A stretch of 64,000 bases of DNA from Auanema rhodensis (GCA_964057225.1 OZ059899.1:16492001-16556000), one strand, 5' to 3'. Positions 1 to 64,000 are shown, numbered from the stretch's first letter. Numbers and translations are program-made. Notes: a model not told the origin generated them from the sequence alone.

Positions 1-3000
1 CTGAATACCCAAGTTGTAACTATTTGTGTCCGGTTATAGTTGATAATATTGGAGAAACATCGACAATCACCGAACACAACGTGCCTACAGCCTGAACTTT
101 TTTGTGAACAAATCTTGTGGATGGGGTTGATATAAACCTTTTTTCCGGAAAACTGAGAAGTCACGGCCGAATCTTACTCGGAATATCAGATTCTACACAT
201 CTGAATACCCAAGTTGTAACTATTTTTGTTTGATTATAGTTGATAATATTGGAGAAACATTGACAATCACCGAACACAACGTGCCTACAGCCTGAACTTT
301 TTTGTGAACAAATCTTGTGGATGGGGTTGATATAAACCTTTTTTCCGGAAAACTGAGAAGTCACGGCCGAATCTTACTCGGAATATCAGATTCTACACAT
401 CTGAATACCCAAGTTGTAACTATTTTTGTTTGATTATAGTTGATAATATTGGAGAAACATTGACAATCACCGAACACAACGTGCCTACAGCCTGAACTTT
501 TTTGTGAACAAATCTTGTGGATGGGGTTGATATAAACCTTTTTTCCGGAAAACTGAGAAGTCACAGCCAAATCACACCAAGTAATTCAGATTTTACACAT
601 CTGAATACCCAAGTTGTAACTATTTTTGTTTGATTATAGTTGATAATATTGGAGAAACATTGACAATCACCGGACACAACGTGCCTACAGCCTGAACTTT
701 TTTGTGAACAAATCTTGTGGATGGGGTTGATATAAACCTTTTTTCCGGAAAACTGAGAAGTCACAGCCAAATCACACCAAGTAATTCAGATTCTACACAT
801 CTGAATACCCAAGTTGTAACTATTTTTGTTTGATTATAGTTGATAATATTGGAGAAACATTGACAATCACCGGACACAACGTGCCTACAGCCTGAACTTT
901 TTTGTGAACAAATCTTGTGGATGGGGTTGATATAAACCTTTTTTCCGGAAAACTGAGAAGTCACAGCCAAATCACACCAAGTAATTCAGATTCTACACAT
1001 CTGAATACCCAAGTTGTAACTATTTTTGTTTGATTATAGTTGATAATATTGGAGAAACATTGACAATCACCGGACACAACGTGCCTACAGCCTGAACTTT
1101 TTTGTGAACAAATCTTGTGGATGGGGTTGATATAAACCTTTTTTCCGGAAAACTGAGAAGTCACAGCCAAATCACACCAAGTAATTCAGATTCTACACAT
1201 CTGAATACCCAAGTTGTAACTATTTTTGTTTGATTATAGTTGATAATATTGGAGAAACATTGACAATCACCGGACACAACGTGCCTACAGCCTGAACTTT
1301 TTTGTGAACAAATCTTGTGGATGGGGTTGATATAAACCTTTTTTCCGGAAAACTGAGAAGTCACAGCCAAATCACAACCAAGTAATTCAGATTCTACACA
1401 TCTGAATACCCAAGTTGTAACTATTTTTGTTTGATTATAGTTGATAATATTGGAGAAACATTGACAATCACCGGACACAACGTGCCTACAGCCTGAACTT
1501 TTTTGTGAACAAATCTTGTGGATGGGGTTGATATAATCCTTTTTTCCGGAAAACTGAGAAGTCACAGCCAAATCACACCAAGTAATTCAGATTCTACACA
1601 TCTGAATACCCAAGTTGTAACTATTTGTGTCCGGTTATAGTTGATAATATTGGAGAAACATTGACAATCACCGAACACAACGTGCCTACAGCCTGAACTT
1701 TTTTGTGAACAAATCTTGTGGATGGGGTTGATATAAACCTTTTTTCCGGAAAACTGAGAAGTCACAGCCAAATCACACCAAGTAATTCAGATTCTACACA
1801 TCTGAATACCCAAGTTGTAACTATTTTTGTTTGATTATAGTTGATAATATTGGAGAAACATTGACAATCACCGAACACAACGTGCCTACAGCCTGAACTT
1901 TTTTGTGAACAAATCTTGTGGATGGGGTTGATATAAACCTTTTTTCCGGAAAACTGAGAAGTCACGGCCGAATCTTACTCGGAATATCAGATTCTACACA
2001 TCTGAATACCCAAGTTGTAACTATTTTTGTTTGATTATAGTTGATAATATTGGAGAAACATTGACAATCACCGAACACAACGTGCCTACAGCCTGAACTT
2101 TTTTGTGAACAAATCTTGTGGATGGGGTTGATATAAACCTTTTTTCCGGAAAACTGAGAAGTCACGGCCGAATCTTACTCGGAATATCAGATTCTACACA
2201 TCTGAATACCCAAGTTGTAACTATTTTTGTTTGATTATAGTTGATAATATTGGAGAAACATTGACAATCACCGAACACAACGTGCCTACAGCCTGAACTT
2301 TTTTGTGAACAAATCTTGTGGATGGGGTTGATATAAACCTTTTTTCCGGAAAACTGAGAAGTCACGGCCGAATCTTACTCGGAATATCAGATTCTACACA
2401 TCTGAATACCCAAGTTGTAACTATTTTTGTTTGATTATAGTTGATAATATTGGAGAAACATTGACAATCACCGAACACAACGTGCCTACAGCCTGAACTT
2501 TTTTGTGAACAAATCTTGTGGATGGGGTTGATATAAACCTTTTTTCCGGAAAACTGAGAAGTCACGGCCGAATCTTACTCGGAATATCAGATTCTACACA
2601 TCTGAATACCCAAGTTGTAACTATTTTTGTTTGATTATAGTTGATAATATTGGAGAAACATTGACAATCACCGAACACAACGTGCCTACAGCCTGAACTT
2701 TTTTGTGAACAAATCTTGTGGATGGGGTTGATATAAACCTTTTTTCCGGAAAACTGAGAAGTCACGGCCGAATCTTACTCGGAATATCAGATTCTACACA
2801 TCTGAATACCCAAGTTGTAACTATTTTTGTTTGATTATAGTTGATAATATTGGAGAAACATTGACAATCACCGAACACAACGTGCCTACAGCCTGAACTT
2901 TTTTGTGAACAAATCTTGTGGATGGGGTTGATATAAACCTTTTTTCCGGAAAACTGAGAAGTCACGGCCGAATCTTACTCGGAATATCAGATTCTACACA

Positions 3001-6000
3001 TCTGAATACCCAAGTTGTAACTATTTTTGTTTGATTATAGTTGATAATATTGGAGAAACATTGACAATCACCGAACACAACGTGCCTACAGCCTGAACTT
3101 TTTTGTGAACAAATCTTGTGGATGGGGTTGATATAAACCTTTTTTCCGGAAAACTGAGAAGTCACGGCCGAATCTTACTCGGAATATCAGATTCTACACA
3201 TCTGAATACCCAAGTTGTAACTATTTTTGTTTGATTATAGTTGATAATATTGGAGAAACATTGACAATCACCGAACACAACGTGCCTACAGCCTGAACTT
3301 TTTTGTGAACAAATCTTGTGGATGGGGTTGATATAAACCTTTTTTCCGGAAAACTGAGAAGTCACAGCCAAATCACACCAAGTAATTCAGATTCTACACA
3401 TCTGAATACCCAAGTTGTAACTATTTTTGTTTGATTATAGTTGATAATATTGGAGAAACATTGACAATCACCGGACACAACGTGCCTACAGCCTGAACTT
3501 TTTTGTGAACAAATGTTGTGGATGGGGTTGATATAAACCTTTTTTCCGGAAAACTGAGAAGTCACAGCCAAATCACACCAAGTAATTCAGATTCTACACA
3601 TCTGAATACCCAAGTTGTAACTATTTTTGTTTGATTATAGTTGATAATATTGGAGAAACATTGACAATCACCGGACACAACGTGCCTACAGCCTGAACTT
3701 TTTTGTGAACAAATCTTGTGGATGGGGTTGATATAAACCTTTTTTCCGGAAAACTGAGAAGTCACGGCCGAATCTTACTCGGAATATCAGATTCTTCACA
3801 TCTGAATACCCAAGTTGTAACTATTTGTGTCCGGTTATAGTTGATAATATTGGAGAAACATTGACAATCACCGAACACAACGTGCCTACAGCCTGAACTT
3901 TTTTGTGAACAAATCTTGTGGATGGGGTTGATATAAACCTTTTTTCCGGAAAACTGAGAAGTCACAGCCAAATCACACCAAGTAATTCAGATTCTACACA
4001 TCTGAATACCCAAGTTGTAACTATTTGTGTCCGGTTATAGTTGATAATATTGGAGAAACATTGACAATCACCGAACACAACGTGCCTACAGCCTGAACTT
4101 TTTTGTGAACAAATCTTGTGGATGGGGTTGATATAAACCTTTTTTCCGGAAAACTGAGAAGTCACAGCCAAATCACACCAAGTAATTCAGATTCTACACA
4201 TCTGAATACCCAAGTTGTAACTATTTTTGTTTGATTATAGTTGATAATATTGGAGAAACATTGACAATCACCGAACACAACGTGCCTACAGCCTGAACTT
4301 TTTTGTGAACAAATCTTGTGGATGGGGTTGATATAAACCTTTTTTCCGGAAAACTGAGAAGTCACAGCCAAATCACACCAAGTAATTCAGATTCTACACA
4401 TCTGAATACCTAAGTTGTAACTATTTGTGTCCGGTTATAGTTGATAATATTGGAGAAACATTGACAATCACCGAACACAACGTGCCTACAGCCTGAACTT
4501 TTTTGTGAACAAATCTTGTGGATGGGGTTGATATAAACCTTTTTTCCGGAAAACTGAGAAGTCACGGCCGAATCTTACTCGGAATATCAGATTCTTCACA
4601 TCTGAATACCCAAGTTGTAACTATTTGTGTCCGGTTATAGTTGATAATATTGGAGAAACATTGACAATCACCGAACACAACGTGCCTACAGCCTGAACTT
4701 TTTTGTGAACAAATCTTGTGGATGGGGTTGATATAAACCTTTTTTCCGGAAAACTGAGAAGTCACAGCCAAATCACACCAAGTAATTCAGATTCTACACA
4801 TCTGAATACCCAAGTTGTAACTATTTTTGTTTGATTATAGTTGATAATATTGGAGAAACATTGACAATCACCGGACACAACGTGCCTACAGCCTGAACTT
4901 TTTTGTGAACAAATCTTGTGGATGGGGTTGATATAAACCTTTTTTCCGGAAAACTGAGAAGTCACAGCCAAATCACACCAAGTAATTCAGATTCTACACA
5001 TCTGAATACCCAAGTTGTAACTATTTTTGTTTGATTATAGTTGATAATATTGGAGAAACATTGACAATCACCGGACACAACGTGCCTACAGCCTGAACTT
5101 TTTTGTGAACAAATCTTGTGGATGGGGTTGATATAAACCTTTTTTCCGGAAAACTGAGAAGTCACAGCCAAATCACACCAAGTAATTCAGATTCTACACA
5201 TCTGAATACCCAAGTTGTAACTATTTTTGTTTGATTATAGTTGATAATATTGGAGAAACATTGACAATCACCGGACACAACGTGCCTACAGCCTGAACTT
5301 TTTTGTGAACAAATCTTGTGGATGGGGTTGATATAAACCTTTTTTCCGGAAAACTGAGAAGTCACAGCCAAATCACACCAAGTAATTCAGATTCTACACA
5401 TCTGAATACCCAAGTTGTAACTATTTTTGTTTGATTATAGTTGATAATATTGGAGAAACATTGACAATCACCGGACACAACGTGCCTACAGCCTGAACTT
5501 TTTTGTGAACAAATCTTGTGGATGGGGTTGATATAATCCTTTTTTCCGGAAAACTGAGAAGTCACGGCCGAATCTTACTCGGAATATCAGATTCTTCACA
5601 TCTGAATACCCAAGTTGTAACTATTTGTGTCCGGTTATAGTTGATAATATTGGAGAAACATTGACAATCACCGAACACAACGTGCCTACAGCCTGAACTT
5701 TTTTGTGAACAAATCTTGTGGATGGGGTTGATATAAACCTTTTTTCCGGAAAACTGAGAAGTCACAGCCAAATCACACCAAGTAATTCAGATTCTACACA
5801 TCTGAATACCCAAGTTGTAACTATTTGTGTCCGGTTATAGTTGATAATATTGGAGAAACATTGACAATCACCGAACACAACGTGCCTACAGCCTGAACTT
5901 TTTTGTGAACAAATCTTGTGGATGGGGTTGATATAAACCTTTTTTCCGGAAAACTGAGAAGTCACAGCCAAATCACACCAAGTAATTCAGATTCTACACA

Positions 6001-9000
6001 TCTGAATACCCAAGTTGTAACTATTTTTGTTTGATTATAGTTGATAATATTGGAGAAACATTGACAATCACCGGACACAACGTGCCTACAGCCTGAACTT
6101 TTTTGTGAACAAATCTTGTGGATGGGGTTGATATAAACCTTTTTTCCGGAAAACTGAGAAGTCACAGCCAAATCACACCAAGTAATTCAGATTCTACACA
6201 TCTGAATACCCAAGTTGTAACTATTTGTGTCCGGTTATAGTTGATAATATTGGAGAAACATTGACAATCACCGAACACAACGTGCCTACAGCCTGAACTT
6301 TTTTGTGAACAAATCTTGTGGATGGGGTTGATATAAACCTTTTTTCCGGAAAACTGAGAAGTCACAGCCAAATCACACCAAGTAATTCAGATTCTACACA
6401 TCTGAATACCCAAGTTGTAACTATTTGTGTCCGGTTATAGTTGATAATATTGGAGAAACATTGACAATCACCGAACACAACGTGCCTACAGCCTGAACTT
6501 TTTTGTGAACAAATCTTGTGGATGGGGTTGATATAAACCTTTTTTCCGGAAAACTGAGAAGTCACAGCCAAATCACACCAAGTAATTCAGATTCTACACA
6601 TCTGAATACCCAAGTTGTAACTATTTTTGTTTGATTATAGTTGATAATATTGGAGAAACATTGACAATCACCGGACACAACGTGCCTACAGCCTGAACTT
6701 TTTTGTGAACAAATCTTGTGGATGGGGTTGATATAAACCTTTTTTCCGGAAAACTGAGAAGTCACAGCCAAATCACACCAAGTAATTCAGATTCTACACA
6801 TCTGAATACCCAAGTTGTAACTATTTGTGTCCGGTTATAGTTGATAATATAACAGAAACATTGACAATCACCGAACACAACGTGCCTACAGCCTGAACTT
6901 TTTTGTGAACAAATCTTGTGGATGGGGTTGATATAAACCTTTTTTCCGGAAAACTGAGAAGTCACAGCCAAATCACACCAAGTAATTCAGATTCTACACA
7001 TCTGAATACCCAAGTTGTAACTATTTTTGTTTGATTATAGTTGATAATATTGGAGAAACATTGACAATCACCGGACACAACGTGCCTACAGCCTGAACTT
7101 TTTTGTGAACAAATCTTGTGGATGGGGTTGATATAAACCTTTTTTCCGGAAAACTGAGAAGTCACAGCCAAATCACACCAAGTAATTCAGATTCTACACA
7201 TCTGAATACCCAAGTTGTAACTATTTGTGTCCGGTTATAGTTGATAATATTGGAGAAACATTGACAATCACCGAACACAACGTGCCTACAGCCTGAACTT
7301 TTTTGTGAACAAATCTTGTGGATGGGGTTGATATAAACCTTTTTTCCGGAAAACTGAGAAGTCACAGCCAAATCACACCAAGTAATTCAGATTCTACACA
7401 TCTGAATACCCAAGTTGTAACTATTTGTGTCCGGTTATAGTTGATAATATTGGAGAAACATTGACAATCACCGAACACAACGTGCCTACAGCCTGAACTT
7501 TTTTGTGAACAAATCTTGTGGATGGGGTTGATATAATCCTTTTTTCCGGAAAACTGAGAAGTCACGGCCGAATCTTACTCGGAATATCAGATTCTTCACA
7601 TCTGAATACCCAAGTTGTAACTATTTGTGTCCGGTTATAGTTGATAATATTGGAGAAACATTGACAATCACCGAACACAACGTGCCTACAGCCTGAACTT
7701 TTTTGTGAACAAATCTTGTGGATGGGGTTGATATAAACCTTTTTTCCGGAAAACTGAGAAGTCACAGCCAAATCACAACCAAGTAATTCAGATTCTACAC
7801 ATCTGAATACCCAAGTTGTAACTATTTTTGTTTGATTATAGTTGATAATATTGGAGAAACATTGACAATCACCGGACACAACGTGCCTACAGCCTGAACT
7901 TTTTTGTGAACAAATCTTGTGGATGGGGTTGATATAATCCTTTTTTCCGGAAAACTGAGAAGTCACGGCCGAATCTTACTCGGAATATCAGATTCTTCAC
8001 ATCTGAATACCCAAGTTGTAACTATTTGTGTCCGGTTATAGTTGATAATATTGGAGAAACATTGACAATCACCGAACACAACGTGCCTACAGCCTGAACT
8101 TTTTTGTGAACAAATCTTGTGGATGGGGTTGATATAAACCTTTTTTCCGGAAAACTGAGAAGTCACAGCCAAATCACACCAAGTAATTCAGATTCTACAC
8201 ATCTGAATACCCAAGTTGTAACTATTTGTGTCCGGTTATAGTTGATAATATTGGAGAAACATTGACAATCACCGAACACAACGTGCCTACAGCCTGAACT
8301 TTTTTGTGAACAAATCTTGTGGATGGGGTTGATATAAACCTTTTTTCCGGAAAACTGAGAAGTCACAGCCAAATCACAACCAAGTAATTCAGATTCTACA
8401 CATCTGAATACCCAAGTTGTAACTATTTGTGTCCGGTTATAGTTGATAATATTGGAGAAACATTGACAATCACCGAACACAACGTGCCTACAGCCTGAAC
8501 TTTTTTGTGAACAAATCTTGTGGATGGGGTTGATATAAACCTTTTTTCCGGAAAACTGAGAAGTCACAGCCAAATCACAACCAAGTAATTCAGATTCTAC
8601 ACATCTGAATACCCAAGTTGTAACTATTTTTGTTTGATTATAGTTGATAATATTGGAGAAACATTGACAATCACCGGACACAACGTGCCTACAGCCTGAA
8701 CTTTTTTGTGAACAAATCTTGTGGATGGGGTTGATATAAACCTTTTTTCCGGAAAACTGAGAAGTCACAGCCAAATCACACCAAGTAATTCAGATTCTAC
8801 ACATCTGAATACCCAAGTTGTAACTATTTTTGTTTGATTATAGTTGATAATATTGGAGAAACATTGACAATCACCGGACACAACGTGCCTACAGCCTGAA
8901 CTTTTTTGTGAACAAATCTTGTGGATGGGGTTGATATAAACCTTTTTTCCGGAAAACTGAGAAGTCACAGCCAAATCACAACCAAGTAATTCAGATTCTA

Positions 9001-12000
9001 CACATCTGAATACCCAAGTTGTAACTATTTGTGTCCGGTTATAGTTGATAATATTGGAGAAACATTGACAATCACCGGACACAACGTGCCTACAGCCTGA
9101 ACTTTTTTGTGAACAAATCTTGTGGATGGGGTTGATATAAACCTTTTTTCCGGAAAACTGAGAAGTCACAGCCAAATCACACCAAGTAATTCAGATTCTA
9201 CACATCTGAATACCCAAGTTGTAACTATTTTTGTTTGATTATAGTTGATAATATTGGAGAAACATTGACAATCACCGAACACAACGTGCCTACAGCCTGA
9301 ACTTTTTTGTGAACAAATGTTGTGGATGGGGTTGATATAATCCTTTTTTCCGGAAAACTGAGAAGTCACAGCCAAATCACACCAAGTATTTCAGATTCTA
9401 CACATCTGAATACCCAAGTTGTAACTATTTTTGTTTGATTATAGTTGATAATATTGGAGAAACATTGACAATCACCGGACACAACGTGCCTACAGCCTGA
9501 ACTTTTTTGTGAACAAATCTTGTGGATGGGGTTGATATAATCCTTTTTTCCGGAAAACTGAGAAGTCACAGCCAAATCACACCAAGTATTTCAGATTCTA
9601 CACATCTGAATACCCAAGTTGTAACTATTTTTGTTTGATTATAGTTGATAATATTGGAGAAACATTGACAATCACCGGACACAACGTGCCTACAGCCTGA
9701 ACTTTTTTGTGAACAAATGTTGTGGATGGGGTTGATATAATCCTTTTTTCCGGAAAACTGAGAAGTCACAGCCAAATCACACCAAGTATTTCAGATTCTA
9801 CACATCTGAATACCCAAGTTGTAACTATTTGTGTCCGGTTATAGTTGATAATATTGGAGAAACATTGACAATCACCGGACACAACGTGCCTACAGCCTGA
9901 ACTTTTTTGTGAACAAATCTTGTGGATGGGGTTGATATAATCCTTTTTTCCGGAAAACTGAGAAGTCACAGCCAAATCACACCAAGTAATTCAGATTCTA
10001 CACATCTGAATACCCAAGTTGTAACTATTTTTGTTTGATTATAGTTGATAATATTGGAGAAACATTGACAATCACCGAACACAACGTGCCTACAGCCTGA
10101 ACTTTTTTGTGAACAAATGTTGTGGATGGGGTTGATATAATCCTTTTTTCCGGAAAACTGAGAAGTCACAGCCAAATCACACCAAGTAATTCAGATTCTA
10201 CACATCTGAATACCCAAGTTGTAACTATTTTTGTTTGATTATAGTTGATAATATTGGAGAAACATTGACAATCACCGAACACAACGTGCCTACAGCCTGA
10301 ACTTTTTTGTGAACAAATGTTGTGGATGGGGTTGATATAATCCTTTTTTCCGGAAAACTGAGAAGTCACAGCCAAATCACACCAAGTATTTCAGATTCTA
10401 CACATCTGAATACCCAAGTTGTAACTATTTTTGTTTGATTATAGTTGATAATATTGGAGAAACATTGACAATCACCGAACACAACGTGCCTACAGCCTGA
10501 ACTTTTTTGTGAACAAATGTTGTGGATGGGGTTGATATAATCCTTTTTTCCGGAAAACTGAGAAGTCACAGCCAAATCACACCAAGTATTTCAGATTCTA
10601 CACATCTGAATACCCAAGTTGTAACTATTTGTGTCCGGTTATAGTTGATAATATTGGAGAAACATTGACAATCACCGGACACAACGTGCCTACAGCCTGA
10701 ACTTTTTTGTGAACAAATGTTGTGGATGGGGTTGATATAATCCTTTTTTCCGGAAAACTGAGAAGTCACAGCCAAATCACACCAAGTATTTCAGATTCTA
10801 CACATCTGAATACCCAAGTTGTAACTATTTTTGTTTGATTATAGTTGATAATATTGGAGAAACATTGACAATCACCGAACACAACGTGCCTACAGCCTGA
10901 ACTTTTTTGTGAACAAATGTTGTGGATGGGGTTGATATAATCCTTTTTTCCGGAAAACTGAGAAGTCACAGCCAAATCACACCAAGTATTTCAGATTCTA
11001 CACATCTGAATACCCAAGTTGTAACTATTTTTGTTTGATTATAGTTGATAATATTGGAGAAACATTGACAATCACCGAACACAACGTGCCTACAGCCTGA
11101 ACTTTTTTGTGAACAAATGTTGTGGATGGGGTTGATATAATCCTTTTTTCCGGAAAACTGAGAAGTCACAGCCAAATCACACCAAGTATTTCAGATTCTA
11201 CACATCTGAATACCCAAGTTGTAACTATTTGTGTCCGGTTATAGTTGATAATATTGGAGAAACATTGACAATCACCGGACACAACGTGCCTACAGCCTGA
11301 ACTTTTTTGTGAACAAATGTTGTGGATGGGGTTGATATAATCCTTTTTTCCGGAAAACTGAGAAGTCACAGCCAAATCACACCAAGTATTTCAGATTCTA
11401 CACATCTGAATACCCAAGTTGTAACTATTTTTGTTTGATTATAGTTGATAATATTGGAGAAACATTGACAATCACCGAACACAACGTGCCTACAGCCTGA
11501 ACTTTTTTGTGAACAAATGTTGTGGATGGGGTTGATATAATCCTTTTTTCCGGAAAACTGAGAAGTCACAGCCAAATCACACCAAGTATTTCAGATTCTA
11601 CACATCTGAATACCCAAGTTGTAACTATTTTTGTTTGATTATAGTTGATAATATTGGAGAAACATTGACAATCACCGAACACAACGTGCCTACAGCCTGA
11701 ACTTTTTTGTGAACAAATGTTGTGGATGGGGTTGATATAATCCTTTTTTCCGGAAAACTGAGAAGTCACAGCCAAATCACACCAAGTATTTCAGATTCTA
11801 CACATCTGAATACCCAAGTTGTAACTATTTGTGTCCGGTTATAGTTGATAATATTGGAGAAACATTGACAATCACCGGACACAACGTGCCTACAGCCTGA
11901 ACTTTTTTGTGAACAAATGTTGTGGATGGGGTTGATATAATCCTTTTTTCCGGAAAACTGAGAAGTCACAGCCAAATCACACCAAGTATTTCAGATTCTA

Positions 12001-15000
12001 CACATCTGAATACCCAAGTTGTAACTATTTTTGTTTGATTATAGTTGATAATATTGGAGAAACATTGACAATCACCGAACACAACGTGCCTACAGCCTGA
12101 ACTTTTTTGTGAACAAATGTTGTGGATGGGGTTGATATAATCCTTTTTTCCGGAAAACTGAGAAGTCACAGCCAAATCACACCAAGTATTTCAGATTCTA
12201 CACATCTGAATACCCAAGTTGTAACTATTTTTGTTTGATTATAGTTGATAATATTGGAGAAACATTGACAATCACCGAACACAACGTGCCTACAGCCTGA
12301 ACTTTTTTGTGAACAAATCTTGTGGATGGGGTTGATATAAACCTTTTTTCCGGAAAACTGAGAAGTCACGGCCGAATCTTACTCGGAATATCAGATTCTA
12401 CACATCTGAATACCCAAGTTGTAACTATTTGTGTCCGGTTATAGTTGATAATATTGGAGAAACATTGACAATCACCGAACACAACGTGCCTACAGCCTGA
12501 ACTTTTTTGTGAACAAATGTTGTGGATGGGGTTGATATAATCCTTTTTTCCGAAAAACTGAGAAGTCACAGCCAAATCACACCAAGTATTTCAGATTCTA
12601 CACATCTGAATACCCAAGTTGTAACTATTTGTGTCCGGTTATAGTTGATAATATTGGAGAAACATTGACAATCACCGGACACAACGTGCCTACAGCCTGA
12701 ACTTTTTTGTGAACAAATCTTGTGGATGGGGTTGATATAATCCTTTTTTCCGGAAAACTGAGAAGTCACAGCCAAATCACACCAAGTAATTCAGATTCTA
12801 CACATCTGAATACCCAAGTTGTAACTATTTTTGTTTGATTATAGTTGATAATATTGGAGAAACATTGACAATCACCGGACACAACGTGCCTACAGCCTGA
12901 ACTTTTTTGTGAACAAATCTTGTGGATGGGGTTGATATAATCCTTTTTTCCGGAAAACTGAGAAGTCACAGCCAAATCACACCAAGTAATTCAGATTCTA
13001 CACATCTGAATACCCAAGTTGTAACTATTTGTGTCCGGTTATAGTTGATAATATTGGAGAAACATTGACAATCACCGGACACAACGTGCCTACAGCCTGA
13101 ACTTTTTTGTGAACAAATCTTGTGGATGGGGTTGATATAATCCTTTTTTCCGGAAAACTGAGAAGTCACAGCCAAATCACACCAAGTAATTCAGATTCTA
13201 CACATCTGAATACCCAAGTTGTAACTATTTGTGTCCGGTTATAGTTGATAATATTGGAGAAACATTGACAATCACCGGACACAACGTGCCTACAGCCTGA
13301 ACTTTTTTGTGAACAAATCTTGTGGATGGGGTTGATATAATCCTTTTTTCCGGAAAACTGAGAAGTCACAGCCAAATCACACCAAGTAATTCAGATTCTA
13401 CACATCTGAATACCCAAGTTGTAACTATTTGTGTCCGGTTATAGTTGATAATATTGGAGAAACATTGACAATCACCGGACACAACGTGCCTACAGCCTGA
13501 ACTTTTTTGTGAACAAATCTTGTGGATGGGGTTGATATAATCCTTTTTTCCGGAAAACTGAGAAGTCACAGCCAAATCACACCAAGTAATTCAGATTCTA
13601 CACATCTGAATACCCAAGTTGTAACTATTTGTGTCCGGTTATAGTTGATAATATTGGAGAAACATTGACAATCACCGAACACAACGTGCCTACAGCCTGA
13701 ACTTTTTTGTGAACAAATCTTGTGGATGGGGTTGATATAAACCTTTTTTCCGGAAAACTGAGAAGTCACAGCCGAATCACACCAAGTAATTCAGATTCTA
13801 CACATCTGAATACCCAAGTTGTAACTATTTTTGTTTGATTATAGTTGATAATATTGGAGAAACATTGACAATCACCGGACACAACGTGCCTACAGCCTGA
13901 ACTTTTTTGTGAACAAATCTTGTGGATGGGGTTGATATAAACCTTTTTTCCGGAAAACTGAGAAGTCACAGCCGAATCACACCAAGTAATTCAGATTCTA
14001 CACATCTGAATACCCAAGTTGTAACTATTTTTGTTTGATTATAGTTGATAATATTGGAGAAACATTGACAATCACCGGACACAACGTGCCTACAGCCTGA
14101 ACTTTTTTGTGAACAAATCTTGTGGATGGGGTTGATATAAACCTTTTTTCCGGAAAACTGAGAAGTCACAGCCAAATCACACCAAGTAATTCAGATTCTA
14201 CACATCTGAATACCCAAGTTGTAACTATTTTTGTTTGATTATAGTTGATAATATTGGAGAAACATTGACAATCACCGGACACAACGTGCCTACAGCCTGA
14301 ACTTTTTTGTGAACAAATCTTGTGGATGGGGTTGATATAAACCTTTTTTCCGGAAAACTGAGAAGTCACAGCCGAATCACACCAAGTAATTCAGATTCTA
14401 CACATCTGAATACCCAAGTTGTAACTATTTTTGTTTGATTATAGTTGATAATATTGGAGAAACATTGACAATCACCGGACACAACGTGCCTACAGCCTGA
14501 ACTTTTTTGTGAACAAATCTTGTGGATGGGGTTGATATAAACCTTTTTTCCGGAAAACTGAGAAGTCACAGCCGAATCACACCAAGTAATTCAGATTCTA
14601 CACATCTGAATACCCAAGTTGTAACTATTTTTGTTTGATTATAGTTGATAATATTGGAGAAACATTGACAATCACCGGACACAACGTGCCTACAGCCTGA
14701 ACTTTTTTGTGAACAAATCTTGTGGATGGGGTTGATATAAACCTTTTTTCCGGAAAACTGAGAAGTCACAGCCGAATCACACCAAGTAATTCAGATTCTA
14801 CACATCTGAATACCCAAGTTGTAACTATTTGTGTCCGGTTATAGTTGATAATATTGGAGAAACATTGACAATCACCGGACACAACGTGTCTACAGCCTGA
14901 ACTTTTTTGTGAACAAATCTTGTGGATGGGGTTGATATAAACCTTTTTTCCGGAAAACTGAGAAGTCACAGCCAAATCACAACCAAGTAATTCAGATTCT

Positions 15001-16944
15001 ACACATCTGAATACCCAAGTTGTAACTATTTTTGTTTGATTATAGTTGATAATATTGGAGAAACATTGACAATCACCGGACACAACGTGTCTACAGCCTG
15101 AACTTTTTTGTGAACAAATCTTGTGGATGGGGTTGATATAAACCTTTTTTCCGGAAAACTGAGAAGTCACAGCCAAATCACAACCAAGTAATTCAGATTC
15201 TACACATCTGAATACCCAAGTTGTAACTATTTTTGTTTGATTATAGTTGATAATATTGGAGAAACATTGACAATCACCGGACACAACGTGTCTACAGCCT
15301 GAACTTTTTTGTGAACAAATCTTGTGGATGGGGTTGATATAAACCTTTTTTCCGGAAAACTGAGAAGTCACAGCCAAATCACAACCAAGTAATTCAGATT
15401 CTACACATCTGAATACCCAAGTTGTAACTATTTTTGTTTGATTATAGTTGATAATATTGGAGAAACATTGACAATCACCGGACACAACGTGTCTACAGCC
15501 TGAACTTTTTTGTGAACAAATCTTGTGGATGGGGTTGATATAAACCTTTTTTCCGGAAAACTGAGAAGTCACGGCCGAATCTTACTCGGAATATCAGATT
15601 CTACACATCTGAATACCCAAGTTGTAACTATTTTTGTTTGATTATAGTTGATAATATTGGAGAAACATTGACAATCACCGGACACAACGTGTCTACAGCC
15701 TGAACTTTTTTGTGAACAAATCTTGTGGATGGGGTTGATATAAACCTTTTTTCCGGAAAACTGAGAAGTCACAGCCAAATCACAACCAAGTAATTCAGAT
15801 TCTACACATCTGAATACCCAAGTTGTAACTATTTTTGTTTGATTATAGTTGATAATATTGGAGAAACATTGACAATCACCGGACACAACGTGCCTACAGC
15901 CTGAACTTTTTTGTGAACAAATCTTGTGGATGGGGTTGATATAAACCTTTTTTCCGGAAAACTGAGAAGTCACAGCCGAATCACACCAAGTAATTCAGAT
16001 TCTACACATCTGAATACCCAAGTTGTAACTATTTGTGTCCGGTTATAGTTGATAATATTGGAGAAACATTGACAATCACCGGACACAACGTGTCTACAGC
16101 CTGAACTTTTTTGTGAACAAATCTTGTGGATGGGGTTGATATAAACCTTTTTTCCGGAAAACTGAGAAGTCACAGCCAAATCACAACCAAGTAATTCAGA
16201 TTCTACACATCTGAATACCCAAGTTGTAACTATTTTTGTTTGATTATAGTTGATAATATTGGAGAAACATTGACAATCACCGGACACAACGTGTCTACAG
16301 CCTGAACTTTTTTGTGAACAAATCTTGTGGATGGGGTTGATATAAACCTTTTTTCCGGAAAACTGAGAAGTCACAGCCAAATCACAACCAAGTAATTCAG
16401 ATTCTACACATCTGAATACCCAAGTTGTAACTATTTTTGTTTGATTATAGTTGATAATATTGGAGAAACATTGACAATCACCGGACACAACGTGTCTACA
16501 GCCTGAACTTTTTTGTGAACAAATCTTGTGGATGGGGTTGATATAAACCTTTTTTCCGGAAAACTGAGAAGTCACAGCCAAATCACAACCAAGTAATTCA
16601 GATTCTACACATCTGAATACCCAAGTTGTAACTATTTTTGTTTGATTATAGTTGATAATATTGGAGAAACATTGACAATCACCGGACACAACGTGCCTAC
16701 AGCCTGAACTTTTTTGTGAACAAATCTTGTGGATGGGGTTGATATAAACCTTTTTTCCGGAAAACTGAGAAGTCACAGCCAAATCACACCAAGTAATTCA
16801 GATTCTACACATCTGAATACCCAAGTTGTAACTATTTTTGTTTGATTATAGTTGATAATATTGGAGAAACATTGACAATCACCGGACACAACGTGCCTAC
16901 AGCCTGAACTTTTTTGTGAACAAATCTTGTGGATGGGGTTGATA
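1..16944. repeat. Tandem array of ~85 copies of a 200/201-bp unit (runs off the left edge of the window)
   Basis: The same 200-bp unit (ctgaatacccaagttgtaac...attctacacat) recurs head-to-tail with a small set of recurrent variant sites; some units carry a +1 A insertion. The array ends abruptly after ggggttgata at 16944. Confidence 0.99.
9815..9899 (+). ncRNA. Candidate pre-miRNA hairpin, miR-35/36-family-like seed (representative copy; a version is present in every array unit)
   Basis: The 5' arm gttgtaactatttgtgtccggttatagttgat pairs with the 3' arm attgacaatcaccggacacaacgtgcctacagc, including a perfect 11-bp ttgtgtccggt/accggacacaa core. Wobbles are G:U on the + strand. Putative 3p product UCACCGGACACAACGUGCCUAC (9872-9893) has nt 2-7 CACCGG. 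No expression evidence. Confidence 0.5.
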
Positions 16945-17089
16945 CGTGCCCGGTGAAATTTCAAAAGGTTTTTTGAAATTTTACGAACTCACGTGGAAAA
17001 TGGTATATAAGTAATTGTTTTCATAAAAATAATCAGGCAGTGCATGTAAACTGTCTACACTCATCAACTCCGAAATGTGAATTCAAATT

Positions 17090-17263
17090 CATTGTGTCTT
17101 CGTAGAATCAAATTCGCTGGAGCTTTGTAGGATAACTACACTGTGACTTCGTGGTATCAACTTTCCTGGATTTTCATGGGTTAGCCTCACTGGATCTTCG
17201 TGGTATGAACTGTGATTTCGTAAAATCAGCTTCACTGGATCTTTGTGGAGTCAACTTTGCTGG
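17090..17263. repeat. Degenerate 24/25-bp minisatellite (~7 copies)
   Basis: Successive variants of cactggatcttcgtggtatcaactt (cattgtgtcttcgtagaatcaaatt, cactgtgacttcgtggtatcaactt, cactggatctttgtggagtcaactt, ...). Confidence 0.7.
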
Positions 17264-18397
17264 CTGTAACCGAGTTATCGGCTCTCGGAGTTTTTTTATC
17301 TTCACAGGCTCTTCGTGAGATCAATGTTTCTCGAGCCAGTCTCGAGTGTTGGATAGATTTTGATTGAAAATCGTTTGATAATTGACAATTTACAAGAAGA
17401 TAGTCATGTGCCAGAATTGCATAACTTCAATGCTATTGATATAGCTGTTGAAGGAGTTTTAAATAGCTGAGTCAATCCATGTAAGATCAGAAATCTAAAG
17501 AGATGGTATACAAGTAAATTCTTCATATTTACAATATTTTGCAGAATTAAGCAATACAAAGCTTCAAAATAAATTGTTTGGATATATATAGAATATATAT
17601 TCTGAGATAGTTTTCATTGTAAACACAAAATGAATGATATTGTATCATTAAAGATCAGCTTCGTATAAAGTCAATAATTTATTTTAAAGAAGTTAATTGA
17701 ATTTCCTTCAATAGCAAGAAAATCTGAACAGTTTTGGTGGCGTGGATCTAGATGACCTAGGTCAATCCCCATATCCTATGGTGTGAATTACCTGCAACAC
17801 TCATATGACATACGTAACTTCATAAGTAAGTATTATATTTGATTATGTTGTTGTCAATAGTTTTTAAAAACTTTTATTCATGTGGTCTAGTAAGACCCAT
17901 AAGAGTATTTTTGGATACCTTCTCATTCTGAGAAGGTAATTAGATAGGATAATTGATTCTTCGTTGTTTTAAATAGAATTTTGGAGTTTTTGACAGTTTT
18001 GATGAAATAATAGTTAAAAGAAGATTTATGAACTGATCCAATAATTTCCAAAAGCAATATGGAAAAACATTTTGAGATTGAATTCGAGAAATATCGGTCG
18101 GAAGAATAATTCAATTTGTTCTTTTTTTATTTTTAATCAAACAGTAATTCAAGATTTGTTGTTCTTAATTTCAATTTTGTGTTTTGATTACATCAATCAT
18201 ATATTCTTCTTAACCAACTTGAAACTTGAAACTACAGATAAAACTATTTTGGAAAAGAATTCAAATGAAAGTTGAATTATACTTTATCATGAAATATATA
18301 TATTGTATTCATGTTTATATATTTTTATCTAGATAATCATTCATTTTCTTATATTTTATAACAAAAAATATTTTTTATTTTTATACAAAAAAAAATG

Positions 18398-19850
18398 AAA
18401 AAATTGAAAAATTTTTAAGATTTTCTGATTCAAATATGTCAACAAGTTTTCGTTCAAATATGTATTTATATTATTGTGAAGGTTAGTGATATTCATAAAT
18501 TGAAATTTTAAAGAAAAAAACTTCATTCAGGTACAATAATCTGTATAACTAATTCTATTTTGCTATTTTGTATATTAGCTAATACTAAAAATCGGTATAT
18601 AATCTTAATTATATGATATAGATAGTGATATTGTGTTCCAGAAATCGCCGAGAGTTCCTTTTGATTGCTGCTCAGGCTATAGCTGACGACTTATATGCTA
18701 TATCGTTCATTCTCGTAGCTGAATTACGACTTCGGTTAGCTGACGAAGGACGAGGTTCGAACTAGCTTAACGGGCTTCTTACCCTCAGGCTGTCCGACGT
18801 GTTCCTCAAATCCTTTTTCAGAAAATGGAAACTCCACTGTATGGGTCTGTGCTCTGGAACCAGCGTTGCCTATTCATGATCTATCGACTCCATTGCTTGG
18901 CTTATTGCCATTAGCAACATCTCTGAATTTCCTTGTGTGTACTGTAGCACCATTCTTCTACTTGAGAGCTGGTAAAGGCTATACAACTGTACTTATTGGA
19001 TGTTCGTTAACTATATGTTATAAATTAAGTAATTATCTTTAATTTAAGCTCCATATCTTATATCCTTTATACTGTTATTCGTTAATTATGCGATGATTTG
19101 GGAAGATGAAACACTGACTTCGTCTCTATGTGTTGCAACTAAAGGTGCTGCACACCCTGTTGTTTATGGAATTATGAGGCTTTTACGTGTCATGTCAACC
19201 TTTGTCAGTGCTATCATCTATGGATTTATCCTGGCTTATCTTCGAAAGGTTAGTTATGCTAACTATGTCTTGATACCAATTCCCAAGTAAAAAGTCTGGT
19301 GATCTGAGGTGAATCAAGTGTCGGATCTTGTGACTTGACGTCAGAAGTTCCAAGTTTCTTGCTTCCCTCTTTCCCATCAAGCATGTTGTGTTCCAATTAA
19401 TTCCAAACTTATACTCAAAATCAAAAACACAAAGTTTCAACTTGGCGGTAAAAGTTTGTTATCAAAGTTATTTTCAGAAACGTCCACAACCTTCAGAAGT
19501 ACAGCGAATGAATCATCGAAACACTACTATAACTCTAGGTATAAGCATATTCAAAAACCAATTTTGGCGCCAAAATGAATAAGAAAATGCTTTTTCAGGT
19601 TTAGTAACAATCAATTCAATGTTTTTATTATTTATACCTGATGTTATAATGTTTATTAATCCATTTAATATTCTTGCTAACTATTCTACTTTACTATATT
19701 CAATGACACTTAGTAAGGTTAATTATATTTTTATTTCTTAACTATATGTATATATAACTATACTATATAATAATCTTTTATTTTATAGACTATGATCAAT
19801 TTCTTTATTTATATGTGGAGATATCGTGAGCTTCGTCTCATTGTTATAGC
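18398..19850 (+). repeat. Left arm of a 1453-bp inverted repeat
   Basis: Reverse complement of 21345-22797; coordinates sum to 41195 throughout, as do the mirrored ORFs 19093/22102 and 19388/21807. One mismatch noticed (19827/21368). Confidence 0.97.
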
Positions 19851-19953
19851 TATGGCAAGTTGTAGACAGAAGAATATATCTCCAAGAACCGTGTCTATAA
19901 ACCCCCTCAGACGTCCACCAGATCTTGCTCTTCAGCATTGTGATACGGTATAG
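18436..19953 (+). CDS. 7TM serpentine chemoreceptor GPCR (Srsx-like), copy A, short tail
   Basis: Spliced by eye: MSTSFRSNMYLYYCEG/TIICITNSILLFCILANTKNR/NRREFLLIAAQAIADDLYAISFILV.../...LGLLPLATSLNFLVCTVAPFFYLRAG.../SPYLISFILLFVNY...IYGFILAYLRK/.../LVTINSMFLLFIPD.../TMINFFIYMWRYRELRLIVIAMASCRQKNISPRTVSINPLRRPPDLALQHCDTV*. Seven hydrophobic segments and an N-F-F-I-Y TM7 motif; GT-AG introns. The family assignment is by resemblance only. Confidence 0.8.
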
Positions 19954-20029
19954 AATTGCAGAATACATACAAAAATAGAAATTTTGATTATGTTCCGAGA
20001 GAAACTAGAGAGGTAGGGAGAAAGAAAGA

Positions 20030-20042
20030 TAGAGAGAGGTAA

Positions 20043-20075
<33 letters not shown>

Positions 20076-20106
20076 GAGGTAAAGATAGATAGAGAGAGAG
20101 AGAGAG
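20030..20106. repeat. (AG)n microsatellite
   Basis: Imperfect agagag tract. Confidence 0.9.
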
Positions 20107-21076
20107 ATGGCGGTAACTGTTACCTGACGACGTCAAATAAAATCATTTTTTATCTTTTTTTTTTTAATTTATAATAGAATTTTGATTATTTATTCAAAAG
20201 AAAAATTATTTTGGTCTATTGATATACATAGAATTGCAGATGTTGTAGATATTTTTCTTTTTTTTTATTATATATTGATATAATCGACAAATATATTCTA
20301 ATAATATTATAAATATAAATAAATAAATATTAGTATAACTATAAATTATTTTTTTATTTTCATATATTTAAAGATTTTTATTAAAAAAAAAAGTTAATAT
20401 GTCGAAATATTTTCAATTTTTATAATTTTATTTAAAAATATTTAGTTAGGTAATATAATTAATTTTATAAATTATAATTATTCTTTTAGAATCAACAACA
20501 ACAACATTCAAATCTTCCACATCTATTAGATCCTGCTATTGTTATAACATATAGTTAACTTACATACTATGTACGTACATGTACGTAATACGTATGTATA
20601 TCAAATTCAAATTTTTCAAAAAAAAAGTGAAAATGTAGACAAAAATATTTTTGATTATTCTGTTGTTTATATTATTTGTATTTATAAAACATGTGTGTGT
20701 GTGTGTATTCTATACCACAATTGATCTTGAAAGGTGATCCTGAACACTTTCCTGATTGCCTAGGTTCGGCTTAATCCTGCTAATCAGGATTTTACAAAAA
20801 CGTAGTGAAATTTACAGAAATTTTTAGACAACTTGAAACCAAAATGTTTTGAAAATTATATTTTCAAACATAAAATAAAATATTTTGTTTTTGAAAGAGA
20901 AGAATTATTTTTAAAAAATATTTATTTAATTTATAAAAATATAGTTTTAACTATGATATTATAAGAATTATGTACATATTTATATGAATATAATAAACAT
21001 TCATACATGATTCAGTTAATAATAAATCTCTCCTATCTGATAAAAAACATAAAAATTCAGATTTTAGAGCATAAAG

Positions 21077-22759
21077 TCAGTCAAACAGGGCTGGACGGGG
21101 AACCCGCAATGGCGGCAGCGATCGAGTGACGCTCGTCACATCTCCTGGCTTCAGCGAATTAGCTCGTACTTCACCAAATCTTGGCATGACCACAGATGTT
21201 CGTCGCATCATCTGAGTCTGTAGCATATCCAGCGACTTCCGAACTGTAGTTGTGCCTTCAGGACGCATCTGACTAGCTCCAGCCTGTGATAGCATGTGTG
21301 TCGACACTAGGCTACGGAAGAAGCGGGATTTTCCGCATGTGCTTGCTATAACAATGAGACGAAGCTCTCGATATCTCCACATATAAATAAAGAAATTGAT
21401 CATAGTCTATAAAATAAAAGATTATTATATAGTATAGTTATATATACATATAGTTAAGAAATAAAAATATAATTAACCTTACTAAGTGTCATTGAATATA
21501 GTAAAGTAGAATAGTTAGCAAGAATATTAAATGGATTAATAAACATTATAACATCAGGTATAAATAATAAAAACATTGAATTGATTGTTACTAAACCTGA
21601 AAAAGCATTTTCTTATTCATTTTGGCGCCAAAATTGGTTTTTGAATATGCTTATACCTAGAGTTATAGTAGTGTTTCGATGATTCATTCGCTGTACTTCT
21701 GAAGGTTGTGGACGTTTCTGAAAATAACTTTGATAACAAACTTTTACCGCCAAGTTGAAACTTTGTGTTTTTGATTTTGAGTATAAGTTTGGAATTAATT
21801 GGAACACAACATGCTTGATGGGAAAGAGGGAAGCAAGAAACTTGGAACTTCTGACGTCAAGTCACAAGATCCGACACTTGATTCACCTCAGATCACCAGA
21901 CTTTTTACTTGGGAATTGGTATCAAGACATAGTTAGCATAACTAACCTTTCGAAGATAAGCCAGGATAAATCCATAGATGATAGCACTGACAAAGGTTGA
22001 CATGACACGTAAAAGCCTCATAATTCCATAAACAACAGGGTGTGCAGCACCTTTAGTTGCAACACATAGAGACGAAGTCAGTGTTTCATCTTCCCAAATC
22101 ATCGCATAATTAACGAATAACAGTATAAAGGATATAAGATATGGAGCTTAAATTAAAGATAATTACTTAATTTATAACATATAGTTAACGAACATCCAAT
22201 AAGTACAGTTGTATAGCCTTTACCAGCTCTCAAGTAGAAGAATGGTGCTACAGTACACACAAGGAAATTCAGAGATGTTGCTAATGGCAATAAGCCAAGC
22301 AATGGAGTCGATAGATCATGAATAGGCAACGCTGGTTCCAGAGCACAGACCCATACAGTGGAGTTTCCATTTTCTGAAAAAGGATTTGAGGAACACGTCG
22401 GACAGCCTGAGGGTAAGAAGCCCGTTAAGCTAGTTCGAACCTCGTCCTTCGTCAGCTAACCGAAGTCGTAATTCAGCTACGAGAATGAACGATATAGCAT
22501 ATAAGTCGTCAGCTATAGCCTGAGCAGCAATCAAAAGGAACTCTCGGCGATTTCTGGAACACAATATCACTATCTATATCATATAATTAAGATTATATAC
22601 CGATTTTTAGTATTAGCTAATATACAAAATAGCAAAATAGAATTAGTTATACAGATTATTGTACCTGAATGAAGTTTTTTTCTTTAAAATTTCAATTTAT
22701 GAATATCACTAACCTTCACAATAATATAAATACATATTTGAACGAAAACTTGTTGACAT
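21077..22759 (-). CDS. 7TM serpentine chemoreceptor GPCR (Srsx-like), copy B, long tail
   Basis: Mirror of copy A up to ...RYRELRLIVIA. The last exon (ORF 21077-21403) continues STCGKSRFFRSLVSTH...PPLRVPRPALFD*. Confidence 0.8.
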
Positions 22760-22797
22760 ATTTGAATCAGAAAATCTTAAAAATTTTTCAATTTTTT
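21345..22797 (-). repeat. Right arm of the 1453-bp inverted repeat
   Basis: Reverse complement of 18398-19850. Confidence 0.97.
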
Positions 22798-22973
22798 TAA
22801 GAAAATAATAAATAATATTCCTAATGTCTTTGTACATAGAATTATTAGAAAATTATAAAAATAATGTTATGGCACATTTTGAAAAATCATGAAATACTGG
22901 ATTTCCTTTTGCTCTTTTTTGTTCAATCGAGCATATCTCTATCTCATGTGCTCTCCCCTTCTCTTTCTCTCTA

Positions 22974-23006
<33 letters not shown>

Positions 23007-24091
23007 TTCTTTCATTCTTTATTACGTTCAATATAATCATTCAATTTTTAATTGAACTCCTTGGATAATAAAACGGAAAATTCAACGGTATCTGTCTTTT
23101 TCTACTGACAAACATACAAAATTGAAAATAAGATAATATGAGATGAAATATGTGTATCATCATGTATTCTCATGAGATACATATATAGACGTGTAATTTC
23201 ATCTTTATTACAAAAAAATGAAGAAAAGAAAATAGATGTGAAGCTTCTTCATAATGCTTTTCAACTATTTTTTAGTAAAATTTCAATTATAATTTATGAT
23301 ATGAATAATAATTATTATTATAATAATAAGATCTTCTATTTTTCATAAGAATAATTTTTATTCCGGAATATGATATAGTTATAAATTTATTTTAGAAACA
23401 TTTATATTTAATTAAATTTCATTTATTTATTAAATTTTTCAGTTTAATATACTTTACTTTGAATATTGATAAATCTTATATATCTCATTTCATTTCTATT
23501 TCATGTAAATGTTCGGAATAAATATTCCTGATTACAAGAAAGATAGAGAAAGAGAGAGGGGAAGGGACAAAGAAAGAGAGAAAAAGAGGTGGGAGGGAGG
23601 GAAGTGGAGGAGGATAAAGATAGCTATGGAGAGTGATTAAAAGCCTTTTTTTTCTCCTTTTTCTTCATATTTTTTCCAGTTAAAATACATAATTGGAAAC
23701 ATTGAAAGCTGACAGCTATGACGATTTATACGAATTACATGTAATTGAATAAATTAATATATTTCATTTTGTATAAATAGCATATGTTAAAGTTTGGATG
23801 TTTAATAGATGAAAAAACATTTTAATCTTTTCATATAAAAAAAAAAATAAAAATTTAGATGATCATGTTATATAGAATTTGAATATTAAAGATCAAAATA
23901 AGAATCACATAATAAAATAAAATTTTTTTGTTTCAAATATATAGATAACATAATAGAAATTATGCAAAAACATAATGAGAATGTCATGGTCATTATGAGA
24001 AACAAGTAAGCATAAACTTTGGGAAATACGTGAGTATGTTCACGTGCATTTTTTTTTTTTTTGCAAAATGATAATACAAACAGAGAACAAG

Positions 24092-24095
<4 letters not shown>

Positions 24096-24152
<57 letters not shown>
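24096..24152. repeat. (AG)n microsatellite
   Basis: Pure AG run of ~28 units. Confidence 0.95.
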
Positions 24153-24156
<4 letters not shown>

Positions 24157-25432
24157 ACTATCTCATAGTAAGAATAGAAATACAAAGAATGGAATTTGAA
24201 TAGACAACGTGTTGTAGTAGTTGTTTCATTTTCTTTCAGAATAATTCATAAAATATAAGATTCTATTGTTTCTTTAGTATACTATACTATACATATTTAT
24301 AACTTATGAAACTTACCCAAAACTCATTTTTAACAGAGAAAATAGTTGAATGTTCTTCCAATATTAATGAATATTTCTTATATTTCTTATATATTTCTTG
24401 ATTATCAATTAATATTCATTATTATTATCATCATCATTATATATAGATAATAACATATATTTTACTTATATTACTTATAAGATTAGAAATTTATCTGCTG
24501 AAATATATTTTTTTATGAAAAAAAAGAAAAGAAAATTGAATACATATTTAGTTAAATGAAGATTATTAAAATAATAATTTAAAGAAAATATATAGTAGAA
24601 TATTATATGTTTCATTTTTAATGAATAAAACAAGTAGATTTCATAAAAAAAAAGAAATATATATATATATATAGTTAAATATCTCAATTTATAAGAATTT
24701 TTCATTAAATTATATGAATAGTTAAAGAATGAAATTGTTAAATTTATATATAAATATAATTAAATAAAACAATATTATATTGATATTTATATACAAAAGA
24801 AATATTTGATAATTGATCTTTATATTTTAATGAATATTCTATTATTTTTATTTATAATTTAACTATATGGTTGAAACAATAATATAATTAATATTATATT
24901 CATTTATATTTGTTTTTTCATATAAAATAAAATTTAATTATATATAAATATTTTCTTTCATTCAGGTTAAACAGTTGTCATAAAAAATTTTTGAATGTGT
25001 TTCGCACAGGTGTATGAAGCTGATTAGAGTAACAGCATCCGCAATAGAACATGAAGCAACAGAACATAGTACGAAGAGAAGAATTGTGAATATATCATCA
25101 GATCTCCGAAATTCTTTTCAATTAGTTGAGTTTTCGATTAAAATAACGCCGCCCACCAACTTATAAACCTTTCCCTCCCTCTCCTCTCTCTTCTATTTTT
25201 CCCTCTAAGTCTCTCTCTCTCTCTCCCTCTCTCTCTCTATATTAAGATTGAGTAGTCTAAATAGATTTGTCATATATCATATAGTATATAACTTGTATAA
25301 TCAAATCATATTTATATGTACATATAAATATTTTATATTGGTGATTACTGATACGTAATTTAAGGAAACAAGGAAGAAAATATGCTCTCTAAAAGCATTA
25401 TTAATAAAATTTTGTTTTTTTCTCAGAAATTA

Positions 25433-28430
25433 TTAAAACTGCCGCTGCCATGAGTTATATATTCGGGGCAGTAATTGTGGCAGATCAAAGAACAAACAAT
25501 TCATTTCAAAATTGTTTTTTTTCTTATTCCATAAAATATCTATAAGGATAATTAACGTATGCGAAGAGCTTTTTCTAATTTTTCCGCTTCATGGGCATGA
25601 AGTTGTTCCAAAGGCTTCCAGTCGAACCGTGGCTCAAACATTGACTATAAAGTGCATAGTTAAATTTGGAGGTAACAAAAATTATGATAAAGCCTATTTG
25701 AATCTGAGAAAATAGTAAAACTTACATGAAAATATTCGTAACGTTTAACACGTTTAATATTATATTTTATACCATATAGTATAATTAATAAAAACACGGC
25801 TAAATTGAAATTGAGACACGATAGGAATATTGGCATTGGAATACTGATTGGTATGAAGACAAGTGATAGAATTTCCAATAATATACAAGACTAGATAGAG
25901 AAAGAACATATCAAACTGAATGCTTAATACATGGATAAAACATACCGCAATAACCAATGGTGAGACGACAAGCCAGTTACCTAACCAATAAGCATTAACA
26001 ATCAGCTTTGTACTATTCATCGTTCGAATATTTCTAAAGTTTCAAAATTATTATAATTATAATAAAACATATAGTTAAATAGTAAAATAGATAAGATTTT
26101 TAAACATACACAACAAAACGACGAAATCCATATATATAACTGATAATAATGATTTCAAATAATACTACAATCATAGTTGAAGCAGTTACAAAGTGATCAA
26201 TATAGTGAACATCAATTAAACCATCTTAAATATAAATATTTGTTATAAAGAATATATAGTTAAATATTGAAAGAAATATTAAAAAAGAATAGAAGCTTAC
26301 TATTTAAAACAAATAGATTGCTGATGATGAATCCAGAAACTCCTATTGCTATAGCTGTTTTGAGTTTATGTTTTTCAGCTATTATAGGTACTTCAGTATG
26401 CTTATATCGATCAGAAAATATTTTAAGAAGAATCCATAAGTTTAAAGCCTAAAACAATGAAAATTAACTCATATAAACTATATATATATAGTTTAATTAC
26501 AAACCGCTGTATTTAACGAAAGTAAAAGTTCGGCTAGAAAGAAGAAAATACTAACAAAAACTCCATAACTTAATAGTGCTAATGTCTTTAATGAAGTTAA
26601 TCTTATCATAATTTGTCCAAAAGATGAAATACCTCAGGTATGATAGATTGAACATATCCAATCTTGGTAATAGCGATATTCAAACCAGTGTTCACTTCAA
26701 ATTCTCGGTATGCAAAACCTAAAAAGATAATAATATACGTATTATTAGTATTATACTAATTATACTTATATAAATATATAGATATTACCTGCATAGACAG
26801 CAGTAAAGCAATAAAATGATATAGTTATAATAAATTGAAAAATATAAGACACAAATGAGATACGTAGGATATCTCGTTTATGTGGACGATGAAAGTTACG
26901 ATACGAACATATGAGTAACATTCCTCCACATCCAAGACTAAATTACAATGAAAAAGCATAGAGGATAAGAACTAACTTCAAGGTGAACACAGCTTGAGAT
27001 GCTGCATCAGCCCATGCATCAAGTGACCACATATTCTCAAACAAATCGTGTTCGAACAAAGCTCTGAGGCCATTTTCAGAATCAGGTAATACTATGCCTG
27101 TACAGTAAGATAAATAAGAAATATATATTATATTAATTATATAACTGACTTATAAGAAACAAAGAAGAATAGATTCCAAATGAAATATAAAGAACGGGAC
27201 GAGCCGTTTTACTCAAGACTTCGATACCCTTGTAAGCAGCATATATGCACATAATCCACATGATTAAAACCGAAATCACAAGATATATTGTGTCCATAAG
27301 CATAGTATCCGTCTAAAATAATAAAATAATTGTTTTAACAGTTATATAAAACATACTGATAACATATCTTGCAAATATGATTCAAATGGAGTTGTCTTCT
27401 TAAATTTATGTCGACTATTAGTAATTGCCCTAACAAACGATTCACAATCTTCTGAACCATAACGAACTAGGCAAGAGGATGCCCTAAATTATTTATATAT
27501 ATATATTATATATTATATAGTTATAATAAATAGTTACTCACAATCTTGGATCATAACATTCTTTACTATTTGGTCGACATGTAGTCCAATCCAGACGGTT
27601 GTTACTTAAACCTTAAGATCATTTTTCATATTACAATGATAATTATGATTAATTTATCCATTAAATATTAAAGCATTAATGCTCACCCTTACCATGATAT
27701 GTCGCTTTAAGAAATAAAAGAAAAGAGTGAGAAGCCCAAGTTGTTGAAGTAACTGATCGAACTGTTTGAATAAATGCTACTGCTGATGTTATTCCTTAAA
27801 TTGTCAATAATTCGTTTTGTTTTGAAACAATTTTAAACAAAAAAAAAATTAAAAAGAAAACTAACCACCACAAATAGGTACAATAGAATGATAAATAAAG
27901 TATGATGATCTTGAACAAAATTGAGCAATAGCTAATTCCATATAAAGTGTTGGTATAGCTATGAGCAAAAAACATATTGTATATTGTGTCATAAAACAAA
28001 CTAAATTTGAAATAATTCAATGAAATTATAGAAACATCACTAACGTCCACTGTGCTTCAAACATAATAATGGAAAATGCCAGATATTTCCAGATCCGATT
28101 GCAAATATGATAGCCATTATCAAAACGGGAACTTTTTTCTGATTGTTGTTGTTGGTGTTGTTGGATTCAATTTTGATCGGATCTGCATTAGAATTTTCAT
28201 TTTTCACTGTATTTGTTTGTGTGTTTGTTCTGATTGATGGCGGCTTGATGAGGCTATCCTTGGCAGGAATAGTGGAAATAACTTCAACAGCTGGAGCATT
28301 TGCCGTAGTTGTATTGGAGATTGTAGTGCTCAGATTAATATCAGCAATAGCACTAGCATATCCATCAGCAACAATTATAGATTCAGTTGGTAAGGTTGGT
28401 TCAACTGTAGGGCTCTCGGCACTTGAAGCC
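25433..28430 (-). CDS. Divergent SLC6 sodium:neurotransmitter symporter (snf-like); 5' exons and start not resolved
   Basis: TM1 FAIGSGNIWHFP (cf. AVGLGNVWRFP), TM2 IAIPTLYMELAIAQF, TM6 WADAASQAVFTL and SYRNFHRPHKRD; many short GT-AG introns; long Ser/Thr/Asn-rich N-terminal exon. The 3' end is approximate. Confidence 0.75.
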
Positions 28431-30222
28431 TAGAACATGCACTGAATACGATAATAATACATTTACATAAAGAATATAAGAATATATAATAATTATAAAT
28501 AGATAGTTAAATATTTCGCTCTAATTATATGAGAAAATGAACTAATATGAATTACTAAAATTAAATTTATATAAGAATATGATAGAAAAGAACAAACTTA
28601 TTAAATATTAAGTAGAACAATACCTTATACACAGTTAAACCGGAAAAAATAACTTGAAAGGAAAAAGAAAAATAATAATTTGAAATGAATTGAAATGAAA
28701 ATTTAATGAAATGAACTATTGTTTTTGGACTTAATTACCGTTTCTCTTAACAAGTCTAATATTGTATTTGTTTTTATTAATATTAATAAACTTATATTAT
28801 ATCTTTTATAACTTGAGTAATATGGTATATATCATTATCTCAAATTATTAATTATATTATATAAAGAAAAAGTTAAACTAATATTAGATAAGGGATAATA
28901 AAAACTAAAAAATTTCCATATTTAGATTTATTGATTTTTAATAATAAAATTTCAAATAAAATCTTTTTTTTTTAAATAAATATAAAAATAAAATATTTCG
29001 TACCATTTATACTACTGCATATGACGTGGTATTCAAATAATTATGCAAAGTTTCTTTGTAATAGTTCACGTGAAAATGCTTTGACGTGTAATTCATATGC
29101 AAATTAGATGATTATAGTTTTGTTTAAAACTTATATTATTGTTTTATTCTTCTAATTTCTTCTAATTTCTTTTGATTTTTTTACATTCTTTCAAATATAT
29201 TTGTATATAATTTGTTATTTTCTGGAGAAGTCGTAAAATACAGAAGCAACTGCCTTAGAGAGAGGAGGGGGAGGAGGAGGCATAGGAAGAAGGAGGATAA
29301 GAGTGTTGGGTTTTGCATTTTAGACGATAGAGTTACAGGATCAGATGCATCTGTCACACGGAAACCTCCATTTTATTGTCTAAGATCAAGCATTCTTTCT
29401 TCAATTCTGCGTAACAATCCTCATCGTATTGGCTCTTTCTCCCATTCCCTAACTTATCTCAGATGTATATCCACTGAAAGCACAGTTCTCATTTCTCATA
29501 TACTTTTCATCTCAGTTTCATCTCCTCTCTCTCTCTCTCTCTATCTATCTTTCTATCTCATTTTTTCCTAATTTCTTTGCTTGTTTTCTCATAATGTATA
29601 TAACATTAGGTCACACATATCAATTTTCTATATCACGTGCCATCCAAACATTATTTTCTGAACCATTTACGTGTCGAATTCCCGATCCACGTGTAATTTG
29701 ACATTTTCACCTACAAAACTATTACTGTAAGCTATTACATATCGCTTTCGTGTCATAATTTTTTTTTGTTTTGTCCATTCGTTCCGCATTTTATTTTTTT
29801 TCCAAATTGACCAAAACGATCTTTTCATTCTATTCAAGCTTTATTGAAAAGCTGTGATAATCTTAGAAATATAATATTTGGTTCAACTAAGGGTATTGAA
29901 GGTTCATACATACTGGTGTTTGTCTTATTTCCTGTCAGGCTTGAACTTCTGGTTGATAAGTTGGAAAAACAAGCAATCTTTATTATTAATAATGACTGTC
30001 CTGCCCTTTATTAGTTTTGTTGAAGCATACTATTGAATAAATTGGCATTTTCACTATGAAACTTTGAATACCATAGTATATGAGTTTTCTTATAATGAAG
30101 TATACAACATCAGAATCACTACTAATCGTTTTGCTTTCGTATGTATACTATAGACATCTTACAAAAATACCAATAAAGCGAGGGTGGATACGAAACAGGA
30201 GATGAAATTGAAACTAAATGTA

Positions 30223-30278
<56 letters not shown>

Positions 30279-33018
30279 AAGAAAGGAAGAAGGTTGTAGG
30301 AAAAAGAGATTGAGTGATGCAAAGGGAAAGAAAAGACAAGGAAAAGTAATACAGGAGGAAAGGGAGAGCGGCTAGCTATGGACCACCACGAAAGAAGCAT
30401 GTATAAGGCTGAACAGGACAGCTTGTCGTCTTTGATTTCGTTTCCCCAGGATTCTCAAATTTCGTCTCAAAAAGGGCTATGATTATGACCTGTAGTTAGC
30501 GTGGGAAGCACGATTCTCCTACCCCTTTCTCTGTCGCCTGTGCTGAAATTCTGACGTCAAGATTTGAATGGCATCTCCTTGCTGTTTATGTCTCTATTTC
30601 TCCTACTATTCACTACAACCTTACTATCTTCAGATGTATTCTCTCTTTGAAATCTCCACCCCCTACACTACATCATCAGATGAATTTCATCAGAAGGATA
30701 GTCACATCACAACATTCTCTCCTGTGCGTGTATATAAGCCGTATCTTGAATATGCTACCCTCACATACGAATCATGACACTCCTCCTGGATTCAGAAGCA
30801 GTTTAATTGTGTCAGACGATGTCAACTCTTGTTGGCTTATCAACTCATCATGCCAGCCAGCTATTTCTTTGTCTCTTTATCGTTCTAAGAATATTTTACA
30901 AATAAATTATTGTTCACTCAGTTTATTCAGACTTTTCTTCAGACGTTTCTCCGGCGTTAACAAAATTCCAAAGCATGTTTAATTCTTTTGAACATAGTTT
31001 TCTATTCAAATTGACATTTTATAATGTTTATCAGTTCTTGCTGCTTATTACTGAAACCATTCTACAGCATATCTTCTATTTCCATTTCTCACCCTTTTCT
31101 CTTTTTGTAAAATCAAATGTTGTTTTGCTTATCCTAAGCTTTCATTTACCTTCAATAGTCAATGAAGGTCATCTCTGATATTTCAATTATCCTTCAATTT
31201 ATCTCACAAATGATGTATTAGTTCTTTCAATATCTATATAAACACATTGAACAACGACGTTTTCATGTCTTTCACTAACTATTTACCATAACTATTCAAA
31301 ACTTGAGCTTTTAATCATTAATAGGTTTCTTTAAGTTGGAACATCTCTCTGTCTCTCTCTCTCTCTTCATCGATGATTTCAACTGTATTCGAGCATGGAT
31401 CATTCTTCTTTCGTTAATTTATCTCAAATACTATATATCTATATATAAATAGAAATTGTGAATTTGAATAAATTAAGAAATGTTCGAACAAAAGAGTAAA
31501 ATCTTTTTTTTTCTTTTCAAGACCTTTTTTTATTAGTTTTTATTCATTTTCATCTATCAATGACGATGAATTTTACATCTTATATTCTATTATTTTCAAA
31601 AATTCTTATTCAATCATGTATATATGTATGAACATACATATATATGTATATACACATAGTTAATAAATTATTTTAATTACCATATAAGTTAAATATTGTT
31701 GTATCAATACTGATTATTCTTTCCTAATATTCACTTATTACTCTCCTTTTCCTCTTTTTTTTTGTTGTCAATAGACGTCATAGGTCATAGGACATACATC
31801 ATACTTTTACTTTTTTCTTGTTACTTTTGAGATCAGTACAATCTATACATAGCATAAACAGCATAATTTTAACTATTTACAGAAAAGAAACAATCGTATT
31901 CTTCAGCTCCTCCCCTCCCTTTTCTTCTTCTTTGCTAGCTTCATCCCAACGACCAGCACGTTAATCATTTAGCTCCGCCCACTATTCGTCTCTATTTCGA
32001 TATTCAGCTTATTAATACTTAGATATATCTATTACTTTTTTAAAATTTTATTCTTTTTAGCTTTACGTTCATCTTAATCTTTATTTAATTTTTCTTTATT
32101 ATACTTTATTCTCACTAAAAATTTAATTCAAATATGAGACATCACCATCCAAATATAGCCAAGAATACTAGAGCCAAAAGCTTTTGTGAACTAAATTCTA
32201 AACACCTGAGAATAAAAGAACTAACCAATAAAATTACTATTTTAGTCTTGCTTCCTGGTTCTTAAAAACTTTTCTTCTACTATCACATCATACCCTTTGA
32301 GCTCACCTTAATTTTTCCAATGTTACTTCTCAAATCCATATCTCTCTCTCTCTCTATCTCTCTCTCTCTCTTTCTCTCTTGTTCTCTCTATCTCTCTTAT
32401 ATAATCGTTTCATCTCATTACCTTCTCACCGTTGTCAAACCAATTTTCTTTTTTTTTTCAAAGTTTATCGAACCACCTATTCTGAAGAATTACATACATT
32501 TCGTTCTTTCTATGACATGAGGTAATTTGACTTCATCGTAATACCTCAATAGTTCATGATGTCTTATAGAGATTATTGTTATTTCATAAAAAAACTTTTA
32601 TAAATTCTTTTTTACTTCTTATTTTACTCAAAAAATTAAAAAATTAAATGATATAAGAGGAAAAAAGTTTTTTTATTTGTAAATCATCAATCATTTCCTC
32701 TCTTTTTTTGTAAATAATCCCTTTGTTAGGGAATTTTCAAAAAAGCTTTTATTCATAAGTTCTTATAATAATAGTTATTAAAAACTTTAATATAATATTG
32801 TAAAGATAGATATGTTATTGAAAAGATTTAAATGATATATTCATCTGCTTTAAGATGAGAAATACATATAACTATTGTCCAGTATTATTCTATGTTTTTG
32901 AATATTTCAACATTTATATCTTTTATTCCTTATTTCGTCAACAAATTTTATATAGATATAGACATATAACTCAAGACTCTTTGTATTTCCTGTTCTTTCA
33001 GAATTTACGTTTCCAGTA

Positions 33019-33818
33019 ATGTGCTCCTCTTGGCTCAAAGCTCTTATCGTTTGTTTTGTTTGTCTTGTCCTGATATGTACAGCAGAGGATGTTCCAGAAA
33101 AGCGTCCAGCACTTCTCTCCAGGTTAGCAATAGCTTATTTACTAATTAAGTAAGTTGAGAACAACAACAAAGGGTGATATAGCAAAACAAAGAAACTACA
33201 TAAGAACTTATAATTTCATTTGTATCCTTTTTTTTGGAGAAATGGCAACTTAACGAATACTGCAATAACGAGCATGAATTGAAATGACGACAAGATTTCT
33301 CAAGAACCCTAATAGATGACGCAATCAAAAAAAAGAAATTTCTTTTTTTAAATTACTTGTCTTCGTCTTATATCAATATATTGAAAAATCTCAAAGTATA
33401 AGATGAAAGAAATGCCATGTTATCAGATGTTATGTTGTTTTTCCTTCTCAAATACTCCTTCAATACCTCAGTTTGAACATCTTTTGTATACATATATATA
33501 CAAGAAATGATGTTATTTTCTGATCTAAATAGTTCATATGGAAGAAAACAAACAAAAAAAAACAAAAAAATTCTGATACTAAAGCGAAAGGTTTATAATG
33601 AATCTTCTCAATCTTCTCTATTCTAGATATGGAAGAGCTGTTTTACCACGATATGGAAAGCGTTCAGGAATAACTTCAGGATCGTATCTGGATGCCCTAG
33701 AAGAGAACGGTATCTTACATTATATTCATATTATTCATTTATATGAACATATATAGATAACATGAATGCATTGGATAATCTGGAACGATGGAGGAACTAT
33801 GTATACCTACGAGCGTAA
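33019..33818 (+). CDS. lury-1: Luqin-like RYamide neuropeptide precursor
   Basis: Signal peptide MCSSWLKALIVCFVCLVLICTA, then KR-PALLSRY-GR-AVLPRY-GKR (spliced 33122/33628), matching the LURY-1 peptides PALLSRYamide and AVLPRYamide. The last exon is uncertain. Confidence 0.9.
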
Positions 33819-34535
33819 ATAATAATAATTATTATAGTAAAACAACAACAACAACAACAACAACAACAATAAATAATAATAATAATAAGAAAGCATTCCA
33901 TGATATCTAGATTTCGCAACATATAATGTGTTCTTCCAGTAATTTTATCCGAATGTTTTTTCTTATTTATCCTTATGTATTATGAACATTCATTCCTTCT
34001 ACATGCATTCCATTACATCTATTCATCTATCTACTTCATTTCTATTTGTTTAAATGAATAGAGAAAGAGAGAAAGATAAATCATTTTGTTGAAATGTGAT
34101 AGTTAATGATATTTACCATAATAAAAAATCAAACTAAAATAGTTCCTTTCGATTTAAGATCGTATAGCATATATTCAAAATTCAAAATTATATTCAAATT
34201 AGCTTTCGCGCTCTTTATTTCGATTGCGTGACGTGTCAATGTCCGACGTATCGCAGCTTCTGCTATCATTTAGATTAAATATTGAGATAGTACATGATTC
34301 TTCTCCTTATTGGCATTGATTACAAGATTGAGGAAAAAAGCATTTTAATGACGCGTAATAGGGTGGAAAAGTAGTACAACCGGTTTGTGCAATCACGATC
34401 TTTAAATGGATTGTATGAAGTTGCTTACAGAAAGTGGAAGAACAAAAATGGTAATAGCAAAATGCTACCATTAATAAGCATTTTCTTAAAATAGAAGATA
34501 TTGATAGATATGTAAACAAAAGAGAAAAGAAAAAT

Positions 34536-34539
<4 letters not shown>

Positions 34540-34580
<41 letters not shown>

Positions 34581-34606
34581 AAGAAAGAAAGTGAGAGAGA
34601 GAGAGA
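34540..34606. repeat. (AG)n/(AAAG)n microsatellite
   Basis: Direct reading of the sequence. Confidence 0.9.
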
Positions 34607-34912
34607 ATATAAAAGAGTATATTATACAATAAAATATCGGAATATACATGAAATTATAGGGAATTATACATTATAAATATAAATAATATGCATCTCTACA
34701 AGAAGGCTTATTTAAGAAACATAAATGTTTTGTTCACACACCAAGAATGAACTGGCCATTCATTTTCTTGAAATATGGGCCCAGTTACGTATTTAAATAG
34801 AGGTGAAATGAGAAGATTACATTGTTTATACAATTTTAGAGTAGATGCCAAGCATGAAGGCCATCGAAAACAGAAGAAAATACGGGGGAGGGTAAAATGA
34901 AAGTTCATTAGC

Positions 34913-36386
34913 TTATTCTGGACAAGCGGGTGCCAGCTGATGCAACGATTCTTCTTCGGGCAATGGACGACGTTTCCAACGTGGATTACCAACGAGAACC
35001 TGCAAAGATGATATCATTGGAAAGATAAACACATTGAAGAATAAAACTAATAATAAAAATAACAAACCAAGATACAAATACTCTGAATGAATACACAAAT
35101 GCCAACCATGTTGCTGAGCATATGCTGTGTGCACATCTCACCCTTCTGAGTCCAACAGCTAAATGGTTCAGATAAAAATACAAATATGATAAGAAATCAA
35201 CAAACATATGCTTCCATGCAGCACGCTCAGATATTCCAGATCCAACAACAATGGCAACAACTAAGAAGAGTAAAAGCCCAATGATTTGATGGAATGGCAT
35301 AATAATCTGTCTCATAGGAATCGACAAGCCAGGTGCGAAGAAAGTCACAAATCCAATAATATACTTAAAGAATTTCAATTAAAAGTTTTTTAAATTTTAT
35401 TTAAATACCTGCGTAGCATAAAGAACAACAACAATCATTCCAATCCACGAATGTAATGACATCATATTAGGGATTGGTTGTGGCTCTCCTTGAGCATTGC
35501 GATGAAGATTATGGAAATCGAAAACAGCTTTCAAGGCAATGAGCATGAAGACCAGAACCTTAAAACGGAATAGATGGCTTTTTCGAAAAACTGCGAAACA
35601 AAATATAATAGACAACAAACAGACCATTGAATGAAGAGCAACATGTAAGGTTTTACTAAACTTCTTGCGCTCATTCCGAAAGACACGATATACAATCAGC
35701 GATTCACCGTATAAGAAAACCTGTAAATAAATTGATTCGTTGTTCGTTTAGTAACATCCCCACTAACCATTCCCATTACCATAAATGTTGGATGGTAATG
35801 AAATTCTCGGTCAGGATAATCCGTCCAAGCGAATCCATCTTCATATCCTCCCATCCATATAGATACAAAGAGGACAGCAAGTGCTCCTAAAAACAAGTAG
35901 TATTTTGCTCCCAAGAATACATTAGTATTCTTCAAGAGAATATAACTTTTCACAATTCTTCACTTATTATGTTCAACCAATACATACGGATTCTATAAAT
36001 TAATCTATTTTTAAGCAGAAAAAAAGCGGCCTAAGCGAAATAATTCAAGACAATTCAATTAAATGTCCTAAATTTTAAGAATATTTTGCAACAAAACCGA
36101 AAATCAATACGGTTTAACTGAAAATACCGAGCTAGAATCGAGTGAGCACGAAAATATAACAGGTTAATTTGTCTTCTTGGCTAATTTCATTTAAAGAATT
36201 ATGACAAAATGAGGTAAATTTGGTTTTTACACGTTCTTTTACACGTACAAATTCAAGTAAAAGCTTGAAGCTTAAACGTCATGACAACATACCTGCGACT
36301 TGCGATATTATGAGAATTATGTTGAAAAGCTTATTGCTGGCATCTTCACGTAGAATTGTGAAATGAGGATCGAATAGTAGAGACAT
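34913..36386 (-). CDS. Cytochrome b561 family protein
   Basis: MSLLFDPHFTILREDASNKLFNIILIISQVAG/ALAVLFVSIW...FHYHPTFM; heme-ligand motifs (MMSLHSWIG, MPFHQIIG); AVFDFHN; ends ...RPLPEEESLHQLAPACPE*. Confidence 0.9.
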
Positions 36387-38367
36387 ATCTGTAACCAAAG
36401 ACTATTACTATCATGAAAAATCCCACGAAAGTGTAGCATTTTAATCTCAAAAAATCTCGAGAAGTGGTCAAGTGATGCAAGCTAAATAGAACAAAATCTA
36501 AAAGAAGCTTAAAATATAAATCGGAACTTGACGAAAAGCATTGGTCTTGCCAGAAGATGAGACTACACAAGACCAAATAATTCAAGAATACAGCGGTACG
36601 GGGGTAACTGGCACAGCTGTGTAGCTGATTTCTCCGAAGCTGCTAGCTACGAATGGGCTGGCCTGTGGGCAGCTACACTCGGAAGCCTTCAATACTGCGG
36701 GTCGATATCCGCTGCACTGCCAAAATAAACAATATGGACAGCAAAAATCAAGAACCTTTGAAAGTTAAAGATCGAGAAATATATTTATGAGGGTTAAGAT
36801 CGGTCAGTAGCAATGCTTTTAAAAATTCAAGTTGAGCACAAGCCTGCTCGAGAACAATAAACTTAGTTACTTGACATCAAACCTTATTTTGAGTTTTATA
36901 TTGAGCATTTTCATGAAAAAATGAAGCATAAATGATCATATAAAACAAAATATAACTTTAATTCATCGATAGGTGTGAAAAACAGTGAAAGGAAATGACG
37001 AGTACTATGTAACCTTTCGAGCAACCCACCATCGACTAATTCTCAATGAAACTCATTGATTACGACTGGACCGGACAAATGAGAGGCGGAGCCGTTCATA
37101 AAATAAAGAGAGCCATAAAGAGTATACGAGTATAGAAAGGAAGTACGAAATATAATTATCACAATTACCAAATAAGCTTCTATATAGCTTCACATATTAC
37201 ACCACATCAGCGAAATATAAAGATATATACCGAGATTTTTACAATAAAAATGTTCTTCTAACATAAGTTGCAAAATAACGAAAACTAAGAAACAACCAAA
37301 ACAGCTAGTGCAACTAATATAATTGCTCGAATGCGATTGTTTTTAACATTCGTAATATTGTATGTGTCTTATAACATTAAATGAATAAATGATCAATTTT
37401 CAGAAACATATTCCAAAAAGGAAGATGAAAAGTGAGAAAAGCAACCGGTTGGCTATCAACTGAACATTAAATAAGATGGATTCGCGCGACACGTAAAGCC
37501 ACGTGGGCGTTATGCTCAAAACTTTTATAGAGCATGATTCCAAACAAATAAATAAAAAAACAACTTTTCAACAGTTAAAATAATCGCATATTCCAGATAT
37601 AATTAGTATGATTGTAGTTTTGTAGGTTCAACTTTAAAATTCCATTTTAACTCTAATATTAACCAAGTTAAACGCCAACAATCAATCAAAAATGGTTCAA
37701 ATTCAAATATCGTAATCTAATGAAAATACTTGTTAGCAATACTTATTGTATATACGAGAAGCATTGATCAATTATGAATTGAACTCTTGGCGTTTCGTGT
37801 ATTACACTCCAACTAGAAAACAAAACCGATTGATTATAAATGCGCTGCCTACTCAAATTCTGATAAGACTATGATAAGCTGCTCGCATGAATTTGAATGA
37901 GTTAAATAGAACACAGAAGGAAAAAAATTGGACATATGACCATATTAGGTGGATGAATTTGAACATGAAAGTGTACGCAATAAACTATAGTCTTAAAAAT
38001 CAGAATAAAAAAGAACATGGCATAGAAGGCAGCATTTATACATTTATAAAACTTATACAAAACGCTATATAACCTACTGTCTCTATGAACACAATGAACG
38101 GAATCAATAAGACGTTCCTATAAATTGCAAGAAACAGAAGAATTCCTGATACTGCAAGTCAATTTAGGAATATAATAGAATCGTGCTAAGGATTGAACAC
38201 AGGCTTACTTGACAAGATGCAGTCTAAGTGACTCTAGTGGAATGATAAAAATTTGAATAAAACACTTATAAAGAAATTGAATTAAGTGGGAACATGGAAA
38301 ACTAATCATTTTTCCACAGGAGGACCACAAAAAAATGATAGTCCGGGGTTGGAACTGGTTATCACAA

Positions 38368-39538
38368 TCAGTTGAAGAGGATAGGAATTTCATCTTCGTC
38401 GTGTAGCATGCTCTTCGCTTGATAATCGTCTACATCTTCATTCTAAAATATGGGTCATTTAGAAAAAAAGAATTTTATTGAAAGGATTTTACTTCTTTTC
38501 CGCGTTCAAGCAACTCTTGTTCCTTCTGCTTCTTCTTATTAGCTTGAATCTTCTTCATTCTGAAAATATAAAATTGAAGTTTCAATTTCAAAAACAGAAA
38601 AAATCTCATAAAAATTAAATTTAAAACGACATACCTGAAGAACTCTTCTCTTTCCATTTCGTCCAACTCGGTGACGATATAAGTCAGTGTGTTTTCGATA
38701 CGTGGAATAATAACTAAACATGGACAATTTGAATAAAGAACAAAATTTCAAGAAAATCTTACCGTGCTCAATAGCATTTACACGTCTGTTAGTAACTTTG
38801 ATAGCTTCATCAAGAGTGATAAAGCAAGTCTGAAGAGTAGCCAGTTCTACCAAAAGCTCAATAGCCTACAAAGAAAACAGAACAAATTACAAATGAAAAA
38901 AAGTAAAACTTTGTTGTAATTTTTCTTCAGACGAGCAATATTAGATCCTCCTCTACCTAATCCAGTTAAATCATAGGCATCAGGTCCATCCTGATATGAG
39001 TCGAATACGGGGAGGAAAACTCCTACAAATTTGAGCATGAATCAAACGCATTCTTTTGAAAAACAAAAGCTATACTAATAAAAACGTACCGACAACATTT
39101 TCCTTCTTCATTCTTACACGGTACTGAGCTTGGCTTACGTTTTGAATGACTGTATGAGAGAAATCTCCAGCGGTGAACTTGGCTTCGGCTAAAGAGAAAG
39201 CAGCATCTTTCAATACTTCGCCCATGACTACTTTATTCTAGAACGTCAAAATTAGTATAAACATAAAAGTTTGGAATTTTACCTCGACAATTTTGCGGAG
39301 AATATCACGGAAACGCATGTTCAAAGCGTCAGCTTTCTTCTTAAGAAGAGAGTGACCTTTCTGAGCTCCCTTCAGACGAGCCTTCATGACTGTTTGAGCC
39401 CTTCAAAATTAATTTTCTATATAATAAACTGAGTTTACATTTTTGTTCCAATTTAAATAGATGTAGCATGAAATAAATAAATCAAACTTACATACGACTC
39501 GGGAAAACAGCAATACGATCTTTACCTCCTCCAGACAT
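38368..39538 (-). CDS. vha-14: V-type ATPase V1 subunit D
   Basis: [16 protein letters not shown]..., [54 protein letters not shown]. Confidence 0.96.
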
Positions 39539-39865
39539 GGCCTACCTGAACGTAAATTAGTATATTTTACAAGTATAAACACTTCAAATCAATTGAAAAT
39601 AAATAAAATTGATTTCCACGAAAATAAGTCAGAAACCATTAGTCTCCGCCTCTGTAGCTAGAGACCAATGACTAGATCGCAACGCAACCGCTTCAGGGCA
39701 GCAAACGAATTAGCATTAGAGCAAAGTTGCTAACGGAAGCTTTATAAAGATAAGGTGAAAGACAGAATATCTTGGGAGCAGAGCATATTAATAGACCGAA
39801 TTATTGATTTATTATACAAGAATTAATTTACATTCATGTTTGTAAGTGATATAATAGTTTATGTT

Positions 39866-40501
39866 TTACACAAACGGCATATGGTCATCGCTCATAACAG
39901 TCTTCAGCAAATCTTTAAAGTATTCTCTCTTCTCTTTTGATTCAGCTTCAAGCTATAACAAAATAAAAATATTTGTTATTTAACTAATTACATACTTTTT
40001 CAACTTCTTCTTCCAATCTTTTTTTCGTAAGATCTAAATCTTCATCTCTAGCAATTACTCGCTCTATATCACGAATTTTGCCCTCAACATCGATTCTCTC
40101 CGGTGCCGTATAATGTATTTCATTATATAACTGAACATCAAATTCATTTTTTTAAATCAAGGAATGGTATTATTACTAATCTGTCAATTTTTTTTCCTTT
40201 GGCCTCTGTCAAAGCGTTCCGAACTGCTTCTGGTACATTTTTCCGTAATCGGCAGAGCTAAAGAAATAATAGTATTTTGTATCATAATTTTAAATATAAT
40301 CATATTGAATGAATATTGAAGTTTTCCCTTACAGATAAAACTTTATCATCAGCTTCTTCCTCCATCTTTTGATATTTTTCAAATAAATCAATGACTTTGG
40401 CAGCTGAAAACAGAAATGTTTTTTCAAAAAACCTAACAATTAAAAAATATATTACCATCTGCGCCATCGTTAACATCGTGTAGATTAAAAGAGGTGGACA
40501 T
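39866..40501 (-). CDS. Small (~140 aa) coiled-coil protein, possibly Nsl1/Mis14-like kinetochore subunit
   Basis: Five in-frame exons: MSTSFNLHDVNDGAD/AAKVIDLFGKYQKMEEEADDKVLS/LCRLRKNVPEAVRNALTEAKGKKIDRL/LYNEIHYTAPERIDVEGKIRDIERVIARDEDLDLTKKRLEEEVEK/LEAESKEKREYFKDLLKTVMSDDHMPFV*. The gene model is solid; the family call is tentative. Confidence 0.65.
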
Positions 40502-40867
40502 TGTTCAGAAATGATATGTTAAAGGGGTTTTAAATGAAACAACTAAATAAGGTGTTAGTTTACTTGGGCACATTCAAATATATAGCTTCGCGCCAATTGC
40601 GATTTGAGCAATGATTCATCATTTTCATAAGAACTTATGAATGAGTGCGACAAGAAATCGTTTTAGAAAATCTTAATTAAATTCTGAAACATTGGAAATA
40701 CTTTACAAAATGAAATAATTGAAATAAAATGGACAAATGTATAATTAATGTTCATAACAATTCCTGGACGTCCTTAAAATTATTTGTCCTTGAAAGTAGA
40801 GGCTATTAGCGACCTAAGTCTTTTTATTCCCCAAGGAATACTAATAATATTCATTCGATATTCAAAA

Positions 40868-41703
40868 ATGGCTATATTTTTTTGTTTTCTACTGAGTTTA
40901 CTATTTCTGAATACTGAAGCTGAGTAGGTTCAATTTTTTCAATTGGCACCTAATTTTGAAAATTATTTTAGAAATGTTTACTGTACTTATTACCGAGAGA
41001 CGGATGAGCTTACTTGTGGGTACGTAAAGTTTTAGATTATAAAATATTAATTTGAATAATCGTTCGGATTTCTTTGACGTTAACAATTGCAGTACTGTAA
41101 CTTGTCCAACACAAAAGCCGCCAATTGAAGGTCTAGAACAAGAAGGCCTGGATGCAAAACTACCTAGAGGATGGTAAGATCAAAGAAACATGTAAAAGGA
41201 TGATAAAGCTATTGACTCTCTAGGTATCGCATTGGGGTTATGCAGATTCGTAGAGATACAGCTTGGTTCAACTTGTATCGTCGACGAGCTGTAGGTAATG
41301 GGTACTGGGATTTCTATACAAATATTCCTGAACGAAATTGTGTCGGGTAAGTAATATATTTATAATTCTCATTATTTATCTATTTATTTTACAGCGGATT
41401 TGGTCTACATGCTGGAGATAATATTCTCGGATCAATAACAGTGAAAGACAAAAAGTGTTTTGATCGGCTTGTCTATCAGGCTAGTTTATTTTTTGATAGC
41501 ATGAGGATCCTTATAATTTTATTAATCAACATAGTCATTCTTCTTATCAATTTGAACTAAACTAATTTTAGATTGAACGCAAATCAACGTCAGAGAAATT
41601 TGATGTCCATCAATGCCGTAAGTGCATATTCCACAGCTGCTGGCTTGGATCACGCCTTCTCCCTGCCCAAAGAGAATACTTGACTAACCTTAGAAGCTAC
41701 TAA
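40868..41703 (+). CDS. Secreted ~170 aa protein with Tlde1/DUF2778 (L,D-transpeptidase-fold)-like motifs
   Basis: Six exons: MAIFFCFLLSLLFLNTEAE/NVYCTYYRETDELTCG/TVTCPTQ...AKLPRGW/YRIGVMQIRRDTAWFNLYRRRAVGNGYWDFYTNIPERNCVG/GFGLHAGDNILGSITVKDKKCFDRLVYQ/IERK...RSY*. The last intron needs a GC donor. Confidence 0.7.
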
Positions 41704-42164
41704 TCACTTTCCGATAATAAACTGTTTTTTATGATCGTAAAAACCCACAAGCGACATCGCATCAGTTCTCGTTCGATAGATTGTACTTGTTTTATAATGC
41801 ATAGCATTCGTTATCCTCGTGGCATTCGTCTACCAGATCTTGTTTAGTTCCCACTAATTCATATAAATCATTGCAACCATGTAATAACATTTTTAAAATT
41901 TCGTTTTCTTAAATTTATACAGACTGAAATATTATGATATAAAATGAAATATCTAATTGTGTAGCTTATGTCTTTGAAACATTTGTACTGTGTTTACAAG
42001 TGTCATTATGGACATGTCGTAGCGCCACGTTTCTTTGAAGTATTTACTTTAAGCATGTTTTATTAAAGTTTAATTAATTTTTATGATGGCATTCTTTTTC
42101 CTAGTGATGTTTTAGATATGATTTCAAATGGTTTTTTTCTATTTATTTTATTTTTAAGAGAACT

Positions 42165-43630
42165 ATGAAGTATATTCTTTTATTTGGGTTTTTGTTTCTC
42201 TCAGCTTGGGCAGCCGATTCAGAGGAGGTTCGTATTTCATCGTAATTTTCTTCTATTCTCTTAATTTTTTAAAAATTGATGTACTGACGCGAAGGTGTTT
42301 AAGGGAGTAAAAAAAGATTTTGTTGATCTTGATAATGCGGGCAAACAAGCTGATGTTCCTCCTTTAGACCAAGAAGATGTCGAAGGTAATTCGGGTGTTA
42401 CTGCTGCAAAGGTTTAATTTGCTAGAAAAATGTTTAAAATTTTGGTAATATATTCAGAAAGATGTGGACTTAGACTTTGCTCACGGTTTCTTAGCTAGTT
42501 TTTCTGTTATAATCGTTTCCGAACTCGGAGATAAAACTTGGTTTATCGCTGTTATTATGTCTATGCGTCATTCAAGACTAACAGTTTTTTCCGGAGCAAT
42601 TGCCGCTTTAGCTTTGATGACTGTACTCTCAGGTTTGTAAATTTGTGAAAGCTTATCAGCTGTAGTATTATTGTATGTTTAGCATGTCTTGGTTGGGTAA
42701 CACAACTTATTCCAAGAGCCATTACTTACTATATATCTACTGCTTTGTTTGCACTATTTGGATTGAAAATGCTTCACGAAGGTTATCATATGAGCCCCAA
42801 TGAAGGACAGGTGTGTCTTTTATCTCTATTTATCTTTTTTTTTCTTATATAGGAAGGTTATGAGGAAGCGCAAGCTGAGGTAGCTAAGAGAGAACTAGAT
42901 CTTGACGCTGGAAAATTTGTTGATATGGAAGCAGGTGGAAGTGGTCGTAATGAGTAAGCAGATAAATTTTCAATTATTGTTTATTTCAAAATTGCGTTGA
43001 ACAATGTTATTGTTGGAAATCTTTTTAGGAAAGAAAAGCTATTTGAAAAAATATATCGAAGGTATATATGTCCAAAGTGTATTACAATAATTTATTGAAA
43101 TCTTTGTTAAAATCCCTCCCTATGTTTTTTCAAATATTTCAATCCTCTTTTTACCTTGCGTTGGTATATGTAGCCTGAATTTGCTTTATTCATATTTTCA
43201 GGAGCTCTGTTTGGGTGATTTTCTCGTTCGCTTCTCGCATTTTCATTGAAGCTTTCACTTTAACTTTTGTAGCTGAATGGGGTGATCGATCTCAATTAAC
43301 AACCATAATCTTGGCTGCTAGAGAAAATATTGGTAAGCTTATTATTAAGCTTGATTTGTTTTGCTGATTTTTCTCTTTAAACTCTTCGTATTTTCAGCTG
43401 GAGTTATTAGTGGAGGTGTAATTGGACATGCTATATGTACTGGTATTGCCGTTGTTGGAGGAAAGCTTGTTGCTCAAAGAATCTCTGTTCGCACAGGTCA
43501 TATTCTTTCAATAACAATGTTTTAATGATTATTCTTTTTAGTTACACTCATTGGAGGAGTTGTCTTCTTAATTTTTGCTCTTTCTTCTCTATTCATCAGT
43601 AGTTTTGACGACAAACCAGTAGATGTCTAA
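42165..43630 (+). CDS. TMEM165: GDT1/TMEM165 (UPF0016) Golgi Ca2+/Mn2+ transporter
   Basis: Signal peptide, then both family motifs: SELGDKTWF and AEWGDRSQL; GHAICTGIAVVGG. Confidence 0.93.
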
Positions 43631-45924
43631 GTGTGACGATCACAATATAGATTTTCATATTGGGTATCTGTTTAACTGGAGAGCTTCATTGTATCTTATA
43701 TGCTCGCTTGGCTGTAACATGATGGTCCGGGTTTTCTATGTTCTGTGATCTGCAGGATTATCCGTTTTCACTCAACTCTGATAATGCAGTTTTACCACAT
43801 ACAGAGTTCTTCTTTGTCTCGCTTAGATAAAATTGGTTATAATTTAGTATAATCTGTTAATTTCATTTACCTGTGATTGTAAAAAGCGTAAGCCTTTCTT
43901 TAATACTGCATTGTTCCTAAAATCTTCAAGAAATAATACTAATAAGACGGTTCATAGTTGTCGGGGATTCTTATATCTAATTCTTGATCTTTCGTTTTAA
44001 AATTTTATTGGAGATTATCTGTTATTGTTTAATTAATTGAAATTGTAATATTGTGTTATAATATTTCACGAATTTCATAATAAACTTTAATTTTAATTAA
44101 ATTACTTCTTTTGTTCGTTGTCAAGATTTTCGTCGTTAGGATCTAAGTGTGCACTCATTGTGGGGTGTTCATACTAGGCTATTCATGGATCTGAACAGAC
44201 GTTACCAGTCAGCCGGTACATGCTATTAGCCGGCTTAGTCGATCAATATATTGCCATTTATAGTCATACTTAGATGTAGAGGAAGGCCAAATGTGAAAGC
44301 GAGACTATGCACATCTGGGGCTAGTGATGCCAAGTGTAGTATGAAGCTTGTCGAAAAGTGGGAGGGTGGTAGAAGAAGATCGGCATGGAAGCGATGAAAA
44401 CCGAGAAAAAGCAGAAAAAGAAGGCGATGAAGGAGAAAGAGAAGAAGTAGGAGGCGTGTCTAGCCTCAGTCCGCCTGCTGTATTTGGGTTTAGAGCGTAG
44501 CGCCGGGTTGTATGTATAACAGCTCCCATGAGCTTTTCAGTTCAAAGCTCTAGCTTCGCACAGCTGGCAAAGCTGTGCTGGATGTCTGAACACATCCGGT
44601 ATACTGCGGAATATTGCAGAATAAGCTGATCATGAGCATAAAGCATATGCCAAAACGTTGATGCTCACTACTTGTATTTTCTTTCTATTATGCCATTATT
44701 TGACATTTGTTTTTTTGTGTTGACTTTTTAGAAGAATTTATTGGCGCCAATTTACAGGTGTCTCATCTCTTGTACCACGTGGCTTGTCATTCTAGAGCTA
44801 ACACTCATCATCAGTATTGTGTGATTATCTGATGTCAATCCATCCTTTTCATCTGTTTATCTTAAATTTTGAATTAATTGAATAATGGGATAAGACAGAA
44901 AAAGAGTTTTTTTTCCATTTCGTCTTGTGTAACGCTGTACGGACTCTCGTGATCATCGAAATGTGAGCGACTTGTTTGCATTCCCTTGTTACTGTTAATG
45001 TTCTTTTACATCTAACTGTTCCGCCAAGTCACAGCACATCATCATCATTCGCAATAACTACCACTCTACCTATGGACTGTCTGCCTGATTTTCCTGACCA
45101 CAGTTGATCCTCTGACCTCAAACTAATCGGAACGACGGCTCCGTCAGTTTCGCTGTTGAACATTCTTCATCGGAAGCATCATCATCGCCAGCATAAGCAT
45201 CGAACTCATTGTTATTCATTCGTACTAGACATATGCTTTCCCCTCTTTTCTTTTCTGTTCTTCATCATCGTCCTTCTTCTTCTCGTCGTCGTTGTCTGCA
45301 CTGTTGTCTTTAATTTATTTCTTTAACCTTTTCATCATCACATCAGCTTTTCCCTTATCCCTTTCTCTTTCCGATTTAATTTATTTGTCTTTTGGCTATC
45401 ATATGCATGAAAGTCGGTCACGTTCCAATGTATCATTTACATCGTTTTGTTTCTGCTTTTCAGTTCTTTCTCTTCTACTGTCCATTTTCTTCAAAGTACA
45501 GTCAACGACTTCAGAATACATAGTATCACGTTATCACTTACAAAACAGTTTTTTCATTAAAGCTTCTACTTCGTTATCTTACAGTCTTTGACTAAAATAT
45601 TTCCCGAAAACTATTTTCTATTTCAGCTTTGATATAGTCAACTCATTGCTTATCAGCTTTTGGTGTTCAATTCTCAGACACAGAACAGAAATCGTTTGCC
45701 ACTGTCTTCGTCATTATTACTGTATTTTGGTATCTTGCATTCAGATGCTTAGCTGATCGTCAGATTTGTTATCTTTGCTTCTTCGCGTCTCAAATTCTCT
45801 CATATATTGTCTTTCTATCCTCAGAATAGATTCTATATTTCATCAAATAATAATATATTCAATATAGTATATATTCATATACAAACTACAATCTTATATT
45901 GTATGACCTCCTTCTCTTCTCATC

Positions 45925-48900
45925 ATGGGTAATCAACATCCTCGTAAAAGATTTGCCAACCAAGTAAGTTCTTTCTCAAATGATTTCTTTCTCATTTAAA
46001 AAAAAAAGATGAAGAGAGAGTTTTGCTTGTTACTTCATCAGTCAATTACACTAACGAATATTTTCTTTGATCATCATCTCTTATGTCCACAATACTACTA
46101 AACATGTGCTTCTTACACACACATACATACATACACATAGACACATAGACAGATGAAATAGAAAAGATAGAGTAATATACATATAAATAGACTAATTTTT
46201 AATGTAAATAATAATTATTATCATACAATTTATTCTTTTTTTTTGAAATTTTCAATGAAAATTCTTCTTTTTTTTTTGCTTTTTTTTGGTTCTCAGCTAT
46301 CGAAACTCAACTACTTTAGTAGAACTGTTGCTGATAATACTAAGAGTTGTTTCAAAATTAGATATTCAACAAGAGCTAGTTACATGTGTTGTCAATTTCA
46401 GCTAATAATTACAATAAATAAAAATATTTTCTTTCAGGATGATGATGATTTGCCAACGAAAAAGGCCCGATTCGATCATGATATTCTACCAACCGAAAAC
46501 AATTTGAAACGAAATGTATGTGTTAATTAGAGCGAAAAAATATTTTAATTATATGTATAATTATCAATTAAAAGTCAATTAAAATTGAAATTTATAATAA
46601 TTTTTATTGTTTTACATTGATTTTGATTTAGAATTTAACTTTTAATATTGAGAGAATGAAATATGAAAAGCTTGAAACAGAGATTTGTATGTTAATCGTT
46701 ATTCTGTACTTTTGAAAGATTGAAAAAAAATATTTTTCTTATTTCAAATATCAATAAAAACATTGCAGAATGTTTTCAAAAAACAATTTTTCAAACAATC
46801 TTAGACAATCTTGTTACAGAATGCTGCTGGAAAAGCAGGAGGACGATTTTCATTCTGCGCGCCGTCATGGAAATTTCAAAAGAACTATGAAGATGGTTAG
46901 TGCAACTTTAGCTCAAGTTTTAAAAACGATTTGAACCCCAGTTAAAACTTTAAATAACATACTAATCAACTACTAGATGCCTTTGTCTTCAATATTTTTT
47001 CGCAATCGCTAGTGTTGGGCTCCGCTGCAAGAAAAAAAGCAAAAAAGAAAAACGGGACTGAACATGGAGTGCACCCTCCAACCCACTCCGTCTTTCATCT
47101 AAGCTCTTCAAGCTGAACGTATTTCTGCTTTTCCTTGTTTTTCTTCAGATATGATGATAATATGAAATATGGCTAGTTTTTTGACAAAAATTTGTGACAT
47201 CTCTTTAAAGATTTACAACTAAATTTATGAATAGTTTGCTTCAAACTGAGTTTCTTTTACTATGAAGCTCAAATTTCACAAGCATTTTCATAGTGTATAC
47301 AAATTATGCTTTACATGCAAAAACAAGGAATTCTATATACAAGCTGGGTGTTGATCTGGAAATATATACTATGTATTTCATATACTATACATATAATATA
47401 GACAAACTGTGTGAGAAACAAGACATAAATATAGTGTCAGAAGATGAAAATGAACATTTCTTATTTCTTTGATAAAACAAAGTGTGGGAAAAAATGCTGT
47501 AGCATTCATGAACTTTCAATCATATTTGCTGATCTCATGGCTCTCCTCCTCATCATCATTTGTCAGCAGGCTATGATCTAATCTCATATATTTCGGGGTG
47601 ATGATAGCTTTTACGATTGAGACGATTTATCTAATAGTTCATCTGATGAGTTTACGCCTTTCTGTCATTCTATAACTTCATCAAGCATCAAACAAAAGAT
47701 CAGCAGATGGCATACATGGGTTAAGCTTATTCTAGTTTGAGTTTCAACTTTATATATGAGGATTACCAGCATGTTTTTTGCTATTGGTTAACCCATGTGA
47801 ACACTGGGGTTCCATTTTTCACAAAGCTACAACAATATTTCCTAAATTGTACTCAGTAAACATGAATATACCACATATCTTTCAGATAATCCTCAATCAC
47901 ATGAAAATGCTACACCTCAACAACTAGCTAATCGATGTCGATCTTTAGATGAATTTTGTGAAGAAGAACAAGGTGATTCAGAATTTGTTCGTCCATTATC
48001 TTCTGGGCGACATCATCGTCAGCATCACCGTCATCATCATCATCATCATCATCATCATAATACTCATCATCATCAATCAACAGGTTTGTTTACTAAATGA
48101 ATCTGTAATACGAGAGTTGAACTGTGAAAAAAGGAAAAATTTCATTTTCTTCACTTCATCCTTCTATGTATTGTCTTCGATTATGCAATTGATTTCTCCG
48201 GGGATCTGAACTCCCTAGGCAGATGTTGAGTTGCAGTCACCGACATTTGACAATTTCAATTTTTGGCCCCCTGAGGAGTGCTACAACTCATCATCAAGTT
48301 GGAAATTTGAGACATTTACGCATTAATCATGATACTGAAGTCAATGCTAATTATCATTAGTTACATATAATTCTTTTAACTATACTCTAATCAATGTTAT
48401 TAACTATAATTTTAGTTTAATTATAATTTTAGCGAGTTGTTCAACAATCTCTCGACCAGAATATCCAGTGCCATGGCTTGAAGCATTATTTCTACCTGAG
48501 TTCCCATCCAAATCAGCAGTAAACGAGAAAAACTTTGTGGTTCGTCTCAGTTATTAGAGATTTTAACTAACTAAATTTCATTTGATTTTGAAAACATTTA
48601 ATTTCTGAGCAATATATTTCCTGTTTTTGTAGTTAACCGACGAAATTGGATGCGGATCATTTGGTCGAGTATATCGAGCTGTAAGCAAAAGCGATTCAAA
48701 TTGCATTTATGCTATCAAAGTAGGATATTTTCCTCAAAACGTTCATTTTATTGAGAACTTTCCCCTCAATATCAAATAATAGCCAGTGTTAATCTTTCAG
48801 ATACAAGAAAAAGCCAAAATTTTGGGTAAAAATGCTGCTCTACAGGTGAAACGCGAAGCATCTTTATTGGTAAGTTCTCACTTTTTTTTCATTACCGTAA

Positions 48901-50519
48901 ACTTTTGAATACTAATTCTCGTTTTCTTTCAAATTCTTTTTATGAATATTTGAACAAAATTTTATGATTTTTGGTCATTGAAACGTCTTCAGTAAGTTAA
49001 TCCTCTTTTCAACAGTCTTAGATGTGATAAAACAGTGTCCGTTAGAGAGACATTTAAGGAGAAAAACTGTAATCTTTGCTCAAAACTAACAAATTTCAAA
49101 AATTGTTTAAGAAGGATCTGCATACTGTTCAGTTATCAATAAACATTTGAACAAGAAATTGTGTTTTTTGAACGAATTTTATAAAAAAAACCTACATGCT
49201 ATGCTATAAATTGGATTTGAAGAGTTGTGTCTTGAAGCCTCTTTGTAGCGGATCACTGCAAACAAACATCTGCACTTAAAGCTTCTGAGCAGAATTTGAA
49301 ACTGAAATAACAGTGTTGATTTTCAGCGTTTACTACCTCCATATGGCTTTATTTCACGCTTGTATGCTACATGGCAAACTCGTTCAAAGCTCTATTCATT
49401 GTTACAATATCCTGTTGGTGGACTTGGTGATCTGTTCACGATCTGGAGAGAGCATGGAAACATGAAAGAAGATCAACTAAGAATTTATGCTGCTGAAATA
49501 GCTTGTGCTTTAGGTTTCTCATCACTATAAATCAGAGAGTCTTACCATTTTTTCATGAAATTTTAGATTTCATTCATCGTAATGGCATCATCTATCGAGA
49601 TTTGAAATTAGAAAATGTCATCCTAGATTCCGAATGTCACATTCAAATTATTGACTTCGGATTAGCCAAACAGCTTCGTAATGGACAAAAAACCAAAACA
49701 ATTTGCGGAACTCTTCAGGTGATTCTGATGCAAAATAGACCATAAAGTACATTCATGAATTGACTGAAAACATCTTCGTTTGTCTGATTAATAAGGATCT
49801 TACAGCTGATGTTAACAAGAAATCAATTCTAACAATACTCAAAGCACTTAAGCATACATGAAGACACTTACTATTCAATTACAGTATATGTCACCTACAG
49901 TAGCAATGGGAACAGCATACTCTCATGAAGTTGATTGGTGGTCATATGGAGTATTACTACATATTCTGTACACTGGACGTTATCCATATCCAAATGCGGA
50001 AGCTGTTCATCATTCCGAGTTACGGTATGATTCTTGGGGAAAAGCATTTATAAACTTTAATCAATTATAGATTTATCGATTACAGTACACCATATGGATG
50101 TGGTAAAATCTTTGGAAATCTCTTAGATCGGGTATCATCTCTTATTCATTCCAATCAATTTCCAAATTTATTCTTTAGCTTCTAAGTTCGTCAAGTGACA
50201 ATCGTTTAAGTTCGTTTGCTGTAATTCATGCTCATCCCTTCTTTCATGAAATTAATTTTGAAGATGTCGAAGCGCGAAAGGTAAGTAACAGCTCATTCTA
50301 GTTATGAACTTCATGGAATTTTCTTTTTAGTATCGCCCAGGAATAGATTTCACAGATCCACGTAGTCTTCCATGTGATTCTGAAGACAGGAGTATACTAG
50401 ATGGAGAAGAAAATTGGAAAGCTTTCGAAGAAAAATACGAGGTAAGCGTGTGAACAATGAACAATCTTCAGATTATTTTTCAGTTTAACGACTTCTCATG
50501 CTTCTCAGAACCTTTGTGA
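45925..50519 (+). CDS. AGC kinase, RSKR/SgK494-like, with His-rich N-terminal region
   Basis: [14 protein letters not shown] pre-kinase motif, [43 protein letters not shown]. The start (MGNQHPRKR) and N-terminal exons are less certain. Confidence 0.85.
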
Positions 50520-50610
50520 TGTGTCATCAAATACAGAACTTATACTAAAGCTATAAGAAAATGAAGATTTTTGAAACATGTGACTGAAGAGAAAATAAAA
50601 TTTTACTGAT

Positions 50611-53129
50611 TTATAGAACATAACCACGAGAAAGGCTTTCAATGTTTTTTCGGAACCGCCGGAATACTTCAGGAAAATTGGGATTTTTACTAAAAGGCAA
50701 AATCCTATCTTAAACCTAATATAAGGTCAAATACCTGACATAAGAATGTAAAAGTTCTTCACATATCTTCTTAGAGGGATGAACCGGCTGGAACAAGTTG
50801 ATTCGGATCAGAGCACATATGAGATAATCTTCTGCTCTAGAAAATCTAAAAGAAATAATTGAAAACATACGAAAATTGAAAAAAGAAACTGACTCATATA
50901 ATCCTAATACACATACTAAGCGTAGACATATGATAGCTGAAATTTTAAATTTGAAGAAACAAACTTTGAAAAACTCAAAAATACTTTGATCAGGATGTAA
51001 GAACATATCTCGTGCTCTCATATTAGACAGCTCATCTTCTAAAACTTGAATTTTTTGTTCTTTACCTAAATATAAAATATATTGTCAACTTCCAAAAATA
51101 TATGTTACTTAAAACATGACAAAGCAAAGAATTCTGAATCTTTGCCCATTCAACGTGTCCAAACGGTAGTAGCTTCTGTTTTCGTGCCATCTCATATTCC
51201 TTGTATGTCGAGATATGACTAATCTAGAGATGGGAAAATTTAAAAAAGCAACTCAGAAGGAAGGCAGCATTGACTGGGGGATAATCGTCACAGATATCAG
51301 TGAGAAATTCCAGTCTTTCAATCATCGTTACATCGGGCGGAATTGAACCTTCATGCCATGAAGTATCAACAGACATTATCGGACTTGGCTGTTTGACCCA
51401 TGACAGGCGAAGATCAAAGTTAATATATTGTCCTTTCAAAATAAACCAAAAAAACTCTTATTACTCCAAAATTAAAGAAAAAGTCTGAGTTTATCAGAAG
51501 TTTCAGAAGGTTGGTTCAGACTCTTGTCGTTGATCATGATCGTCTTTCTATATCTCCTTTTTGAAATGAAACAATTCAAAAACCAAAATGCAACTCAGAA
51601 GGAAGGCAGCATTGACTGGGGGATAATCGTCACAGAAATCAGTGAGAAATTCCAGTCTTTCAATCATCGTTACACCTGACAGGATTGAACCTGCAAGTCA
51701 CCGTTAGAGACGCGAACATTTGGACTCGCCCATGCGACACACATACAGATGCTAATGAAAACTGCCTTTGAAATTTCAATTGAAAAACTCTTATATCTAA
51801 TTCGATAGAAGAATTAAAAGATTAAAATATTTGAACAAAGAGAACAGTGTTAAATGAGTTAACAAAGTAAGGGAAAACTGAATTTGAAAAAACATAACTA
51901 ACCACATCGTTGGAAGTTACAAGATCTTCAGCTGTTTGATCTAATGTAACACAAGATCGACAAATACAATCAAAAGGAAGAAATTTCTGAAAAAAAGAAA
52001 TAAAAAGGAAATAATTAATAATGAAACAAACTTTTCTTTCGTTGAATGACATATAAGCCAAACTAGCTCCATAGTTATCAAGTAGTTCTTCACCTTGTTT
52101 CACTCCCATACTCACAAATACAAAAGTATCTTTGACAAAGCTTAACGAAATTATATTTTTGAAGAATTATTCATTTAATGCCTTACTAACTGTAAACATT
52201 CGGTTTACAAGAATGATTAAAAATGGACGAAATTGGGAAAATCCCTGAGCCACTGGGCAACTCGTCGTCAATCCTAAGAAAAATCAATTATAAAAATGAA
52301 ATTGAGAAGAAAGGCTTGTAATCTATACCCTTTTAAAACCTTCTCTAATGGATATATAGTATGAGCATTCAAAGGAAGTCGATTACATAAATCATTTAAG
52401 GCTTTATGGAAAACATTATTATCAACTTTAGACCAACTAGGATGAACCTGAAAATTCTAAAATTAGTTAATTTTCAAGAATGTTATAACTTTTAATAAAT
52501 GATCTTCTATCTTTTGAATAATGTCCGAGAACATGGATATATCAATTGGGTCACCTTGAAGTAATTGCATTACAGAAAGATACTTTGATGTCTCCAAAAT
52601 TGGTTTAAAATTGGAATCGAATTCTAAAATTATTCATAAAAGTTAGCAGATTTTCATAAGACAAACGTTATGACCTTTTAAGTTGTTTTGAATATCCTCA
52701 ACATCGTAACTCAATAAAATTCTTAGAGCTAACTTCAACAGACCAAAATTCTCAATAGTACCTTCCGTTGGTTCTTCGTACAAAGCATAGTTCTTCAAAT
52801 ATTCACTTTCACAGAGCTCACAACTAAAACACATCCAGATCTCAGAATTCCTATTACAATATCAAACTAACACTTTTTTCACTTTTTCTTCCCCTGACAA
52901 GGCAGCAAGACACATTTTACAGTATGAGGGGTCTATGTTAACTACAACACCCTTTTCTAAACAAACTATTTCCCCAATTGGAATATCTTTCACAGCCTGT
53001 AAGTTTTAAGAGTTTCAAAAGAAATAAGTAAATTTGAACTCTTATAAATCTTTTCCTTGTTGTATCATATGCTATTTCAACTGATTCTGCTAATTGAGGA
53101 CATCCTTCCTTAGATACAAACCCTCTCAT
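50611..53129 (-). CDS. SET and MYND domain (SMYD-type) protein lysine methyltransferase
   Basis: RKRFIR/AVKDIPIGEIV pre-SET segment, CKMC and CELC zinc ligands, GIFPISSIFNHSCKPNV, GEELLDNYG, FDCICRSC post-SET. The C-terminal exon structure is uncertain. Confidence 0.8.
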
Positions 53130-53357
53130 CCTATAAAATGATAAAAACTGTCAATTTGGAAATCCAAAACTGGGTATTTGAAGGTTTGTATCAACATGAG
53201 TTCGTAATAACATCGTAACAGAGATACGTTTATCGTACATTCATATGGAAAACAACAACGGGATATACATTGTGAAACAACGTTGAGAACTTGTAAGCAA
53301 AGAGAAAGAGACAAATAATATTAATGCAATAAATAAAAAAATATTTTTAAAACTTAG

Positions 53358-53886
53358 TTATCCTCCACAACCTCTGCACCCGCAATGAACACACTCGATG
53401 ACTCTATCAGCATCTAATTTACTCTTAGGAACACGACAGATACAGTTCGTTCCGAAATTTGTATCTCTTGCTTGAATGCAACTATAAAAAAAATGAATTA
53501 ACAAAATATGAAATAATACATACCGTAAACAACACAGATTTTCATAGCCCTGCTTCTTCCATTTTGCAATTAAAAGAGGATCAGCTATCTTTAATTGAAT
53601 ACAAAAATCGTATAACTCTTTTGAAATTTCCTCTCGTTTAAAATACATGTCAAAGATATATCTACTTCTTTGATGGTGAATTCTAAACAAAATAATATTA
53701 TATAGAATTAGTAGAAACTACTAACTTAAAAATGGGCCATAAAGACTCATTTCTTCTTTTTCCTTCATGTGGCTCCGTTTCAGCTTCTCTCATCTTCTGC
53801 TCAAATTCTTCTAGAGTAGGTTCAAGAAGCTCCCATCCCTCTGGTGGTTGCTTTCTATGTCTTTTGAGCCTAGCTTGAAGAGACAT
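53358..53886 (-). CDS. BUD31: Pre-mRNA splicing factor BUD31/G10
   Basis: [60 protein letters not shown]. Confidence 0.97.
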
Positions 53887-54330
53887 TATCTTAAAAAAAA
53901 AAGAAATATAAGTTTGAACTGAAAAAAAAACAAAAGCAAAACGTATTCCACAGTAGCATTTTGAGACAATTATTTTCGAAATGGTATAGTTTCAATAAAA
54001 CGAATGACAGAGAAAATCTAATTGATAAGAGTATTTCATAAAGAAACATATATAATATATATAGAAAACATCCACAAATTGCAGCTAATTTATATAGAAA
54101 TAATTTAAAATATTCAAATAGACAAGCGAAAAATTGCTCAAATGTGACGTCATAAATCGATTAAAGGTCTGTATTTTACTACCGGCGCGTACAATTAAAT
54201 TTTAAACCTGTTTTTTTTTGTAGTTTAATGCGATATATAGTTAATTTATGCAAAATATTTTTCTTTCAGATTCTTTAATTAAAAACTAACAATATAACAA
54301 TAAAAATTCAACAAGCTTGTTTAAAATAGT

Positions 54331-57300
54331 ATGTCTGATCCCGATAGTGGCTACCCCACGCCACGCGATGATTATACTGAAGACAATGTTCGCTGTTTTA
54401 AGATTTTTTATTTTTAAAATGAATATTATTTCAGCCTGTTGAACCTTCAGATCTAACTCCAGTGAAAAATCATAATTTTCCTGCAATATCTACGCCTTTT
54501 GCCGGATCTTCGATTAAAAACCTAGGCGATATATTCAGTGAAGGGTATACCATTTTAACAGCATTTTAATCATATTAACTGTTTTAATTCAGTCTTACAC
54601 CTATTCGGCATAGTTCCGAAGAAAGAAATTCTACTGGTTGGTCTTTTATTCAATATTTTATTCAATTTTATTATTGTAGAAGACGCTAAAAAGTTTATCA
54701 ATTATGTAAGAAACAAGAAGCGTTCTTCACCTTCCGATAAGGTTTGTTGAATTAGTGGTATTTTTTTTAAAATTTGGAAAATTAGAATCTGAAAGAACAG
54801 CTTTCTCGAATAGAAGAATTAGTCAATGAGAAAAGCAGGACGATAGAGGTAGTTTTTCAAAAATATATTTTTTCCATTAGTTTTCAATGTTATTAGTCAC
54901 TGGAAGGTCACATTGATGCTTTAAATCATGAAAAAGAAAATATGAATGATAAATTAAATGAAAGCCATCAAATTATAGCCGAAACTAATGTAAATCTTGA
55001 AGTTCATTCCTTGGAACTAGAAGTAAGTTCGCTGCAAATATTTTATTTATAAAATTCTTGTTATAGGAAGCAAACAAAGTTATAGAAAATTTAACAAATG
55101 AATTAAATTCTTTAAGAAAGGTATGTTTTTCATAGTCGAAATAGAAATTGTCTTGTTTCAGGATAATTTCGATTTGGATAAAGAAACAGTTAGATTAAAA
55201 GAAGTTGTTAATGCTCGAGATGAACATATAAAGCATATTGAAAAAACGAATGGAAAGCTAAACGTAGAAGTTAAAAACTTAGAAACTGCTCAAAAACTCA
55301 TGCTCGAGGTGATTATTAATACAATACATTAGGAATCTTATCACTGCGTTTCAGGCTAAACAAGCTCTAGATGATGAAAGAAAACAGTTTCTCGCTAAAG
55401 AAAAGAAAATTCAAGAAGATGCTGAAATCAATTATAACTTTTACAAAAAACAAATAGAAGATTTGCAAGCCGTATGTAGCTTATTTTTCATTTGAATTTT
55501 AAGAACATTCAAATATATTAGGAAAGAGATCATTTTCTTTCTGATAAGGAAGAGACCTCTAAGACATTATCTGCAGGACGAAAGCAGGAAATTAGACTGT
55601 TGGAAGAAAATGAAGATTTACGGAAACAAATTCTTGACTTCGAGAATAAGGTTTTTCTTATTTTATATTATTTTGTAATATTGTGTTTAGACTGAATTAT
55701 TATCAAACGAACTTCGGATTACTAAAAGTCGGGAAAATGATATAAAAGCGGCCAAAGAACGATGTGATCTGCAGCTTGCTGATCTCTTGAACGATAAAAA
55801 AAACATCGATACTTTGAAGTCTAATTTGGCATCAGTTACTGAACTGAAAGACAAATTCAAGGTTACTATAACAGAAAATGAGAATCAAATTGAAGAGTTA
55901 AAGGTAAAGACCTATATGCTATGAGGATATGTAAGTTTTTCGTTGCAGAAAACAATCAAAAAACTAGAGAAACAAGTAGGTTCTTTCAATAGTGAAATTG
56001 AGAAACAGTCGGTGAAAATCACGGTTGGTTGAATTATAACTTCTAATTTATTTATAAAAATTCAATTTAAGGATCTGAAGGGAATGAATGAAGAATTGGT
56101 TAGCTCTAATATAGAACAAAAAAACAAAATTTCGGAACTTACACGTAAACTTGGGAATTCAGAGAAGTAAGTTTGAATTGTTTTTCTTTTTTATTCATAT
56201 ACTTATGTGTATAGAACTCTCCATGATCTGAAAATAACAACAACTAAATCGAAAGAAGACTGTGATAAATTGACTGATGATCTGTTAAAGTCAGAGTCTG
56301 AAAAGAAAATAGTTTGTTGCTATATTCATGTTTATGTTTATTGTTTCTTTTAGTTGAAAGAAAAATGCTCTCGGCTTGTTGAATTGGAGGGCTTGAATGC
56401 TAAGCTCTCCGAAGAAGTTGCATTCCTCAGAAAGGTTGTCCATAAATTTTTTTTTTTATTATAAAATTTCATTTAGGAGCTTGAAACTCATAAATCAGTA
56501 GAAGAGGTGGAAAAATTAGAAGCCCAATTAGCTTTGAGCTATAATGCCAATGCACAACTCGTAGAAGAGAATGCTTGTTTGAGAGAACGTGAAGTAATTT
56601 ATTATATATTGTATTTCTATAATTATTTTGTCTCAGGAGGAAGTTCGACAAAGCCTTATGAAAGCGGAATCTTTGAAATTTGAGTTGAAAGGGAGGGAGG
56701 ATAGAATAAGCAAAATTGAAAAAAATATGGTTGTCATTTGATTTTATTCACAAATCTTAATGAATGAATCTTTAAGGATACCCTGGAAAAGGAGTTAGCA
56801 ACAGTTAAGCATGAAAGGGATCTTATGACTTCGGAAAGAATTGCTCTCATTAATGAATTTGATGCTGTTCGGGTATGTTCCTGTCATTAAATTCTTTTTT
56901 TATTATTTCTTTCTAGGAAGCACATGAACATGAAAAGGCCAAGTTAATGCAAGATGTTGAAACACTGAACTCCAGACTTGTCCAACTTGAAGCTCTTGAC
57001 GGTTATCCAGGTCAAATGTCATTTGATGCCATGAATAGAACTGTATGGGACGTTGTACCTAGAGAAGTTCGTGGTGTTCTGGAGAATTTGAAAAAGGTTT
57101 ATATTAATTTTGAGTTTCTTATATGAATTGATTATTATTTAGGATTCAGCTGAGATTCGAAGCATCGTAGATAAGATGCAAAAAATCACTGTAGAATCCT
57201 CAGATAGGTATGGTAGTACTCATAGCATCCATCTAGATCTAGGTCACTCACGACCTCAAAGTCGCATAAGTAATATATTGTTTCTTCTTTTCTATTATTT

Positions 57301-58753
57301 CAATTGTATTAATTTTAGACAACAGTAATTCTTCAACTCTAGTAGGAAAATCAGTTAAAGTTTTTGATGATTTAATCCAATCGTTGACGGATGTAGATTT
57401 AGTAAGCTAGTGTTTCCATTTAAAGTTACAAATTTTTAATTTTCAGAGTGATTGTGAAGAAGGTACTCCCGAGATTAGACAATATATTATTAAATTTTTA
57501 CGTACCGTTGCCTTTGACACTGAAAACACCAACAAGTCTGTATGTTTTACTTTTTTGGTTATCTTATTTATCCTTAATATCATAAAACAGATGCTACAAT
57601 TTTTGGAAAACATAAGTAGACTATTGGAAAGAAGATCTGACATTCTGAAACAAGATCTAATGACAACTAAATCTCAACTAGAAGAAATCAAACAAGAACA
57701 TAGGACCACAATTCGAGATCTTGGCGACCAAAGAGTTCATCTGGCTGCAGCTGAAGAGCATGTTCGGTTATTGCGGAAAGATATAGATGAACGCGATCGT
57801 CGCTATGATGACTTAAAGTAATATTATAATTTTTTTTTTGAATAAGCATTGAATTTTCGGCGTCAATTAGATAGGCTAGTTATTAGTGAGAAACGGCTGA
57901 ATAAGGATATGTTGGAACGAGATGAAGAATTGAAGAAAAGTGCTAGGGTCCAGCAAGAATGTTTGATTGAATTGGAAGTATGTTCTATCCTCTCATTTGT
58001 TTTGTATCTCCATTTTTATCTACAGGAGTTGATGGCTGAACGTCAAGAAGTGGACGCAGAATTGAAAAAACGTGAAGATGCCCTTATGAGAGCTTTAGCT
58101 GATATTGAAGAGTATGATGATTTGTTGAGTTAATAATGCGTTTTTGTGATTATTTCAGACTCCATAGGAAGCTAATATTAGCAGACGAGTCATTATCCGA
58201 ATCGTCAGCTCAAGTAAATGCCCAGAACTCTATCATACAACAATTAGAAATTAAAGGTTTCAACAAAGAAATTATTTGTTGTTCATAAAAAGTATTTCAG
58301 TTAAAAGCTTGACTCGACAACTTCAACACGAGTTGAAAACTAAAAAATATAATCAAGACACAATGGAAATGTGTTTGAAGCTGTTTGAACAAGAAGAAGA
58401 ATATGTGAAACGATTAAGACGACGGAATTCAGAACGTCAAAATATTATTGAGGATTTACTTGCTGGTAAAGAAGTTGGAGAGGTATGTTGTGATCAACTT
58501 GTTATACCTGCTCTCTTTATTTTAGAAAATGAAAAGAAAGCTTAGCCGTTTTATAACAGAAGATAATGATGATTCGGCCGAAGTTCGGAAGCATCAGCAC
58601 GCTTGGTCCGGTATTTTAAGACAACGACAGGTAGATCCCCAAAATGTCCTTAAAGAACGAAGCGACACACAATCATCTGCTGCTCTTTCGGGAATCGCTC
58701 GCAAAACATCCACACCTAATCAGACTCTTAATTCAGTTTTTAACTTTGAATAA
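54331..58753 (+). CDS. Large multi-exon coiled-coil protein, unassigned
   Basis: More than 20 short GT-AG-bounded exons rich in E/K/L heptads (ORF pieces 55123, 57555, 57849, 58276, 58529). Starts MSDPDSGYPTPR and ends ...TLNSVFNFE*. Confidence 0.75.
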
Positions 58754-59149
58754 GCGTAGCTAATTGGAAAAATGTCCAACGAACATGTTTTACTCTATAA
58801 TATTTAAGGAATTGCCTTATTTCCTGCTTTGTCTTACTATAATATGTCTTATCATCATTTCTTAGATCTCAAAATTCTTGGTATTACTGTACAGTATTTA
58901 ATTTAATATAACTTCATAAGAAAAAAACATAACGGGGTATGACTGATACTGAATATAATGCACTAATATCATGATAAATTAATTCACTTTTTGTTTTTAT
59001 AATTATTATTAATATTGTATATATATATATATATATATATGTTGAATAAATCACAATGGTCTTAGCCAGCATCACTCTTTCTACATCATCTACGCACTTT
59101 CCCACGCTTGCATGAGCCCGTATTGCTTGGGATTCTTGAAGGCTGAAGT

Positions 59150-60932
<1,783 letters not shown>

Positions 60933-63129
60933 GCGATGAATACATACGACGAGAAGATAATGCTAGAAGTTTGTGGAATATATATGGAGAAGTGAAACAG
61001 CGTATTTCAATTCAAGTTGGATTATAGCGTACAATGTTCAACGTTTGAGAATGATTGCAGACAAAAACGACGGGTAATAGAACATTTCAAACGAATTTTT
61101 CATAAATATGAAAGCTTTGAGAGAGAGAGAGAGAGAGAAAAAAAGAAAGAGAAAAGGGAGGATAGGAGAAGGTAGAGAAAAAAAGCTGAAACAATCATCT
61201 GCCAGATATCGAAAGTAAATTGATGAGGCGGAAACTGCCAGAAATACGTAGGCATCAACCGTGAGAGCTAGACTAAACAGAAAAAAAGTTAAAAGCTGGA
61301 AGTACGAGGCAGTTAAGGCGCATTCATGGTTTCCGAGTGTTTAATTGGAATTTTTCAGAAAGGCTATCATTGCAAAAGGTCGGGGAGAGGCTTAGGGATA
61401 ATACTATTAGTTTGAGAGACAAGCAGTCTAGAGGAAGTGGCCCATGCAAGACAAAAAAATCTTGTAGAATCATCATGATGCAAATAGACAGAAGAGTATC
61501 GTCTAGAGCTGGAATGAAGTTGAATTCATCCAGATATATGCATTATATTATGCATTAACAGCATGATATATGGAGCTCGAAGTAGGTATTAGAAATAAGA
61601 CATGACGAAAGCTAAGTATGATTGGCTCCGACTTTGAAAACAGAAGAGAGCAGCAAGAGAACGAGCAGAACAAGAGTGTTGGAGAGATCAAGAACAAGCA
61701 AGGGGAGTAGAGAGGGCATGAAGGGACGGAGATATAAAACGAGGGAGGGAGGCCAGTTGATGAGAACGTGAGAATGAGGGCGATTAAGTTGCTGAGCATA
61801 AACGAAGGGCAGTGGTAACAAGTTGAGCTGAACACAAAAGCTTTGACGTGAAAACGGAAAACAGTTGTTTAAGGAAAAAATAGAAGAAAAGCAAAAAGTT
61901 GGTTCAATATAGAAGAATTGGATATGATATGAGGGTTAGCATAATCTAACCAATGAATATATATATAATTAAATAGTTTTTTATCTACATTTTGAACAAA
62001 AAAATCAAAGTGAAATTGAACAAGTAATAGCAGAAGTAGCTCTGATATCACCCATTTTAAAGATTATTTTCAATATTTTGATATGTTGCCAAAACTTTCC
62101 AATGTGCACATCTTCTTCTGCTGAGAAAAAACTTAGTTATACTGAGATTTGTATGAGTATATAGATAATACTATGATCAAAAGTACCTCAAAATAGTATA
62201 CAAAACTAAAAAGTGAAGGAAATTCGATAGATGCAATTGCTGACTGGCATGAGAACGTCAACTTGATCTAGACCCGTCTACATCATGAACAACTACGTCG
62301 TCGCACATATAGACAAGTTTCAAATGCTTAATCCTGAAAAGCATGTGATCTTATGCACCAAAATCAGAGATGATTGGAGTACGATAGAAATGTAATTAGA
62401 GAGAAACTGAAAATGCTGGTCAGTGTATTGTATAAGTTGGAATTGTAGACACAAACAGCGTCGAGCTCATCTTCTTCAATTTCCATATATCTCTCTATTC
62501 TTGTTCAACTTTTCCGTCCTTCAAACATTAAGCTGAAGATGAAGAACGAGCCAAGGTTTAAACCAATGAGGAAAGGAAGGGAAAGAGTGAGGGAGAATAA
62601 GAGGGGCACGCTGCTCAAATCCAAACTTTAGAAGCACTTTGATCAAAGCAAGTAAGTTGAAGAATACGGAGAAACAGCAGCAAGGAGCAGAAGCAAGCAG
62701 AAAAAGAAGAGAATGAAGAAGGAGATGAAAAAGAGACAGAGGCAGACAACTCAGCTTGAAGACAGCACGCGACATTCCTCAAATTGGCTCTATTATATAT
62801 CAGGAAACAGCTCGTAGAGAATCAGACATATACATATATGTATGTGCGATTCTTAAGTGCTTCATATTCTTTATGTCCTTATCCGTTTTCAACATTTTCC
62901 ATTTTTTCTTTACAGAATTTATTCCTTAATCCCAACGACAAATTTTTTTGCTATGGGTAAATTCTCGAAGGAAATTCAAAACAAATGATGCCAATAGGCG
63001 ATAGAGGAGGATCAACCGGAATGGATTATTCATCTTTCATCCAGGAACTTCTTCACTTTATTCGACATGTGCATGTCAACCTTTTGAAATACATATATGT
63101 TTGTTGTGATCAATATAGGCTTTCGCTTC

Positions 63130-63132
<3 letters not shown>

Positions 63133-63200
<68 letters not shown>

Positions 63201-63246
63201 CCTCTTTCTCTCTCTCTCCCTCTTTCTCTCTCTCTCCCTCTTTCTC
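63133..63246. repeat. (CT)n microsatellite
   Basis: Long CT run with degenerate 3' copies. Confidence 0.95.
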
Positions 63247-63436
63247 AACGCTTCTTTCTTTTTTTTATTCACAAAATTATTTTTCTGATTATTATCTGTT
63301 ACTTAAGCATGCGAACAAATTTACATCCACACATGTATTTCATTGGAAATAATGAATTTAGAGAGTATACATACATGCTAAGACCTCTTCCGTTAATGAA
63401 TTCACAAACAAACAACGTATTTAATTACGATTCTCT

Positions 63437-63467
<31 letters not shown>

Positions 63468-64000
63468 TTTGCTCTCTCTCTCTTTCTCTCTTATTATCCA
63501 TCTATTTCTCTTTCATTCTTTCTCGGCATTTTTAGCTTTTCTTCGATTAATCTTTCTCTCGATCCCTAACTTCTTTCAACAAAAAAAATGCATGGTTCCA
63601 ATTGCAAAGTTAGAAAGTCCATGATCTATCTTGTATGTGTGAAAGCTGTTGTGTGTCGTAAGTTCTCGTAGTTCCGGATCTGATCGAAATGAAAACTTTC
63701 ATATCTTATGCATATTTGGATTTTCGCCTTCCCGTCTCCCTTACTCCCTTTCTCTCTCAATACCTCCTTCTCTTTCTCTATATATTTGTTATAAGCTATA
63801 TACTACTTTCTCTAACTTTCTTTTGGTATTCAGTATTTCGTTTACTATCTCGAACTACATACTGCCCTCATGGATTTCATGTAAACAGCCAAGAACAAAG
63901 TTTTTCAATGGTAGAATAAGGTTAAAGGTGGCAGCACAGCCTTTCTCTCATCCGTATATAACTTAAGAATTCCTTTGAGGCCAAAACTAACTAAGTTTTT

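Follow-up and report, generated by a model that had tools for sequence, protein, structure and literature searches.

The question raised by this locus is whether a secreted nematode protein, whose motifs follow the order of the bacterial T6SS peptidoglycan toxin Tlde1 (DUF2778) but whose catalytic motif is altered, is truly related to that toxin and, if so, what it has become in the animal. Direct reading of the plus strand from 40868 to 41703 of the window, by which we mean the whole 64,000-nucleotide stretch of Auanema rhodensis DNA analysed, revealed a six-exon gene with its ATG at 40868 and a TAA ending at 41703. The gene encodes a protein of approximately 175 aa that is predicted to be secreted, with a mature form of approximately 155 aa. 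Introns 1-4 (48, 73, 50 and 48 nt) are of the GT-AG type and intron 5 (92 nt) is GC-AG; short introns of 48-92 nt are typical of nematodes. In the following list, profile positions and E values refer to profiles of the nematode family (A1) and of a family of animal proteins that retain the catalytic Cys (A2); a third profile (A4) represents ten bacterial DUF2778 proteins.

40868..40923, plus strand: exon 1, which holds the start codon and a signal-peptide-like N-terminus with a hydrophobic core and with small residues at -3/-1, and whose last codon is split
40972..41019, plus strand: exon 2, with the N-terminal Cys hairpin motif NVYCTYYRETDELTCG; A1 positions 10-40, E 4e-3
41093..41173, plus strand: exon 3, TVTC...KLPRG(W), where the Tlde1-like domain begins, corresponding to bacterial GPxPxGxYxI; A1 positions 34-70, E 4e-5
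41224..41346, plus strand: exon 4, YRIG...WFNLY...GYWDFYTNIPERNCV, the beta-core and capping insert; A2, E 5.5e-11
41395..41479, plus strand: exon 5, with the degenerate catalytic motif GFGLHAGDNILGSITV and the CFDRL helix; A2 positions 98-125, E 9.6e-4
41480..41571, plus strand: intron 5, GC-AG, lineage-specific; its retention would lead to a stop at 41558-41560 and to the loss of the conserved C-terminus
41572..41703, plus strand: exon 6, with the conserved Cys-rich C-terminal strands IERKST...QCRKCIFHSCWLG...TNLRSY and the stop; A1 positions 132-176, E 4.8e-21
41716..41721, plus strand: AATAAA polyadenylation signal, 13 nt past the stop, read directly

The translated exons contain all motifs named in the original prediction, namely CTYYRETDELTCG, LPRG/W/YRIG, WFNLY, GFGLHAGDNILGSITV and CFDRL, and these motifs, a signal-like N-terminus and the five introns were borne out by the exon reading, the translations and the orthologue alignment. 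The hydrophobic segment of exon 1 stops right before the conserved mature start (E)NVYCTYYR, and the orthologue N-termini always consist of a hydrophobic segment followed by E-N-V-Y-C (n=27 alignment). All exon junctions match continuous orthologue sequence (TCG/TVTC, LPRG-W-YRIG, NCV-G-GFGLH and VYQ/IERKST), the last of them spanning the GC-AG intron junction (41479/41572) in frame. GC splice donors are uncommon, and with a read-through frame open to 41560 one might suppose that intron 5 stays unspliced and that the protein ends in a read-through tail, the locus being a gene-model artefact or a decaying gene. We consider this highly improbable, since retention of the intron would end the translation at 41560 at the cost of 43 in-frame residues in exon 6 that match the family profile (E 4.8e-21) and join at the exact orthologue junction. 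In addition, the eight conserved Cys of the family are all kept in the window gene, and an AATAAA follows the modelled stop. When the proteins of Caenorhabditis angaria and Brugia were mapped on their own genomic loci, the VYQIE(R/K)K region was found inside one exon; because this stretch is uninterrupted in both species, the GC-AG intron is supported, and the model of the last intron initially put forward probably holds.

The genome searched was a 181-Mb assembly of 112 contigs, with the window on contig 7. A1, built from 27 nematode orthologues, gave colinear matches to the window exons, at profile positions 10-40, 34-70, 63-133 and 132-176 (E 4e-3, 4e-5, 1e-32 and 5e-21), and none elsewhere in this assembly, so the gene is present as a single copy. 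Its upstream neighbour, on the minus strand, encodes V-ATPase subunit D and its downstream neighbour a GDT1/TMEM165 transporter, both genes containing introns. Contamination or a bacterial gene is therefore ruled out, by the introns of the gene itself and by its intron-split eukaryotic neighbours. With V-ATPase D and GDT1 on its two sides, the locus has neither a T6SS/Rhs delivery context nor an adjacent immunity gene. We read it as most probably a functional, spliced, single-copy nematode gene.

Judged from a full-length colinear match, the Cys framework, shared intron positions and the single copy, the gene is orthologous to Y22D7AL.6 of C. elegans and to Bm6328 of Brugia. A phmmer search with exon 4 against 1.84e9 representative proteins yielded 17 proteins; the best of them, from Rhabditophanes, is 178 aa long and has a stretch with 88% identity. 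With this protein as query 38 proteins were obtained, and cluster look-ups gave further members. Over 30 nematode species from clades III-V have an orthologue. Clade III is represented by Brugia (Bm6328), Onchocerca, Loa, Wuchereria, Dirofilaria, Dracunculus, Gnathostoma, Enterobius and Toxocara, clade IV by Panagrolaimus, Steinernema, Bursaphelenchus, Aphelenchoides, Ditylenchus, Meloidogyne and Halicephalobus, and clade V by Caenorhabditis (C. elegans Y22D7AL.6), Pristionchus, Necator, Ancylostoma, Dictyocaulus, Heligmosomoides, Angiostrongylus and Heterorhabditis. Free-living as well as filarial, hookworm, plant-parasitic and insect-parasitic nematodes are thus included, a range of lifestyles that speaks against the link to bacterivory and digestion that had been proposed. 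The members share 55-77% identity with the reference member, and 45 of the alignment columns do not vary among 27 sequences; the closest orthologues to the window exons are those of C. angaria (85% identity) and C. auriculariae (83%).

Complete orthologue reading frames were recovered on contigs of 0.7-1.9 kb, which may be transcript assemblies and would then indicate that the orthologues are expressed and spliced. No proteins from Trichinella or Trichuris appeared in the searches with exon 4 and with the Rhabditophanes protein, a weak hint that Enoplea lack the family. Two very long exon-4 matches, P0009 and P0013, were discarded as spurious, being bacterial Cna_B adhesins with 15-24 residues matched. 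The source names 'Fibrinogen C-terminal' and 'Gnk2-homologous' found no support in any Pfam scan.

All searches with the window gene used its exons one by one, and database orthologues represented the full-length protein. Direct comparison with Pfam profiles did not connect the nematode proteins with Tlde1. None of 12 full-length nematode orthologues matched PF10908, YkuD or DUF5675, even at E<=10, and the window exons, searched one by one against Pfam including PF10908, gave no match at this threshold either. The nematode members stay below the PF10908 gathering score of 30.1 bits and, because they have no direct Pfam match, they do not belong to PF10908 in the strict sense. Exon-wise six-frame genome scans with PF10908 and PF18925 were blank, a result of little weight as the controls were equally silent, and an exon-wise search of the genome with the bacterial DUF2778 profile was blank, too. 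Against PDB sequences, A1 gave chance matches alone, with no match to Tlde1a, and the window exons gave chance matches to GFRP alone.

The exon-4 search also led to distant proteins of 150-190 aa in ENA, JGI and Logan assemblies, in which the motif is G-F-G-L-H-x-G-x-x-S-E-G-C-I-T-V. Expansion of these matches resulted in a family of 29 proteins (e.g., P0016 and P0104), the genes of which are intronless, multi-copy and located on large contigs. Split dynein heavy-chain exons and VWD/C8/EGF genes are found on the same contigs, and for this reason we take the contigs to be animal genomes in marine holobiont metagenome assemblies. For one contig the source is an ENA metagenome sample labelled Tara, probably from Tara Pacific. 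Members of the family are 32-41% identical to the closest nematode orthologue and are without annotation in any named proteome; a search with A2 for related loci gave no confirmed relative in GTDB genomes or IMG/VR. The ESM Atlas also pointed to a Nucleocytoviricota Tlde1 cluster.

By hhalign, A1 and A2 align over 153 columns with a probability of 100% (E 1.3e-48), and A2 detects exons 4 and 5 of the window directly and colinearly (E 5.5e-11 and 9.6e-4). The homology covers the full length, and the two families have a common architecture of signal peptide, C-T-Y-Y-R...C-G start, KLPxGxYxIG, WFNLY, GYWD[YF]xT, the motif, CFxRL and an E-C-R-x-C...C tail, together with the Cys framework and the predicted structure. 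They differ in that the marine proteins have kept H...S-E-G-C and the Arg and are encoded by intronless, multi-copy genes. Of 26 members, 23 match PF10908 (best E 5.9e-9) and three also match YkuD, while PF18925 is not matched. Precomputed PF10908 labels are attached to some of these proteins. When A2 was compared with PDB sequences, the sole matches were to Tlde1a (7UO8 and 7UMA), at E 0.14 and with the motifs in register.

On the bacterial side, a tblastn search of plasmids with one A2 member gave 15 listed records, 11 of which are annotated as 'DUF2778 domain-containing protein', and Hcp/TssD adjoins two of the nine bacterial tblastn loci examined. An unannotated match is a cyanobacterial Rhs-type C-terminal toxin reading L-H-P-G-T-I-S-E-G-C-I-T-L. 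A2 and A4 align with a probability of 98.6% (hhalign, E 5.7e-16), KLPxGxY being placed on GPIPxGxY, and the direct comparison of A1 with A4 (E 7.7e-5, probability 62%) aligns WFxLyR and G-x-x-LH-x-G...G-[S/C]-[IV]-T. Homology of the nematode protein to bona fide bacterial Tlde1/DUF2778 is thus demonstrable from profile to profile via A1, A2 and A4. Together with the predicted fold and the language-model neighbours described below, this profile chain makes the resemblance to Tlde1/DUF2778 noted at the outset a real homology, although the direct Pfam match that had been suggested as a check failed.

Tlde1a of Salmonella Typhimurium and the bacterial PF10908 proteins have the same fold as the nematode protein and a similar size (approximately 160-175 aa), and the motifs GPxPxGxYxI, WFxLy, R-G-x-F-x-L-H and [S]-x-G-[C]-I-T-[LV] and the F..L helix are colinear. 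Unlike the bacterial proteins, the nematode protein has introns, a signal peptide and eight conserved Cys, and its N- and C-terminal Cys motifs are missing in bacterial Tlde1 proteins. Four disulfides are predicted, which would make the nematode protein rich in such bonds. The bacterial comparators lie next to Hcp/TssD or form the C-terminus of an Rhs protein, whereas the nematode gene is without any Hcp, T6SS or immunity context.

For the fold, an AlphaFold2 model of the C. angaria orthologue P0032, which is 85% identical, served as a stand-in for the window protein; the model was based on a 48-sequence alignment and reached a pLDDT of 89.5 and a pTM of 0.81. Nearly all top Foldseek matches in the PDB have the L,D-transpeptidase fold (LdtMt1/2/3/5, YkuD, Pgp2, Bd1075, DpaA and Tlde1a), mostly with probabilities of 0.85-1.0 and modest E values of 2e-3 to 7e-2; one unrelated row, TFIIA, had a probability of 0.11. 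The highest reciprocal TM-score was that of Tlde1a (0.43-0.46; 0.43/0.43 for the P0032 model). VIA-align gave Z scores of 9.2-9.8 for Pgp2, Bd1075, Csd6 and YkuD, and all 50 matches listed are L,D-transpeptidase-type entries, with the reservation that a Z of 8-10 is barely above the stated background. Since the VIA matches cover model residues 18-174, the Cys-rich C-terminus would be part of the barrel, and the residues encoded by exon 6 do lie in the beta-barrel of the model. The model of P0016, a Cys-retaining animal protein (pLDDT 88.1), shows the same order of secondary structure and the same match list, and an ESM Atlas feature search with the nematode protein returned Tlde1_dom and YkuD clusters at 0.90-0.92.

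The P0032 model has a YkuD-type (YkuD/MEROPS C82) beta-barrel, and the whole mature chain is predicted to form such an L,D-transpeptidase barrel; what the original prediction had expected from Foldseek was in this respect confirmed on the orthologue. Canonical L,D-transpeptidases and carboxypeptidases (YkuD, LdtMt1/2, Pgp2, Csd6 and Bd1075) share the fold of the catalytic domain (VIA Z 8-9.8), with an rmsd of 1.8-3.4 A over 90-111 residues and 7-17% identity to the nematode model. Differences are that the canonical enzymes are bacterial, usually have extra domains and carry H-x(14-17)-[ST]-H-G-C with an essential Cys.

In Tlde1a the catalytic motif comprises H121, S128, H129 and C131, S128 hydrogen-bonds the catalytic His, and the cleft is lined by W90, W93, R99, R115 and Y119 (PMC9638812). 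Exon 5, aligned to H121...S128-H129-G130-C131 of Tlde1a and to bacterial DUF2778 proteins, keeps the His and has Ser where Tlde1 has Cys, so that the initial reading of S-x-G-C as I-L-G-S was correct. Across the 27-orthologue alignment the equivalent of H121 is invariant and that of W90, within WFNLY, nearly so. At the C131 position the window gene and the majority of species have Ser; Thr is found in Enterobius, Dictyocaulus and Heligmosomoides, whereas Necator has Ala and Ancylostoma Val, and the remaining sequence of the species with Thr, Ala or Val is still highly conserved. Moreover, the equivalent of S128 is I/L and that of R115 is V/A/I, and the loop has two residues fewer than that of Tlde1a. 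The nematode protein thus has no H...S-x-G-C motif with a nucleophilic Cys and, as Ala and Val are tolerated in the C131 column, a nucleophile at this position cannot be essential.

These residue states bear on whether the protein might still be an enzyme, i.e., an L,D-carboxypeptidase or transpeptidase with a Ser nucleophile (a His-Ser pair) that digests or edits peptidoglycan stems of food or gut bacteria. Such an activity would agree with the invariant His, with the Ser in the window gene and most nematode orthologues, with the very strong conservation around the cleft and with P0105, a non-nematode sister of the nematode sequences that also has G-S. Against it stand the Ala, Val and Thr in the C131 column of otherwise conserved proteins, the loss of the S128 and R115 equivalents, the shortened loop and the presence of the family in tissue-dwelling filariae and plant parasites, which are not bacterivorous. 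We therefore think an active enzyme unlikely; a possible variant is that a His-Ser enzyme operates in most nematodes and was secondarily lost in strongylids. The extreme conservation of the family fits an enzyme and a binder equally. Of the two options offered originally, a pseudo-enzyme or a Ser-nucleophile variant, the variable S/T/A/V column favours the former and leaves the latter as the lesser one. Most likely, judging from these substitutions, the nematode protein is a pseudo-enzyme whose former cleft binds a ligand.

Its origin was addressed with a maximum-likelihood tree (IQ-TREE, LG+C20 PMSF) of 24 nematode, 25 invertebrate and ten bacterial (plasmid) sequences, from which P0046, P0047 and P0050 (faulty models) and P0012 (aberrant C-terminus) were omitted. 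A long stem leads to a single nematode clade (100/100), which falls within the invertebrate sequences; P0105, with G-S and not G-C, is its sister at weak support (93/72). The arrangement within the nematodes is broadly taxonomic, with filariae, strongylids and Caenorhabditis each starred. Animals and the ten bacterial outgroup sequences are split at 87/96, and the phylogeny with bacterial homologues that had been called for places the nematode proteins within a wider animal family. Introns 1, 2 and 4 are common to the window gene, C. angaria and Brugia, while introns 3 and 5 are lineage-specific. Because three introns are common to C. angaria and Brugia, the acquisition must be ancient, and the tree and the shared introns imply vertical inheritance since at least the rhabditid ancestor. 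A recent transfer into Auanema rhodensis is ruled out by the orthologues and shared introns across Rhabditida.

The distribution of the sequences points to a wider, patchy animal family beyond nematodes. A bacterial origin of the domain is likely: in bacteria it is common in T6SS, Rhs and plasmid settings, and its distribution in animals is patchy. The transfer or transfers would have run from bacteria to animals. The horizontal acquisition originally proposed may thus be upheld as far as the bacterial source is concerned, but not as a transfer into this worm alone, the gene being an old orthologue with shared introns.

The explanation that we favour, with a probability of roughly 0.7, is that of a domesticated Tlde1-derived secreted pseudo-enzyme acting as a binder. 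A bacterial Tlde1/DUF2778 toxin domain of T6SS and Rhs effectors would have entered animals long ago, and in some marine invertebrates it would persist in several intronless copies whose H...S-E-G-C active site is intact. The rhabditid lineage would have kept a single copy that gained introns; the nucleophilic Cys (now S/T/A/V) would have disappeared from it, as would the Ser of the motif and the Arg of the cleft, with the His and the aromatic cleft kept under very strong constraint. The nematode protein would then no longer cleave or cross-link peptide stems, and its former substrate cleft would bind a conserved ligand extracellularly. Candidate ligands are peptide stems, molecules resembling D-amino acids, and endogenous partners in the matrix or cuticle.

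If the ligand were bacterial, the protein might act as an innate-immune sensor or opsonin for peptidoglycan, in line with the peptidoglycan-sensing role suggested at the outset. It is predicted to be secreted, its fold descends from muropeptide binders, and the cleft aromatics and the His are retained; nematodes are reported to lack PGRP/NOD receptors, a gap that such a sensor would fill. Pathogen-facing receptors usually diversify, however, and a single copy as conserved as this one, for which rhabditid sequences share 55-77% identity with the reference member, is atypical of them. We regard this role as slightly less likely still than that of an active enzyme, and a pseudo-enzyme that binds a conserved partner remains the preferred reading.

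The searched literature gave no account of eukaryotic Tlde1-domain proteins, of Y22D7AL.6 or of Bm6328, and a 2012 survey of polymorphic toxins mentions L,D-peptidase toxin domains in bacteria only. The homology and the origin are new to this literature, whereas the UniProt label of C. elegans Y22D7AL.6, 'DUF5675 domain-containing protein' (PF18925), already pointed to the right fold class. A 2026 preprint (bioRxiv 10.64898/2026.04.11.717860) describes DUF5675 as a domain of phages and bacteria that is C82-like (L,D-transpeptidase-like), and by this description it belongs to the same broad fold class as the nematode protein. The PF18925 match itself was not reproduced for the C. elegans protein (P0059) and other nematode members at E<=10.

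A precedent is given by the Dae proteins, animal-domesticated amidase effectors derived from T6SS Tae toxins, which have kept their catalytic residues and antibacterial activity. As with Dae, a wall-toxin domain used between bacteria would have been taken up by animals and have gained a signal peptide; the nematode family differs from Dae in its fold and in the loss of the nucleophile. The Tlde1/L,D-transpeptidase-like domain would join the short list of interbacterial toxin domains taken up by animals, and the intact marine branch and the dead, slow-evolving nematode branch form a natural pair for studying the path from toxin to pseudo-enzyme.

For nematode biology, a very strongly conserved, uncharacterised secreted protein, present in C. 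elegans and in the major parasites Brugia, Onchocerca, Loa, Necator, Ancylostoma, Meloidogyne and Bursaphelenchus, thereby obtains a predicted fold, a probable evolutionary origin and a hypothesis that can be tested. As it is secreted, conserved and seemingly confined to nematodes and a few invertebrates, it is a plausible target for diagnosis or intervention. A more speculative idea, to which we give no better odds than to the sensor above, is that the dead T6SS-toxin domain serves rhabditids, human filarial and hookworm parasites among them, as a conserved extracellular receptor for peptidoglycan stem peptides or D-amino-acid ligands, its intact marine cousins being antibacterial immune effectors. 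If true, this would be the long-missing nematode sensor of the bacterial cell wall, with relevance to microbiota, Wolbachia and food sensing.

The Tlde1-like gene of Auanema rhodensis is flanked by two ordinary housekeeping genes, both intron-split, which confirms its eukaryotic context. These neighbours and two of its introns lie in the window as follows:

38500-39230, - strand, V-ATPase subunit D (PF01813)
41174-41223, intron 3 of the Tlde1-like gene
41480-41571, intron 5 of the Tlde1-like gene, GC-AG
42460-43530, + strand, GDT1/TMEM165-type cation/proton antiporter (PF01169)

Neither intron 3 nor intron 5 occurs in the orthologues of C. angaria and Brugia; the two introns were either gained in the Auanema rhodensis lineage or lost in parallel in the other two species. 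In the database protein P0008 (262 aa), a Paired-box (PAX) domain is joined to the C-terminal two thirds of a nematode orthologue; this fusion almost certainly reflects adjacent genes merged by gene prediction in the source assembly.

Outside the nematodes, intronless Tlde1-domain genes were found in holobiont metagenome assemblies, one of them a Tara-labelled ENA sample (probably Tara Pacific); named proteomes contained no entry for such animal genes. The loci, the last on a cyanobacterial megaplasmid, were:

L002:4001-4513, intronless Tlde1-domain gene, holobiont metagenome contig
L003:10001-10489, the same
L004:10001-10525, the same
L007:1061-1573, the same
L021:10001-10510, the same
L003:16293-19371, - strand, enoyl-CoA hydratase/isomerase genes in tandem, without introns, two of them encoding 278 aa
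L010:823-1854 and 1851-2804, Rhs/YD-repeat protein and next gene, Kovacikia minuta

All five Tlde1-domain genes encode a signal peptide and an unbroken H...S-E-G-C motif. Such genes are multi-copy, with several paralogues per assembly, and are carried on large animal contigs beside dynein heavy chain and VWD/EGF genes. The enoyl-CoA hydratase/isomerase genes adjoin the invertebrate Tlde1-like gene of L003, and their relatives are all metagenome or assembly proteins.

The Rhs/YD-repeat protein, whose megaplasmid record is unannotated, ends C-terminally in a Tlde1-like toxin domain with a motif (LHPGTISEGCITL) near-identical to that of the animal family. The 317-aa repeat protein encoded after it is a possible immunity partner. 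A Nucleocytoviricota-assigned cluster in the ESM Atlas comprises 82 "Tlde1 domain-containing proteins" (164 aa, 100% PF10908), so that the domain may have reached eukaryotes by way of giant viruses. When IMG/VR was pattern-scanned using the animal family's profile, no relative was confirmed. The intronless animal genes with the H...S-E-G-C motif are candidate antibacterial enzymes of animals.
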